Source: Candidatus Cloacimonadales bacterium
GTDB lineage: Bacteria > Cloacimonadota > Cloacimonadia > Cloacimonadales > JAIOQZ01
Assembly: GCA_963662655.2 (NCBI GenBank)
Contig: CAXXTU010000002.1
Span: forward strand, 2,560,001-2,624,000
Direction of reading: 5' to 3'
DNA length: 64,000 nucleotides
Below, in pieces: positions 1 to 64,000 of the stretch (its first letter is position 1; every line of letters begins with the position of its first letter). A program made the translations under genes and the position numbers. Under the pieces are notes generated by a model. That model made no database searches, had not been told where the DNA came from, and worked only from the letters and a program-made list of their open reading frames with translations.

Positions 1-11
1 ATGGAAAACCT

Positions 12-2633
12 ATGAAAATCAGTTACAACTGGTTGAAGCAATATATCGATCTGGAGCTGAGTCCCGAAGAGCTTCAGGAGAAGATGACCTTCGCGGGTAT
101 CGAAGTGGAGGACGTCCAGTATCTCGGAGATGAGCTCAAGGACGTTGTCGTCGCGAAAATCGTAACCAGGGAAAAGCATCCCGATGCCGACAAGCTGTCC
201 CTCTGCACCGTTGATGACGGAACCACCGTTCATCAGGTTATCTGCGGCGCGCCCAACACACGCGCCGGGCAAATCGTGGCGTTTGCTCCCATCGGAACGC
301 AGATCGGTGAAATCACGCTCAAGAAGGCGAAAATCCGCGGCGTAGAATCGTTCGGAATGATATGCTCCGAACGCGAGATGGGACTTTCGGACAATCACGA
401 CGGCATCCTGGAACTTCCGCAGGACGCTCCCGTCGGGGCGAGTCTGCCGGAATACCTCAATCTGCGCGATATCGTCTACGATGTCGAGATTACGCCCAAT
501 CGCTCAGACCTTCTGGGCATGATCGGCGTCGCCCGAGATCTGGCCGCCGTTCTCGACCTTCCCATGCGGCTGCCGGAGATGCCGCTCAGTGCGTCGAAGG
601 TTTTCCACAACGATTACATACCCAAGTACGATCTGCGCACCGTAACGCGCGAAGAGCTCCTGACGATCCCCGAGATCGGGCCCAAACGCGCCGACTACAT
701 CATCGAGTATCGTGAGAAACACGGATTCGACACCCTGAAAAGCCTTCTCAAGGCGGATAAGATCGGCGATCACATCCTCGAGCGACTGATGCTCGAATTC
801 AAGCCGTTCGGTTCGGTTCAGGAAGTGTGGCAAAGCATCAACGAGGTGCTTTCTCTGGAGAACAAAGCTCCGAAGAAGTGCCCGAGATACACCGCCCGTT
901 TCATTAAAGGCGTCACGGTCAAGGATTCACCCGAGTGGCTCAAGAAGCATCTGATCTCTGTCGGGCTCCGTCCCATCAACAACATCGTAGACGTTACCAA
1001 CTACGTCATGATGGAATTCGGCCATCCGCTCCACGCTTTTGATTACAAACAGATTGAAGGACACAAAATAATCGTCCGCACCGCTAAAGTCGGTGAACCC
1101 TTCCAGGCACTGGACGAAGAGAAGCACGTGCTGACTTCGGACGATCTGGTCATTTGCGATGGAAAGAAACCTATCGCGCTGGCGGGTGTGATCGGCGGGA
1201 TGAACTCCCAGATCGACGACACCACCACGGATATCGTCATCGAAGCGGCGAACTTCCTCTACTCGTCCGTCCGCAAGACGTCGAACCGCCTCAAGATCAA
1301 CACCGATTCTTCCTACCGCTTCGAGCGAGACATCTCCGACGAAAACGCGATTCTCGCCAGCGACCGCGCTGTCCAGCTCATCCTGCAAACAGCTGGCGGA
1401 ACGTTGTACGACGGCGTGCTCGATTCCTATCCGAATCCGATAAAACCGATTGTCGTGAGTCTGCGGCCAGAACGCACGCGTCAATTCCTGGATGTCGAAA
1501 TTCCCGACAACAAGATGATCGATATCCTCGAATCGCTCAACATTTTATTAGTTGGAGAAGAAGGTGAAACCCTCTTCTTCCGCGTCCCGCATTATCGCAA
1601 AGATATTACTCGTGAAGCCGACCTGATCGAAGAAATCATCCGCATCTGGGGTTACAACAACGTTGGAACCCGCACGCATCTTCAGCATATTCAGAACCGC
1701 GACATGTTCTACATGCGTCGCAACATCCAGGATTATCTGGTTGATCGCGGATTCTTCGAGGTGATCAACTGGCCTTTCGCCGATCCCGAAGACCTCGACA
1801 AACTCCAGATTGCCGCGGATGACAAACGACGCGAAAACACCGTGATCATGAACCCGATCGGCGTCCGTTTCTCGCTGATGCAATCGACCATGCTGCCGAG
1901 TTTGCTACGCAACGCCCAGCACAACCTCAACCACGGTCAGCACGACTTCAAGCTGTTCGAGATGAACAAGCTGTTCTTCCGCAAGAACGAGAAGCTCGCT
2001 CGCGAAGAAACCTGGGTTACAGGCGTCATGACCGGCTCGCGCGAACCGATGTACTGGAACGGCAAGCAGGAAACGCTCGATTTCTTCGACATCAAAGGCG
2101 AAATGGAGGAACTCTTCATCGCGGCCGGACTCGACGTCCCCGCCGTTCAGGAATCGGATCAACCCTACCACATGAAGGGGCAAGCCGCTTCCTTGATGAT
2201 CGATAAGGAAGCCGTTGGATCCTTTGGACGCCTCGATCCGAAAATCGCCCGGATTTACGACATCGAAGCCGAGATATACGTTTTCGAAATCTGTATCGAT
2301 TCGCTCCTGAAGCACTGGAATGAACACCGCATTCAGTTCTGCGACGTCTCCCGTTTCCCGGGTGTCCAGAGGGACCTCTCCATCCTCGTTCGGCGCGATT
2401 TTTCCGTCGAGGAGATCAGCCGCGAAATCCTTCAGGCGAACCCGGAAATCATCCGCAATGTAAGCCTGTTCGATGTGTTTACGGGAAAGCAGGTTAAGGA
2501 TGGTTATCGAAGCCTCACCTTTAAGCTGTATCTGCAATCTTCCACAAAAACCTTGACGGACAATGCGATAAACAAAATATTCTCAAGGATTGTCTCCAGA
2601 CTGGAGCAGAAATTCAATATTGAGATGAGGTAA
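12..2633 (+). CDS. pheT: Phenylalanine--tRNA ligase beta subunit, with an internal HhH insertion
   Basis: MKISYNWL start, tRNA-binding OB fold (HPDADKL, CGAPN), TPNRSDLL, B3/4 (INNIVDVTNY, HPLHAFD, YRFER), C-terminal FDX-ACB (RFPGVQRDLS). Confidence 0.97.
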   Translation: MKISYNWLKQYIDLELSPEELQEKMTFAGIEVEDVQYLGDELKDVVVAKIVTREKHPDADKLSLCTVDDGTTVHQVICGAPNTRAGQIVAFAPIGTQIGEITLKKAKIRGVESFGMICSEREMGLSDNHDGILELPQDAPVGASLPEYLNLRDIVYDVEITPNRSDLLGMIGVARDLAAVLDLPMRLPEMPLSASKVFHNDYIPKYDLRTVTREELLTIPEIGPKRADYIIEYREKHGFDTLKSLLKADKIGDHILERLMLEFKPFGSVQEVWQSINEVLSLENKAPKKCPRYTARFIKGVTVKDSPEWLKKHLISVGLRPINNIVDVTNYVMMEFGHPLHAFDYKQIEGHKIIVRTAKVGEPFQALDEEKHVLTSDDLVICDGKKPIALAGVIGGMNSQIDDTTTDIVIEAANFLYSSVRKTSNRLKINTDSSYRFERDISDENAILASDRAVQLILQTAGGTLYDGVLDSYPNPIKPIVVSLRPERTRQFLDVEIPDNKMIDILESLNILLVGEEGETLFFRVPHYRKDITREADLIEEIIRIWGYNNVGTRTHLQHIQNRDMFYMRRNIQDYLVDRGFFEVINWPFADPEDLDKLQIAADDKRRENTVIMNPIGVRFSLMQSTMLPSLLRNAQHNLNHGQHDFKLFEMNKLFFRKNEKLAREETWVTGVMTGSREPMYWNGKQETLDFFDIKGEMEELFIAAGLDVPAVQESDQPYHMKGQAASLMIDKEAVGSFGRLDPKIARIYDIEAEIYVFEICIDSLLKHWNEHRIQFCDVSRFPGVQRDLSILVRRDFSVEEISREILQANPEIIRNVSLFDVFTGKQVKDGYRSLTFKLYLQSSTKTLTDNAINKIFSRIVSRLEQKFNIEMR

Positions 2634-2636
2634 ACA

Positions 2637-2957
2637 ATGACGCAGCCGATCAATCAGCTTGAAGGAAAAATTCAGACATTAATCAATAAATATCAGGAAC
2701 TCAAAGAGATAAACACCAGAGCCATGGACCATAACCATGAGCTCGAAACAACACTGGCTGATCGCAATCAGGTGATTCAGGGCCTGGAAAACCAGCTCCG
2801 CGAACTCACCCAGATTTGCACGAGTCGCGAAGAGAAGATCACCCGCCTCCAGGAAGAAAACGATGCCATGAGCGAGAAGATCGAGCAGTTTGAAGCAACC
2901 ACGAAAGACGCGACGGGAAGACTGGACAGCATCCTCAGCCAAATCGAAGAATTATAG
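2637..2957 (+). CDS. Coiled-coil protein, ZapB-like
   Basis: 106 aa, heptad-rich, between pheT and zapA (usual ZapB-like position). Confidence 0.65.
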   Translation: MTQPINQLEGKIQTLINKYQELKEINTRAMDHNHELETTLADRNQVIQGLENQLRELTQICTSREEKITRLQEENDAMSEKIEQFEATTKDATGRLDSILSQIEEL

Positions 2958-2960
2958 TGT

Positions 2961-3227
2961 ATGAAAACAATCGAGGTTGAGCTATTCGGAAGAAAGCTGC
3001 GAATTCGGGGAGACGACCCGGCGAAGATACACAAGTACGCCGACTACCTGAATGCGGAGCTGAACGAGCTCAAATCCAAGATTGAATTCACCGACCATAC
3101 GAATTTAATCTTGTTCGGCGCTCTGATCATCACCGAGAAGTATTTTCTGGAACGTGACATGAACAACGCCCTGGCGGATGAGATGAATCGCCTGAACGAT
3201 ATGATCAAGGCTTTTGTAACCGAATAG
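2961..3227 (+). CDS. zapA: Cell division protein ZapA
   Basis: IEVELFGRKLRI...YADYLNAELNEL pattern, 88 aa, directly upstream of the 6S RNA. Confidence 0.85.
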   Translation: MKTIEVELFGRKLRIRGDDPAKIHKYADYLNAELNELKSKIEFTDHTNLILFGALIITEKYFLERDMNNALADEMNRLNDMIKAFVTE

Positions 3228-3246
3228 CCTCAGATTACGTTTTTTT

Positions 3247-3414
3247 GCCTGCGGTATTCGTGATGGGGTCTTGCAAATGAACCTAAGAACGTAGAGGGAA
3301 TCGAGCCTCGTGCGGCGCGCAAGCCGGACATGATCCGGATTCGTCAAGTGCGTAAGGTAGATACCCACCTTGTGTGGGGGTTCTGCGAGCAATATTTCAC
3401 ACGGTATCGCGGGT
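3247..3414 (+). ncRNA. ssrS: 6S RNA
   Basis: Closing stem GCCTGCGGTATTCGTG / CACGGTATCGCGGGT, internal GAACC...GGG / CCCACC...GGTTC pairings, ~170 nt, canonical zapA-rny position. Confidence 0.85.
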
Positions 3415-3563
3415 TTGCATTTTCCAGGCAATGTAAATCCTTTTGTCGATTATCGAGACATGCCTGAGCCGTTTTGGGAAATTTCTCCACATTGTCGACC
3501 TTTCGGGATACTGCGGGATTCCGGGCTGGCCTTGTGTAAATAAATCAAAGTGAGGTAATTGTA

Positions 3564-5132
3564 ATGACTCTAATAAATCTCGGCGCTTTTGCCGTCGGCC
3601 TTGTTCTCGCAATTTTCGCTGTTATTCTCATCTACATCATCAAACGCAATAAAATCCGCCACGAACTGATCGATTCACGCACTGAAGCAGACAAGATGAT
3701 CGTCGAAGCGAGAAAAGAGGCCGAGACCATCAAGAAAACGACCATCCTTGAAGCCAAGGACGAATGGTACAAAATCAAGAAGAAGGAAGAGGAAGCCATC
3801 GACGAGCGCCAGCGCGAGCTGCGCGGAATGGAAAAACGCTACAACGAAAGGCTTTCGAACCTCGATAAACGTCTTGACGCTCTCGATAAAAAAGAGCACA
3901 ATCTTGAAAAACTCGACCGCAACATCAAAGAGCAGGAAGAAAAACTGCAAGCCCGTTCCAAAGAAGTAGAACGAACGATCGAAAAGCAGGAAGAAAAGCT
4001 GATGGAGATCGCTCAGCTCACGAAAGAACAGGCTATCGAACGGTTGGAAAGCGGTTTGATCGCCAAGGCTCGCAATCATGCAGCCGCCCAGGTAAAGCAG
4101 ATTCTCGAAGAAGCGCAGCTCAAGGCTTCACGCGAAGCCGCCGGATTCATCGCCACCGCGATTCAGCGTATCGCCGTCGATTACGTATCCGAATCGACCG
4201 TGGCCGTCGTCTCGCTTCCCGGCGACGAGATGAAGGGACGCATCATCGGTCGCGAAGGCCGTAACATCCGCGCGTTCGAGAAAGCTTCGGGCGTCGATGT
4301 GATCATCGACGATACGCCGGAAGCCGTCGTGCTCTCCTGCTTCGATCCGGTTCGCCGCGAAGTGTCCCGCATCGCGCTCGAGAAGCTGATTCTCGACGGC
4401 AGAATCCATCCCGGCCGCATCGAGGAAGTCCTCGAGCGCACCCGCAAGGAGATGGACGAGAACATCATCAAGATCGGTGAGCAGGCCTGCATCGAGGTCA
4501 ACGTCCACAATATTTCACCCAATATCATCAAGCTGCTCGGTCGTATGCAATACCGCACCAGCTACGGGCAAAACGTGCTTCAGCACAGCATCGAAGCTGC
4601 GTGGGTCGCCGGAATGCTGGCTGCGGAACTTGGTCTCGATCAGGAACTCGCGCGCCGCGCCGGATTCCTGCACGACATCGGCAAGGCCGTCGACCACGAA
4701 GTGGAAGGCTCACATGCCTCCATCGGTGCAACCATCGCCCGTAAGAACGGCGAGAGCAAGCTGATCATCAACGCGATCGAAGCGCACCACGAAGAAGTGG
4801 AGCCCACCAGCATCTACGCAGCGCTCGTACAGGCTGCGGACGCCATCTCTGGCGCACGCCCGGGAGCGAGGCGCGAAATGCTCGAATCCTACATGCAGCG
4901 GCTCGACAAGCTGGAAGAAATCGCCGGCACGGTCGAGGGCGTGAACAAGTCGTTCGCCATCCAGGCCGGACGCGAGCTTCGCATCATTGTCGACCCGGTT
5001 TCTATCGACGACGGCAAGACGCTCTATATCGCCGCCGATATCGCGGAGAAGATCGAGAAAGAAATGCAGTATCCCGGCCAGATAAAGGTCGTTGTGATAC
5101 GCGAAACACGCCAGACAGCAATAGCGAAGTAA
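3564..5132 (+). CDS. rny: Ribonuclease Y
   Basis: N-terminal TM, coiled coil, KH ([14 protein letters not shown]), HD domain (LHDIGK). Confidence 0.97.
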
Positions 5133-5133
5133 T

Positions 5134-5913
5134 ATGAGATTTCTCTTCTTCGGTGACGTTTTCGGGAAGCCCGGCAGGCGAATCGTTCAGGAAAACCTGC
5201 AGAAGCTCAAAGACGAATTCAGAATCGATATTTCAATCATGAACTGCGAAAACCTCGCTTCGGGCAGAGGCGTTACGCGCAAAACCGCCGTCCCTCTCTT
5301 CGAAGCGGGTATCGACGCTTTCACAAGCGGTAATCATCTATGGGACCGCAAGGAGTCGATGGAGTACCTGCATTCCGAGTCACGCATTGTCAAACCGATC
5401 AATTTTCCATGTGACGCAACTGGCAACCCCCATTATATTATCGATAAGGGGGGAATCCGTATCTGCGTCGTAACGGTGGTAGGGCACGCTTTCATGACTG
5501 GCGCAGATTTGCCCATTCAGTCGCTGGAAGAAGCGTTACCCACACTACAGAAAGAGTCTGACATAATTGTCGTCGATTTCCACGCGGAATCCACGGCGGA
5601 GAAAAGGGCCATGGGCTTCTACTTCGACGGCCAGATACAAGCTTTGCTGGGTACGCACACGCATATCCAAACCGCCGATGAGGAAATCCTGCCCCGCGGA
5701 ACAGCTTACATCACGGACGTGGGCATGACGGGACCGCACGATTCGGTTATCGGCGTTAAAAGGAAAATCATCCTCGAGAAAATGCGCACAGGTATGCCGA
5801 TCCAGTACGAGGTTGCCGATTCAGGTTTGCAGATCAACGCGGTCTGCTTCGAGATTGACGACAGTACCATGAAAGCGGTTTCCATCGAGCGAATCAGGAG
5901 GAGTGTTCACTAA
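5134..5913 (+). CDS. YmdB/TIGR00282-family metallophosphoesterase
   Basis: GDVFGKPG, TSGNHLWD, DFHAESTAEK, GTHTHIQTAD, TDVGMTG; follows rny. Confidence 0.93.
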   Translation: MRFLFFGDVFGKPGRRIVQENLQKLKDEFRIDISIMNCENLASGRGVTRKTAVPLFEAGIDAFTSGNHLWDRKESMEYLHSESRIVKPINFPCDATGNPHYIIDKGGIRICVVTVVGHAFMTGADLPIQSLEEALPTLQKESDIIVVDFHAESTAEKRAMGFYFDGQIQALLGTHTHIQTADEEILPRGTAYITDVGMTGPHDSVIGVKRKIILEKMRTGMPIQYEVADSGLQINAVCFEIDDSTMKAVSIERIRRSVH

Positions 5914-6773
5914 TGCAGGTTCTTAAAGGTCTCCCTGTCGCGAAAAAACTCTTCGCGGAAGCCAGGGCCAGAATAGAGGCGAAGAATCTGGCGCCAAAGC
6001 TCACGGTTATCATTCTCGGTAACGACCCCGCAGCGATGTTCTATGTGCAGAATATCGAGAAGAAGGGCGCGAGCATCGGCGTTGATGTCACCATCATGCG
6101 TGAGGACGATTCGATTTCGCAAGATCAACTCCTTTCGATTATCCACGGGCTCAACGAAGATCCGAACGTTCACGGCATCATGGTGCAGAAACCGCTTCCG
6201 AAGCAGATCGACGACATGACTGTGTCTATCGCCATCGCACCGGAAAAGGATGTGGACGCGTTCCACCCGATGAATCTCGGAAACCTCCTTCTGGACCGCG
6301 AAGGCTTTATCCCGTGCACACCGGCTGCTGTGATGGATATGATCCGGCACTACGAGATTCCCGTTTCAGGGAAGCATGTTGTCGTGCTCGGACGTAGCGA
6401 CATCGTTGGTAAACCCATGGCGCTTCTGCTCCTGCGAAAACGCGATTTCGCCAACGCGACCGTTACCGTCTGCCACAGCCGGACACAGAATTTAGCTGAA
6501 ATCACTCGTTCCGCCGACGTCCTTATCGCCGCAATCGGCGTGGCGAGGTTCGTCAAAGCGGACATGATAAAAGAGGGCGCTGTTGTAATCGATGTCGGAG
6601 TGAATGAAATCTCCGACGGCCAGGGCGGCACAATGTACACCGGCGATGTCGATTACGACGATCTATGTGAGAAGACCACCATGATAACCCCTGTTCCAAA
6701 AGGAGTTGGGACGGTAACGACCGCACGCTTGATTTCCAATGTCGTGGAGGCTGCTTTTCGCAATCGGGAATAG
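5913..6773 (+). CDS. folD: Bifunctional methylenetetrahydrofolate dehydrogenase/cyclohydrolase
   Basis: KDVDAFHP, PCTP, GRSDIVGKP, TVTVCHSRT, TPVPKGVG. Confidence 0.95.
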   Translation: MQVLKGLPVAKKLFAEARARIEAKNLAPKLTVIILGNDPAAMFYVQNIEKKGASIGVDVTIMREDDSISQDQLLSIIHGLNEDPNVHGIMVQKPLPKQIDDMTVSIAIAPEKDVDAFHPMNLGNLLLDREGFIPCTPAAVMDMIRHYEIPVSGKHVVVLGRSDIVGKPMALLLLRKRDFANATVTVCHSRTQNLAEITRSADVLIAAIGVARFVKADMIKEGAVVIDVGVNEISDGQGGTMYTGDVDYDDLCEKTTMITPVPKGVGTVTTARLISNVVEAAFRNRE

Positions 6774-6904
6774 GTTTTGGGATTGATTCTGCGGATAAAG
6801 AGAAATGTTTTTTTGAAAAAATACGTGTTATTTTGGATTTTTTGTTGACGGATTCCTGTCGACAAATGAAGTTAGACGAACATTATAAGGGGATTGGAGG
6901 AAAT

Positions 6905-9376
6905 ATGCGTGGTATAACCAGCAAACTGTTTGTTCTGGCACTGATCACGATTACAGGTCTGTTTATACTAACCTCATGCGAGCACTCAAAGGGCTCTCTA
7001 AGAAGTAATCAGCCACCGTCAATACAGATCACTTCGTATAATGGAGCGGTGGATTCATCGAATGTTTATTCAGATACGCTGCTTTATCAACAGACCATAT
7101 ACTGGGAAGGTGTCGATACAGACGGTATCATTGCAGGATATGCTTTCCGTATTCTGGATAACGACGGCAATGCTGTGGGAACCTACAACTACGAAACCCT
7201 CGACGGCGAAGGTTGGGTTTACCACTACAAAGAAGGCGCTAACGAAAGCGATCCGAACCACCCGCTCGGTGATCCGGAAGTCAGCACAATTTGGACGTCT
7301 CGTCCTTCTGCTACGATTCGCTTCCCCGCCAGCATTTCTCAGCAGATTATCCGGGATTCTCTTCCTGACGGCAGCTACATTGAGACCATCATCAATGAAT
7401 CTGCAACCGGTATTCCTTACCTGTTCGAAGTGAAAGCGCTCGACAACCGAGACGCCCAGAGCAGTATTGTTGGGAAATACTTCTTCACTTACTCGGTCAA
7501 GCCGGAAACTTACATCTCCACCACCAAGGGCGAGCTCTCCTACATCGACGAAGATACGGAACAGATCGTTTACAAAGATGTCGGTCTTGGCGTTCGCTTC
7601 TCATTCTCGATGGTAGACGAAGATCCTTACATCGCAAATGACCCGAAGGAATTCAAGTACGTCCTCTACAAAGTGGACACAGACGGTAATTTCGTACAAG
7701 ACGACAATTACAAGTGGACGGAGCTTCCAGATACAACGGACTTGGACGAATGGTATATCGCGTACGATTCAGGTAACATCTCTCGCCAGATTCTCACGGC
7801 AGACCCATTCAATACGCCGCCGCTCGTGGACTTCAACGACGACAATTACCTCACGCGTATCGCCTGTATCGGTATCGACGAAGCAGGGCTTCCTTCCTAC
7901 ATGGCATATAAGGATTTCAGAGTGAAAGAGGGATTCTACCCGGGAACTCTGGTCTACAATTACGATATTTTCGCGCTCGGCGACAACCACTTTGTCGATT
8001 ACCGCGACTTCAGTCTCGGAATCGTAATCCCGAGCCGTACCACGCTTACCGGTATCGAATACTCGACACCACTGTTTATCGACCAGCACAGCAGGCTTGT
8101 CGCCCTTCATAGCGATGACCTCCAGATTCACATGTACTGGGGATTCAACGGTGAATTCAGCAACAACAGCCCTCGCGAGAAGAAAGAAGACGTTGTTCTC
8201 GACGAACAAACCGGTGTCAACTACCTCAGCGAAATCAGATTCTTCGATTTCCGCTTGAATGGCGAACCGTACAGGCTTCCTGCGTTTGGTGATCCAAGCC
8301 AGTACGTCGTCACCGATAATGACGGTACGCAGTGGAGCCGCTTCTATATCTCGAGCGAATATGCAAAGAGGGTTACGCTGGTTAACCTCGAACCAACCGA
8401 TCCTTTCGATATCAACAGCTACCACAAGTTTGAAGTTCGCGCCGTTGACCTTCAGAACGAACCGGATCCAACACCTGCCGAATTCTCATTCAAACTTGAT
8501 GCACCTCTTTCTTACGAAGAAAAACAAGGTATCTTGATCATCGACGACGAAATCGATCACGCATTCAGCCCTCAAGATACTGTTTATGCTTTCTATAACG
8601 ATTATATTGCCGGCTACACTCCAAACGAAGTACTCGATTACAAGTATCTCGAAGAAAGCGTTTGGGATTCCCAGCTCCACTTCAGTAAGGACGTTCTCTC
8701 GCCAACCGATCTCCAGAAGTACAAACTGGTCATCTGGCACGTCGAGAATCCGCCCAAAAACATCAAGAACAACTTCGCGAAAGAGTACGATGTTCTGAAT
8801 CTTTACCTTCGTAGCGGTGGTAACATCATCCTTGTCGGTGGTGCGAACCTCTCGAATGTTTACGATGCGATCGTCTCCGAAGCTTATCCCATCTTCGAGG
8901 ATTACTTCGGCCTTTCCGCTAGCGTGAACGATGTTTCTGCGGGTATTCGCTTCCTTCCTGGTCCTCTTACGCAGGAACCATATTTCATCGGCGCTGAACC
9001 CACAAATTCAGATTGGCCGCAAGTCATGGTTAATCTTGAAGGAAACTGGAGCGCTATCGGTCCGATCATCTCGGCTCGTGGCGGTATCGGCTCAGTATCG
9101 TACTTCAACAACGGCAATTTCATTTCCGGCGTCGAAGTCCTATACAAAACCATTATCAAGGATCCAAGCGCAGAGGTTTACCCTCCATCCGCGGAACAAT
9201 ACGCAGCCTACAACGAGCGTCCAAACGTACTCCGCTTCAAACGCGAAGTTGCCGGACAGGTTGGCGTGCAGCAAACATGTTACCTTGTCGGTTTCCCGCT
9301 GATCTATATGGATCAGGCTGCAACGCAAGAAATGATGGGTAAAATGATTGAAGACGTCATGACCCAAAACGACTAA
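6905..9376 (+). CDS. Large lipoprotein of unknown function with beta-sandwich (Fn3/Ig-like) repeats
   Basis: RBS GGAGG before ATG 6905, lipobox ILTSC, recurring FEVKALD / FEVRAVD..DPTPA strands. Confidence 0.7.
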   Translation: MRGITSKLFVLALITITGLFILTSCEHSKGSLRSNQPPSIQITSYNGAVDSSNVYSDTLLYQQTIYWEGVDTDGIIAGYAFRILDNDGNAVGTYNYETLDGEGWVYHYKEGANESDPNHPLGDPEVSTIWTSRPSATIRFPASISQQIIRDSLPDGSYIETIINESATGIPYLFEVKALDNRDAQSSIVGKYFFTYSVKPETYISTTKGELSYIDEDTEQIVYKDVGLGVRFSFSMVDEDPYIANDPKEFKYVLYKVDTDGNFVQDDNYKWTELPDTTDLDEWYIAYDSGNISRQILTADPFNTPPLVDFNDDNYLTRIACIGIDEAGLPSYMAYKDFRVKEGFYPGTLVYNYDIFALGDNHFVDYRDFSLGIVIPSRTTLTGIEYSTPLFIDQHSRLVALHSDDLQIHMYWGFNGEFSNNSPREKKEDVVLDEQTGVNYLSEIRFFDFRLNGEPYRLPAFGDPSQYVVTDNDGTQWSRFYISSEYAKRVTLVNLEPTDPFDINSYHKFEVRAVDLQNEPDPTPAEFSFKLDAPLSYEEKQGILIIDDEIDHAFSPQDTVYAFYNDYIAGYTPNEVLDYKYLEESVWDSQLHFSKDVLSPTDLQKYKLVIWHVENPPKNIKNNFAKEYDVLNLYLRSGGNIILVGGANLSNVYDAIVSEAYPIFEDYFGLSASVNDVSAGIRFLPGPLTQEPYFIGAEPTNSDWPQVMVNLEGNWSAIGPIISARGGIGSVSYFNNGNFISGVEVLYKTIIKDPSAEVYPPSAEQYAAYNERPNVLRFKREVAGQVGVQQTCYLVGFPLIYMDQAATQEMMGKMIEDVMTQND

Positions 9377-9399
9377 TCATATCACGCAGATAGATTTGG

Positions 9400-9429
9400 A
9401 AACGCCGGAGATCATCCGGCGTTTTCTTT
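9400..9429 (+). terminator. Intrinsic terminator
   Basis: AAACGCCGGA-gatca-TCCGGCGTTT followed by a T-rich tail. Confidence 0.75.
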
Positions 9430-9525
9430 TACATCGCAATACGCTTCCAGGAAAGCAGCAATCCATCCACTTTTTATTGACACGTTTTGACCTTCGCGTT
9501 CATTCTAATCGCAGAGGAGGTTCCT

Positions 9526-10188
9526 ATGTGCGGACGCTTCGCCATCTATTCAAGCTTGCAGGACTTGTTCAAATACATCCGGTACATCAATGATCCCGAC
9601 GAGTACGACATCCGTTACAATGCCTCCCCAACGAATATTCTGCCGGTTTTTCGCAGGAACGACGAAGGCGTTGTCCTGGGTAATCTGCGCTGGGGACTGA
9701 TTCCATTCTGGTCGAAGGACGATACGATCGGGGGGAAGCTGATCAACGCTCGCAGTGAATCCGCCGGCGATAAACCAAGCTTCCGCAACGCGTATCGTTC
9801 GCGGCACTGTCTGATTCCCGCAAACGGCTTCTTCGAGTGGAGAAAGAACGATAAGCAGCCGATGTACATTTTCCTGAAGGATCATCCGATCTTCTGCTTT
9901 GCGGGGCTCTGGGAGAACTGGAAAGCGCCCTCCGGCGAATACGTCAGGACATTCACCATCCTCACGACGCAGCCGAACGAAATCATGGGCGACATCCACG
10001 ACAGGATGCCTGTGATTCTACCGCCAGGAAAGGAACTCGAGTGGTTTGACTGCGAAGGCGACATCGAAGCGTCGAACGCATTCATGAAGCCCCTTGATTC
10101 GGGGCTGATGACGTATTATCCCGTTTCAAAGCTTGTGAATTCGCCTCGCAACAACACAGAGGCTGTAACAACGCCTCTCGGCGCGTAG
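9526..10188 (+). CDS. SOS response-associated peptidase (SRAP/YedK/HMCES family)
   Basis: MCGRF N-terminus (catalytic Cys2), RWGLIPFW, INARSE, FFEW, HDRMPVIL. Confidence 0.93.
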   Translation: MCGRFAIYSSLQDLFKYIRYINDPDEYDIRYNASPTNILPVFRRNDEGVVLGNLRWGLIPFWSKDDTIGGKLINARSESAGDKPSFRNAYRSRHCLIPANGFFEWRKNDKQPMYIFLKDHPIFCFAGLWENWKAPSGEYVRTFTILTTQPNEIMGDIHDRMPVILPPGKELEWFDCEGDIEASNAFMKPLDSGLMTYYPVSKLVNSPRNNTEAVTTPLGA

Positions 10189-10189
10189 G

Positions 10190-11551
10190 CTATTCGATAT
10201 TCTTCAGGTACGTATAGAGCTCGCTTCTCGTGATCCCCAGAAAGCGTGCGGTTTTCGACTTGTTACCTTCGTTCTTGTCGAGAGCTTCCTCGACGATCGA
10301 ATTGATGAACTCCTGTAAATTGAAATCCTTGTTGGAGGCGATCAGGCTTTCGACACTGGTTCCTCCGCCGTTCTGAGGAACCGTTCGGTTGAGGATATGC
10401 TCGATATGAATCGGATCGATCCTCTCGTCCTGATACAGCAACGATATCCGCTCGAGGACGTGCTTGAGTTCACGCACATTCCCGGGCCAGCGATATCGCT
10501 CCAGCAGCTTTGCCGCTTCCTTCGACACACTCGTGAACGTGGTGCGCTTGTCTACTTGCATCCTCTTGAGAAAATAGCTTGTAAATGGCACGATTTCATC
10601 CACCCTCTCTCGCAGCGGCGGAATGCGTATCAGACCTACGGATAGGCGGTGAAAAAGATCTTCGCGGAGTTTACCCTGCTGTAAACAGTGCTCGACGTCA
10701 CAGTTCGTTGCGCAGATAATCCGGGCGTTCGTATGGATTTTCTTTGTTCCGCCCACGCGGAAGAACTCACGCTCTTGCAGCAGACGGAGAAGTTTTGCCT
10801 GATACTCGTGCTTGAGCTCTCCGATCTCGTCCAGAAAGAGCGTTCCGTTCTCGGCAAGCTCGATTTTACCGGATTTCCCTTCACGAGAGCTGCCGGTGAA
10901 GCTGCCGGCCTCGTATCCGAACAACTCGCTCTCGAACAGCTCGGGAGGGATCGCCGCACAATTGATCGCGATAAAGGGGGTCGTTTTCTCGCTACGATGA
11001 ATTTCACGGGCTACGACCTCTTTTCCCGTACCCGTTTCACCTGCCAGAAGGATTGGGATGTCCGGTTTCTCGTGAAGCTTACGAGTAAAATCATAGATAT
11101 CCCTCATTTTGTCGCAGAACACCACGAAATCGTCCCCGGTCGTCGAGTAAACCTTCAGGATACTCTTCATGCGGCGGTTGTTGCTTCGCAGATTGAGGTA
11201 CTCCTCGATGCGATCGAGCAGAACCTTGAGCTCCATCATATCCACGGGCTTCATCAGGTAGTCGTAAGCGCCTTCTTTCATCGCTTCAACCGCATTGCGG
11301 ACAGTACCGTGACCGGTTATCATCACCACGATGGCACCCGGATTGGTCTTCCTGACGATGCGCAGCAACTCCATTCCGTCCATCACCGGCATCATGATAT
11401 CGGAGAGGATCATGTCGTAGTGGTTCGTCTTCATCAGCTCGAGCGCTTTCTCCGCGTTTTCGCAGAGCTTCACCTTGTGGCCGACCCTTTCGAGAAATTC
11501 ACCGATCGACGCCCGGATGGCAGCTTCGTCATCAACAAACAGAATCCGCAT
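10190..11551 (-). CDS. NtrC-family sigma-54 response regulator (REC-AAA+-Fis HTH)
   Basis: REC (DDE, SDIMMP, K), GETGTGKE, ESELFGYEAGSFTGS, FLDEIGE, WPGNVREL, C-terminal HTH. Confidence 0.92.
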   Translation of the reverse strand: MRILFVDDEAAIRASIGEFLERVGHKVKLCENAEKALELMKTNHYDMILSDIMMPVMDGMELLRIVRKTNPGAIVVMITGHGTVRNAVEAMKEGAYDYLMKPVDMMELKVLLDRIEEYLNLRSNNRRMKSILKVYSTTGDDFVVFCDKMRDIYDFTRKLHEKPDIPILLAGETGTGKEVVAREIHRSEKTTPFIAINCAAIPPELFESELFGYEAGSFTGSSREGKSGKIELAENGTLFLDEIGELKHEYQAKLLRLLQEREFFRVGGTKKIHTNARIICATNCDVEHCLQQGKLREDLFHRLSVGLIRIPPLRERVDEIVPFTSYFLKRMQVDKRTTFTSVSKEAAKLLERYRWPGNVRELKHVLERISLLYQDERIDPIHIEHILNRTVPQNGGGTSVESLIASNKDFNLQEFINSIVEEALDKNEGNKSKTARFLGITRSELYTYLKNIE

Positions 11552-11727
11552 CGGTTCCCCCTTTGTTTCATATTCTCATCGACAAGTTTGCTGGCAAGTT
11601 TTTTCACTCGATCCGCGACGTATTCCCGTAAGCAGAGAGAGCGCTTTACCTTTCCACGATGAATATTATATATTGTTGACAGAATAAGGCGGAATTGCAG
11701 CATTATGTATCTCGACGGAGGTCCCTT

Positions 11728-12765
11728 ATGGAACATCAATTTCTCTCGGAATGCGCGATGAATCTTCTCGATTCGATTTTCGACGGCGTTTATATCGTCG
11801 ATCCGGATCGAAAGATCATCTTCTGGAACAAAGGTGCGGAGCAAATCACCGGCTACAAGCGTGAAGAGGTGATGGGATTCTCCTGCAAGGACGATATATT
11901 GAACCACATCGACGGCGACGGAAACCTGCTTTGCACCGGGAGATGCCCCATTGTAAAGGTGTTCGAGACCGGAGAAGCCCAGACGGCGAAAGTGTATCCT
12001 CTTCACCGGGACGGCAAACGCTTCCCGGTGAAAACGCATATCTCCGCAATCCGCAACGAGCAAGGCGAGATCGTCGCCTCCATCGAAGTCTTTCGCGATA
12101 TATCCGCTGAAGAGGATTACCGTATTCTTCAAGAGAAATTCCAGCGCCTTATCCAACGCTACGTTTCGGCTGCAACCTACGAAGAAGTGCGCCACCTCGC
12201 TTCAAGCAATTCCCTCACCACGACGAAAGTCCGCGAACTGACCATCATGTATCTCGACGTCGTCGGATTCACGACCTTCACGGAGCAGAACACCTCGGAG
12301 GAGGCCGTACAGATGCTGAACGACCTGTTCGGCGTGTGCGACGTGATTACGCGAGAATCGCTGGGGGATATCGATAAGTTCGTGGGTGACGCGCTCATGG
12401 CTACGTTCATCGATGCCAACGACGCTGTCACTGCTGCCGACAGGATACTCAACCTGGCGCTCCCGGAGTTGAATCTTCAGCGCAAGAAGCAGGGGAAAGA
12501 GGCGATTCACATCCGCATCGGTATCAACAGCGGAAGCGTTCTACAGGGGGATATCGGGACAAAAGAGCGCAGCGACCTCACCGTCATCGGAGACGTCGTG
12601 AACACCGCGTCGCGCATTGAAAAAGCGGCAGATACGGATTGTTTGTTCATCTCCGAATCTACCGCTTCAAGACTCAATATGGATATCTATCGCCAGTTCG
12701 AACCAGCGGGAGTCATTCAGCTCCGGGGTAAGGAGCGTTTCATCCAGCTTTTCCGAATGGGATAG
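11728..12765 (+). CDS. PAS-domain class III adenylate cyclase
   Basis: PAS (FWNKGAEQITGY), DVVGFT, DKFVGD (ATP-specifying Lys), TVIGDVVNTASR. Confidence 0.88.
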   Translation: MEHQFLSECAMNLLDSIFDGVYIVDPDRKIIFWNKGAEQITGYKREEVMGFSCKDDILNHIDGDGNLLCTGRCPIVKVFETGEAQTAKVYPLHRDGKRFPVKTHISAIRNEQGEIVASIEVFRDISAEEDYRILQEKFQRLIQRYVSAATYEEVRHLASSNSLTTTKVRELTIMYLDVVGFTTFTEQNTSEEAVQMLNDLFGVCDVITRESLGDIDKFVGDALMATFIDANDAVTAADRILNLALPELNLQRKKQGKEAIHIRIGINSGSVLQGDIGTKERSDLTVIGDVVNTASRIEKAADTDCLFISESTASRLNMDIYRQFEPAGVIQLRGKERFIQLFRMG

Positions 12766-12773
12766 CCTGAAAC

Positions 12774-13385
12774 TTATATAGCTTTCTCGAGAGAGCTGAG
12801 GTCCATTTTCTCCACAAACGCTTTGAGAACGTCGCCCGATTCGATCTGGGAGCCGTTTATGATGATGCTTTTGGCTTCGCCGACTTTGATCGTCAGGGTT
12901 CCCGACTGACCTTCCTGATCGAACTCAAGCGTTCCAGTATAACCCTGGATTCTCACGGAAGAACTTCCGGACATCGCACCGCCGAACATCTGTCCCATAT
13001 TGGCGAAACTTGCCGCCTGGCCGATCACTCCACCAACGGTGATGCTCAAATCGACGCTCGCTCCACTCTCGCTTGAATAGGATGCTTCGGCAGCCAGAGA
13101 ATTTGTCGAGCCCATGAACGCGCCGGCGGTACCGAGTCCCGTGGAGCTCTTGCTTTCCTGCGTGAACCCGGCCGGAGCGTCGGGAATGAATGCCAGAAGC
13201 TTCTGCGCCAGGATTTCGTTGATTTTGGAAAGCGCGTAATTGATCTCATCGACAGCCTTGGAATAGTCTTCCTTCGCCGTAAGGTTCTTCGCCGTATCGA
13301 GGCTGCTCAGGGCCTCTTCCTTTGGTCCAGCAACCAGAAGAACGCTGATTGCAACAATCGCGAAAACAAAAAACATTTTCTTCAT
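12774..13385 (-). CDS. Exported hypothetical protein
   Basis: Signal peptide MKKMFFVFAIVAISVLLVA after RBS GGAGG; the upstream part of the long ORF overlaps the glycosyltransferase and is not used. Confidence 0.7.
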   Translation of the reverse strand: MKKMFFVFAIVAISVLLVAGPKEEALSSLDTAKNLTAKEDYSKAVDEINYALSKINEILAQKLLAFIPDAPAGFTQESKSSTGLGTAGAFMGSTNSLAAEASYSSESGASVDLSITVGGVIGQAASFANMGQMFGGAMSGSSSVRIQGYTGTLEFDQEGQSGTLTIKVGEAKSIIINGSQIESGDVLKAFVEKMDLSSLEKAI

Positions 13386-13438
13386 GATTTTCCTCCAGAT
13401 TATAAAATTGAATGAGACAAATCCTGCTTGATTTTCTG

Positions 13439-14674
13439 TCAAGAAGAATGCGCACCGCGATCTAGCAATCGCGTCATCTCTTCTTCCATACGGATGAAAA
13501 TCGCTTCCCAGGACTTGCTTCGAATAAATTGATCCGTTTTCCGCCAATCGATCGGCACGTCGTTCTTCTGCGCCTGAATTTGCTTCCGTAACGCCTCTTT
13601 CAGGTCGGCCTCGAACGTTGCCAGGCACCCCTGCTCCGGGCAATCGATGGTTGCCATTTTCGGCATGGGCACATACGCGACCAGCGAAGCATCGATCCTG
13701 CTCAACCACTCCCTCACCCCCGGGAGATCGGTGCAAACGCAGCGCATTCCGCACGCAATCGCCTCGATGAGAACCAGCGGCATTCCCTCGTAAAACGAAG
13801 GCAGGATGAAGAGATCGCCCGATCTGAAAAACTCCGCGAGCCTCTCCTGTGGAACCGCGCCAATGAGCTCGATAGGAGCGTCCGACCGCCCAACGGCGTC
13901 GGTGATCTCATCCGCCTCCACACCGCTTCCCGAGCCGATCAACAACAGCTCCAGGGATTCGTCCGCAACAGATTCGAATACATGAATCAGTTGCATCACG
14001 CCCTTGGCAGCGCTGAGCTTCCCGGCATAGATCAATCGCAGAACATCCCGCCGGGGTTTCTCCTGTCGGAAGAAGAGCTCGGAACGATATCCGTTGCCGA
14101 TATCGAGGACATTCGATAAACCGTACCTCTTTTCAATCTGCTCCTTCTGAAAGCGATTGGGAGCGAGAACAAGGTCAACACCCCGCAGGCCTCCGACGAC
14201 CTCGTCCCTGAACCGACTGGCCAGTGTAAGTTGACGCAGGCCGGTTCCATGCGCATAGGCAATCACCGGTATATTCCCGCTGAGTTTCAGCGCGATGGTC
14301 GATAGAATCCATAGATGGTGGGTCAAAATGACATCGGGCTTGAATTGCTCAATCACGTCGCGGATTACCCGCTCGAATTCAGCTTTCCAGGACGCGACCA
14401 TCGCCGGCGTCATCTCGCTGTAACGCGTGGAGGGATAGGGCATGACATCGCTCATCCCCACCACGTGAAACGGCAACGCTTCGGTCTCAAACAACACAGG
14501 GTAGAGCAACGTTCCCGCGGGAAAGCCGAAATCGGCTTCACGATCCGATACGGGGATTCCGGCAACCACCGCCTGTTCGTGGCCTCTCTTCGCTCCGATA
14601 TTCAGAGTGGAAAGCAGGTTGATTCCGCTACCGGTTCGGCCTGGTCGCTGCGCGAGAAGGTGCAGGATTCTCAT
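13439..14674 (-). CDS. GT4-family glycosyltransferase
   Basis: YAGKLSAAKG, LPSFYEGMPLVLIEAIACG (EX7E motif). Confidence 0.88.
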   Translation of the reverse strand: MRILHLLAQRPGRTGSGINLLSTLNIGAKRGHEQAVVAGIPVSDREADFGFPAGTLLYPVLFETEALPFHVVGMSDVMPYPSTRYSEMTPAMVASWKAEFERVIRDVIEQFKPDVILTHHLWILSTIALKLSGNIPVIAYAHGTGLRQLTLASRFRDEVVGGLRGVDLVLAPNRFQKEQIEKRYGLSNVLDIGNGYRSELFFRQEKPRRDVLRLIYAGKLSAAKGVMQLIHVFESVADESLELLLIGSGSGVEADEITDAVGRSDAPIELIGAVPQERLAEFFRSGDLFILPSFYEGMPLVLIEAIACGMRCVCTDLPGVREWLSRIDASLVAYVPMPKMATIDCPEQGCLATFEADLKEALRKQIQAQKNDVPIDWRKTDQFIRSKSWEAIFIRMEEEMTRLLDRGAHSS

Positions 14675-15171
14675 TTTCTGAAATATCCGCTCCCCACCAC
14701 GTAATCGATATCGCCGACGCGCTTGTAATAGGCTTTGCTGCGCTCGATCTCCTCTGAATCCGGCTTGGCAATCGCTACGTCGATCCAGCCTTCTCCCTTT
14801 TCTTGCGCGCCACGGATCATCTGCTCAACGACAGGATTTCCGTCGGCATCAACGTTCTTCAAGAGATTCTTTCCCTTGAGATTGGCGTCTCCGCCATGAG
14901 CCACGCATACTCCATCAAAGTCATACACATACACGTAGTGATTTTTTTCGTGAAACTTCCCACCCGGGGATGTGATTTCATCAAATGCTTCCCGGAGCGT
15001 CTCGATCGATTCGCTCATCGAGAGAAGGAAGTCAACGGCGTTTTCTGTAATTTCCTTGGAGGATACTTCTTCCGAAGTCAGGTCGAGCCGGGCTTCTTTC
15101 GCTTCTTTTTTCATTCCACAGCCAGCCATGATAAGAGCTGCCAACAACATTGCGATCCATGTCCATTTCAT
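14671..15171 (-). CDS. Stand-alone single Cache-domain lipoprotein
   Basis: Lipobox IMAGC; YVYVYDFDGVCVAH..NLKGKNL..DADG..GEGW..VVGSGY. Confidence 0.8.
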   Translation of the reverse strand: MKWTWIAMLLAALIMAGCGMKKEAKEARLDLTSEEVSSKEITENAVDFLLSMSESIETLREAFDEITSPGGKFHEKNHYVYVYDFDGVCVAHGGDANLKGKNLLKNVDADGNPVVEQMIRGAQEKGEGWIDVAIAKPDSEEIERSKAYYKRVGDIDYVVGSGYFRK

Positions 15172-15183
15172 AAGGTACTTCCT

Positions 15184-15876
15184 TTATTCGTTTGTATTTG
15201 TCATCCATTCCACAGCCGACTGCGCATGTATTGGCAGGGTGTCGAACACGGGTAAATTCGTATTGATATGATCCATAAGCATATAGAGCTCGGTGCATCC
15301 CAGCACAATTGCGTCGGCACCCAAGTTCTCGAGATCGGTAATACAACGCTGGAAGAAGCCAACCGCTTTGGGTGTCACATTGCCTAGCGAGAGCTCCTCG
15401 TAAATTGCGTTACTCAGCTCGACGCCAAACGCATTGGCCGGCGCAAGCGACTTCATGCCGTACCTCTCTTTCAATCTCTCGTGATAGAAATACTCGTACA
15501 TCGTGAAGGTAGTCCCGAGAATTCCCGGCCGATGTACATCCTGTTCCTTCATCACCTCACCCAGGGCGTCGGCAATGTGCAGGATGGGGATATCGAGCTT
15601 TTCTTGTATGTCGTAGTAATATCGGTGCAGGGTGTTGGCACAGAGCAGGAGTCCTTCCGCTCCGGCCTGTTGAAGCTTCTGCGCGGTTTCGATCAGATAA
15701 TCTCTGCTCTTGTCGACGAGCTGAAGTTCGCGCAGTTCCGTGAAATCGACGGAGACCAGCAGCATTCTGGCTGAATGCGTACCGCCCAGCCTCTTCTGTA
15801 CCCCCTGATTGATCGTCCGATAATATTCGATGGTCGAGTGCCACGTCGTGCCGCCGATTAACCCGAGCGTTTTCAT
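15184..15876 (-). CDS. Aspartate/amino-acid racemase (RacX/YgeA family)
   Basis: GLIGG..WHST.EYY, CANT, LGT, LGCTEL. Confidence 0.9.
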   Translation of the reverse strand: MKTLGLIGGTTWHSTIEYYRTINQGVQKRLGGTHSARMLLVSVDFTELRELQLVDKSRDYLIETAQKLQQAGAEGLLLCANTLHRYYYDIQEKLDIPILHIADALGEVMKEQDVHRPGILGTTFTMYEYFYHERLKERYGMKSLAPANAFGVELSNAIYEELSLGNVTPKAVGFFQRCITDLENLGADAIVLGCTELYMLMDHINTNLPVFDTLPIHAQSAVEWMTNTNE

Positions 15877-15878
15877 AT

Positions 15879-16787
15879 TCACTCCTGTTTCTGTATCTTC
15901 GAGACCAGGCCGATTGCTTCATCCCAGTAAGCAAACGCCATGCGGTCCGTATTGTGCGCGTATCCGTAGTTACCCTGGCGATCGATCATGATGATCCCCG
16001 CATCGCCATCAGTGCGCGATCGAAGGATTACAAGCGCTTTCTCGCAGGCCTGCATGGCATCGATTTGGAGCGTGAAATCGCAAGCTGTCTTCGCGAGCAT
16101 GACCTTCATGATCGATTCTCCCCACCCCGTTGCAGAACAACCGGCTGTCAGATTGTCGCACCACGTTCCTGCGCCTGGAAGCGGAGAATCGCCCACGCGC
16201 CCCGGAAGCTTGCGCGGGGAACCGCCGGTGGATGTCGCAACAGCGAGATTTCCGTTCGCATCGAGCGCTACAGCACCTACCGTCCCCTTGGGCGCAGGGC
16301 GGAATACATCCCGCGACCTGAAGTCGGGATCGTCCTTGATTTTCTCCCAGAATTCCAGTTCCCGAAAGGTCAGGAGTTCCTTCGGATCGAGTTCGGTAAA
16401 TCCCATCGCCCTTGCGAAGTCCTGTGCGCCACCTCCCACCAGAAATGCGTGTTCCGTTTTCTCCATTACCATACGGGCCAGAGATATCGGATGCAGTAGG
16501 TTCTGTACGGCCGCCACCGAGCCGATATCGAGGTTGAAGCCGTTCATGATCATCGCGTCGAGCTCGATCTCTCCTCGTGCGTTCAGGAATGCGCCTCGCC
16601 CCGAATCATACGTGGGATCCTCTTCCAGAATGTTCACCGCTTTTTCCACTGCGTCCAAAGCGGAGACGCCCCTTTTCAGAAGCGGATAGACTTCTTTTAT
16701 TGCTTTCTCCACACCTGCCAGGTGCGGATCGACCATTTTATTGGGGATGCTCCAAGCTCCCCCGTGAACGATTAACTTCGGTTTCAT
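15879..16787 (-). CDS. Isoaspartyl peptidase / L-asparaginase (Ntn hydrolase)
   Basis: VHGGAW, GTVGAVALD (nucleophile Thr), TSTGG, GRVGDSP. Confidence 0.93.
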   Translation of the reverse strand: MKPKLIVHGGAWSIPNKMVDPHLAGVEKAIKEVYPLLKRGVSALDAVEKAVNILEEDPTYDSGRGAFLNARGEIELDAMIMNGFNLDIGSVAAVQNLLHPISLARMVMEKTEHAFLVGGGAQDFARAMGFTELDPKELLTFRELEFWEKIKDDPDFRSRDVFRPAPKGTVGAVALDANGNLAVATSTGGSPRKLPGRVGDSPLPGAGTWCDNLTAGCSATGWGESIMKVMLAKTACDFTLQIDAMQACEKALVILRSRTDGDAGIIMIDRQGNYGYAHNTDRMAFAYWDEAIGLVSKIQKQE

Positions 16788-17077
16788 GTATTTCTGTTCT
16801 GCCTTTCTTCCATTTTTCTCACAAGCTGATCGATTTTCTTCTGCTCACAGTCTTCACCAAGAAATCCAGGAATGCCAAATACACCAATGGCATGCCCCAC
16901 GAGTCCGATCCCCCAGCCAATCAGCGGATAGTAAAACCACCAGTGTCCCGGACTCGAGTATCGATTCAACAGGAATAATCCTGCATTTACCGCGATATAA
17001 ACAATCAAGTGAATATAGAAATCTTTGATCTCTCCGACTCGCTGACGAGCTTTTTCGACGAGTTTTTCTCGCTCCAT
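16784..17077 (-). CDS. 2TM-domain small membrane protein
   Basis: FYIHLIVY..VN..L..N....WWFYYPLIGWGIGL..H. Confidence 0.8.
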   Translation of the reverse strand: MEREKLVEKARQRVGEIKDFYIHLIVYIAVNAGLFLLNRYSSPGHWWFYYPLIGWGIGLVGHAIGVFGIPGFLGEDCEQKKIDQLVRKMEERQNRNT

Positions 17078-17320
17078 TTTCACCTCCGTTTTTTGCATTT
17101 GAAAGTATATACTTACGAGATGTCAATGTATTTGTGGAGACAGTCGTCATACGGCGCTCAACGCCACATCACGACAAAATGAATGGCGATAGCTTAGAAA
17201 TTCGCGTAGAAGAAGGGATTGGACTCGACAGCAATGATGGTGAACAATGCTTTTGCTGCAAGCGCAGTGAAAAGCAGGGTGAAAACAAATGTCACCCGAA
17301 GATACAACCAGAGATACGGT

Positions 17321-18288
17321 TTATTCTTTATACGTTCTAGTATACGCTTCATAGAGCAATTCTCCTAATTCCTTGTTACCGTTTACGTTGAGATGGCCTC
17401 TACCTTTGATTCTGTTATCTGGCCTTAGAACGGACTCAGATGTAAAGATATTTATCTTGTTTTCAATGCAATATTCTTCTAATAAATCATTCTCGTCTTT
17501 GTTGTTGTTGAATGAAACAATTAGGAAATCATCTCCATATCTCTCATGAAATTTCAGCAAGGTTTCTGGTAATCCTTTTGGAAGCTCTAAAATAATCTTT
17601 CTTTCCGACTCTTCCGCTTTTTCAACGCGATCTTGATTATCCAAATTGGTATTCGAAGTCAACCTGACAAGTAAACTGACTAAACTGGAAATCCTGCAAG
17701 CTTTTTTAGCTGGTATTTTGTATTTTGAACCAACTATCTTATTGCCAAAATTACTTGGTATCTCAAAATTCAAAGGAAAATCGTGACGTTGGAGCACTCT
17801 TTATGCAGTCCCTCAGTAATCAATATCACTCTATCCGGTTTGTAGAATCTCTCAAAAAAAAGTGATCGATATAGAGCAATATATGGATCAACGCCTGATG
17901 CACCTAGATTGAGTACAGAATATTGACTCTTCTGGGCATTAAGCAAGCCCTGGAAAACTCCAACGGCCGTCTTATCCCGTTCAACCTGTTGAGCATCAAT
18001 AAAAGACGATCCAAGAGCGAAAATAGTTTCTTGTGAATTCTCAATATCTACATCTGAGCTGTGTAATCCGATATTATTGTTTCGATATTTCCTATTGCCC
18101 CCCTCAACACTCCAATACTCAAAATAGGGTCCAAAAACACGTATTCCCTTAGCAACATTATCAAAAGGCATGAAAACGTATTTCTCTCCTCCTCTAGAAA
18201 TTGGGAAACCAATAACAAATCTTACTATCAGTTCAACCATCACGAGGGCAGTAACAATTCCCAGAATGACAATCAGCCCCTTTTTCAT
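17321..18288 (-). pseudogene. SGNH-like (DltD/AlgJ-like) protein C, split by a 1-nt deletion near 17795
   Basis: Two overlapping ORFs carry the N half (GSSFI, LNLGASG) and C half (GHLN). Adding one G restores HKEW-LQRHDFPLNF, matching W...PLDF in paralogues A and B. AT-rich. Confidence 0.75.
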
Positions 18289-19412
18289 CTGAACCACATC
18301 CAGCCGATGGTAACGAAGGTGAAGGTTATCGCACCCATCAGAACCTGATAGCCCATCGTCTTCGGTGTCTTGATTTTACGCTTGCGTTTGTAATAAATCC
18401 AGAGCTGGTAGACCGCGATGCCTGCCCCGTGCCAGATGCCCCAGTACATGAAATGCCAGGCCGCCCCATGCCAGATGCCGCACGCAGCCATTGTGATAAT
18501 GGGAACGCACACCAGCGACCAGATCACCTTACGGCTAACCCGGCTCAGCGGGAAGAAAAGGTAATCGCGAATCCATTCCGAAAGCGAGATGTGCCAGGTC
18601 GCCCAGAAACGGCTCATGTTGGTTCGGAAATAGGGATTGTTGAAGTTCTCCATGATTTTCAGGCCCAGGATTCTCGATGAGCCGATCGCGATATCCGAGT
18701 ACCCGGCAAAGTCGGTGTAAATCTGGATGGAATAGCCCAGTAGCGCGAGCGCTCTCATCCAGAAGGAAGCGCTGTCCCACCAGGGCTGTATGAAATAGCC
18801 GATCCAGTCGGCAATAACAAGCTTCTTGAAGAGGCCGAACACGATTCTCTGGAAGCCAATCCACACATTCTGCCAGCTCTGGTGATTTTCCTCAAGCTGG
18901 GGCTGGTAACGGGAAAAACGTTCGATGGGGCCGGCCACAAAGATTGTGAACAAGGAGCTGTAGCTCAGAAATTCCAGGAAGCTTCCGCGTTTGGCGATCT
19001 TCCAGTTGAGGTCGCTGAGGTAGCTGATATGCTTGAAGGTGAGGTATGATATTCCAAGGGGGAGCAGCAGGTTTTCGATACGGAAATCGGGAAGGCTGGA
19101 GACAAACTGAGCCAGGTGACTCAGGGTTCCCGATAGAAGTCCGAGGTACTTGAACGCAATGAGCGCTCCGAGGATCCCGATGATTCCGATTCGGAGGAAT
19201 ATCGCCTTCTTGTATCGATCCAGCAGCCAGGCGAACAGATAGGTCCATACGGTTATACAAAGCGTCACCACGGCGGCCGAGCGATCGAGATAAGCCACAA
19301 AGGCGAGGCTGGAAAGGCTCAGAAAGCCTACACGTATCTTACTCCAGGGAAGAATCCGATAAACGATCGCCACCAGAACAAGATACGCGAAAAAGGGAAG
19401 GCTGATAATCAT
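18285..19412 (-). CDS. MBOAT family O-acyltransferase (DltB/AlgI-like), downstream copy
   Basis: PLGISY.TF, VAGPIERF, GLFKKLVIAD, QIYTDFAGYSD, ENFNNPY, FWATWHISLS.W, GIWHG. Confidence 0.92.
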   Translation of the reverse strand: MIISLPFFAYLVLVAIVYRILPWSKIRVGFLSLSSLAFVAYLDRSAAVVTLCITVWTYLFAWLLDRYKKAIFLRIGIIGILGALIAFKYLGLLSGTLSHLAQFVSSLPDFRIENLLLPLGISYLTFKHISYLSDLNWKIAKRGSFLEFLSYSSLFTIFVAGPIERFSRYQPQLEENHQSWQNVWIGFQRIVFGLFKKLVIADWIGYFIQPWWDSASFWMRALALLGYSIQIYTDFAGYSDIAIGSSRILGLKIMENFNNPYFRTNMSRFWATWHISLSEWIRDYLFFPLSRVSRKVIWSLVCVPIITMAACGIWHGAAWHFMYWGIWHGAGIAVYQLWIYYKRKRKIKTPKTMGYQVLMGAITFTFVTIGWMWFR

Positions 19413-19421
19413 ATTGGTTGA

Positions 19422-19652
19422 TTAATATCTTTCGATGATCTCGATCATCTGGCGTACCGTGTCGAACGATTCCGCGGTTATTACCGGAGCGGGAATGCGT
19501 TTGCCAAACTCGGTCTCGATAAATTGCTGCAAGGAAACAAGGGAGAACGAATCGATCAGGCCGGACGAGATCAATTTCGTATCCACGTCGATGACTACAT
19601 CGTCTTCTTCCACAAACTCGTCGATTATGAATTCTATTAGCTTTTCTTGCAT
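19422..19652 (-). CDS. Acyl/aminoacyl carrier protein (DltC-like), downstream copy
   Basis: 76 aa, acidic, GLIDSF phosphopantetheine motif. Confidence 0.88.
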   Translation of the reverse strand: MQEKLIEFIIDEFVEEDDVVIDVDTKLISSGLIDSFSLVSLQQFIETEFGKRIPAPVITAESFDTVRQMIEIIERY

Positions 19653-19721
19653 GGTTGTCTCCTAGTATTTTTTGTTCCAAAAAGCCCGTCTGAGACCGAA
19701 TTGTAAAGAAAATTCTCGACT

Positions 19722-20708
19722 TCAGGCTTTCTTCTGGCGGTTCGGATAAGTCTTGCTAAATGCTTTCTCGAGTAGTTCGCCAAGCTTTTTATTGCCTTCA
19801 ACGTTCAAATGCCCTGCGCCATTGAAGCAGTTCTTCGGCTGCAAAACACTTTCATCCGAATAAAAGTGGATTCCGTTCTCTTCGCAGAAATCTTCCAGCA
19901 TTTTATTTTCTCGCGCATCGTTATCAAACGAGACCAGAAGGAAGTCGTCGCCGAAATCGTGTTGAAATTGCAAGAGTGTGCTTTTCAACTCATCCGTAAA
20001 TTCGCTATTAACATCAATGTCGGTTGCCGGGACCTCTTCGATCTCCGTATCTTGTTCATCCTTCATATTTTTAAGGAGATTAAAGAAAATTGTCGCGGCA
20101 CTAGACACTTCGGTTGCCTTCTCAACAATAAATCGGATTTTTGAGAAGTGGTGAGGTTCCCCAAAACGTGGAGGCAACGAAAAATCAAGGGGTGTCTTAT
20201 AGCGGGAAAGCCATCCAGCTCTCATATTCTCGATAGCTAAAACTACTTTATCTGGAGAGCGATACAATTTTGTGAAGAGCTTCACTCTGAGATAAGCAAG
20301 ATAAGGATCGTGGCCCGATGCTCCGAGATTCAATACGGAAAAATGCTTATCCAAATTATTCAATTTTCTATCGAATATAGCTGCGGCTGTTTCCTCGCAT
20401 CGAACCTGATATGCTTCGATATATGATGAACCTGCGAGGAATATCAGATTAGAATCTTCAGAAAGGTCGGAGTCGGGGCCATGCACACCAATATTGTTAC
20501 GTCTGAATCGCCTGTAGCCTGCTTCGACATTGACATACACAGAGTTTGGTTTATATAGATACACCTTACTGGCGCCTGAAAGGCCTGGATAGAAAACAAC
20601 GGCCTTTCGCGGTCCCAATGTCGGATAACCAGCGACATATCGAATGAGTAGTTCAACCACCACAAAGGCAGTAACGATTCCCAGAATGACAATCAGCCCC
20701 TTTTTCAT
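19722..20708 (-). CDS. SGNH-like membrane-anchored protein B (chimeric)
   Basis: N-terminal TM, GSSYIE, LNLGASG, GHLN; ATG overlaps the MBOAT stop (ATGA). Confidence 0.8.
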   Translation of the reverse strand: MKKGLIVILGIVTAFVVVELLIRYVAGYPTLGPRKAVVFYPGLSGASKVYLYKPNSVYVNVEAGYRRFRRNNIGVHGPDSDLSEDSNLIFLAGSSYIEAYQVRCEETAAAIFDRKLNNLDKHFSVLNLGASGHDPYLAYLRVKLFTKLYRSPDKVVLAIENMRAGWLSRYKTPLDFSLPPRFGEPHHFSKIRFIVEKATEVSSAATIFFNLLKNMKDEQDTEIEEVPATDIDVNSEFTDELKSTLLQFQHDFGDDFLLVSFDNDARENKMLEDFCEENGIHFYSDESVLQPKNCFNGAGHLNVEGNKKLGELLEKAFSKTYPNRQKKA

Positions 20709-21832
20709 CTGAACCACATCCAGCCGATGGTAACGAAGGTGAAGGTTATCGCACCCATCAGTACCTGATAGCCCATCGTCTTCGGCGTCTTGATCTTACG
20801 CTTGCGTTTGTAATAAATCCAGAGCTGGTAGACCGCGATGCCTGCCCCGTGCCAGATGCCCCAGTACATGAAATGCCAGGCCGCCCCATGCCAGATGCCG
20901 CACGCAGCCATTGTGATAATGGGAACGCACACCAGCGACCAGATCACCTTACGGCTAACCCGGCTCAGCGGGAAGAAAAGGTAATCGCGAATCCATTCCG
21001 AAAGCGAGATGTGCCAGGTCGCCCAGAAACGGCTCATGTTGGTTCGGAAATAGGGATTGTTGAAGTTCTCCATGATTTTCAGGCCCAGGATTCTCGATGA
21101 GCCGATCGCGATATCCGAGTACCCGGCAAAGTCGGTGTAAATCTGGATGGAATAGCCCAGTAGCGCGAGCGCTCTCATCCAGAAGGAAGCGCTGTCCCAC
21201 CAGGGCTGTATGAAATAGCCGATCCAGTCGGCAATAACAAGCTTCTTGAAGAGGCCGAACACGATTCTCTGGAAGCCAATCCACACATTCTGCCAGCTCT
21301 GGTGATTTTCCTCAAGCTGGGGCTGGTAACGGGAAAAACGTTCAATGGGGCCGGCCACAAAGATTGTGAACAAGGAGCTGTAGCTCAGAAATTCCAGGAA
21401 GCTTCCGCGTTGGGCGATCTTCCAGTTGAGGTCGCTGAGGTAGCTGATATGCTTGAAGGTGAGGTATGATATTCCAAGGGGGAGCAGCAGGTTTTCGATA
21501 CGGAAATCGGGAAGGCTGGAGACAAACTGAGCCAGGTGACTCAGGGTTCCCGATAGAAGTCCGAGGTACTTGAACGCAATGAGCGCTCCGAGGATCCCGA
21601 TGATTCCGATTCGGAGGAATATCGCCTTCTTGTATCGATCCAGCAGCCAGGCGAACAGATAGGTCCATACGGTTATACAAAGCGTCACCACGGCGGCCGA
21701 GCGATCGAGATAAGCCACAAAGGCGAGGCTGGAAAGGCTCAGAAAGCCTACACGTATCTTACTCCAGGGAAGAATCCGATAAACGATCGCCACCAGAACA
21801 AGATACGCGAAAAAGGGAAGGCTGATAATCAT
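20705..21832 (-). CDS. MBOAT family O-acyltransferase, upstream copy
   Basis: Same protein as 18285-19412 except one K/Q difference. Confidence 0.92.
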   Translation of the reverse strand: MIISLPFFAYLVLVAIVYRILPWSKIRVGFLSLSSLAFVAYLDRSAAVVTLCITVWTYLFAWLLDRYKKAIFLRIGIIGILGALIAFKYLGLLSGTLSHLAQFVSSLPDFRIENLLLPLGISYLTFKHISYLSDLNWKIAQRGSFLEFLSYSSLFTIFVAGPIERFSRYQPQLEENHQSWQNVWIGFQRIVFGLFKKLVIADWIGYFIQPWWDSASFWMRALALLGYSIQIYTDFAGYSDIAIGSSRILGLKIMENFNNPYFRTNMSRFWATWHISLSEWIRDYLFFPLSRVSRKVIWSLVCVPIITMAACGIWHGAAWHFMYWGIWHGAGIAVYQLWIYYKRKRKIKTPKTMGYQVLMGAITFTFVTIGWMWFR

Positions 21833-21841
21833 ATTGGTTGA

Positions 21842-22072
21842 TTAATATCTTTCGATGATCTCGATCATCTGGCGTACCGTGTCGAACGATTCCGCGGTTA
21901 TTACCGGAGCGGGAATGCGTTTGCCAAACTCGGTCTCGATAAATTGCTGCAAGGAAACAAGGGAGAACGAATCGATCAGGCCGGACGAGATCAATTTCGT
22001 ATCCACGTCGATGACTACATCGTCTTCTTCCACAAACTCGTCGATTATGAATTCTATTAGCTTTTCTTGCAT
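21842..22072 (-). CDS. Acyl/aminoacyl carrier protein (DltC-like), upstream copy
   Basis: Identical translation to 19422-19652. Confidence 0.88.
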   Translation of the reverse strand: MQEKLIEFIIDEFVEEDDVVIDVDTKLISSGLIDSFSLVSLQQFIETEFGKRIPAPVITAESFDTVRQMIEIIERY

Positions 22073-22141
22073 GGTTGTCTCCTAGTATTTTTTGTTCCAA
22101 AAAGCCCGTCTGAGACCGAATTGTAAAGAAAATTCTCGACT

Positions 22142-23125
22142 TCAGGCTTTCTTCTGGCGGTTCGGATAAGTCTTGCTAAATGCTTTCTCGAGTAGTTCGC
22201 CAAGCTTTTTATTGCCTTCAACGTTCAAATGCCCTGCGCCATTGAAGCAGTTCTTCGGCTGCAAAACACTTTCATCCGAATAAAAGTGGATTCCGTTCTC
22301 TTCGCAGAAATCTTCCAGCATTTTATTTTCTCGCGCATCGTTATCAAACGAGACCAGAAGGAAGTCGTCGCCGAAGCTCTTATGAAACTGAAGAATCGAT
22401 TCCTTCATCGCTTCGGGGAATCCGGGGATTCGGGCAATTTCTTTTGGAGCGTTACTTTCACTTTTTCTTCGCAGAATCGTATGGAGCGCGCGAGTCATAA
22501 GGTTTGCCAAATGAGATTTTTGTCTGACAGCTTCTTCAATCTTCACAATCAATCCCGGAGTTGCTGGTTCACCGAAGTTTTGTGGAATCGTGAAATCAAG
22601 AGGAGTCTTATACGGAACCAGCCACTCGTTGAACAGGCTTTCCACCGGCAGTATTACCTTGTCGGGTTGATAAATTCTCGCCAGGAACATCGTTCGGTAC
22701 CAGGCAAGATATGGATCATGCTTTGCTGCTGCCGCATTGATAACCCGGTATTTTCCCGGATCACTATCTTCCAGAAGCTTGTGGAAAACCGCCGTGGCAA
22801 TTTCATCCTGCGGTATATGGTAAGCTTCAATGAACGATGATCCTGCGACCATGATCGTTTGCTTGTCAGCATCCAGATCCACATCGTTTCCCGGAAGTCC
22901 CAGGTTGTTGCGACGATAGACATGGTTTCCGCCTTCCACCGCCCAGAATTTCGAATATGGTTCATACAGGATCAAAAGACGATTTTTACTGATTGAAGGA
23001 ATGAATCTTCGACGCTCGCGTCGCGATATCACTGGATAACCGATAACAGAACATGCGACTAGTTCCCCCAAAACAAGGGCCGTCACCAGCGCAGCGGTAA
23101 CAATCATTACATTCTTCATCTTCAT
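22142..23125 (-). CDS. SGNH-like membrane-anchored protein A
   Basis: N-terminal TM, GSSFIE, GHLN; C-terminal ~77 aa identical to protein B. Confidence 0.8.
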   Translation of the reverse strand: MKMKNVMIVTAALVTALVLGELVACSVIGYPVISRRERRRFIPSISKNRLLILYEPYSKFWAVEGGNHVYRRNNLGLPGNDVDLDADKQTIMVAGSSFIEAYHIPQDEIATAVFHKLLEDSDPGKYRVINAAAAKHDPYLAWYRTMFLARIYQPDKVILPVESLFNEWLVPYKTPLDFTIPQNFGEPATPGLIVKIEEAVRQKSHLANLMTRALHTILRRKSESNAPKEIARIPGFPEAMKESILQFHKSFGDDFLLVSFDNDARENKMLEDFCEENGIHFYSDESVLQPKNCFNGAGHLNVEGNKKLGELLEKAFSKTYPNRQKKA

Positions 23126-23226
23126 ATCGTAATTATTCCATATTAGCTTCGTGTGGGATATTCATGCCCTGGCATTCAATAAACGCGAACCCTTTTATCA
23201 TGTAAAGCTTTTTCGGCTTTTCCCCC

Positions 23227-23403
23227 GACCCCGCTATCAATCGATGGCAACCTCCATCCCGCGCGCGGGGCGGCGTAGTAAGTCTTTTCAAGACTTACTG
23301 ACACGTTTTCCTTGCCGTGAGCGCTCACGGCAAAGAAAGCGTGCCGTTTGCCCTGCAAACACGCCGCCCCGGGCGCTGAGTCGGGCAAACCAATTCGAGG
23401 CTG
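23227..23403 (-). repeat. Structured intergenic element family A, copy 1
   Basis: Outer stem CGGGGCGGCGT / ACGCCGCCCCG enclosing hairpins at 23277-23299, 23302-23343 and 23346-23360 (GTTTGC-N3-GCAAAC); inverted relative to copies 2 and 3. Confidence 0.85.
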
Positions 23404-24198
23404 TCAAGTGTTTCGCAGGATAATCTTATGGAAGCGGCGCGTCAGGAACACGATCATGATGGTCGCGGCGATCATGAGCGACGACAGTGCGTTGATCGTG
23501 GTAATGGTTCCTCTGCGAATGCCGCCTTCCACGTATATGGGCAGCGTCGTGAAACCTCGCCCCGTGGTGAAGAAGGTGATGATGAAATCGTCGATGGAGA
23601 GGGTGAATGCCAATAGCGCGGCGGCGATAATCCCCGGCATCATCATCGGCAGCTTGATCTTGAAGAACGTCTGCCACGGGTTCGCACCTAAATCCATGGA
23701 CGCTTCCAGCAGGGAACTGTCAAATCCGTCCAGCCGCGACCGGATAACGATCACCGCATACGACAGACAGAACGTTACGTGAGCGATCAGGACAGTGAAC
23801 AGTCCCGTTTTCACGCGCAGGAAGCTGTAGAACATAGCCATGGAAACACCCATGAGAATGTCAGGCATGATAAGCGGAATGAACACCAGCACCGTTAGCA
23901 GTTTCCTGCCCTTGAACCGGAGATTCTCAAGGGCCAGCGCGCCAAGCGTACCGAGCACGGTGGAAATAATCGTGGAAAGGAACGCAATCAGCATCGTGTT
24001 GCGGAACGCAATCCGTATATTCTCGTTTTGCACGAGATCGATGTAATACTTGAACGTGAAGCCCTTCCAGCCTGCAACGATCTTCGAATCATTGAAACTG
24101 TATATGATCATGATCAGTATCGGGATGTATAGAAAAATCACCGCGAACGTGAATATCGTCAGGTTCATGCCCTTGTAAAACTTCTTGCTGTTTTTCAT
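23404..24198 (-). CDS. potC: Spermidine/putrescine ABC transporter permease
   Basis: FLYIPI...YSFN, EASMDLGA (EAA loop), FTLSIDDF. Confidence 0.88.
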   Translation of the reverse strand: MKNSKKFYKGMNLTIFTFAVIFLYIPILIMIIYSFNDSKIVAGWKGFTFKYYIDLVQNENIRIAFRNTMLIAFLSTIISTVLGTLGALALENLRFKGRKLLTVLVFIPLIMPDILMGVSMAMFYSFLRVKTGLFTVLIAHVTFCLSYAVIVIRSRLDGFDSSLLEASMDLGANPWQTFFKIKLPMMMPGIIAAALLAFTLSIDDFIITFFTTGRGFTTLPIYVEGGIRRGTITTINALSSLMIAATIMIVFLTRRFHKIILRNT

Positions 24199-25073
24199 TG
24201 GCGGCTCCTCTCCCGCTTGTATCTGCGAGTCAAAAAGAATAGAATCACACTCACCAAAACCAGAAGAACGAGCGATAGCGCGGATGCGACCGGCCAGTTA
24301 CGTGGTATGTTCTTGATTTTGTACGTGATGATCTGTCCAATGAACAGGGAGTTCTGATGCCCCACCAAGTGAGGGATGATGTAGGTTCCCAGCGCGGGAA
24401 TGAATACGAGGATGATGCCGGAGAATATCCCCTCTTTCGAAAGGGGAAGCGTAACCTTGAAGAAGGAAAGAACCTCGTTCGCACCCAAATCCTTCGCCGC
24501 ATCGAGAAGGGTGAAATCCATCTTCTCGATTGCGCTGTAGAGCGGAAAAATCATATAAGGCAAATAGACGTATACCGTTACGAGGATGACCGCGAAATCC
24601 GTACGAAGCAGCCTCAAAGGCTGGTCGATCATGTTCAGGAACAACAATAGCTCGTTGAGTACCCCGTTCGTGGAGAGGAACACCCTCCAGGAGAAGATGC
24701 GAATGATGAAGTTTGTCCAGAACGGAATGATGATGAGCAGCAGAAACGTGTTTTTAAATCTCGCGGAGCTCCTGGCGATGTAATACGCCACCGGATACCC
24801 GAGCAACAGGCACAGGAGCGTTGTCCAGAACGCCAGCCGGAACGCCAGCATGAACGGTCTCAAATACGTTGGACTGAACACCTGCCGGAACGCCTCCAGC
24901 GAGAATTGAAATTTCACATCGTAAATCGTTGTCGTCAGGAAGCTGTACAGAACGATGATAAAATACGGCACCAGGAAAAAGATGACCAGCCATGAAATGA
25001 CCGGCGCCGAAAGAATCCAGCTATGCGTATTCTTTTTCTTGTGAATTCGGACTTCCGTAGGTGTTCCAGCCAT
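24195..25073 (-). CDS. potB: Spermidine/putrescine ABC transporter permease
   Basis: GYPVAYY, IPFWTNFIIR, YLPYM, DAAKDLGA. Confidence 0.88.
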   Translation of the reverse strand: MAGTPTEVRIHKKKNTHSWILSAPVISWLVIFFLVPYFIIVLYSFLTTTIYDVKFQFSLEAFRQVFSPTYLRPFMLAFRLAFWTTLLCLLLGYPVAYYIARSSARFKNTFLLLIIIPFWTNFIIRIFSWRVFLSTNGVLNELLLFLNMIDQPLRLLRTDFAVILVTVYVYLPYMIFPLYSAIEKMDFTLLDAAKDLGANEVLSFFKVTLPLSKEGIFSGIILVFIPALGTYIIPHLVGHQNSLFIGQIITYKIKNIPRNWPVASALSLVLLVLVSVILFFLTRRYKRERSRQ

Positions 25074-26260
25074 TAGTCTCGCCTGTTCTCCGGATTGCTC
25101 TGGTCGAGGATATTGAGATCCTCCTTGCGGTAGTCCCCTTCCACCTCTTCGATGATGTGCGTATCGGTGTCATGCCAGTAAAGGTAAACTTCCTCATCCC
25201 AGTCGAGGGCTTTATCGTCGAAATAAACGCGTTTATGCTGATTGAACACCCGGAACCTGAGATCGTCCACACGCACGATGTACTGCGTGTGCGTTCCGAG
25301 GTAAAGGATGTCCTCGATAATCCCCGAAAGAACATTGAAGTCGTCCTGATCCTCCGGTTTTGTCCGGGAAATGGCGATCTTCTCCGGTCTGAGCGACACC
25401 GTTATATTCTGCCCAATCTCGGGGACGCGCTGGAAGGTGCTGTCGAACTCGAACCCCTCTCCCGTTTCGGTTTCATATCGCAGATCGACGTAATTATCCT
25501 CGATGCCCAGAACCTTCGCGGGGATCATGTTGGTATCGCCAATGAAGTAGGCGGAAAAAATCGAATTGGGACGTTCATAGATATCGTCTGGAGGGCCTTC
25601 CTGGATAATCTGCCCTCTATTCATCACCGCGATCCGGTCGGAGATACTCATCGCCTCGTCCTGATTGTGGGTAACGTAGATGAATGTAATACCCACCGCG
25701 TCGTGGATGTTCATGAGTTCGATGAGCATGTGCTGACGCAGCTTGAGGTCCAGCGCGGCAAGCGGTTCATCGAGAAGAAGCACCTCGGGGCGGTTGACCA
25801 GCGCTCTTGCGATGGCGATTCGTTGTTTCTGGCCCCCACTGAGCTGACGGGGATATTTTGCGTGCTGGTCTTCCATCTTGACCAGCTTCAGCATTTCCAT
25901 AACGCGGTCCTCGATTTCGTTCTTCCGGATTTTCTGAATGCGGAGTCCGAACGCGGTATTGTCGAAAACGGTCATGTGTGGGAATAGCGAGTAGTTCTGG
26001 AAGATCGTGTTGACCTTACGCTTGTATGCAGGGACTTCCGTGACGTCCTGTCCCGAAATGAAGATACGTCCCTGGGAAGGCACTTCGAATCCGGCTATCA
26101 TTCGCAGAAGCGTGGTTTTTCCACAGCCGCTGGGGCCGAGAAAGGAGTAAAGCTCTCCCTGCTCGATTTTCATGTTTACGTTGTCAACAGCCATCAATTG
26201 CTCAAACGCCTTGCTGAGATTCTCCAAACGTATCGCTTCCAATACTTTTCTCCTATTCAC
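25073..26260 (-). CDS. potA: Spermidine/putrescine ABC transporter ATPase
   Basis: GPSGCGKTT, LSGGQKQR, LLLDEP, TOBE tail. Confidence 0.9.
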   Translation of the reverse strand: MNRRKVLEAIRLENLSKAFEQLMAVDNVNMKIEQGELYSFLGPSGCGKTTLLRMIAGFEVPSQGRIFISGQDVTEVPAYKRKVNTIFQNYSLFPHMTVFDNTAFGLRIQKIRKNEIEDRVMEMLKLVKMEDQHAKYPRQLSGGQKQRIAIARALVNRPEVLLLDEPLAALDLKLRQHMLIELMNIHDAVGITFIYVTHNQDEAMSISDRIAVMNRGQIIQEGPPDDIYERPNSIFSAYFIGDTNMIPAKVLGIEDNYVDLRYETETGEGFEFDSTFQRVPEIGQNITVSLRPEKIAISRTKPEDQDDFNVLSGIIEDILYLGTHTQYIVRVDDLRFRVFNQHKRVYFDDKALDWDEEVYLYWHDTDTHIIEEVEGDYRKEDLNILDQSNPENRRD

Positions 26261-26353
26261 ATCATTGAAAACACGTGCGCAAAAGAAATGAACCGTCCAT
26301 TTTTACGCAATTCTTTTTTCAAACGATTTACCACGACAGAGGATGCTTAAAAC

Positions 26354-26395
26354 TGCAAAACCCCTCGACGGTTCTGCACGCCGAAGGGTTTTGCA
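26354..26395 (-). terminator. Probable terminator hairpin
   Basis: TGCAAAACCC...GGGTTTTGCA just downstream of the 26417-27580 gene. Confidence 0.6.
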
Positions 26396-26416
26396 TGAAA
26401 ATGGTACTCGGGGTCG

Positions 26417-27580
26417 TTAACGTATGTCTTCACCGCGATCTACGTAATCAATTGTGTTGATGGGTACAATCTGGTTCGTCTGGTCAATCTTGAAGACGTG
26501 CCAGACCGTCCCTTTCTTATTGGCCGGAACCTCAAAAGAGCCCATCAGCTTGTTATCGCCATACACCTGAACGCGTGCTCCGCTCGCTGAGAGTCGCCGG
26601 TTCCGGGAGGAATGACGATTGGAATAATCGTGAACAGCATAGTAGTAATCGCCCTTTGCCGGCTTGTAGATCGTGATGGTCTCCGGGCCATAGCTCGAGG
26701 TATCGTCGCGATCCAGGAAATCCTTCCCTCCGATCAGCATCTTGTGCCGGTACCAGATATGGAAATCTCCGCCGTCGGGATTCGGGCCCGAGAGATGGGC
26801 ATCCAGATCACGGGGACGAGATCCCCACGTCAGAACGATGCGGATGTTTTTGATTTCAGGGGTCATCGCGCATACAACTTCTCTCGGATTCTCGTCGAAA
26901 CCCATGTTGACGTTGAAGCTGCACGGTATGAAGCCATGTTTCTGAAACTGGAGCGTGTAATCTCCCGTTTCAACATCGGCCATGTAGATGCCTGCTTCAA
27001 CTTCCTTCAATTCGATGAGCTGATTGTCTGCGGATGTCGCTGCAACCTTCACATCCGGCAGGGGTTCTCCGGTAACGGCATGAACCGCCTGCGCGAGAAT
27101 GATCCGGTTCTTCGGAAAATATCGCAGCTCGGTATCAACCTCGCCTTCCGACACATCTAGTGTGAAGACCTTGCATACCATGCCGTACGAATCGGGGACT
27201 TCTATCGTCTTCACCGGAAAACCGTCTTTGTAAACCACGACTTTCGGATTGGCCCGTGCGATGAGCTCCATATCGGCGTTGATGTCCTGATCGCCGAACT
27301 TATCGCGTATCCAGAACGTGAAGAATCCATACTCGGACTCGATTACAAATTTCTGGCTGGCGTCCATGTCGCTTTCCTCGCCGATAGACTTGATCTTGCC
27401 ATCGAGCGCTGATTCCTTTGCAACGCCCTGCACAAATCCGTTTTCTTCGCCAATGGTTCCGCTCAAAACTCCGTTGAGGTCGCCTTCAAACTCGTCCCAG
27501 AGGAGCTCAACCTTCCAGGTTGCGCCATACAGCGCGAATACAAGAAGCATAACTGTTAGCAAGGCAATGTATTTCTTCAT
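26417..27580 (-). CDS. Exported protein with carboxypeptidase-regulatory-like and YfaP/DUF2135-like domains
   Basis: Signal peptide; IVLTW...DLDAHL..P, LDRDDTSSYGPETITI. Confidence 0.7.
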   Translation of the reverse strand: MKKYIALLTVMLLVFALYGATWKVELLWDEFEGDLNGVLSGTIGEENGFVQGVAKESALDGKIKSIGEESDMDASQKFVIESEYGFFTFWIRDKFGDQDINADMELIARANPKVVVYKDGFPVKTIEVPDSYGMVCKVFTLDVSEGEVDTELRYFPKNRIILAQAVHAVTGEPLPDVKVAATSADNQLIELKEVEAGIYMADVETGDYTLQFQKHGFIPCSFNVNMGFDENPREVVCAMTPEIKNIRIVLTWGSRPRDLDAHLSGPNPDGGDFHIWYRHKMLIGGKDFLDRDDTSSYGPETITIYKPAKGDYYYAVHDYSNRHSSRNRRLSASGARVQVYGDNKLMGSFEVPANKKGTVWHVFKIDQTNQIVPINTIDYVDRGEDIR

Positions 27581-27634
27581 AAGGCCCCCATTTATAAAAT
27601 AATCATCTGCAATTCGCTTCAATGTCAAGCTTTT

Positions 27635-28405
27635 TTAAGGTTTTACAGCCACATCAATTTCCGCAACAAGCAATCCATCCGTTAACAGAGGTTTCTGTGC
27701 AACCACCTTCCCATCCTTGTCAACTGCCCACGCTCCGCCGCAGTACCGGCTTCCGCCTTGATCTACATCAGACAGCAGGTTAACAGCAAGAACAGGTGAG
27801 TTTAAGCGCTGCCATCGTTCAAGATAGAACGGTAACTCCTCAACATCCCATTGATCCTGCAAGCCTTCATGATCCTTTATTGCCCTGGCAAATGGATAGA
27901 GAAATAGACCCGGCTTTACAGCATTGACCCGTTCGATCAGGCCGTCATCGAAAAGGTCTCCGCATATCAGAATGCCAATACGACCAAACGATGTGTCCAC
28001 AAACACTTCTTCATTTCCGCACCGGTAGACATTTGCAGGAAATACGGGATTATACCAGCCAGAACTTTGCCTGCGATAATGCAGAACATCGTTTCCGCCT
28101 TTATCGACGAGAAGATAGCTATCGTAAATAGACGATTCATCCCGCTCGATAAAGCCGAAGCCGACATAGATATCATGCACCTTCGCCAAGCTGCGAATCG
28201 CGACGATCTCATCATCTTCAATACTGTGCGCTTTCACGTAATCTTGCTCGGGAATCCCATTGATATCGAGTCCGGTGAGGCAAGTCTCCGGAAAGAGAAC
28301 CATATCGCATTCCCTGCCAGCAGCAATCGAAACACATCGCTCGATGCTTCGAAGCGTTGCACCGATTTCCTCTTCAAGCTTGAACACACACAGCGCTGTT
28401 TTCAT
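27635..28405 (-). CDS. Carbon-nitrogen hydrolase (nitrilase superfamily)
   Basis: VLFPE, GRIGILICGD. Confidence 0.85.
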   Translation of the reverse strand: MKTALCVFKLEEEIGATLRSIERCVSIAAGRECDMVLFPETCLTGLDINGIPEQDYVKAHSIEDDEIVAIRSLAKVHDIYVGFGFIERDESSIYDSYLLVDKGGNDVLHYRRQSSGWYNPVFPANVYRCGNEEVFVDTSFGRIGILICGDLFDDGLIERVNAVKPGLFLYPFARAIKDHEGLQDQWDVEELPFYLERWQRLNSPVLAVNLLSDVDQGGSRYCGGAWAVDKDGKVVAQKPLLTDGLLVAEIDVAVKP

Positions 28406-28450
28406 CCTACTCCTCACTCATGATCGAAATGCAGCTAGCTCAACGATAAT

Positions 28451-28620
28451 CAGTCTCGAATTCGCCCTTCCGACTCCGCGGCGGCGGCGTGTTTGCTTCG
28501 CAAACGACTCCCTTCCGATGCTGTTTTGGGTTTAACAGCATCGGAAGGGAGTCAGGAAGCCTTAGGCTTCCAACGCCGCCGCCGCGGGAGCGAGCTCGTC
28601 CCACCTCGAACAGCGGGATC
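28451..28620 (+). repeat. Structured intergenic element family A, copy 2
   Basis: Outer stem 28477-28490 / 28573-28586; hairpins at 28491-28505, 28506-28553 and 28555-28571. Confidence 0.85.
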
Positions 28621-28641
28621 ACTGGAGCAACAGGCATCTAT

Positions 28642-29562
28642 TTACGAAGCAGGTCTTTGATGTAATCGAGAAATCGATCCGAATTTCTCGTGAATGACCC
28701 CAGGATATCCCTCTGATTCTCGATCTGATCCTGCGCGCATTGAAGTCCCAGCCGATAAAAAGCGTCCGCCTTCATGAAGTCCCAGCCGATAAAAAGCGTC
28801 CGCCTTCATGAAGTCCCAGCCTTCCAGGCTCTCATCGTAGGCGGATATGAGGATGTCGGGCTGCGTATAGTTCAGGGAGCGCAGCGAAAGAAACGCCTGC
28901 ATGTATTCCGTGGAGCGAATGCCCTGATAAAACGACGTCGCCCTTTCCAGGTCTTCGTCGATTGCCACGATGCTTTCAGGATCGTATAGCGCAGTTTGAT
29001 TTTCGATGGGAGGCAGGACGTTGACGGCAATCACCTCGTACTTTTTATCGAATAGGCGTGCAAATTCAACCGGAAGCGGATACTGGATGCCGCCATCGAC
29101 AAACCGGTAATCGCCGTACTCGTAAGGCTTGAAGATGAAGGGTAGCGAACTCGACGCAATCATCGCGTCAGCGAGGTCGCCTTGATCGAAGAGAATCGAT
29201 TTCCTGCTTACGAGATCGAAAGCAACGGTGCGAAAAGGAATATGCAGGTACTGTATCTTGATATCGTGGGTTAGCTCGGAGAGGTAATCATGCAGCTTTG
29301 TGCGCCGTACAAGCCCACCCCGCACAACATCCATTTTCAGATAGGTAAGCATTTCGAGTGGATTGATGTCCTGAGCGAATTGCAAAATCTCGGTCGATTT
29401 GTAACCGCAGGCGTACAGGCCGCCGATGATCGAGCCCATGCTCGTGCCGATGATACCCCTGATGTCGTACGCCTTCTCGACCGCTTCCAGAACTCCGATA
29501 TGGGCAAAGCCCCGCGCCGCGCCGCCACCTAAAACCACTATTGCGGATTTTTTTGTTGCCAT
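28642..29562 (-). CDS. Patatin-like phospholipase (RssA-like) with C-terminus altered by a 34-bp duplication
   Basis: GGGAARG, GTSMG, DGG motifs. Confidence 0.9.
   Translation of the reverse strand: MATKKSAIVVLGGGAARGFAHIGVLEAVEKAYDIRGIIGTSMGSIIGGLYACGYKSTEILQFAQDINPLEMLTYLKMDVVRGGLVRRTKLHDYLSELTHDIKIQYLHIPFRTVAFDLVSRKSILFDQGDLADAMIASSSLPFIFKPYEYGDYRFVDGGIQYPLPVEFARLFDKKYEVIAVNVLPPIENQTALYDPESIVAIDEDLERATSFYQGIRSTEYMQAFLSLRSLNYTQPDILISAYDESLEGWDFMKADAFYRLGLHEGGRFLSAGTSMRAGSDRESEGYPGVIHEKFGSISRLHQRPAS
28741..28821. repeat. 34-bp tandem repeat, 2 full copies plus 13 bp
   Basis: TGAAGTCCCAGCCGATAAAAAGCGTCCGCCTTCA at 28741 and 28775, then TGAAGTCCCAGCC at 28809. Confidence 0.97.
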
Positions 29563-29652
29563 CCGAACCTCAATATTCCATATTACGATTAATTAGATAT
29601 CTTACGGATTTACCGTATAGCGTAACTCAACATGCTTTGTCAAGGCGGAACA

Positions 29653-31188
29653 ATGAAGAAGGTGATTCGGTTACTCATTATTACGCTTCTACTGGCTGTC
29701 GCGATCTGGCTCTCTATCACCCAATATACCATACATGCCCAAAGTATCACAACCAGAATCATTCTATATGTCTATAACACCGTCATCGCTTTGACAATCA
29801 TCACCATCCTATACACGCTGGTGAGAGAAAACCGAGATCCGAGAAGCAGCCTGGCGTGGATTCAAGTGTTGCTTTTTCTGCCCATCATCGGGGTTGTGCT
29901 TTATCTTGTATTTGGCGTGAATTTCCGTAAACGGAGACTTTTTGCCCGTAAAATGAAAGACGATGAGGATGAGATCAATCGATCCATAGCGCCGGTAACC
30001 GGAGAAATCGGGCTTCTCGAATCTCAAAACCATCTCCTCGAACAGAACAAGCTTTCCCGTCTGCTCTACTACCATAGCAATGTTACGATCGCCGTACGGA
30101 ACACCGTATCCGTAATCGATAGCGGCAAGGAAGCCATCGACAGGATGCTGGAGGAGATGGAAAGAGCAAAGCACCATATTCATATCGAGATGTTTTCGAT
30201 TATATGGGATACGACCGGTAAGCGAGTGCTCGATCTGCTCGAGCGGAAAGTGAAAGAAGGCGTCACCGTTCGTGTGATCTTCGATGCGGTCGGTAGCTGG
30301 ACGCTTTGGAGTTGGCGAATTCGCAAATTGAAAAAAGCGGGGATCAAAATCGTTCCGTTCTTCCCGGTTCGTTTCCGCCTTTTCGCGCATCGGGTGAATT
30401 ACCGCAATCATCGCAAGCTTGTGATCGTCGATGGGAAAACAGCCTTTATCGGGGGCGCGAATATCGGGAACAAATACTACGACCTGAACCGATACTTCGG
30501 TCACTGGCGCGACACAGTCATGCGGATTCAAGGGGACACGACCTACACGCTTCAGAAAATGTTCCTGCTCGACTGGTTTTTCGCCAGCAACGAGCGTTTT
30601 GCTTTAGGCGACTACTTTCCGGCGCATGAAATTGATAATCACCTGGAGATGCAAAACGTAGCGTCCGGTCCGGATACTGCGTGGGAGAACATTCTGCAAG
30701 CCTATTTCATGCTGATAACCGGAGCTGAACGTTATTTGTGGATCACAACTCCGTACCTGATCCTCGATGAAAGCCTTCTCACCGCACTCTGCACGGCCTC
30801 GCTAAGCGGTGTCGATGTACGTATCGTCGTTCCCGGAAAGCCCGAGCATTGGGTGCTCTGGTTCGGCAATCGCTCGTACTTCGACGAGCTCATGCGTGCC
30901 GGAATCAAGATTTACCTCTACAATAACGGCTACACGCACGCCAAGGTTATTATTACCGACGACAAGATCGCGTCCGTGGGAACGGCAAATCTCGATCTCC
31001 GGAGTTTGCGCCTGAATTTCGAGGTCAATTCGATCGTCTATGACGAAGCATTCACACGCAAAATAAGGCGTCAGTTCGAGAACGATTTCAAGCATTCCGA
31101 TTTTGTCGATCCGGAAACGTTCCAGCAAAGAAATGTGCTGCACAAAGTGGCGGAATCGGTTTCGAGGTTATTCTCTCCCCTGCTTTGA
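29653..31188 (+). CDS. cls: Cardiolipin synthase
   Basis: N-terminal TMs (PLDc_N); two HKD motifs: NHRKLVIVDG and HAKVIITDD...GTANLD. Confidence 0.93.
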   Translation: MKKVIRLLIITLLLAVAIWLSITQYTIHAQSITTRIILYVYNTVIALTIITILYTLVRENRDPRSSLAWIQVLLFLPIIGVVLYLVFGVNFRKRRLFARKMKDDEDEINRSIAPVTGEIGLLESQNHLLEQNKLSRLLYYHSNVTIAVRNTVSVIDSGKEAIDRMLEEMERAKHHIHIEMFSIIWDTTGKRVLDLLERKVKEGVTVRVIFDAVGSWTLWSWRIRKLKKAGIKIVPFFPVRFRLFAHRVNYRNHRKLVIVDGKTAFIGGANIGNKYYDLNRYFGHWRDTVMRIQGDTTYTLQKMFLLDWFFASNERFALGDYFPAHEIDNHLEMQNVASGPDTAWENILQAYFMLITGAERYLWITTPYLILDESLLTALCTASLSGVDVRIVVPGKPEHWVLWFGNRSYFDELMRAGIKIYLYNNGYTHAKVIITDDKIASVGTANLDLRSLRLNFEVNSIVYDEAFTRKIRRQFENDFKHSDFVDPETFQQRNVLHKVAESVSRLFSPLL

Positions 31189-31315
31189 CGTCTTCATATG
31201 GGATTCACCACACCTATGAATTTCTTTCATATTTTTATTGTAAAAAATGTTGGATTCCCGTATACTGGTTGTTTCAATAGAATCAAATAGAGCGAGATCG
31301 TTTTCAGGAGGATTC

Positions 31316-32668
31316 ATGCAGACATATATGACTAAGATCGAAGAAATTATGCAGAAGAACGGACTTGACCGGATCGTAATCGATACGTTCGGGGAATATT
31401 ACAAGCAGGTAATGGATGGAGCAACGGGAAAGCTGACCCGGAACGAGATCGTCGCTCCGGGCGACGGAAATGTAGAACGTTACGAAGCGCTCACCGATCA
31501 GAATCAGGATTACCTAGACCAACTCGTTTTCGTAAAGCTCAATGGTGGTCTCGGTACCAGCATGGGACTGACAAAGGCTAAATCGCTACTTCCCGTAAAG
31601 GATGGCTTGACCTTTCTCGATATCATCGCAAAGCAAGTCATTCACTTGCGCGAATCGACAGGGAAATCGATACCGCTCCTTTTCATGAACAGCTTCAACA
31701 CGAGGCAGGACACACTTGAATACCTTTCGAAGTTCGCAGCTTTACCGCTGAACGGCCTCCCGCTCGACTTCGTTCAGAACAAGTTCCCGAAGCTCGTGAA
31801 GGAAACGCTCGAGCCGCTACAGAGTCATAACGACAGCCAGAACTGGAATCCTCCCGGACATGGCGACATCTACATGGCAATGGCGATCTCGGGAATCCTG
31901 GACATGCTTCTGGAAAAGGGGTATCGCTACATGTTCGTATCCAACTCCGACAACCTCGGGGCCGTCGTCGATGAGAAAATCCTGACATGGTTCGCGGATA
32001 ACGACATCCCCTTCGCGATGGAGGTCTGTCAACGGCTGGATGTGGATAAAAAAGGGGGGCATCTCGCCCAGGATCGAAACGGTCAGCTTCTCCTGAGAGA
32101 AAGCGCGCAATGTCCCGAAGACGAAGTTGACGAATTCCAGAACACCAGTCTGTACCGATGGTTCAACACCAACAATCTGTGGATCAATCTCGAAGCGCTG
32201 AAAGCCAGGTTGAACGAGAACAACAATGTCTTGCTCCTGCCGCTCATTCTCAACCCGAAGGACGTGGACGGTACTCCGGTGTATCAGATCGAGACCGCCA
32301 TGGGCGCGGCAATCGGCGTCTTCGAAGGAAGCAAGGCCATCGCCGTTCCCCGAAGCCGTTTTGCCCCGGTGAAGAAGACGAATGATTTGATAACGATATG
32401 GTCGGATGCATACCAGTTGGATGAAGCCTTTTGTATCCGTCTTGCCGAGGGGGTCGAGAAGGTCCCGTCCGTCCAGCTCGACGATCGCTATTACAAAATG
32501 ATCGGCGATCTGCTGAAGTATTTCAAAGACGGAATTCCGTCCCTGAAAGAATGCGACCGGCTTCAGATCGAAGGCGAGATATTCTTCGGACCGGGTGTCG
32601 TAATAAAAGGGTCCGCACGGCTTAAAGCGGAAGTCCCTACCCGTTTGGAAAACATCACGATCGACTAA
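31316..32668 (+). CDS. UTP--glucose-1-phosphate uridylyltransferase, eukaryote-like UDPGP family
   Basis: KLNGGLGTSMG..KAKS, MNSFNT, WNPPGHGD, SNSDNLGA, FNTNNLW, RFAPVK. Confidence 0.9.
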   Translation: MQTYMTKIEEIMQKNGLDRIVIDTFGEYYKQVMDGATGKLTRNEIVAPGDGNVERYEALTDQNQDYLDQLVFVKLNGGLGTSMGLTKAKSLLPVKDGLTFLDIIAKQVIHLRESTGKSIPLLFMNSFNTRQDTLEYLSKFAALPLNGLPLDFVQNKFPKLVKETLEPLQSHNDSQNWNPPGHGDIYMAMAISGILDMLLEKGYRYMFVSNSDNLGAVVDEKILTWFADNDIPFAMEVCQRLDVDKKGGHLAQDRNGQLLLRESAQCPEDEVDEFQNTSLYRWFNTNNLWINLEALKARLNENNNVLLLPLILNPKDVDGTPVYQIETAMGAAIGVFEGSKAIAVPRSRFAPVKKTNDLITIWSDAYQLDEAFCIRLAEGVEKVPSVQLDDRYYKMIGDLLKYFKDGIPSLKECDRLQIEGEIFFGPGVVIKGSARLKAEVPTRLENITID

Positions 32669-32686
32669 ATTCTGTCGCTCTACTGG

Positions 32687-32860
32687 CAGCCAAACCTGAG
32701 TCGTAAGCCCGACTCAGCGCGGGGCGGCGTGTTTGCCCCGCAAACGACTCCCCCGAGGTGTTGGAGAATCCAACGCCTCGGGGGAGTCCGGAAGCCTTAG
32801 GCTTCCGACGCCGCCCCGCGCGGGAGCGCGCGCATCCCAGCATCGATCAGCGGAATCCCA
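32687..32860 (+). repeat. Structured intergenic element family A, copy 3
   Basis: Outer stem GCGCGGGGCGGCGT / ACGCCGCCCCGCGC; hairpins GTTTGC-ccc-GCAAAC, GACTCCCCCGAGG...CCTCGGGGGAGTC and GGAAGCC-tta-GGCTTCC. Confidence 0.85.
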
Positions 32861-32862
32861 AT

Positions 32863-32890
32863 AAAAAACGCCGGAAATCATTCCGGCGTT
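32863..32890 (-). terminator. Intrinsic terminator of the RND operon
   Basis: AACGCCGGAA-atca-TTCCGGCGTT preceded by an A-run on + (U tail on -). Confidence 0.7.
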
Positions 32891-32907
32891 CAAGATTTAT
32901 TGCAGCA

Positions 32908-35900
32908 TCAGCACTTCTTTTTTTTCCACTCGAACCAGGAGTAAACCACCGGCACGAACACCAGGGTAATGATGGTGGAACTGAGAAGACCGCCAATTAC
33001 TGCGCGAGCCATAGGCGCTTGCGCCTCACCGCCTTCGCCAAGACCAATCGCAAGGGGCGTCAGACCGAGGATGGTGGTGAAAGCCGTCATGAGAATCGGA
33101 CGCAGCCTTCTTCTTCCGGCCTCCTCGATCGCCTCGCAGGTTTCCATATCCTCTTTGCGCCGCAGCATATTGGTCGTATCCACCAGCAGAATGGCGTTGT
33201 TCACCACAATTCCCGCCAGCATGATACAGCCAATGTACGATTGGATGTTGAACGTCGTGCCCGTGATAATGAGCATAAAAACGACACCCACAATGGCGAG
33301 CGGAACGGAGAACATGACCACGAAGGGATCCCTGAGCGATTCGTATTGGCAAGCCATCACCATGTAAACCAGGATCAGAGCCAGCGCGAAGCTGAGCACC
33401 AGCTCGTGGAAAGCCTCCTGCTGTTCCTCGTAATCACCGGTAAGCACGATGCTGAAATCTCTCGGAACCGGAATCATCTTGAGCTTATCCTGGATGTCCC
33501 CGATGATGGAACCCATGTCCCTTCCGCTGATGTTCGCGGAAACGGTAATAATGCGTTCCTGGTCGTGGCGCTCGATGGATACGGGCCCCCGGCGCGATTC
33601 GATACGAACCACGTTGCGGAGAATCACGGGCTCTCCTTCCGAATTCGTCAGCGTCAGATCGAGAAGATCGCGAATCTCGAGCTTGTCGGCGTCCTTCACC
33701 TGCACACGAATCGCGTATTCGTCGCCGCCCTCACGGTAATTGCCGGCGGTTGATCCCGAAAGCACCGTTTGCAGCGTCTGCGCTACCTGCCGAACAGTGA
33801 GGCGCATGTCGGCAGCCTTTCGGCGGTCGACCACGATGAGCTCTTCCGGCGTTCCCGTGTCGCGACTGAGGTCCGTATCCGTGATGCCGTCGATCTGCCC
33901 GATCGCTTTTTGCACCTGCTCCGCCAGCGTGTTGGCGATATCGATGTCGTGTCCGCGTATCTCGATCTGGATGCTCTCGGAACTGCTCGCCATGCGGCGG
34001 AAGATGAATAGCCCCGAACTCGCGCGTACACGCACCGTCATCCCAGGTATATTGGTCACCAGCTTACGTAACGACTGAGCGATATCTTCGCTCGATCGCG
34101 TTCGTTCCGATTGGCCCACTAGACTGATCCGGATGTCTCCCGTGTTGGATACATTCCCGCGCCAGTGTGAACCGCCCACGCTCACGACAATGCTCTCAAG
34201 CTCAGGGACATTCCTGTTGATAATATCCTCCACGACCTGTATCTTCTCGTTCACCAGCTCCATCTTCGTTCCGACTTCCATCTCGACGCTGATGCGGATT
34301 TCGCCTTCATCGCTCGATGGCATGAGCTCCGTTCCAACTGCGGGTATCAACGCAAGACTGCCGACCAGAAGAAGAATCGCGGCAATGGTCGTGCGGACAC
34401 GATGATGCAACGTATAATGCAGCAGTCGCTTGTAATGGTTCTCCAGCCACGTGAAGAAGTTGCCCGATACATGAAAACCTTTCCGAAGCAACGGCGACAT
34501 CTCTTTCTCCGATCGGGACGGATTGAGAAATTTCCCCGCCAGCATCGGAATCAGCGTCAGCGCCGTGAGCATCGAGCAGAACAGCGAAAAGCTAACCACG
34601 TACGAGAGCTGCTTGAACATCACCCCGGACATCCCCTGCATGAAGATCAGCGGCAGAAAGACGGCCAGCGTTGTGAGCGTCGAAGCGATGATCGCCGAGG
34701 TAACTTCCTCGCTTCCCTGAATCGCGGCTTCCTTCTTGCCCATCCCCTTCTCGCGAAGCCGGTAAATGTTTTCCAACACCACAATGGAGTTGTCCACCAG
34801 CATACCGATTCCGAGCGCGAGGCCGCCCAGCGTCATCAGGTTCAAGGTGAAATTTCCGAAGTAGATCAAGCCGAAGGTCGCGATAACCGATACCGGTATC
34901 GCCGTGCCAATGATGAACGTACTGCGCACGTTGCGCAGGAAGAAGAGGAGCACCAGAATCGCCAGCAAGCTTCCCATCAACGCGGAAACAGCCACGTTGT
35001 TGATGGACCGCTTGATGAACTGCGACGAATCCATAATCGGTACCAGCTGAATCTGAGGGATTTCCTGCGACAACTTCTCGAGCTCCTTCAAAACGCCGTT
35101 GGCCACCGAAACCGTGTTGGCTCCGGATTGCTTGTTCACGGAAAGCCTGATTCCCGGCTTGCCGTTGATGCGAACGACCCGCGTGACCTTCTCCCACGAA
35201 TCCTCCACATCGGAGATATCGTTGAGCGTGATCGTCTTGCCGGCGCGCTCCATGATGACCGTGTAACGCAGGTCGTCCAGACTCTGGAATTCTCCCGGCG
35301 TACGGATTGTCACTTCGTAGTTGCCGCTCTTCATCGTTCCGGCGGGAAGATTGATATTGCCGGCCCTGATGCGATCCAGCACCTGATCCAGCGTGATCCT
35401 CAGTGCCTTGATTTTCTCGGGATTGATGTAGACGTGAATCTCGCGATCGAGTCCGCCCCATATATCCAGCGCTGCAACGCCCGGCACTCGCTCGATGCGA
35501 TGCTTGATCTGCTCGTCGATGATCCGGCGCATCTGGATGGGGTCCAGATCGCCGGAAGCGCCCAAAATCATCACCGGCATCGCAGCGAGATCGAACTTCC
35601 GCAGGCTGGGACGACTCGCGTCGTCGGGAAGCCGGGTAATCACTCGGTCGAGGCGATCGCGAATGTCGTTGGAAGCCGCGTCGAGATCGGTTCCCCAGTT
35701 GAAGGTGATTCGCACGTTGCTCGATCCTTCCGAGGAAACGGATGTGAGGTCTTCAACGCCGGGAACAGCAATCACGGCCTCTTCGATCAGTCTTGTTACC
35801 AGTTCCTCCATTTCCTGGGGACTGGCGTCTTCATACGTTGTGGAGACACTCAACGTTGGGTAGGTGATATCAGGCATCAGGTCCACGGATAGCTTGGATA

Positions 35901-35985
35901 ACGAGACGCCTCCGAGAATGATTACGATCAGCACCACCATGATGGTGAAGATGGGGCGCTGAACCGCCTGCCTCGAGAGCTTCAT
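32908..35985 (-). CDS. RND efflux permease (AcrB/SwrC-like)
   Basis: 1025 aa; GMLVDNSIVVLENI, GIVVNNAILLVD, RLRPILMT. Confidence 0.95.
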   Translation of the reverse strand: MKLSRQAVQRPIFTIMVVLIVIILGGVSLSKLSVDLMPDITYPTLSVSTTYEDASPQEMEELVTRLIEEAVIAVPGVEDLTSVSSEGSSNVRITFNWGTDLDAASNDIRDRLDRVITRLPDDASRPSLRKFDLAAMPVMILGASGDLDPIQMRRIIDEQIKHRIERVPGVAALDIWGGLDREIHVYINPEKIKALRITLDQVLDRIRAGNINLPAGTMKSGNYEVTIRTPGEFQSLDDLRYTVIMERAGKTITLNDISDVEDSWEKVTRVVRINGKPGIRLSVNKQSGANTVSVANGVLKELEKLSQEIPQIQLVPIMDSSQFIKRSINNVAVSALMGSLLAILVLLFFLRNVRSTFIIGTAIPVSVIATFGLIYFGNFTLNLMTLGGLALGIGMLVDNSIVVLENIYRLREKGMGKKEAAIQGSEEVTSAIIASTLTTLAVFLPLIFMQGMSGVMFKQLSYVVSFSLFCSMLTALTLIPMLAGKFLNPSRSEKEMSPLLRKGFHVSGNFFTWLENHYKRLLHYTLHHRVRTTIAAILLLVGSLALIPAVGTELMPSSDEGEIRISVEMEVGTKMELVNEKIQVVEDIINRNVPELESIVVSVGGSHWRGNVSNTGDIRISLVGQSERTRSSEDIAQSLRKLVTNIPGMTVRVRASSGLFIFRRMASSSESIQIEIRGHDIDIANTLAEQVQKAIGQIDGITDTDLSRDTGTPEELIVVDRRKAADMRLTVRQVAQTLQTVLSGSTAGNYREGGDEYAIRVQVKDADKLEIRDLLDLTLTNSEGEPVILRNVVRIESRRGPVSIERHDQERIITVSANISGRDMGSIIGDIQDKLKMIPVPRDFSIVLTGDYEEQQEAFHELVLSFALALILVYMVMACQYESLRDPFVVMFSVPLAIVGVVFMLIITGTTFNIQSYIGCIMLAGIVVNNAILLVDTTNMLRRKEDMETCEAIEEAGRRRLRPILMTAFTTILGLTPLAIGLGEGGEAQAPMARAVIGGLLSSTIITLVFVPVVYSWFEWKKKKC

Positions 35986-37166
35986 TTCTTCATCTCCCCG
36001 CCATTCTGCGATTCCTCGCCCGGAATACGTATCGCTCCGCCATCCTCCAGGAGATGGTGGCCGAGTACCACGATTTCACCCTTGATGGCTGGACTAACGA
36101 TCTCGATGCGATCTTCCTGGCGAATGCCGGTTTCCACCTTCGTAAATTTGGCCGTCATCGTGTTGCGATCGATGATGAAGACACCTTGCTGCTCGTTTCT
36201 TCGCGCCAAGGCGGAAACGGGAATGACCGTTACGTTTTCGTGGGTGGTAAATTCGATCCTCACACGCGCAAACATACCCGGTTTGAGCTCACGATCATCG
36301 TTGGGAATATCGATTTCCACCTTCGCCTGGCGTGACGATTCTTGCAGCATGGGGGCAATGCGGGAAATCTTGCCAGTGAATTCTCTTCCCGGGTAAGCGT
36401 CGGTGGTCACGACGGCTTCCTGACCGGTGCGAATCTTGGGATAGTCGCGCTCGATCACATCGATCTCCGCCGTCATGGAGCTGTTGTCCAGGATGCTGAC
36501 AATCGAGCTGTTGACGGTTAGCATCGCTCCCTCGTCGACATAGCGTTCGCCCACTACCCGGGTCGTGGATTTATCCGGCCAGGTGACGGTTATCTTTGTA
36601 TAGGCAAGACGTACTTCCGCCGTTTTCAAGGCAGCCTTGGTGCTCTCAACCTGCGAAAGCGCCACCTGATGGCTTGCATAGGCCGCGTCGTACTCCGCCT
36701 GCGCCTGATCCATGTCGGATTCGGAGACGAAATCCTTCTCGCGCAATGTCTGCATGCGCTCGAGATCCCGTGTCGCAAGCGTCAAAGCGCTCTGGGTCTG
36801 CACTTTCTGAGCCTGCGAGACAGCCAGACTCGCCTGCGCCTGCACCACGCTCTGCACGTATTCGGCATCGTCCAGCTCGGCAATCACCTGTCCCGAGTGA
36901 ACCACATCGCCGATATCGACCGTCAGTCGCTCGAGCCGACCCGAAACTTTCGGGGCCACGGTAAAAATGTTTTTGGGTGATAGCGTTCCGCTAAAGAGCC
37001 CGATGTCGCGAATACTCGATACGGAAATGGGAGCGATTTCGACAGCTACGGGAGGCTTCCCGCTTCTTCCGCCGGCGGCGTCTCCGCTTTGACACCCCGC
37101 TACGCCCAAAAAAACAACCAACAATGTCACAAATGGTGTAATGGTAAGCAATCCTTTGGTACTCAT
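35982..37166 (-). CDS. RND periplasmic adaptor (membrane fusion protein)
   Basis: Lipobox VAGC, VAPKVSGRL..L.VDIGD, LKPGMFARV. Confidence 0.92.
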   Translation of the reverse strand: MSTKGLLTITPFVTLLVVFLGVAGCQSGDAAGGRSGKPPVAVEIAPISVSSIRDIGLFSGTLSPKNIFTVAPKVSGRLERLTVDIGDVVHSGQVIAELDDAEYVQSVVQAQASLAVSQAQKVQTQSALTLATRDLERMQTLREKDFVSESDMDQAQAEYDAAYASHQVALSQVESTKAALKTAEVRLAYTKITVTWPDKSTTRVVGERYVDEGAMLTVNSSIVSILDNSSMTAEIDVIERDYPKIRTGQEAVVTTDAYPGREFTGKISRIAPMLQESSRQAKVEIDIPNDDRELKPGMFARVRIEFTTHENVTVIPVSALARRNEQQGVFIIDRNTMTAKFTKVETGIRQEDRIEIVSPAIKGEIVVLGHHLLEDGGAIRIPGEESQNGGEMKK

Positions 37167-37819
37167 TGATTCTCCTGTATTCTTTTTTCTTTAATTGCCT
37201 TGATTCCGGCGAGGCTGAACTGATATATATGCTTTTCAAGAAGTTCCGCAGTGATAGAATAACCGAGTTCAATCCCTTTGGAATGTTTTTTTTTACGGTG
37301 CCTCTGCCCGAGCATAGGACTGAAGCACTGTGCCATGATGCTGTGCCGGCAAAGGTCCACGTTTTCCGTTGTGGCGCAATCACCAAGTATCTCGCGAATG
37401 ATCTCTTTCAATCCTTCCTGAAACGGCTCTATCTTGCTGTTCATTGCCTCTCTCAGGAAGCCTGTTGGATTTACCATCTCCTTGTGGACGATATCGAAGC
37501 TGTAACCGTCGGGGTCCATAATTCTCCTCAGAAGCGAGGATATTCTACCGAATAGACGCTCTTCCGCAGACGCGTCCTCCGGGATACCGCCCGAAAGCGG
37601 GTGGTTCTGCAATGAAAGATCATATGCGTATTTCCAGCTTTCCACATAGAGGTTTTGCTTGCTCTCGAAGTAGTAGTTCACCGCCGCCGGGTTGGTTTGA
37701 GCTTTTTTGCATATATCAATGGTTGTGGCTTCATAGTACCCGTTTTTCGCAAAGAGTTCACAAGCAGCTTCAAGCAACGCCTTTCTCGTTTTCTGTCCGT
37801 CGCATCTGGGTTTTCTCAT
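37163..37819 (-). CDS. TetR-family regulator (CerR/CecR-like)
   Basis: TRKALLEAACELFAKNGY..T..DIC..A..N.AAVNYYF.SK. Confidence 0.9.
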   Translation of the reverse strand: MRKPRCDGQKTRKALLEAACELFAKNGYYEATTIDICKKAQTNPAAVNYYFESKQNLYVESWKYAYDLSLQNHPLSGGIPEDASAEERLFGRISSLLRRIMDPDGYSFDIVHKEMVNPTGFLREAMNSKIEPFQEGLKEIIREILGDCATTENVDLCRHSIMAQCFSPMLGQRHRKKKHSKGIELGYSITAELLEKHIYQFSLAGIKAIKEKRIQENQ

Positions 37820-37835
37820 TAAACCTCCGCATATC

Positions 37836-37870
37836 TCTAACGATCATTTGATTTATTGGTTACTTGTCAA
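37836..37870 (-). promoter_or_regulatory. Putative sigma70 promoter with overlapping TetR operator
   Basis: TTGACA on - (37870-37865); imperfect palindrome TCAAATGATCGTTAGA (37851-37836) over the expected -10, upstream of RBS GGAGG. Confidence 0.45.
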
Positions 37871-38129
37871 ATCAATTCTTGGATCATGCCGTCTTTTTAT
37901 CATGTCCCGAAAATGTTCTATTTTCTACTCTTTCTTCACATTACTGACTTTGCTTCCCTGGAGCCTTAACGAATATAAAAGTTTGCGTAATCCATCCATT
38001 TACAGCATGTTAGGTCATCGCAGATAAAAAAATGCAGGAAAAGCTGGACAATTCAACCGTTCCTGAGTGTTTTGTTCGCATTCATGGCATTAGCATGATG
38101 GAAATTGCACAGTAACAGGAGTATAAAGC

Positions 38130-39641
38130 ATGAGTATTGAAAATCCTGAAGAAATCAAAAACCAGGAAGGACAGGAAGAGGTAGCCGAAGAAGCCGCTCA
38201 GATCGAGCAGGTTACTGAAGCCGCTGATGAAAATCAACCAACTGAAGAGGCAGACGAAGAAGATTTCGGCAAAATGCTGGAAGAATCCATGCCCGTTAAC
38301 TATGAAATTCAGGAAGGTGACGAAGTTTCGGGAACGATCGTAAACATCACCGACCTCTACATCTTTGTCACATTGGGTGACAAGCTTGACGCAATCGCCG
38401 AGAAGACAGATTACCTCAACGAAGCTGGTGAACTCTCCTTCAAGATCGGCGACGCTCTCAGTGGTTACATCGTAAAGAAAAGTGATACGGAAACCATTAT
38501 CGCGAAGAGCCTTTCCAAGTCACACGCCTCGAAGACCGTCCTTCTGGACGCGCACGAGCGCAAGATCCCCGTGACCGGAAAAGTTATCAGCATCATCAAG
38601 GGTGGCTTCACTGTCAACCTCCTCGGCGCAAGAGCGTTCTGCCCGGTTTCGCAGATTGATCTCGGCCCGGTTTCCGACACATCAAAATACATCAATCAGG
38701 AATACGAATTCGAAATTACGGAATACAGCGAAAGCGGACGTAACATCATCGTATCCCGCCGTGTTCTTCTTCAGAAAAAACGCGAAGTTTTAAGAAAAGA
38801 AACGCTTGATAATCTTGAAATAGGTAACATCCTCAAGGGTAAAGTTACACGCCTCACCAACTTCGGCGCATTCGTCGATATCGGCGGAATCGAAGGATTG
38901 CTTCACATTTCCGAAATCGCATGGAAACACGTTGAATCTCCTTCCGATCTTCTCAATATCGGTGACGAAATCGACGTGAAAGTCATCCGCCTCAAAGGCA
39001 ATAAGATTTCTCTCAGCATGAAGCAGCTCGATCGCAACCCTGCTGAAATCGCAATGGAAGAGCTCAAGGAAGACGAGATTGTATCCTGCCGCATCGTGAA
39101 GAACGAGACTTTCGGGGCATTCGCAGAGATCAGACCTGGTGTGCAAGGCCTCATTCCGATTTCTGAAATGCGGCGCGGAAGACGTATCGGCCATCCATCC
39201 GAAGTTGTTCAGGAAGGGGACCTCGTTCAGGTCAAGATCCTTCGTATCGATCGCGAGAAACGCAAAATATCGCTTTCTCTCAAAGCGCTCGAAGAGGACC
39301 CATGGGACAGCATCGACCAGTACCTCACCGTTGGTAAAACCGTGCAAGGAACCATCGACGGCGTTTCCGATTTCGGTACGTTCGTTAAGGTTCGCGAAGG
39401 ACTTACCGGCCTGCTTCCGAAATCACGCATGAGACTGGCTGAAATGGCTCATACAAACCAGAATATCGGCGAAACCATCGATGTTCTCGTTCGCCAGATC
39501 GATTATGACAAACGTCGTATCTCTTTCGATCCTACCGATATCCCCGGTGAAGTTCTGGAACGCGAAGGCGACCGCAACTGGCGTGCTTATGCCCGTCAAA
39601 AATGGGACCCGACCGAAGGTAATCCTTTCCAGGATCTGTAA
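38130..39641 (+). CDS. rpsA: Ribosomal protein S1-like protein (about five S1 repeats)
   Basis: Repeated FGAFV...GLLHISE / ISLS.K motifs; may be a paralogue rather than the main S1. Confidence 0.75.
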   Translation: MSIENPEEIKNQEGQEEVAEEAAQIEQVTEAADENQPTEEADEEDFGKMLEESMPVNYEIQEGDEVSGTIVNITDLYIFVTLGDKLDAIAEKTDYLNEAGELSFKIGDALSGYIVKKSDTETIIAKSLSKSHASKTVLLDAHERKIPVTGKVISIIKGGFTVNLLGARAFCPVSQIDLGPVSDTSKYINQEYEFEITEYSESGRNIIVSRRVLLQKKREVLRKETLDNLEIGNILKGKVTRLTNFGAFVDIGGIEGLLHISEIAWKHVESPSDLLNIGDEIDVKVIRLKGNKISLSMKQLDRNPAEIAMEELKEDEIVSCRIVKNETFGAFAEIRPGVQGLIPISEMRRGRRIGHPSEVVQEGDLVQVKILRIDREKRKISLSLKALEEDPWDSIDQYLTVGKTVQGTIDGVSDFGTFVKVREGLTGLLPKSRMRLAEMAHTNQNIGETIDVLVRQIDYDKRRISFDPTDIPGEVLEREGDRNWRAYARQKWDPTEGNPFQDL

Positions 39642-39664
39642 ACCGACAATTATATCTCTTATGC

Positions 39665-39695
39665 AGCCCTTGTCCTGACGGATGAGGGCTTTTTT
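39665..39695 (+). terminator. Intrinsic terminator
   Basis: AGCCCTTGTCC-tgac-GGATGAGGGCT followed by a T-run. Confidence 0.8.
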
Positions 39696-39701
39696 CGTGA
39701 T

Positions 39702-39816
39702 GCACCTTCGCCCGTTCTCCCCTTGCCACGTGGTGTTTCACAGCGTAGCTTCTACATCCATTTCCTTACGGAGCTGTGGTATATCCACGTGGCAAGGGGA
39801 GAACGGGCGAAGGTGC
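39702..39816. repeat. Structured intergenic element family B, copy 1 (32-bp perfect inverted repeat)
   Basis: GCACCTTCGCCCGTTCTCCCCTTGCCACGTGG at 39702-39733 and its exact reverse complement at 39785-39816. Confidence 0.9.
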
Positions 39817-40023
39817 GCACGAATGCCGACGTGGATATACATTCTCTCCCTCCTGTATGAGAAAAACGAAATAAGCTCGATTTTTACAAAGGACCCCGCG
39901 ATGCATTGAAATGCGATTTGCGAAATTCGGACTTCAGTCGATACGAAGTAATGTAATGGCAAATCGCCTTCCAATGCATCGCATGCCCACCCACCCGTAT
40001 TGCGAGCTCATTTCGTGGAAAAG

Positions 40024-40053
40024 AAAACACCCCGGAAAATCCGGGGTGTTTTT
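40024..40053 (-). terminator. Terminator downstream of glnS
   Basis: AAAACACCCCGGA-aaa-TCCGGGGTGTTTT. Confidence 0.8.
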
Positions 40054-40073
40054 GCAATGTATGACTTCGCAGT

Positions 40074-41774
40074 CTACTCGGCAGATTTTGCCAGAATCTT
40101 CGCGAAATTATCTCTCAGAGGCACCGCCCTGTTAATGACAACCTTATCGTCAGTCGTATCGGGATCAACGTAGAAGTATCCCTGGCGCAGGAATTGGAAG
40201 TGCATACCTGGCTTAGCATCCTTGAGTGACGGCTCGCATTTGGCAATCACGACGCTGAGTGAGTCCGGATTAATGATCTCATGGAAGTCACTGAACTCTG
40301 CGGGATTCGGAACGGTGAACAGGTGGTCGTAAAGCCTTATTTCAATATCGGCTGCGTGCATCGCGGAAACCCAATGCGAGGTTCCCTTCACCTTTCTTCC
40401 GTCTTCCGACCATCCACCTTTTGTTGCGGGATCGTAGGTGCAGTGAATTTCGGTGATATTACCGTCATCATCTGCCTCGTACCCGGTACATGTCACATAA
40501 TAGGCGTGTTTGAGGCGAATCTCTTTCCCGGGAGCCAGCCTGAAGAACTTCTTGGGCGGATCAATCATGAAATCTTCCCGCTCGATGTATATCTCACGAC
40601 TGAATGGCACCTTGCGTGATCCGGCTTTCTCGTCCTCGGGATTGTTCTCAGCGTCGAGCCATTCTTCCTGATCCTCGGGGTAGTTCGTGATGATCACTTT
40701 TACCGGATCCAACACTGCCATAACACGCGCGGCCCTTTTGTTGAGGTCCTCGCGGAGGCAGAAGTACAGCAAACTAATGTCGGCGGTACTGTTGCTCTTG
40801 GCGATACCGATGCGATCGCTGAAATCGCGGATCGATTCAGGCGTGAAACCCCTGCGACGCAATCCCGCTATGGTGGGCATGCGGGGATCGTCCCAGCCGT
40901 TCACGATCTTTTCCGTAACCAGCGCGAGAAGCTTGCGCTTGCTCATGATGGTGTAATTGATGTTCAGGCGGGCAAACTCGATCTGTTGCGGATGACTCGG
41001 CACCGGAAGCTGATCGAGAAACCAGTCGTACAACGGACGATGGTCTTCGAACTCGAGCGTGCAAAGCGAGTGGGTAATCTTCTCCAGAGAGTCCGACATA
41101 CAATGCGTGTAGTCGTACATCGGGTAGATACACCATTTGTCACCCGTGCGGTGGTGGTGCGCCCTGCGAATGCGGTATACAACAGGATCGCGCATGTTCA
41201 GGTTCGGAGACGCCATATCGATCTTCGCTCGCAGGGTGAGCGTTCCGTCCTCGTATTTTCCGTCTTTCATCTCCTGGAAGAGTCTCAGGCTCTCCTCGAT
41301 GGGACGGTTGCGGAACGGGCTCTCTTTGCCGGGCTCGGTAAGGGTTCCGCGAAGCTCGCGGATTTGATCGGGCGTAAGCTCATCCACGAACGCCTTTCCG
41401 TCTTTGATGAGCTGAACGGCATATTCGTAGAGCGCGTCGAAGTAGTCCGAAGCGAAATACAGCCTGTCCTCCCAATCGAATCCAAGCCAGCGGATGTCTT
41501 CAATGATCGAATCGACGTATTCCACATCCTCTTTGGTGGGATTGGTATCGTCGAAACGGAGGTTGCAGGTTCCCTTGTAGTCCCGCGCGATACCGAAATT
41601 GAGGCAGATCGATTTCGCGTGACCGATGTGAATGTAACCGTTGGGCTCCGGCGGGAAACGGGTCGCAACGCGATCACCGTTCTTGCCGGTCTCCAAGTCG
41701 GTATCTATGATGTTCCGAATGAAATTCGATTTCGATTCATCAGTTGTTTCCATATTGTTGGAGTCTTCGTTCAT
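40074..41774 (-). CDS. glnS: Glutamine--tRNA ligase
   Basis: [35 protein letters not shown]. Confidence 0.96.
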
Positions 41775-41780
41775 GGTACC

Positions 41781-42635
41781 TCACCAGGGAAATTTTTCAT
41801 CGATTCTGACCGATTTCACGTCCATATCGTGCGCCAAAAACAGCGGACCGTTCTTCGGCCTGAGTTCGTCCAGAATCATGCGTTTAAATCGGAAAGAGCG
41901 CGTCCTGTCAACCTCGTATGCCGAAGTTACGGACGGACGCAGATGCTCTTTATGCGGGAAGATATCGCCGCCGTAGTAAGCGAGTTCCCCTTCGCTCTCG
42001 ATTCGCACGACCTGAAATCCGTTGGAGTGTCCTCCGGCCAGAATCAGGCGAATCTCAGGCGTAAGGTTCACATCGCCGTTGACGAGCTGATATTTACCGC
42101 TTGTCTCCAGCAGCCCAAGCTGATGATCGAACTGGTAGGCTGATTCATTGAGTTCGTCAGGGTGTTTCGCCGTGCTCCATTCGATCTCCTGGATGTAGTG
42201 AATGGCATTGGGGAAGGTCAGCTCGTCACCGTTGCCAAAATCACTTACTACGCCTCCTGCATGATCGAAATGCAGATGAGTCAATATCACACCATCGATA
42301 TCCTCTCGCCTGTAGCCGACTCTCGCGAGGTTATCGATCAATGTGAATTCGGATGGCCGATATATCTTTTTCTCTTTTTCGCTGATGCGGTTCCCAAGTC
42401 CGGTATCGATCAGGAAAACCCTGCTGCCGGTATCAATAATCAGCAAGCTGAAATCCATCTGAATGCGGTGCTTCTCATCGATCGGGACCGTTCTCTCCCA
42501 GATCGCGCGCGGGAAAATTCCCATCGCAGCGCCGCCGTCCGACCAGAAATTACCTGCTGTTATCTTCTTGAGTTTTAGGCTTCCGAGTTCTTCGTGGCCT
42601 GCGTCTCCTCGGTTTTCCATCTTGATTTTCTTCAT
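41781..42635 (-). CDS. MBL-fold metallo-hydrolase (YtnP-like)
   Basis: DGGA.MG, LIDTGLG, THLHFDHAGG, GHS. Confidence 0.88.
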   Translation of the reverse strand: MKKIKMENRGDAGHEELGSLKLKKITAGNFWSDGGAAMGIFPRAIWERTVPIDEKHRIQMDFSLLIIDTGSRVFLIDTGLGNRISEKEKKIYRPSEFTLIDNLARVGYRREDIDGVILTHLHFDHAGGVVSDFGNGDELTFPNAIHYIQEIEWSTAKHPDELNESAYQFDHQLGLLETSGKYQLVNGDVNLTPEIRLILAGGHSNGFQVVRIESEGELAYYGGDIFPHKEHLRPSVTSAYEVDRTRSFRFKRMILDELRPKNGPLFLAHDMDVKSVRIDEKFPW

Positions 42636-43302
42636 TTCTCCTGTTTTCCTTTGGAGATGAATCAGTTACGGCCTTCTCGCCGCTATCCGGCATTACAACG
42701 ACCCTCTTCTTCTCGCCCTGGCCTATCGTCATCGTACGTAAGTCGTTATCTTTCTCGATCAACCGATGTACCACTTTTCTGTCAGCGGCACGCATCGGAT
42801 CGAAGGTGAAGCTCTTCTTGCGTTGTTTCACCTTGTCGGCCACGTCGCGGATTTTTCCGATCAACTGTTTCTCGTGATTCCCTCGGTAGCCTTCGCAATC
42901 CACCACAACCTGCACATCGTTGATGCCCTGGTTGAGAAGCATGCGATTCACCAGATGCTGGATGCTGTTCAGGAGACGTCCATCCTTGCCGATGACGAAT
43001 CCCTTCTCCTTCACACCGACAAGATCGATATAGATCGTGTCGTTCTTCTTCTCGGAAGTCACTTGCTGATATTCCACGTCCATGTGCTTCAGGAGACCCT
43101 CGATGAAGATACGGACATCGCCATTGCCTTGTTGCAAGTTGAAATTGATCACGACAGGTTTCGCGCCGAAAAGGTTGAAAAAGCCGTTCGATCCCTTGTC
43201 TACAATGTCGTATGTGAATTGATTGCGTTTTAAGTTGAATTCCTTCATGAAGCCGGTTACGACTTCGAATTCCGATTTACCTTCTCGTTTGATTATTTTC
43301 AT
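42550..43302 (-). CDS. jag: RNA-binding protein Jag/KhpB (Jag_N-KH-R3H)
   Basis: VIGKDGRLLNSIQ, PMRAADRKVVH; follows yidC. Confidence 0.9.
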   Translation of the reverse strand: MKIIKREGKSEFEVVTGFMKEFNLKRNQFTYDIVDKGSNGFFNLFGAKPVVINFNLQQGNGDVRIFIEGLLKHMDVEYQQVTSEKKNDTIYIDLVGVKEKGFVIGKDGRLLNSIQHLVNRMLLNQGINDVQVVVDCEGYRGNHEKQLIGKIRDVADKVKQRKKSFTFDPMRAADRKVVHRLIEKDNDLRTMTIGQGEKKRVVVMPDSGEKAVTDSSPKENRRNEENQDGKPRRRRPRRTRKPKTQEDNSR

Positions 43303-43344
43303 TGTAAAAAACCTCGGTTAAAATTACATATCCGTTGATGGAAG

Positions 43345-44985
43345 CTACTTACTGCGCTTCCGCATGATGTACATCTGAATGATCGAAAAGATATTGAAGA
43401 TCATCCAGTACAGAACGAGTCCAGACGATAAACCGCTGAATATCCAAACCATCATCACCGGCATCATATATAACATCATCTTTTGTGTTTGCGCCGCCGC
43501 TTTCTGCTGATCGTCCATGTTGTCAGAAACCGGTGGAGGAGTCATCATCTTCTGCTGAACGAACATGAAAACGCCCATCAGTACGGGAAGAATGTAGTAC
43601 GGATCCGGCGCGGAAAGGTCCTTCAGCCAGAACATGAAATGGGCCTGGCGAAGCTCGACCGAATAACGCAACGCTGGATAGAGCGCGAAGAAGATCGGCA
43701 TCTGAAGAAGCAGCGGCAAGCACCCGCCCAGGGGGCTCACACCGTGCTCCTTGTAGAGCTTCTGCATCTCTGCGTTCATCTGCTTGGGATCGCCTTTGTA
43801 CTTCTGCTTGAGCTCCTGCATCATGGGCTGAACCTTCTGCATCTTCTGTCCGGATTCCAGACTCTTGTGGGTCAGCGGGTAAACCACGACCTTGATGATG
43901 AAGGCGAAGATAATGATATCGACACCGTAGTTCGGAATCATCTTGTAGAGCTGCCCAAGCAGCCACAGGAAGAACTTGCTGAGGAACTGGAGCCACTTCG
44001 ATCCGATTTCGGCGAAATTCTCCAGACCGCTGCCGAATTCGTCTTCGAGCATCTTCGCGTTCAGCGGCCCTATGAAGATCGAGTAGTGGTGGTTGATCTC
44101 CCAGGTGTGGCTTGCATTGTCTACGTGCAAGGACATCGCGGGGCTATCGTCGACATCGTTGCCATGAAGCTGATTGACCTTCACGAGGCTGCTCGGGATC
44201 ACGGCGATACCGAAATACTTGGTCCGGACGCCGGCCCAATCGACCATGCCGTTGAGTGTTTGCGGCTCTTTTTGCAGCTTGGAGAGCGTTAGCTTCTCCA
44301 GGTCGTTGTCGATCTGCGCGACGATCTTATAGTCGGTTTTCTTGTGCTTTACGTACTCTTCCGTATCGCGGAGGCCGGATTCGAGCGCGATGCTGTAATC
44401 CTCGATATCCCTGCCCGTATTGACGATGAAATCCATTTCGAGACGGTAGTCCTTCGTCAGGACGAATCGCTTCTCGACCAGTCTCTTGCCGTTGTCGTCC
44501 GCAAGATAGAAAACGATGCCCGGTTTCCCTTCTTCGTTCAGCTTCTCATACTGGAAAAACATGTCGGAGACATCCACGTCTCCCACGCCGGTTTCGACGG
44601 GAAAACCCTCGAATTCCAGAACGCGGCGATCTTCTGGAATGAGTTGAACCGGCTTTGTCTTGTCGATCGATGAAAATTCCTTCAAGACGACCTTTGTGAT
44701 GCTTGCGCCCATGGTTGAAAACGTGAGGGCCAGCTTGTCATCTTCAAGCGTAATCAGCTCTTCTTCGATGGAGGCGTCCACCGAAAGGCTTGCCGGGGCG
44801 TTGCCTTTTAATGAAAGGGAGTCCGGCTTACTTAGCGTTGCGTCTTGAGATGTTGATACGGATTGCTCGGTGACAAGTTGTTGCTCGGGTAGCTCGGATG
44901 TTTTTTTGGGCGCCCAGATGAATTGGCTGAAAAACCAATATACGATGAAAATCAGTACGATAGCGATTACTGTTCGCTTATCCAA
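43345..44985 (-). CDS. yidC: Membrane protein insertase YidC
   Basis: GCLPLLLQMPIFFALY, WLKDLSAPDP, SGLVLYW. Confidence 0.96.
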   Translation of the reverse strand: MDKRTVIAIVLIFIVYWFFSQFIWAPKKTSELPEQQLVTEQSVSTSQDATLSKPDSLSLKGNAPASLSVDASIEEELITLEDDKLALTFSTMGASITKVVLKEFSSIDKTKPVQLIPEDRRVLEFEGFPVETGVGDVDVSDMFFQYEKLNEEGKPGIVFYLADDNGKRLVEKRFVLTKDYRLEMDFIVNTGRDIEDYSIALESGLRDTEEYVKHKKTDYKIVAQIDNDLEKLTLSKLQKEPQTLNGMVDWAGVRTKYFGIAVIPSSLVKVNQLHGNDVDDSPAMSLHVDNASHTWEINHHYSIFIGPLNAKMLEDEFGSGLENFAEIGSKWLQFLSKFFLWLLGQLYKMIPNYGVDIIIFAFIIKVVVYPLTHKSLESGQKMQKVQPMMQELKQKYKGDPKQMNAEMQKLYKEHGVSPLGGCLPLLLQMPIFFALYPALRYSVELRQAHFMFWLKDLSAPDPYYILPVLMGVFMFVQQKMMTPPPVSDNMDDQQKAAAQTQKMMLYMMPVMMVWIFSGLSSGLVLYWMIFNIFSIIQMYIMRKRSK

Positions 44986-44997
44986 AGTTCCTCCTGA

Positions 44998-45216
44998 TCA
45001 TGGCAGAGGGTCGTGCCCTCCTGGATGAAACGGATGACACTTGAGTATCCGTTTTATAGACAGGAGCAATGCCTTCGGAAACGGGTATTTCTGAAATGCT
45101 TGCATAGCATAGACGCTGCAGGTTGGCGTAAAACGGCACGACGGAGGAAGATACGGAGAGATCAGCTTGCGATACGCGGTGATCGCCAATAGAGCGAACC
45201 GATTGAACAATCGCAT
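44998..45216 (-). CDS. yidD: Membrane protein insertion efficiency factor YidD
   Basis: [23 protein letters not shown]. Confidence 0.93.
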
Positions 45217-45220
45217 AATG

Positions 45221-45562
45221 CTATTCTCTGCCTGCGGGAACGGATTCAAGACGAGAAAAAAAACTCTTCAGGACGGACGAGAATTCATCCCAGTCCAGTT
45301 CGGCTGCGCCAATGCGCGCGATGATGAGAACTTTCAAAGGCATTTCCCAGTATTGCCTGTGTTCCCGTAAAAAAGCCCTGATCCTCCGTTTGACTTTGTT
45401 GCGCTTTACTGCCTTCCCGACCCTTTTACCTGCAACGATCCCGACATAGAGGTGCGGCGCGGTCCCGTTGTAAACAAGAAAAGTGAACCGTTTTCCGGGT
45501 AACCGCCGATGGTCGGAGTAAACCTCATTAAAATCATTCCGTTTCCGAATCACTCCATACAT
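45221..45562 (-). CDS. rnpA: Ribonuclease P protein component
   Basis: [17 protein letters not shown]. Confidence 0.92.
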
Positions 45563-45571
45563 TCAAAGTCA

Positions 45572-45706
45572 TTAGACAGTAAGTCTTTTGCGGCCTTTAA
45601 GCCTGCGCGCGGCGAGAACTTTACGTCCGCCCTTGGTTGCCATACGGGCACGAAAACCATGAACACGTTTTCTTCTCGTGTTATGTGGCTGATACGTTCT
45701 TTTCAT
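45572..45706 (-). CDS. rpmH: 50S ribosomal protein L34 (absent from the ORF track)
   Basis: Manual translation [44 protein letters not shown]. Confidence 0.98.
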
Positions 45707-45958
45707 TCTAAAATCTCCTTCAAAATTCGCTTCCGGTTCACTTTATACACATATCTCTGTGTCGAGTTTGAAAAAAATTACAGCCGCTTTTGTGTCAAGC
45801 ATTTAATCGCGAAATCCATTGTTTGTGTCTTGATGATTCACCTGTGCATTCTCATCGTAAGTTGCGCTTGCATCGTAAGAACTGTTTTATTCTTGACACA
45901 TAATGAATTATCTTCATGAATATTTTTCGGTTACCCAACCTATTCCAAGGGAGGTTCT

Positions 45959-48262
45959 ATGCGCTTGATATTTTGCTTTCTTTTCATCGTTTCAATTGTA
46001 GCTATGTCGGCGGAAATCCTGATCGACGAGGATTTCTCAGAAGGAACGCTTCCAGACGGTTGGCAGACTGTCGGCGCTAATGCCGGAGCAAATTGGTCGT
46101 TTCCCACTACGAATATAGCCGGCGGAGCAAATGGTGAAGCTTTTGCGAGTCAGGATCCGGACTTCAGCGCGGATTTGATCATGAAAAGCAATTTTGTTCC
46201 CAATGTCGATACACCGGCTTTCACGTTGAGCTTCCGGCAATTCTACGATGCGTATGGGAGTGATCTTTGGACTGCCGAAGTCAGCGTCGTCCTGATGAGC
46301 GAATCGGCGCAGATGTACACGGTCTGGAGCAATGAAGATGACCTGATAAGCGATTATGGCCCGATGCTGAATTCATGCAGCTTCGCTCATCCCTTCCCGG
46401 AAGCCGATTCACTGATGGTACGCTTCATCGTGGGGAGAGCTACCCACAGCATTGCCATGTTTCATGGGTGTGCTGTCGACGATGTATTGCTGGAAACATC
46501 AACCGATGTTTCCGGAACCATCACATCCAGCATGAGCCCGTGGTCAATCGATACGAACCTTACCATACCCGAAGGCATGACACTGACCATCGAGCCGGGG
46601 GTTGAAATCCGGTTTGCTCCCAGCGTGAACCTGACCGTAAACGGGCACTTGCAAATCAATGGAACCGAAGCGGAGCCCGTAACGTTCACAGCCGTAGAAA
46701 CCCTGCTTGCCAGCATGCTGGATGTAACGGGAACGGCAACGATCAACAGTCTGGTAGTAACCGATGTTCAGAGCAATGCGCAAGGCAGTGTTTTCAACGT
46801 GGAAAGCTCAAGTTCGTTCGTCTTGACAGGGTGCCGGTTCGATCGATGCGAGAGCCAGGGATCGGGTGGCGTGATGTACCTGGATAACTGCGATGTAACG
46901 ATATCGGGCTGTCAGTTTTCCAATTGTAATGCTGCTGAGCATGGAGGCGGGATATGCGCGATCTCCAGCACATTATCGATCGTTGATACTGATTTCAGCA
47001 CGTGCACTGCCGAGAATGGATCAGGTGGCGTCCTTATTGTTTTTGACTGCACGATCGAGATGTCGCGGGTCGAGGCAGTCGGGAATGAATCCACATCAGC
47101 AGGCGCTACTTTGTATGCTACGTACTCATCGGGCACCCTGGATCGTGTGCTGATTGCTGAAAGCGGTTATGGAAACGACTACTCGGTTGTTCAGATCAGC
47201 ACTGGCAGTTCATTTGTCATTAAGCGATGTACATTTACAGAATGCCGTGAAAACGGATACGGAATACTCGGGTTTTATGAAAGCAGTAACGCCGTTGTCA
47301 ATAGCTGCATTTTCTGGAACAACTTTGGAGATAACATCGACTTACATTCACCGGACAGCAGTGTGGAAGTGAAATATTGCGATATCGAAGGTGGTCAAAG
47401 CAGCGTGCAGCAAGGCGGAACCCTCACATGGGGAGAAGGCAACATCAATGCGGACCCCCTGTTCCTTTCTCCTGAAGCCGGTGATTACAACCTTGGCAGG
47501 CTTTCTCCCGCGTTGAACATGGGCGATCCATCATTATCGCTCGATCCGGATGGTTCGTATGTCGAGATGGGATGCTACCATGCATCGTATCTATGTCCCC
47601 TAATCGACTCGGTAGCAGATGTTCCCGGAGACCAGGGGCGACAGGTCTATGTGCACTGGATTCGGAGCTCCTGCGGCGTTACCTACAACCCAGACTACAG
47701 CTACTCGGTGTGGCGCAAGGATACGATGCCCGGCAGGAATGCAATGATCATTCATTCTCCCTCCGGGTTGCCGAAAGTGATCGAACAGCCGATCGTCCTG
47801 ATGCGCGATACGGAAGTATGGGTGTTCATCGCGCAAGTTCCATGCATGGGATTTGACACGTATACTATCGTCGCTCCGACATTAATGGATTCTTCCTCCT
47901 CGGGCCTGAACGAATCCACATTCATGGCCTATTGCCATACCGATACCGATATTCATCCCAGCGAACCCTCGAGCGGCTACTCCACCGACAATATCGCCCC
48001 TGATTCGCCGCGCGGGATTTCCATTACTACGGCTGGAACCGCTGTGCAGATACAGTGGGACGAAGTCACGACGGGGTCTTTCGAAGGCAATGCGTATCAA
48101 GAGTTGAACGGCGTGTGGTACAATATCTTTGCGGGGAATAATCCTGATTTCACCTGCGATCAGGAGCACTATCTTGCTACGACGCGGCATCCGTGGCTAC
48201 TGCAATCAAGTGGCAGTGAGCCGATGAAGTACTACAAGGTTGTGGCCAGTGATCAGGAGTAG
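45959..48262 (+). CDS. Secreted modular protein with right-handed beta-helix repeats
   Basis: Signal peptide; GG(V/I)-type repeats, NSCIFWNN, YCDIEGG, GNINADPLF, DPDGS..MG. Confidence 0.75.
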   Translation: MRLIFCFLFIVSIVAMSAEILIDEDFSEGTLPDGWQTVGANAGANWSFPTTNIAGGANGEAFASQDPDFSADLIMKSNFVPNVDTPAFTLSFRQFYDAYGSDLWTAEVSVVLMSESAQMYTVWSNEDDLISDYGPMLNSCSFAHPFPEADSLMVRFIVGRATHSIAMFHGCAVDDVLLETSTDVSGTITSSMSPWSIDTNLTIPEGMTLTIEPGVEIRFAPSVNLTVNGHLQINGTEAEPVTFTAVETLLASMLDVTGTATINSLVVTDVQSNAQGSVFNVESSSSFVLTGCRFDRCESQGSGGVMYLDNCDVTISGCQFSNCNAAEHGGGICAISSTLSIVDTDFSTCTAENGSGGVLIVFDCTIEMSRVEAVGNESTSAGATLYATYSSGTLDRVLIAESGYGNDYSVVQISTGSSFVIKRCTFTECRENGYGILGFYESSNAVVNSCIFWNNFGDNIDLHSPDSSVEVKYCDIEGGQSSVQQGGTLTWGEGNINADPLFLSPEAGDYNLGRLSPALNMGDPSLSLDPDGSYVEMGCYHASYLCPLIDSVADVPGDQGRQVYVHWIRSSCGVTYNPDYSYSVWRKDTMPGRNAMIIHSPSGLPKVIEQPIVLMRDTEVWVFIAQVPCMGFDTYTIVAPTLMDSSSSGLNESTFMAYCHTDTDIHPSEPSSGYSTDNIAPDSPRGISITTAGTAVQIQWDEVTTGSFEGNAYQELNGVWYNIFAGNNPDFTCDQEHYLATTRHPWLLQSSGSEPMKYYKVVASDQE

Positions 48263-48457
48263 GATTAACAGTCACTGAATAAACTCTTTGGCAAAGCAAA
48301 GAAACGTGGCAACGTGTCCTCGTTTCCTGTCCAACCACATTCAACTGTTGGATCGCGGTGAAGACGCAGTGAGATTATCGTCAGGGAGACAAAATTACTG
48401 GACAAGCGCTACTTTTTATCCAAAAAAGGCGAGACATCAGATGATTGGAGATTCGAC

Positions 48458-51400
48458 ATGAAAAAAACGTTATTCTTTCTCTTCCTCGCAATGGTATTTT
48501 CCGGCATATTGAATGCCGACTATTTTATCGATTTTGAAGCAGAGAGCAAGGGGGCATACGGCGCGGCACCGATCTCTTTGAACGGTCTCGACTGGAACAT
48601 GAACGAAACGCTTATTGGAAATCTGGCTGCCGACAAAAAGAACGGAAATAAATCTGCACGATTCCGCTTTCCGGCTTCCATGACGATGCTGGAAGACAAA
48701 TCGGACGGCATCGGAACGATCTCGCTCTACTACGCGAAGTATGGGACAGATTCCCCGGCCCCGACATACCGGGTTGAATACAGCACCGACGGAGGCTCCA
48801 ACTGGACGCAGGCAGGTAACGACTTCGACTCGAACCTGCAAGCATCCCTAACGTACTGGAGCGCAGACATCAATGCCTCCGGGGCCGTGCGAGTACGCAT
48901 TGTGTGCGTTTCCGGCGAAGATGGTAAACGCGGAAATATCGACGACATCCTCATGACGGATTACTCCGGCGGAAGCCCCGTTATCCCTGACGCGCCAGTC
49001 GCTACTGTCGCAACCGGCATCACCGGAAGCGGTTTTCGGGCAAACTGGCAGACCTCGAGCGGCGCGAACGGCTACAACTTGTATATTACGCAGGGTGGAA
49101 GCGCGATTGCGAACTTCGATCCGATGATCATAGCCAACGGAGCGGCAACCTACTACGATGTAACCGCTCTGACATCCGAAACGGACTACGCATATTACCT
49201 GACAGCATATAGCGATGCGGGAACAAGCACGAACTCGAACATAATCGAGGTGACAACGCAAGATCCCTACGATGGTTACTACGACACGGCGGAGGGCCTT
49301 TCCGGCTCATATCTCAAAGATGAGCTTCACAGCATCATCGACGGACACACTTTCATCAACTACGATGGCGTGAAACTAGCCCTTCAGGTGCTGGACGAAG
49401 ACCCCGAGAACAGCTCGAACGTTATCGGATTGTACTCCGGGTGGTCGATCGCGAAAACCAACTTCAACACCTCCAACGGATGGAACCGCGAGCATGTCTG
49501 GGCGAAATCTCACGGAAACTTCGACATCGACGAATCTCCGGGAACCGATCTTCATCACCTGCGTCCCGAAGATTCCACCGTCAACACGGTGAAGTACAAC
49601 CGCGATTTTGATGAAGGCGGAAGCCAGTACATCGACGGCGATGGCGCGACGGACTGTTATTATACCACGGACACCTGGGAACCGCGCGACGAGGTGAAGG
49701 GCGACGTTGCTCGCATGATGTTCTACATGGATGTGCGTTACGAAGGCGACTCGGGTGAGGTCGATCTTGAACTGGTTGACGCAGTCGATACGGACGATCC
49801 GGATACGGGCGATTACCTGGGAGAGCACGGAAGGCTTACGACCCTGCTTCGCTGGCATTTCGAGGATCCGGTATCTGCTGAAGAACAGGCTCGAAACCAG
49901 CTCATCTACACCAACTACCAGCACAACCGTAATCCGTTCATCGATCATCCCGAATATGTCTCGGAGATATGGGGAACACCCTTACTGCTAAAGGATACAT
50001 CCGAAATGTCTTTCGATGATGTCGTCGTTGGCGAAACTTCCGGGGAATCTACTTTCGATATCATGGGAGTAGAACTCTATGGCGATGTAACGATAACAGC
50101 TCCCGAGGGTTTCGAAATTGCAACGTCAAGCGGCGGCAGCTTTTCCAGCCAGATCGTGCTCAGCCCAACCTCACGCGAGGTGTATGAAACCATTTACGTG
50201 CGTTTCTCGCCATCGGAAGAGATGTGGTATTCTGGTACGATAACTTGCGTCTCCTATCAAGCGGATCAGGAAGATATTGCCGTTTCTGGAAACGGCATCG
50301 TAGTTCAGGAAAACGAACTCTCGGCGATCATCAACGAGTGGTCGCAAGGCGACGGCGGATCCAAGGAATGGGTGGAAATCGTCGTGGTCCAGGACAACCT
50401 GGATATGCGCGGCTGGCAGCTTGCGGACGACTCCAATCCATACTGCACCTTTATCGAAGGCGCTGATTCGCCCTGGGCATCCGTCCCCGAAGGAACGGTA
50501 ATCGTTATATACAACGGCGGTGACCGCGATACGAACCTCCCCGTCGATGATATCATCGTAGTCGGTGACGGTAATCACCAGGTCGTTACCGCCCATAACG
50601 AGGCAAGCCTTTTCACCGACAGCAGTTGGGGCGGCTTCTCCAATTCGACCTCCTCCGATAATCCGATCCTGACTAACGGCTCCTCTCGTGCGGTCGTGCA
50701 CGACTGGGATCAGGGGAACGACAGCGCGTTCACGTCAATCAGGCCCGGATCGAGCACCGGCATTTTTTATACGGGAAACTCTGCGGAAGGCGCTACTTCG
50801 GCTTCCAACTGGACTTCCGCTCCTGCGACAAGCGAGGACATCACACCTTCAAATGGTAACGGGGGTTCGAACTCGGAGTGGCTTGATGAAACGCTTCCTG
50901 TTGTGTTCTCTTCCTTCACAGCCGTGGTTTCGGCCAAGAACGAAGTAACGCTGAAGTGGATCACGCAGTCTGAAGAAGACATGCTGGGCTACAACCTGCT
51001 CCGCGCCGAAGCCAGTAGTTACGAGAGCGCCGTTTCCATCAACACGGGCATCATTCCGGCGGAAAATCAGGTGATCGAGAATCGTTACCTTTACACGGAC
51101 GTCGAGGTTCAGCACGAGCGCACCTATTTCTACTGGCTGGAAGCTGTCTCGGCAGGTGGACATTGCGATTTCTACGGACCTGTGGAAGTCACGGTAACCG
51201 AAGATGATCCGAATCAAATCCCCGATATCCAGATGATGACCGAGTTGGGTGCGAATTTCCCCAATCCGTTCAATCCCTCCACGGCGATCGCGTTCTCGCT
51301 GGAGAAATCATCGAAAGTGACGATCGACATCTACAACCTGAAGGGACAGCATATCAAGACACTGCTCCATCAGCAGATGAACGAAGGATCTCACATCGTG

Positions 51401-51511
51401 CAATGGAATGGAAAGGACGAGAACGGTAAGCCTGCCGGAAGCGGTATCTACTTCTACAAAATGAAAGCGGGAGATTATACTTCCACCCGCAAAATGCTTC
51501 TGATGAAATGA
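48458..51511 (+). CDS. Secreted endonuclease I-family nuclease with Fn3-like, lamin-tail-like and FlgD-Ig/T9SS-like C-terminal domains
   Basis: WNREHVWAKS, TDLHHLRP, KGDVARMMFYM, QHNRNPFIDHPE, NFPNPFNPST...RKMLLMK. Confidence 0.88.
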   Translation: MKKTLFFLFLAMVFSGILNADYFIDFEAESKGAYGAAPISLNGLDWNMNETLIGNLAADKKNGNKSARFRFPASMTMLEDKSDGIGTISLYYAKYGTDSPAPTYRVEYSTDGGSNWTQAGNDFDSNLQASLTYWSADINASGAVRVRIVCVSGEDGKRGNIDDILMTDYSGGSPVIPDAPVATVATGITGSGFRANWQTSSGANGYNLYITQGGSAIANFDPMIIANGAATYYDVTALTSETDYAYYLTAYSDAGTSTNSNIIEVTTQDPYDGYYDTAEGLSGSYLKDELHSIIDGHTFINYDGVKLALQVLDEDPENSSNVIGLYSGWSIAKTNFNTSNGWNREHVWAKSHGNFDIDESPGTDLHHLRPEDSTVNTVKYNRDFDEGGSQYIDGDGATDCYYTTDTWEPRDEVKGDVARMMFYMDVRYEGDSGEVDLELVDAVDTDDPDTGDYLGEHGRLTTLLRWHFEDPVSAEEQARNQLIYTNYQHNRNPFIDHPEYVSEIWGTPLLLKDTSEMSFDDVVVGETSGESTFDIMGVELYGDVTITAPEGFEIATSSGGSFSSQIVLSPTSREVYETIYVRFSPSEEMWYSGTITCVSYQADQEDIAVSGNGIVVQENELSAIINEWSQGDGGSKEWVEIVVVQDNLDMRGWQLADDSNPYCTFIEGADSPWASVPEGTVIVIYNGGDRDTNLPVDDIIVVGDGNHQVVTAHNEASLFTDSSWGGFSNSTSSDNPILTNGSSRAVVHDWDQGNDSAFTSIRPGSSTGIFYTGNSAEGATSASNWTSAPATSEDITPSNGNGGSNSEWLDETLPVVFSSFTAVVSAKNEVTLKWITQSEEDMLGYNLLRAEASSYESAVSINTGIIPAENQVIENRYLYTDVEVQHERTYFYWLEAVSAGGHCDFYGPVEVTVTEDDPNQIPDIQMMTELGANFPNPFNPSTAIAFSLEKSSKVTIDIYNLKGQHIKTLLHQQMNEGSHIVQWNGKDENGKPAGSGIYFYKMKAGDYTSTRKMLLMK

Positions 51512-51632
51512 TTTCAGCTTTCACGTAGTGAAAACAAATTATATCGGAAGCGCTTTTGCTGGCGTTACGACTATGTGCAGCAAAACGTAAGCTTAGCGTT
51601 ACGATTTCATGCAAGAAGTCATCAGACTGTTG

Positions 51633-51666
51633 ACAAAGCCTGGGGGGGGCCCGGGCTTTGTTTTTT
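51633..51666 (+). terminator. Intrinsic terminator
   Basis: ACAAAGCCTGGG...CCCGGGCTTTGT followed by a T-run. Confidence 0.7.
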
Positions 51667-51974
51667 ACTCTTGGAATATAGGGCTCTGTTGTTATGTTAT
51701 TTGAAATGGTCATGAAAGGATTTTCAAGTGCGTTGAAGTGTACCCGTTATCTCCTGTCTGCATTATTCTTGACATCAAAAATACATTCCAAAAATGAGCA
51801 TCGAACAACGTAAATTTTCTCAATATATGATGAGTATTTCCATTTCCGCTTTGATAACGCATAAATAGGGAAATAGATGAGGCGGAAATTGTTTGTCAGT
51901 GAGGATTTTCCGATTGAGTATCCAATGAATTCATGGCTCATCAATTGAAAAATCGATAACATTGTAGGAGAACA

Positions 51975-53417
51975 ATGAATCCAACTCTGTTTTCAGTTCC
52001 TGAGGCCAGAACAGACCTGCACAAAAGCATCCGGGATGCGATCGGGCGCAATTTCCGGCCTCTTGCATTCTATTCCGATGCCGACAGGAGCCTGATCTGC
52101 CTGATGGGCAACGACGACACCCACCAGCTCGATCTGTTGCGGTTCGTAGCGCCTGAAGGCGGTTCCTATCCCAGCCTGACCGGGCTTTCGAGCGAATTTC
52201 ACATGTACGAACGAGAGCTTTGGGAAGAGACCGGGCTGGTGCCGCAATCGCATCCCTGGCTGAAACCGGTTCGCTATCCGCACAACCGTCCCGAACTGGT
52301 TCTTAAAGATCATCCGTTCCTTGCCGCAGCATCCGAATCGATGCACGAAGTGGCAGTCGGCCCCGTGCATGCAGGAGTGATCGAACCCGGTCAATTCCGC
52401 TTCCTCTGCGAGGGCGAGGACGTCCATCATCTGGAGATTCAGCTCGGCTATCAGCATCGCGGGATACGCAAGCTCCTCGAGACCGGCGACATCCGCGGAA
52501 AGATACATCTGGCGGAAGCCATCGCAGGCGATACCGCGATCGGTCATGGGATTGCCTATTGTCGGGCGATTGAAGCGCTTTGCGGTGCGGATGTTCCGGA
52601 TGCGGTTCATCGCGTTCGAGCCATCGCGCTGGAGATGGAACGCGCAGCCATGCACCTCGCCGATCTCTCCGCTTTGGCGGGAGACATCGCTTACCTCACC
52701 GGATTGAACTACTTCGCAGCCGTACGCACCAAGGTGATCAACCTTTCCCTGCACGTCTGCGGTAGTCGCTTCGGCAAACGCTGGCTCTGCCCCGGGGGTG
52801 TTAACTACGGCATCAGCAGTGAGAAAAATCGCTACATGATCACCACGCTTTCAACGATCCGCGAGGACATCCGGATCATGGGAACGGCGATGTTCAACGA
52901 TTCCGGCGTGCTCTCGCGATTCGATGGTACCGGGCATGTGGATGCCGCGTCGATCCGCGATCTGCATTTCGTAGGCATGGCAGCGCGTAGCGGCGGCGTA
53001 CTTCGCGATGGACGCAAGGCGTATCCGTTCGCGCCGTACGAGCTATTCCCTGATTCCATCGTGCTTCCGCAGGGCGACGTCTTCGCACGGGCCTTCCTGC
53101 GCTATAAAGAGAGCCTGCAATCCATCGATTTCTGCCTGAAACTGCTCTCCGATCTGCCCGAAACACCAGCCTGTACACCGAAGCTTCCCGAGCCGGAACG
53201 CGATGTTATCGCAGCATCGATCGTCGAGGGATGGCGCGGCGAGATCGTGCATTTGATACGCACCGATGAGAACGGTGCGACCCTGTCGTACCGGATATAC
53301 GATCCCTCCTTCCACAATTGGATGGCGCTTGCGCTTGCCGTGAGGAACAACGGAATATCGGATTTCCCCGTTTGCAATAAAAGCTTTAACCTCTCATACT
53401 GCGGAAACGACCTGTGA
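51975..53417 (+). CDS. Ehr complex large subunit (HyfG/NuoCD-like, no NiFe ligands)
   Basis: YERELWE, VGPVHAGVIEPG, LGYQHRG, EGWRGE, DPSFHNW; L1 site reads AIAGDT and L2 site SFNLSY (no CxxC). Confidence 0.88.
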   Translation: MNPTLFSVPEARTDLHKSIRDAIGRNFRPLAFYSDADRSLICLMGNDDTHQLDLLRFVAPEGGSYPSLTGLSSEFHMYERELWEETGLVPQSHPWLKPVRYPHNRPELVLKDHPFLAAASESMHEVAVGPVHAGVIEPGQFRFLCEGEDVHHLEIQLGYQHRGIRKLLETGDIRGKIHLAEAIAGDTAIGHGIAYCRAIEALCGADVPDAVHRVRAIALEMERAAMHLADLSALAGDIAYLTGLNYFAAVRTKVINLSLHVCGSRFGKRWLCPGGVNYGISSEKNRYMITTLSTIREDIRIMGTAMFNDSGVLSRFDGTGHVDAASIRDLHFVGMAARSGGVLRDGRKAYPFAPYELFPDSIVLPQGDVFARAFLRYKESLQSIDFCLKLLSDLPETPACTPKLPEPERDVIAASIVEGWRGEIVHLIRTDENGATLSYRIYDPSFHNWMALALAVRNNGISDFPVCNKSFNLSYCGNDL

Positions 53418-53433
53418 TGCGGGAGGAGAACAG

Positions 53434-54216
53434 ATGACACATAAACCGATTACGGGATTGACGATGATCGACCTGCTCAAGGCGCGAATCCGCCACGGCG
53501 ATCAGGCGATCCCCGATCCGCTTAAAACGAAGACGGACCCGGCGTTTCCGGGATTGCCGTCCTTCCGTAAACAAGACGATGAAAGCTGGGACCGGGCACG
53601 TAAAAGCTGCCCAACGGGTGCGATCGGCGAGAACACGCTCGATCTGGGGCGCTGTGTATTCTGCGGCGTCTGTCAGCGTAACTTCCCGGAGACTTTTGTT
53701 TTCTCCAACTCATTCAAGATGGGAGCCTCCCGGCGTGAAACGCTGATCCTGGACGGCACCCTGACCCCGGACGCCTACGTCGCGTCCTCCATCGCGACCA
53801 CACCCGATATCCGTCGACTGTTCGGTCGATCGTTCAAGCTACGCTCCGTTTCCGCGGGTGGTTGCGCTGCCTGCGAGCTCGAGTTGAACGCCTCCACCAA
53901 CGTGAACTTTGATATCAATCGATACGGGATCGACATCGTGGCATCCCCCCGTCACGCCGACGCGGTGGTGGTCACTGGACCGATCACGCAGAACATGGCG
54001 TACGCGCTGGAAGAGACCTGGAAGGCGGTTCCCGCACCGAAGATTCTCATTCTGGCGGGTGCTTGCGCCATCAGCGGTGGGCTTTTCGCCGACGCGCCGG
54101 CGCTGCAACGCGGATTTCTGGACAAGGTCGAGGCAATCCTGTATCTTCCAGGGTGCCCGGTTCATCCGCTGACCATCGTGCACGGCATCACAGCGCTGAT
54201 CGGGAGGAAGAAATGA
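53434..54216 (+). CDS. Ehr small subunit (ferredoxin-like + NuoB/HyfI-like)
   Basis: CPTGAI, CVFCGVC, GGCAACE, SPRHAD, GAC, PGCP. Confidence 0.88.
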   Translation: MTHKPITGLTMIDLLKARIRHGDQAIPDPLKTKTDPAFPGLPSFRKQDDESWDRARKSCPTGAIGENTLDLGRCVFCGVCQRNFPETFVFSNSFKMGASRRETLILDGTLTPDAYVASSIATTPDIRRLFGRSFKLRSVSAGGCAACELELNASTNVNFDINRYGIDIVASPRHADAVVVTGPITQNMAYALEETWKAVPAPKILILAGACAISGGLFADAPALQRGFLDKVEAILYLPGCPVHPLTIVHGITALIGRKK

Positions 54217-56150
54217 CCCCGCAAACAACGTTCCTGATCGGCATCGCCCTTATGATGCTATCGCTTCCCGTTTCCATGCTCGGCTGGCGTAAAATCTTCA
54301 CGTTACTCACCATGCTCGGTGCCGGATTTCTCGGCACGATCGCCATTCTCTGGCATCCTGCGGGAAATACGGTGCTCTCGCTCGTCTCTTTCCAACTGGG
54401 TGTTTTCACTGTCGAATTGGGACTGACCTGGCTCTCGTCCATCTTCCTGATCCTTCTCTCCGTCGGCTGCATACTCGGGGTCGCGCACGGTTACGCGTAT
54501 CTGAAAGATCATGACCAGCGCGGCTTGCGTTCCCACGGCTTCTTTCTGGGATTGCTCGTCTTGAGCCTGCACCTGACCGTTTTCGCGCGCGACGCGCTGA
54601 TGCTCTTCTTCGCCTGGGAGCTGATGGGCTTCTCATCCTTCTTCGCGATTCTGGTCGAGCGCGACGAGCCGACCTGGAAGGCAGCGAAATACTACCTGAT
54701 CTTCATGCAAGCCGGCGCGGCAGTACTTCTGACAGGTATCGCCCTTGCATACTCGAACACCGGAAGCCTCCGTTTTGACGATTGGTCCGGTCTTCCCGTC
54801 ATGACCGCGTTCGTGCTCATGATCGGATTTGCCTTCAAGGCTGGATTCTTCCCATTCCATTCGTGGCTGCCGGTCGCGCATCCGATGGCGCCTGGCCATG
54901 TCTCGGGCATGATGTCCGGTTTGCTGACCAAGACCGGTATCTATGGTATTCTATTGATTCTGGTGTGCTTCGAGCCGCCGATAGCGGGGCTCTACGTCTT
55001 CGGCGCCGTCGCGTTGATCACCGCTCTCACGGGTGTCTTTCACGCGCTGGCGGAGACCGATATCAAGCGCATCCTGGCGTGGTCGAGCATCGAGAATATC
55101 GGCATCATCGGGCTGGGGATCGTTTTCGCCTGGCTCGGCAAAAAGCTCGAAGTCCCCGCAATCACAATGTTCGGTATCCTGGGCGCGCTGCTGCACAGCA
55201 TCAACCACTCTCTGTTCAAGCCGATGCTGTTCTACCTCTCCGGTAACGTCCAGCACCAGGCGCACGAGCGCGACATAAACCGGCTGGGAGGGTTGCAGAA
55301 GCGAATGCCCGTCACCGGCTACCTCTTTTTCGCGGGATCCATGGCGATAGCGGGTCTGCCGCTCATGAACGGTTTCGTTTCCGAGTTCCTCGTGTTCCTG
55401 ACCATTCTCAAGGGATTCCGGGTATTCAGTGTGGGATTCAATATCGCGGCCATCGTCGGTCTTGCCGGTCTCGCCTACGTCGCATCGATCGCGCTGTTTG
55501 CATTCGCGAGAATGTACGGACTGGCCTTCCTGGGCGAGCCGCGCACGGAAAAGGCGGCACATGCAAAGGAAACGAAGCGCGGATTGTGGACCGTGCCGTC
55601 CATCCTGGCGGGACTCTGCCTTGTCGGTGGCATAACAGGCGACTATATGCTGTCCTGGCTTCACGGCTTTCTTCCCGATTCCATGCTGGCGCCCGACGCC
55701 GAGTTCATCTCGCTCCTGGAACGCTTCCAGCCCTTCCGGCTGGTTCTGGTGATCACACTCGGGCTGTTCCTCGCGCTGTTCCTCTGGCGTCGCAGAAAGG
55801 TTCGATTCGCGAGAAATGCGACCTGGGGCTGCGGCTACGAGAAGCCGTCCGCGAAGATGCAGTACACCGGCGCTTCGTTCGTCCATCCGGTGGAGCCGAT
55901 CATGAACATGTTCACCGGAAAGCATCGCGAACTCGATTTCGACAGCAGCCATTTCCCGACCCGGCTATCGTTCGTTCGCGAAGCCAAAGACCGGGTGCAG
56001 AAACGCCTGATCGCGCCGATCGTCCAGTCGGTGCATCGCTTCCTGGACCTCTTCGCCGGCGTGCAGAGCGGCAAAACGCAGGTTTACATCACCTACGGAC
56101 TGGTCTTTCTGGTGGCGGCGCTTATCTGGGTAATCGTGGGGGAATCATGA
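54213..56150 (+). CDS. HyfB-like proton-translocating membrane subunit
   Basis: WELMG, KAGFFPFHSWLP.AHP, SSIENIG, WGCGY. Confidence 0.88.
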   Translation: MTPQTTFLIGIALMMLSLPVSMLGWRKIFTLLTMLGAGFLGTIAILWHPAGNTVLSLVSFQLGVFTVELGLTWLSSIFLILLSVGCILGVAHGYAYLKDHDQRGLRSHGFFLGLLVLSLHLTVFARDALMLFFAWELMGFSSFFAILVERDEPTWKAAKYYLIFMQAGAAVLLTGIALAYSNTGSLRFDDWSGLPVMTAFVLMIGFAFKAGFFPFHSWLPVAHPMAPGHVSGMMSGLLTKTGIYGILLILVCFEPPIAGLYVFGAVALITALTGVFHALAETDIKRILAWSSIENIGIIGLGIVFAWLGKKLEVPAITMFGILGALLHSINHSLFKPMLFYLSGNVQHQAHERDINRLGGLQKRMPVTGYLFFAGSMAIAGLPLMNGFVSEFLVFLTILKGFRVFSVGFNIAAIVGLAGLAYVASIALFAFARMYGLAFLGEPRTEKAAHAKETKRGLWTVPSILAGLCLVGGITGDYMLSWLHGFLPDSMLAPDAEFISLLERFQPFRLVLVITLGLFLALFLWRRRKVRFARNATWGCGYEKPSAKMQYTGASFVHPVEPIMNMFTGKHRELDFDSSHFPTRLSFVREAKDRVQKRLIAPIVQSVHRFLDLFAGVQSGKTQVYITYGLVFLVAALIWVIVGES

Positions 56151-57064
56151 TCGTGAACATCCTTTTCATTCTGTTGATGCCCTTTCTATTCGTGGGTATC
56201 GTGAACAAGACCAAGGCGGTCTGGGCGGGGCGTCGCGGTGCGCCGGTATGGCAGCCGTACGCCGATTTCTTTCGCCTGATCCGCAAGCACGAAGTAATCA
56301 GCCACACCACGAGTTTCATTTTCGATATTTCGGGTGCGTTGTCCCTCGCAGCGATCATCGCCGCAGCGCTGCTGATCCCGTTCGGACAATACAAGGCCCT
56401 GATCAGCTTCCAGGGCGACTTCGTCCTCTTTCTCTATCTTATGGGACTCGCCAAGTTCGTGGCGGTGCTGGCAGCACTGGACACAGGTTCGGCGTTCGAG
56501 GGAATGGGCGCGAGCCGCGAGATGTCGTTCACCACATTCCTGGAACCCGCATTCTTTCTGGTCATCGCGTCGCTGATATACGTTTCCGGCGCGGGAACGC
56601 TGAGCGAACTGATCTCCATGCACACGGTCAGGCTTTCCAGCCAGTGGTCGCTGATGATCTCCGCGCTCACGGTGATCGCGCTGTTCATTATGCTGCTGGT
56701 GGAAGGCTCGCGGGTACCTTTCGACGATCCCACAACGCATCTGGAACTCACCATGGTACACGAGGTGATGGTGCTGGATCATTCCGGACCGAACTTCGGC
56801 TTCGTGCAGTATGCCAATGCACTGAAGATGACGCTTTTCGCCTCGCTGATCGCCTACTTCCTCATTCCCTGGGGACTGGGTGTCGCAGCGGTGACTGCGC
56901 TTTACGTAGGCATCATGGTGTTGCAGGCGATATTCCTGGGATTGGTGGAATCGATCCTGCCGCGCGTGCGCATGACGCGCAATCCCGAGCTGGTATTCAT
57001 TCCGCTCTCGGTAGCGCTGCTGGCTCTTACCGCGCTGATCGTGCTCGGACTCGGAGGTGCATGA
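56147..57064 (+). CDS. HyfC/NuoH-like membrane subunit
   Basis: GRRGAP..QPY.D, FEGMGASRE, RVPFDDP.THLELTMVHE. Confidence 0.88.
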   Translation: MIVNILFILLMPFLFVGIVNKTKAVWAGRRGAPVWQPYADFFRLIRKHEVISHTTSFIFDISGALSLAAIIAAALLIPFGQYKALISFQGDFVLFLYLMGLAKFVAVLAALDTGSAFEGMGASREMSFTTFLEPAFFLVIASLIYVSGAGTLSELISMHTVRLSSQWSLMISALTVIALFIMLLVEGSRVPFDDPTTHLELTMVHEVMVLDHSGPNFGFVQYANALKMTLFASLIAYFLIPWGLGVAAVTALYVGIMVLQAIFLGLVESILPRVRMTRNPELVFIPLSVALLALTALIVLGLGGA

Positions 57065-57699
57065 TGACAGACGTTCTGGTAATCCTTTTCGGCGTTAGCC
57101 TGCTGGCTGCGTCTACTACCAACATGCTCGGTAAGCTCATCCGCATCCTGGCGGTGCAGGGCGTGATCCTTTTCCTCTTGACCATGAGCAATATCACGGA
57201 ATTCAACTGGGTGCAACTGGCATTCGTGGCGCTGGAGACACTGGTTTTCAAGGCGGTTCTGATCCCGTACCTGCTGTCGGACATGATTCGCCGCAACAAT
57301 ATCGTGCGGGAGGTGGAGCCGAAGGTTTCCAACTTCTTCTCGCTTTTCACGATGACACTGATCTTCGCTTTCGGTTTCCTGATGGGACTGTGGTCGGGCA
57401 AGAATTCGCCCAATGTCCACCCGCTGCTCTTCGGTATCGCCTTCTCGTCGATCCTGAAGGGGCTCTTCATCATCATCACCAATAAAAAACTGATCACCCA
57501 CCTGATGGGCTATCTGATTCTCGAAAACGGCATTTTCCTGCTCTCGCTGGCCGCCTCGCGCGAGATGCCCTATATCGTCAGCCTGGGTGTTTCGCTGGAC
57601 ATCCTGCTCTCCATTCTGGTAGCGGGACTCTTTATCAATAAAATCAAATCCACTTTCGACGAAGAAGACATCGACACCCTGTCGGATCTGAAGGACTGA
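57061..57699 (+). CDS. HyfE-like membrane subunit
   Basis: K..LIP..L, GYLILENGIF. Confidence 0.85.
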   Translation: MMTDVLVILFGVSLLAASTTNMLGKLIRILAVQGVILFLLTMSNITEFNWVQLAFVALETLVFKAVLIPYLLSDMIRRNNIVREVEPKVSNFFSLFTMTLIFAFGFLMGLWSGKNSPNVHPLLFGIAFSSILKGLFIIITNKKLITHLMGYLILENGIFLLSLAASREMPYIVSLGVSLDILLSILVAGLFINKIKSTFDEEDIDTLSDLKD

Positions 57700-57701
57700 C
57701 C

Positions 57702-59105
57702 ATGCCCATCATCCTGATCATACCCGTTCTGTTCACCATCATCGCATGGTGGATGCGAAAGCCGATGCTGAACAACACCCTGATGATCCTGCACGCGCTG
57801 ATTCATATCGCGATGGTTCCGGTTTTATATTTCATGCCGGATTTTCCCTGGCCTATCCGTTATTTCACGATCGATGCGCTTGGAATCTTCTTCTATCTGA
57901 TCCTCTCCGTGCTCTATCTTGCGACAGCCCTGTACGGAGTCGGATTCCTGAAACATCCGGGACGGTCGCACCATACCTTGACGGCTACCAGTACCATGAT
58001 GTTCGTATTCTCCATGGACGGCGCGTTTTTCGCCGACAACCTGGGTTTGCTCTGGGTTTTCATCGAGACTACCACCCTGGCTTCGGCGCTGCTGATCAAC
58101 TACGATCAGACACGTCACTCGCTGGAAGCGTCGTGGAAATACATCTTCATCTGCTCGATCGGTATCGCTCTCGCTTTCGTGGGTATCCTGCTTCTTTTCG
58201 TCGCCATGCCGCCGGAGTCGTCCCTGACATTCGCGTGGCTGGTGGAGCACGCTGGCGAGCTTTCGCCCTTCTGGCTCAAGATATCCTTCGTATTCCTGCT
58301 CATCGGATTTGGCACCAAGCTGGGACTCGCGCCTGTTCACGCCTGGCTTCCCGACGCTCATTCTGAAGCGCCGGCTCCGGTTTCGGCGCTGCTCTCGGGT
58401 GCGCTGTTGAACACCGCACTGGTTCCGATCCTGCGCACGATGCCCGTGATGCAGGCGGCTGAGCTTCTGCCGATGGCGCGTAACCTTTTACTCCTCATGG
58501 GACTGCTCTCGGTATTCATCGCGGCGGTATTCATCGTGCGTATCCACAACTACAAGCGTATCCTGGCGTATTCCTCGATCGAAAACATGGGTATTGTCGC
58601 CATCGCGCTCGGGGTGGGCGGAATGGCGCTCAACGCGATGTTTATCCACCTGCTGGGCCATTCGATGATCAAGGGCGCATTCTTCCTGATCACCGGCAAT
58701 GTGCTCAGGCTGTACGGTTCGAAGGATTATCGAGAGGTCAAAGGTCTACTGGAGCGTGATAGCAGAACCGGGTGGCTGTGGCTTGCCGCGTTTCTGCTTC
58801 TTTCAGCACTACCGCCGTCGCCGCTGTTCTTCAGCGAATTCCAGCTCGCGCTGGGGATGGTCGGATCCGGGCTTGTCTGGCAACTGGCTTTGCTGCTTGT
58901 ACTGCTGACCGTCGTGGTCTACGGCATGGCTCGCGTAAGCATGAGCATGACCATGGGGCGCGACAATGCGGAAAGGAAGATAACGCTTCCGGTTTACCAG
59001 TGGATCATACCCGCGCTATTGCTCACGGCAGGGATCGCCGCGCTGTTCATGCCCGGCTTCCTGCGCAACCTGATCGAGCAATCGGTAAAGATGATTGGCG
59101 GATAA
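57702..59105 (+). CDS. HyfF-like proton-translocating membrane subunit
   Basis: WVFIETTT, EASWKY, GTKLGLAP.H.WLPDAHSEAP, AYSSIEN. Confidence 0.88.
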   Translation: MPIILIIPVLFTIIAWWMRKPMLNNTLMILHALIHIAMVPVLYFMPDFPWPIRYFTIDALGIFFYLILSVLYLATALYGVGFLKHPGRSHHTLTATSTMMFVFSMDGAFFADNLGLLWVFIETTTLASALLINYDQTRHSLEASWKYIFICSIGIALAFVGILLLFVAMPPESSLTFAWLVEHAGELSPFWLKISFVFLLIGFGTKLGLAPVHAWLPDAHSEAPAPVSALLSGALLNTALVPILRTMPVMQAAELLPMARNLLLLMGLLSVFIAAVFIVRIHNYKRILAYSSIENMGIVAIALGVGGMALNAMFIHLLGHSMIKGAFFLITGNVLRLYGSKDYREVKGLLERDSRTGWLWLAAFLLLSALPPSPLFFSEFQLALGMVGSGLVWQLALLLVLLTVVVYGMARVSMSMTMGRDNAERKITLPVYQWIIPALLLTAGIAALFMPGFLRNLIEQSVKMIGG

Positions 59106-59211
59106 GGTTCGTTTGTTACCCCGTGGGCGAGAGTGAACCCGTTTTTCGGTAGTTATCGTGAAGGGGCTGCCTCCGGCGGAAGGCCTTTGGCGATTCTGTT
59201 TGCCGTTCTCG

Positions 59212-59318
59212 GCATCTTCGCCCGATCGCACCTCCAACGTGGATATAACACGATTCCGTTGGGAGAAAAGGAACAACTCCATCGTGTAACACCACGTCTC
59301 CGTTGGCGATCAAGCGAA
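59212..59318. repeat. Structured intergenic element family B, copy 2 (inverted relative to copy 1)
   Basis: GCATCTTCGCCCG...ACGTGGATATAACAC...GTGTAACACCACGT...GCGAA aligns with the reverse complement of 39702-39816. Confidence 0.7.
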
Positions 59319-59401
59319 TCTACTCTCGAACTACCTCCGGCGCTAAAGACGCCCCGGCAAGTCGAAGCAACCGGGTCATCACCAAAGCATACGGAAAGAA
59401 A

Positions 59402-59431
59402 AAGCTGAAGATGCGCAGGCATCTTCAGCTT
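59402..59431 (-). terminator. Terminator hairpin
   Basis: AAGCTGAAGATGC-gcag-GCATCTTCAGCTT with flanking A-runs on +. Confidence 0.75.
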
Positions 59432-59451
59432 CAAGAAAAATTGCGATTAAC

Positions 59452-62016
59452 CTATTTCAGCAGAAGCATCTTTCTCTCGAACGTCTTCTGCTTTGTCTCC
59501 ATCCGGTAGAGATAAACTCCGCTCGAGCATTTCTTGCCGCTATCGTCTTCGCCATACCATACGACGGTGTAATCACCGGCGATTTTCTCTTCATCCACAA
59601 GCGTCCGAACCAACTGGCCCCTTAGATTGTAGACCTTGATCCCCACATGCGAATCGTCCCCGATCGTAAACATAATCGACGTACTGGGATTGAACGGATT
59701 GGGGTAATTCTGCCCGATCATCGTTGAAATGAGCGGTGGCGTTTCCTCTTCTTCCGGTTCTCCACCGTTGATAGTCACGGATGTTGGACCGAACAACGAA
59801 GACGAGCCGTTCATCTCGATTGCTTCCAGCCAGTAATTGTATGTGGCTTCTTCCTCGATCTCTGGATCTTTGAAGTAGTAGGTGTGCTCGTTCGAGCCGT
59901 TGATCGCCGCGATGAGATTGGCGTTGATCATCATCGCGTCGCCGAGGACACACGTCTCGCTCTTGAGGATGCGGTAACCGAGCAGGTCTTGCTCCGACTG
60001 CGTGGTCCATGTGATCAATACCGATTCCCCGGCTGTGAACACGGCGCTGAAACCGGACATTTCGACCGGCAGTGTAGAGCCTTCGCCTTTGTTCATGACG
60101 AAATGTTCACCACCGTCGCGCAGCGGAGTATCGAACGTCCACGTGAAGGTAGCGGTCTGACCGACGCCATCCCATACAACATCCGTGACGGTCTCCCAAG
60201 TGCCGCCGTTGTTCCATACCAGCTCGTCGGGCGTGAAAGGCAGGCCGTCGAAGTGCAGCACAATCTCGACCGGCTGATCCGTACCCGAGAGTGTCACCTG
60301 ATACGTCAGACTGGCGTTGATGGGTAAGGTAACATCGCCGTTGCCGATGAGAACCTCGATATCCACCGTGATCGTCGTCCCCGGAACGCTGGGATCGATG
60401 TCCACGTCAGGATCGACAACCACAGCTCCGTTTCCGTCGTAGTCATACGGTTCGAGCGGGATGACCGGTATGGGCAGCGGATCGTTGTCGGGTGGGGTTC
60501 CGCTTGCCCCTCCATTGCCGGGATCGCCGGTAACGGTTATCGTGAACGGTTGCGTATTGTAGCCGCCATAGCCGTCTGTCACGCTCAGTTCCACCTGATT
60601 CGCCCCGAGATATTCGTACCCTGGAGTACCGATCAACTGCGCGGTGCCGTTGCCGTAATCGGTGAACGACAGCCAGGCCGGACGCGTCGGAGCCGCAATA
60701 ACAATGCCTCCGATGTTGTTGCCATCGTCTGTAGTCGTGATGTTATAGACATACTCCAACTCGGCGTTGACAGAAGTAGAAGGAGTAGAAGTGAACGTAG
60801 GCGTCGTGTTGCCCGGCTCAAAGATGTATGCAGCGCCCGAAGTCACACCAAGATCGTCGCAATAGGGGACACCGATCAGAATACTCGTTCCGTCAATGCT
60901 GATCGCTCGACCGAAGTTGTCATTCGGGAGTCCATCGTCGGCGGTTAGTTTCTGCATTTGATTCCAGGTTGATCCCGACCGCTGGAAGATATATACCGAG
61001 CCTTCGTCATCGGTGATCGGATCGGCCTGATGAGCCGTGATAGCCGCGATATCGCCGGAGAGTGACACGGCGTATCCGAAGTAATCGCTCGCCATCCCGT
61101 CACCCGCATACAGCTTCTGTTGCAGGCTCCATCCGCTGTCCCAGTGATACAAGTAAGCCGCCCCCTCGTCGCTGGTGGCGACATCGGAATGATAACACCC
61201 GATCAGGCAGTAATCTCCGGATAGGGAGACCGATCGACCATAGTAATCCTGGTCTGTCGCATCGTAAGCCGTAAGCTTCTGATTTTGCGGCCAGTTTGTA
61301 CCGCTTCGGTGGTAAATATAGGCCGAACCGGAGCTGGACCCTGCGTCGTCGTTACCATCAGCGCCCACGACAAGCCGGTCGCCGCTGATCGAGACCGAGT
61401 GACCGAACATGTCGGATAAATCTCCGTCGCTTGCAGTTACCTTTGCCTGTTGCGTCCATGTTCCTCCGCTTCGATAGAAGATGTACGCCGAGCCGGATCC
61501 GCTTCCCATGTCGTCGTCGCCGTACGCACCGATGGCGATATAATCACCGGAGATCGACACAGAGTAACCGAAATAGTCGTTCGCCTCCGGGTCGCCGGCC
61601 GTCAGTTTCTGTTGCTGCGTCCAGACGCTCCCGCTCCTGTGGAAAACATAGGCAGCGCCTTCGTCATCCGAGGGGTAGTTCACTCCATACGCGCCAATGA
61701 CGACATCGTCCCCGTAAATTGCTACGGACTCTCCGAAATAATCGTTTATGGCTGCATCCGATGCGGTCAGCTTCTGCTGAATGGACCAGGTACCACCCGA
61801 TTTATAGTAGATATACACCGCGCCCTCATCGCCAGAAGGGAAATGGGATCGCGGGGAACCCACGACAGCGTAGTTGCCGCAAATTGCGACGCTCTTGCCG
61901 AAATTGTCGCTGCCGGCGCCATCGTAGGCAATGAGCTTGTCGATTTGCTCCCAACTTGCGAAAAGATTTAACGAAGCGATAAAGATAAAAAGAAGTGTCA
62001 GCCAGAGCTTTTTCAT
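59452..62016 (-). CDS. Secreted FG-GAP beta-propeller protein with Ig/cadherin-like and FlgD-Ig/T9SS-like C-terminal domains
   Basis: Seven KL.A.D...D.FG.SV.I.GD...GA.Y repeats, P.WLSF, NYPNPFNPST...RKMLLLK. Confidence 0.88.
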   Translation of the reverse strand: MKKLWLTLLFIFIASLNLFASWEQIDKLIAYDGAGSDNFGKSVAICGNYAVVGSPRSHFPSGDEGAVYIYYKSGGTWSIQQKLTASDAAINDYFGESVAIYGDDVVIGAYGVNYPSDDEGAAYVFHRSGSVWTQQQKLTAGDPEANDYFGYSVSISGDYIAIGAYGDDDMGSGSGSAYIFYRSGGTWTQQAKVTASDGDLSDMFGHSVSISGDRLVVGADGNDDAGSSSGSAYIYHRSGTNWPQNQKLTAYDATDQDYYGRSVSLSGDYCLIGCYHSDVATSDEGAAYLYHWDSGWSLQQKLYAGDGMASDYFGYAVSLSGDIAAITAHQADPITDDEGSVYIFQRSGSTWNQMQKLTADDGLPNDNFGRAISIDGTSILIGVPYCDDLGVTSGAAYIFEPGNTTPTFTSTPSTSVNAELEYVYNITTTDDGNNIGGIVIAAPTRPAWLSFTDYGNGTAQLIGTPGYEYLGANQVELSVTDGYGGYNTQPFTITVTGDPGNGGASGTPPDNDPLPIPVIPLEPYDYDGNGAVVVDPDVDIDPSVPGTTITVDIEVLIGNGDVTLPINASLTYQVTLSGTDQPVEIVLHFDGLPFTPDELVWNNGGTWETVTDVVWDGVGQTATFTWTFDTPLRDGGEHFVMNKGEGSTLPVEMSGFSAVFTAGESVLITWTTQSEQDLLGYRILKSETCVLGDAMMINANLIAAINGSNEHTYYFKDPEIEEEATYNYWLEAIEMNGSSSLFGPTSVTINGGEPEEEETPPLISTMIGQNYPNPFNPSTSIMFTIGDDSHVGIKVYNLRGQLVRTLVDEEKIAGDYTVVWYGEDDSGKKCSSGVYLYRMETKQKTFERKMLLLK

Positions 62017-62224
62017 TTCAGAACCTCCCATCTTTGTTGAGTGAGTTATCCAGGCAATTGCAAAACTGAATACGATTCTGAATATATTACTATCTTACTG
62101 CAAGAATAAAGTTTGTGTTTGCTGAGTGGAGTTGGTTGATTATCGTATAGGAGTGTTATTATCACGTATTTCCATTAATAAAAATCGTATTCCTGCCCTT
62201 TCTTTCTGCAAACCGCGAATAAGT

Positions 62225-63241
62225 CTATTCAACCTTCCCAAGCGGCATGACGTAAAGCGGCTCTTCTTCCCGAGTCATTCCCGTCAGGATTTGCAGCTTG
62301 AGATCGTCGAAGGCTCCGATCGCGACAGTGCCCATCCCCATCGATTGCACTTGCAGATACACGTTTTCCGCCGAATGTCCCAGGTCCATCGGCACGTAAC
62401 GTGAACGGCCACGCCGACCGTACACCGAGGTGGTGCGCTCAAACACGGCAGACCAGATAATCGAGGCCGGCGCATCCGTTACCCAGTTCTGATCGTAGCA
62501 GGCTTCACCCAATTCATTGTGAAAATCACCCTCTTTATGCGGGTACAGCTTGTGCCCATTCGGTTCATAGATGTAAATGCCCGGATCGAGTCCCTGCACG
62601 TTCCAGGCCGCCAGATAAATCTCCAGCGGGTACAAACCACCGGCGGATGGGGCGGTTTTCAATCCGCCGCGAAGCTTTTCGGGAGCCACTTCTTTCGTGA
62701 CGCCATAAGCAGCCCAGAGCAGTTGAGAAACTTCGTTCATGGTTAACGACTCGCCAGTAAATTTCCGTATCGACCTGCGCTTCATTAGCGCTTCTTCGAT
62801 TGAGATATCGCTTGTAAACGAAGGCTTCGGCAGCGAGATTGGATTCTGCAACTCGTGAGATTGCGGGAGTTCGTTAATCAATTTCTCACGGCTGTCGTTG
62901 ATCTTCGCCATGATCCTTTTCCACTCCGGGTCGTTACGAAGCGATTCCAGGTCGGAGTCCTCGTTTGGCCAGTCGATGTCCAGCCACCCGAGCTCGACGC
63001 ATCGGTTCAGATGCTTGAATGCCTTCTCTCTGTCGCCGGAGAGCGCATAACAGCAAGCGGCACCATACGCGATGTCCGCTGGGGCATCGTCCCTCAAGAC
63101 GCACGAGGCATAGATATCAGCGGCCTCCCTGTAGTGGCCTTCTTCATAGAGCTGATCGGCCTTTTCCAGGAGGGTTTCGGTATCGGATGACACGAGTAGA
63201 CCTGCCGTAGCTAAAAAAAAGAGTGTGATGATGTATATCAT
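62225..63241 (-). CDS. SagB/ThcOx-family nitroreductase-like protein with signal peptide and TPR-like N-terminus
   Basis: RRSIR, SQLLWAAYG, TAPSAGGLYPLE, DLGH.AEN, IGAFDD; N-terminal ACCYAL.G...AF..L...D.DL..LR. Confidence 0.85.
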   Translation of the reverse strand: MIYIITLFFLATAGLLVSSDTETLLEKADQLYEEGHYREAADIYASCVLRDDAPADIAYGAACCYALSGDREKAFKHLNRCVELGWLDIDWPNEDSDLESLRNDPEWKRIMAKINDSREKLINELPQSHELQNPISLPKPSFTSDISIEEALMKRRSIRKFTGESLTMNEVSQLLWAAYGVTKEVAPEKLRGGLKTAPSAGGLYPLEIYLAAWNVQGLDPGIYIYEPNGHKLYPHKEGDFHNELGEACYDQNWVTDAPASIIWSAVFERTTSVYGRRGRSRYVPMDLGHSAENVYLQVQSMGMGTVAIGAFDDLKLQILTGMTREEEPLYVMPLGKVE

Positions 63242-63453
63242 GAATACCTCCAGCCTGTTGTTTCAATGTAATCAAACTTCCGGTGAAATGACTAATCTAT
63301 GTTGAGCATGATGATTGTGTCAAGCTATTCAGCAGAAGCTGCAAAGGCCTCGAATAGAGGAAAAGAGTTTGACCTGCATCGAGATCATCTGTTTGATGGC
63401 GAAGAGTTCTCTAACATCAATTATACGATTCAATATGGAAACAAGGAGAGAAT

Positions 63454-64000
63454 GTGACAGGAGACCGATTGGAGAACGACGGTATCGAGATCGTGCGCAT
63501 GTACGATGATGAGCGAATGATGAAGCAGTACTATCTCTGGCAGCTTGACGAGGAGTACAAAGACCGTTTCTGCTACACGCCGGTTAGCAATGGGAAATAC
63601 GAGTTCACGGAAGAAGGATGGGAAGCTTTTCGGAAGTCGATGATGAAATCGCTGAAGACCCATCGCGTGATTTATATGCTGTACAATCGCAAGAACGACA
63701 TCTATTTGGGCTGGGCGTGCCTCGCCGATTACAATCCACGTAATAAGTGCGCGGAGATCAGCTACTTCCTTCCCGTCGGAAACAGAGGAAAGGGCTATGG
63801 GAGCATGCTTGTAGAGCGTCTGTTGAGAATTGCCTTCTCCGGGGACTTCTTCTGGAAGTTGCATAAAATCTTTGCGGAGACGGGATCGTACAACACGGCC
63901 TCTATTCGCTTGCTGGAGAAGAATGGATTTCAACTGGACGGGCGTATCAGAGACCATTACTGGCTCGACGGAGAGATGTACGACCAACTGGTCTTCACGT
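63454..64000 (+). CDS. RimJ/RimL-type GNAT acetyltransferase (runs off the window end; absent from the ORF track)
   Basis: RBS AGGAG then GTG; manual translation gives AEISYFL...RGKGYG, NTASIRLLEKNGF.LDG..R.H. Confidence 0.85.
   Translation, partial: MTGDRLENDGIEIVRMYDDERMMKQYYLWQLDEEYKDRFCYTPVSNGKYEFTEEGWEAFRKSMMKSLKTHRVIYMLYNRKNDIYLGWACLADYNPRNKCAEISYFLPVGNRGKGYGSMLVERLLRIAFSGDFFWKLHKIFAETGSYNTASIRLLEKNGFQLDGRIRDHYWLDGEMYDQLVFT

Follow-up and report, generated by a model that had tools for sequence, protein, structure and literature searches.

Family A is a DNA repeat scattered between genes and predicted to adopt a four-way junction, which likely moved as folded single-stranded DNA (ssDNA) with a helper acting in trans that has probably since been lost; we put the probability of this reading at a little under 0.6. 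Among the short palindromic repeats of bacteria, the mode of spread is settled for none but the RAYT-linked REPs and is suspected for Ssn repeats; family A is built differently and no helper can be recognised for it. Three copies lie in the 64,000-nucleotide stretch analysed here (the window), which belongs to the genome of a Candidatus Cloacimonadales bacterium (G000). Three congeners (G115, G116 and G117) also carry the family.

Family A copies in the window

The coordinates of the three copies put forward in the original prediction were confirmed, and so was the fold that it described, in which a GC-rich outer stem (P1) is predicted to surround a 6-bp hairpin (P2), a ~20-bp palindrome (P3) and a third arm (P4). 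Copy 1 (23227-23403, minus strand), whose lead and tail are weakly conserved, sits immediately beyond the stop codon of an ABC permease gene (23404-24198, minus strand). On the minus strand, its P1 pairs 23361-23371 (5′ arm) with 23266-23276 (3′ arm) around P2 (23346-23360, loop AGG in place of the family's usual TNC), the long variable palindrome P3 (23302-23343) and a short-form P4 (23277-23299). Copy 2 (28451-28620, plus strand) is flanked by two minus-strand genes, for a carbon-nitrogen hydrolase and a patatin; its plus-strand parts are P1 (28475-28490 and 28573-28588), P2 (28491-28505, with a TTC loop that reads as a GAA triloop on the opposite strand), a perfect 20-bp long variable P3 (28506-28553) and a short-form P4 (28555-28571). 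Copy 3 (32687-32860, plus strand) lies between the converging genes of a UDP-glucose pyrophosphorylase and an AcrB-family protein, with P1 at 32717-32730 (5′ arm) and 32808-32821 (3′ arm), P2 at 32731-32745 (loop CCC), a long variable P3 that is again a perfect 20-bp palindrome at 32746-32788 and a short-form P4 at 32789-32807, all on the plus strand. The GNA loop discussed below is absent from copies 1 and 3.

The folds are more stable than those of shuffled sequence: 0/200 shuffles were as stable as the copy 3 core folded as DNA (z-score -12.1), and 0/200 as copy 2 folded as RNA (z-score -12.8). All three copies are intergenic with a stop codon nearby, as first noted; this proximity stands for the window copies whereas family-wide the facing stops lie within 40 nt in only 19/44 (upstream) and 10/37 cases. 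On contig C2, three copies within 10 kb occur nowhere but at this locus. Contigs from the source sample that span the three copies displayed no differences and no joint removing a whole copy, bearing in mind that contigs cannot show absence. The sole Rfam match inside the window is 6S RNA.

Distribution in the genome and among relatives

Iterated nhmmer recovered 77 copies in G000 and the covariance-model search that had been proposed added one, so that the family, at 78 copies, is larger than first reported. The congeners G115, G116 and G117 hold one copy apiece, and that of G116 could sit on a mis-binned contig (3% contamination). A strict pattern search of 232 genomes of the phylum gave matches only in genus g1; the covariance model, run on 151 genomes of the order with 19 candidates scored per genome, found only G000, G116 and G117, missing the known G115 copy, and diverged relatives may escape it. 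There was no family A match in viral contigs nor, with a single query each, in plasmids and phages. Eight matches in a genome collection comprised the G117 copy and seven sequences in which the other parts of the fold are missing, and both metagenome matches, in coding DNA, look like chance. Family A is restricted to a single genus, in which one species shows the expansion. The comparison with Rfam, at gathering-threshold and E-value level, returned no family match, the weak matches falling far below thresholds. Literature searches yielded no account of the family, with the supplements of PMC3733652, PMC11893778 and preprint 10.64898/2026.10.21.760802 as places that could list the repeat; a term search of that preprint gave no mention of it.

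All 78 copies in G000 lie between called genes. The four gene-orientation classes are all represented (22/22/19/14 of 77 copies), with an enrichment between convergent genes (22/77 vs 14%). Strand counts on the replichores (15+/17- and 21+/22-) show no bias; replication orientation, which holds for a separate G000 repeat family, family B, fails for family A.

Architecture, covariation and the nature of the folded molecule

We parsed the architecture of 71 of the 77 nhmmer matches. The arms meet tightly at the four-way junction, where the median number of unpaired bases is 2, and several features that the original prediction called invariant turn out to be traits of one subfamily. CCGACTC, claimed for each copy, is found in 13/71; the GTTTGC form of P2 occurs in 8, the commonest arm being GTGCGC (39 copies); and the AGCGG tail is present in only 11. 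In 33 copies the "short arm" is indeed short, in 37 it has an insert of 40 nt or more, and the short arm of copy 1, described as completely different, shares the P4 foot of the family.

P3 combines extreme sequence divergence with nearly perfect pairing. Its arms, all distinct in 56 copies, have a median identity of 27% between copies and are nevertheless 97% paired (39 mismatches over 1,235 positions, G·T 15 vs A·C 10). Covariation is strong: 33 of 46 pairs have changed on both sides, a level reached in 0/500 shuffles. The P2 triloops are TNC in 53/67 copies, which is GNA on the opposite strand, and 5 of the remaining 14 are GNA, i.e. the reverse complements (P = 0.002); GNA is thus found on one strand or the other in 58/67. 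Likewise, one P4 tip motif reads forward in 6 copies and has the inverted orientation in 2. In DNA, d(GCGNAGC) forms a stable mini-hairpin (PMC13037366), and template switching, as treated in PMC8794818, yields compensatory changes without selection and can keep stems perfect. The inverted loops suggest template switching, and because of this, covariation alone is no proof of selection. The earlier claim that selection acts on structure is therefore borne out only in part: covariation is strong, but compensatory changes could arise without selection. The conserved sequence of P1, P2 and the P4 foot is better evidence of selection. Covariation close to perfect is commonly accepted as proving a functional RNA, yet family A shows that it can go together with inverted loops and loops of DNA type.

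An undescribed structured RNA, or a 3′ UTR stabiliser that works at the transcript level, would account for the very stable fold of copy 2, the strong covariation and the upstream stops, whose proximity means that many copies are probably transcribed. Orientation is nevertheless independent of transcription, G·T mismatches are not in excess over A·C in P3 and P4 together (22 vs 13, P = 0.18), the loops fit a DNA motif, and a family expanded in a single species, present as single copies in its congeners and matching nothing in Rfam is not what this explanation leads one to expect. We consider it improbable, and this option of the original prediction finds no support. Overall, the freedom of orientation, the similar numbers of G·T and A·C mismatches and the GNA triloops point to DNA rather than RNA as the folded molecule.

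The variable arms bear no sign of capture from the surroundings: P3 and P4, considered as captured or guide sequences, did not match their own flanks at 60, 300 or 2,000 nt and gave only composition-level matches elsewhere in G000. Copy-specific pairing between lead and tail was the same as in permuted pairs, and flank profiles displayed no sharp boundary at the element ends.

Mobility, age and retention

Empty sites in relatives, proposed as a check, were found at two loci. At the queD site, G115 and G117 carry a copy while G000, G116 and G120 have an empty site; at C2:2900520, the site is occupied in G000 and empty in G117. In addition, the only copy of G116 shares 91% identity along 120 nt with a copy of G000 that has unrelated neighbours. 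The empty syntenic sites, together with this similar copy in an unrelated context, imply mobility. The median pairwise score between copies is 0.04, hence most copies are old. The closest pair is a duplication that includes 329 bp of flank and is linked to an ISL3 element, without a clean jump. G115 and G117, at ~19% protein divergence, share an intact copy at one site with different arms and diverged flanks, which suggests that the copy is retained locally or serves a function and is not purely selfish.

Such retention is what one would expect of a domesticated DNA signal that the host keeps singly at operon boundaries (such as a site for the nucleoid, for topoisomerase or for transcription insulation), which spread earlier and is now held by selection on its fold. 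Besides the shared G115/G117 copy, the rarity of clearly truncated copies (only 2/77), the enrichment between convergent genes and the exclusion of family B fit this scenario. On the other hand, the congeners manage with a single copy, template switching alone can maintain perfect stems and no binding protein has been identified, so that we regard domestication as unlikely.

Family A and gene-order breakpoints

Among the 47 testable junctions between family A copies and their neighbours, only 2 are kept in G117, vs 16.4 expected (P = 1e-7) from junctions that lack the element and are of like orientation and gap; another estimate gives 14.6. This raises the possibility, slight as we judge it, that family A is a joint of genome rearrangement: without a dedicated transposase, the folded ssDNA would mimic a Holliday junction, be processed by RuvC and XerC/D, and be inserted at, or cause, the breaks that shuffle operons. 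The tight junction fits, RuvC, XerC and XerD homologues are encoded in G000, where one copy begins 5 nt past xerC, and families A and B never occur in one intergenic region (0 vs 6.5 expected, P = 0.001); insertion of IS elements into pre-existing breaks has been proposed (PMC11708052). However, when compared to convergent junctions, which always separate independent units and are conserved in 7/69 cases, 2/47 is not significant (P = 0.13). Family B follows the same trend (10/72 vs 23.7), and the own repeats of G117 also sit at broken junctions (42/301 sides vs 2/396 conserved sides). Where an adjacency is broken, family A stands at its opposite end in only 4/38 cases, near the 9% background, and G000 is the outgroup, slightly more shuffled (34% conserved vs 40-50% among congeners). 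Pairing of A with A or A with B at both breakpoint ends showed no enrichment, and no flanks are common to families A and B. Permissive operon boundaries explain the 2/47 conserved junctions about as well as causation does.

A related and doubtful variant is an orphan mobile element that lacks its own transposase and whose single strand would mimic an immobile Holliday junction, the GNA mini-hairpin serving as handle and one arm being a random palindrome that renews itself; host resolvases would insert it at breaks, and its copies would both mark and help operon reshuffling. If the breakpoint link were causal, it would amount to a transposase-free route to genome reshuffling.

Search for a helper enzyme

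Returning to movement as folded ssDNA with a helper in trans, the helper would read a conserved module formed by P1, the GNA mini-hairpin P2 and the P4 foot, and would ignore the long arm P3 and the P4 tip. The latter two could then drift to random identity while template switching maintained their pairing and sometimes flipped loops. Copies persist only at transcription-unit boundaries, and these are also the places at which gene order is reshuffled in the genus. Family A separates what such a helper would need from what is free to vary, and these conserved and free parts provide ready substrates with which to seek the enzyme.

The helper would most likely be a HUH/Y1 (RAYT-like) enzyme, since the congeners keep several Y1 loci (2-6 each) and G000 has none. 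PF01797 is absent from G000, and tblastn and HMM searches with the proteins of 17 relatives were also negative. The original prediction had proposed looking for a RAYT/Y1 transposase flanked by copies; none was found, 0/19 Y1 loci of the host's bacterial family having a family A copy within 1.5 kb. Among 10 of these loci whose flanks were inspected, most have unrelated repeats of their own. At 4 of 7 independent Y1 sites of congeners, one of the flanking genes faces family A in G000 (P ~0.02, post hoc).

Searches of G000 for Y1/RAYT, IS110, TnpB and integron integrase gave nothing. Four of six tyrosine recombinase matches were scanned, all below the TIGR02249 cut-off, and PF04986 (IS91-like Y2 transposase) had no match in G000, as in the control genomes, which likewise gave nothing. 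ISL3 was rejected as a helper: its ends differ, and it merely inserts in A/T runs beside 2 copies. The single DDE_Tnp_1 locus has no family A copy. An IS3-like locus is present in G000; the comparison of terminal inverted repeats covered the ISL3 ends, the DDE_Tnp_1 locus, IS110 and TnpB. No family A match was found at 18 GIY-YIG loci of G000 and five relatives, and the small GIY-YIG gene of G000 is broken and flanked by another repeat, family C. A retron msr-msd was also rejected, the sole reverse transcriptase being DRT/Abi-like, stop-interrupted, below all cut-offs and ~10 kb from the nearest copy.

Comparison with known systems

Like prokaryotic MITEs (PMC10969869), family A is small, non-coding and intergenic, with a stable fold closed by an inverted repeat; unlike them, its inverted repeat is sub-terminal, GC-rich and co-varying between copies, and its ends differ from those of the ISL3 element of the genome. 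Ssn-related motifs (SRM), such as the Neisseria NTS/dRS3 associated with Ssn GIY-YIG nucleases (PMC11893778), are similarly dispersed intergenic hairpins read as ssDNA, and family C of G000, next to the broken GIY-YIG gene, is SRM-like; in contrast, 0/71 family A copies fit the published degenerate SRM string (PMC11893778). Direct repeats of 4-6 nt between the two flanks of a copy, which could mark the target-site duplication of a TIR-type MITE, were no more frequent than in permuted pairs (935/221/43 vs 915/251/48).

Integron attC sites keep their structure with little sequence conservation, fold as ssDNA, have variable terminal parts and carry R″/R′ boxes. Family A likewise keeps its structure despite little sequence conservation, and would also fold as ssDNA with variable terminal parts. 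Unlike attC, it has neither an integron integrase nor a replication orientation, its flanking genes are ordinary core genes, and the R″/R′ consensus is found in at most 5/71 leads or tails.

The closest resemblance is to REP/REPIN-RAYT systems (PMC3337134, PMC3733652), which, like family A, are extragenic, present in many copies, of lineage-specific abundance and folded as ssDNA. As in REPINs, whose spacers are all different yet paired (PMC3337134), the family A arms are variable yet paired and there is no target duplication. REPINs consist of two inverted REPs forming one long hairpin, whereas family A is an asymmetric four-way junction; moreover, G000 has no RAYT and no RAYT of its relatives is flanked by the repeat. 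In REP/REPIN-RAYT systems the foot of the hairpin bears a GTAG or CGTC tag that stays unpaired (PMC3733652); no such position is conserved in the family A flank profiles: within 35-nt windows, GTAG/CTAC occurs in 3 leads and 7 tails of 71 copies, in agreement with the earlier remark that there is no conserved GTAG end, and CGTC/GACG in 11 leads and 13 tails. The initial suggestion of an ssDNA-folded, REP/REPIN-like non-autonomous element is supported by the 78 dispersed copies and the empty sites, with no tag and no transposase found. Overall, family A is best read as a non-autonomous element akin to REPINs but of a new, four-way architecture, whose helper is lost or unknown.

Family A is a variable repeat with a conserved fold

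The three intergenic copies of family A in the window (23227–23403 on the reverse strand, 28451–28620 and 32687–32860 on the forward strand) were found as originally predicted, and their fold departs from chance with z about −12, as DNA or as RNA. In the 3.81-Mb source genome (G000; two contigs, 98.95% complete), iterated nhmmer recovered 77 copies and the suggested covariance-model search one more. Parsing resolved 71 copies into a predicted four-way junction; two were truncated and four were missed by the parser. The core, 99–203 nt long, is closed by an outer stem, P1, of 8–24 bp and encloses P2, a 6-bp hairpin with GTGCGC as its most frequent arm; P3, a palindrome with arms of at least 15 bp in 56 copies; and P4, with a conserved foot and a tip that comes in a short form (33 copies) or spans at least 40 nt (37 copies). 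The junction has a median of two unpaired bases, and weakly conserved lead and tail sequences, the lead bearing a YYCGRR motif ~30 nt before the core, extend the element. The motifs first described as invariant are features of one subfamily only. Comparison with Rfam returned only the 6S RNA (3243–3419) in the window and no credible match on family A.

The P3 arms have a median identity of 27% between copies, no two being alike, and mismatches occupy 39 of 1,235 stem positions. Family A accounts for 41 of the 53 perfect 15-bp hairpins of the genome. When 25 copies are aligned without fitting, both sides have changed in 33 of 46 pairs, more than in any of 500 shuffles, which ignore relatedness, or in any slid control. 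The anticipated covariation is thus strong, but it need not reflect the selection on structure proposed with it, as template switching could also keep the arms perfect.

Family A probably acts as DNA rather than RNA

Every copy is intergenic according to the gene calls made for this analysis, with 22 convergent, 22 co-directional, 19 divergent and 14 opposite arrangements relative to neighbouring genes; the convergent class is in excess and there is no replichore bias. Mismatches in P3 and P4 comprise 22 G·T versus 13 A·C, a non-significant excess. The P2 triloop is TNC in 53 of 67 cases, i.e. GNA on the opposite strand, and PMC13037366 describes d(GCGNAGC) as an exceptionally stable DNA mini-hairpin, the matching RNA hairpins being less stable. 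Orientation freedom, mismatch balance and GNA triloops together point to a DNA element, and they make the structured RNA that the original prediction had offered as one option very improbable.

Among the 14 deviant P2 loops, five read GNA on the top strand, exact inversions of the usual form, and a motif at the P4 tip has the forward orientation in six copies and the inverted one in two, which represent one duplicated copy. Both loop inversion and compensation at several bases are marks that template switching leaves (PMC8794818), so that perfect arms need not reflect selection; sequence conservation in P1, P2 and the P4 foot would be a better sign of protein recognition. That family A is a domesticated DNA signal seems rather improbable to us.

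Copies differ between related genomes

Each of three congeners (G115, G116 and G117) carries one copy, a looser pattern being at background level there; the other genomes and collections searched yielded no copy, with limited sensitivity to diverged forms. The G115 and G117 copies share one site upstream of queD and differ in their P3 and P4 arms; this site is syntenic but empty in G000, G116 and the outgroup G120, and one G000 copy occupies a syntenic junction empty in G117, so that the empty sites suggested as a check do exist. The G116 copy shares 91% identity over 120 nt with one G000 copy, and its neighbouring genes lack G000 counterparts; related copies inside G000 also have unrelated flanks. 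No target duplication was seen at family A copies, and intergenic sequence has diverged too far between the genomes (their genes are 75–79% identical) to place the exact ends.

Separately, in the sister genus each QueD homologue (L297 in G118, L298 in G119) has one in-frame TGA within a full-length match, possibly encoding selenocysteine. Beside one family A copy, a highly conserved non-coding stretch of G000 (contig C2, about 2,900,690–2,900,790), near-identical in G117 amid diverged surroundings, is probably a structured RNA gene.

Family A lies mostly at broken gene-order junctions

The G117 comparison covered 1.6 of 3.9 Mb, making 47 of the 78 family A junctions testable. Neighbours are kept at two (one at a stricter distance limit), versus 14.6–16.4 expected from matched element-free junctions, as would suit a Holliday-type junction mimic handled by host enzymes and tied to rearrangement. 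However, convergent junctions, which always separate independent units, are conserved at 7/69, no different from family A; family B shows the same trend; G117's own repeats also lie at broken junctions; family A is rare on the partner ends of broken adjacencies; and G000, which occupies the outgroup position (protein identity about 76%, versus 81% among the others), is only modestly more shuffled. These observations weaken a causal reading and leave the junction mimic unlikely; most simply, operon boundaries are permissive and serve repeats and rearrangements alike.

Family B, a second hairpin repeat with a long bulged stem and variable paired arms (window 39702–39816), has 152 nhmmer matches across G000, follows replication orientation (112 vs 34 on C2) and matches congener sequence 16 times at E<1e-3 over 2.4 Mb. 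Families A and B never share an intergenic region (6.5 expected); one family B copy follows xerD and one family A copy follows xerC. The window also holds a 1.7-kb direct duplication of a two-gene unit (18230–19955 and 20650–22375, 99.5% identity) and an exact 34-nt tandem duplication in the 3′ part of a patatin gene (28741–28808); source-sample short-read contigs break there, so that it could be genuine or have arisen in assembly.

Candidate helper enzymes

No Y1/RAYT, IS110 or TnpB gene was found in G000; a Y2 transposase search (PF04986) drew a blank there and in the control genomes alike. The tyrosine recombinases that G000 encodes comprise XerC, XerD and integrases of prophage regions, and its sole reverse transcriptase is DRT/Abi-like and split by one stop codon (L037:1141–2700, C2 about 981,000–982,600). 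A small GIY-YIG (Ssn-like) gene is broken and flanked by repeats of family C (L248:1100–1900, C2 about 884,700–885,500), which are SRM/REP-like dimers with 34 motif matches; G117 has an intact homologue, also carrying family C repeats. ISL3-like elements are present as 12 near-identical complete copies (C2:2159256–2160602 and 11 more sites) and one partial; as a helper for family A they were rejected, the ends of the complete copies being unrelated. Two of them have inserted at a distance of 13–19 nt from family A and three no more than 65 nt away from family B, in each case in A/T runs, and at C2:2239172 a duplicated, circularly permuted piece combines the left part of the IS with 329 bp of flanking DNA and one copy of family A.

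The RAYT/Y1 gene flanked by copies, suggested as a check, is absent from G000, and none of 11 congener Y1 loci has family A nearby. Grouped by eye, these loci form seven independent sites, at four of which the gene on one side is, in G000, one facing a copy of family A (P about 0.02, post hoc); the overlap shows common landing sites, not a common enzyme. Seven of the loci (L039, L040, L042, L047, L051, L055 and L056) correspond to junctions broken in G000, with family A on one side there.

We favour, at a probability of roughly 0.6, family A being a non-autonomous element moved in trans by an HUH-type enzyme that G000 no longer encodes: the element would fold as single-stranded DNA, present a recognised module and be mobilised, and the helper gene would subsequently have been lost. 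What has been observed directly is the number of copies, their predicted fold, their independence of gene orientation and the empty sites.

Comparison with known systems

No published description appeared in the full-text literature searched (main texts), and family A is a real repeat family, apparently undescribed. It falls outside REP/REPIN, tags included (PMC3733652), SRM (PMC11893778) and TIR-MITE (PMC10969869); it likewise falls outside retrons and attC sites. The REP/REPIN-like option of the original prediction holds as to behaviour: as in REPINs (PMC3337134), the spacer arms of family A are all different and still paired.
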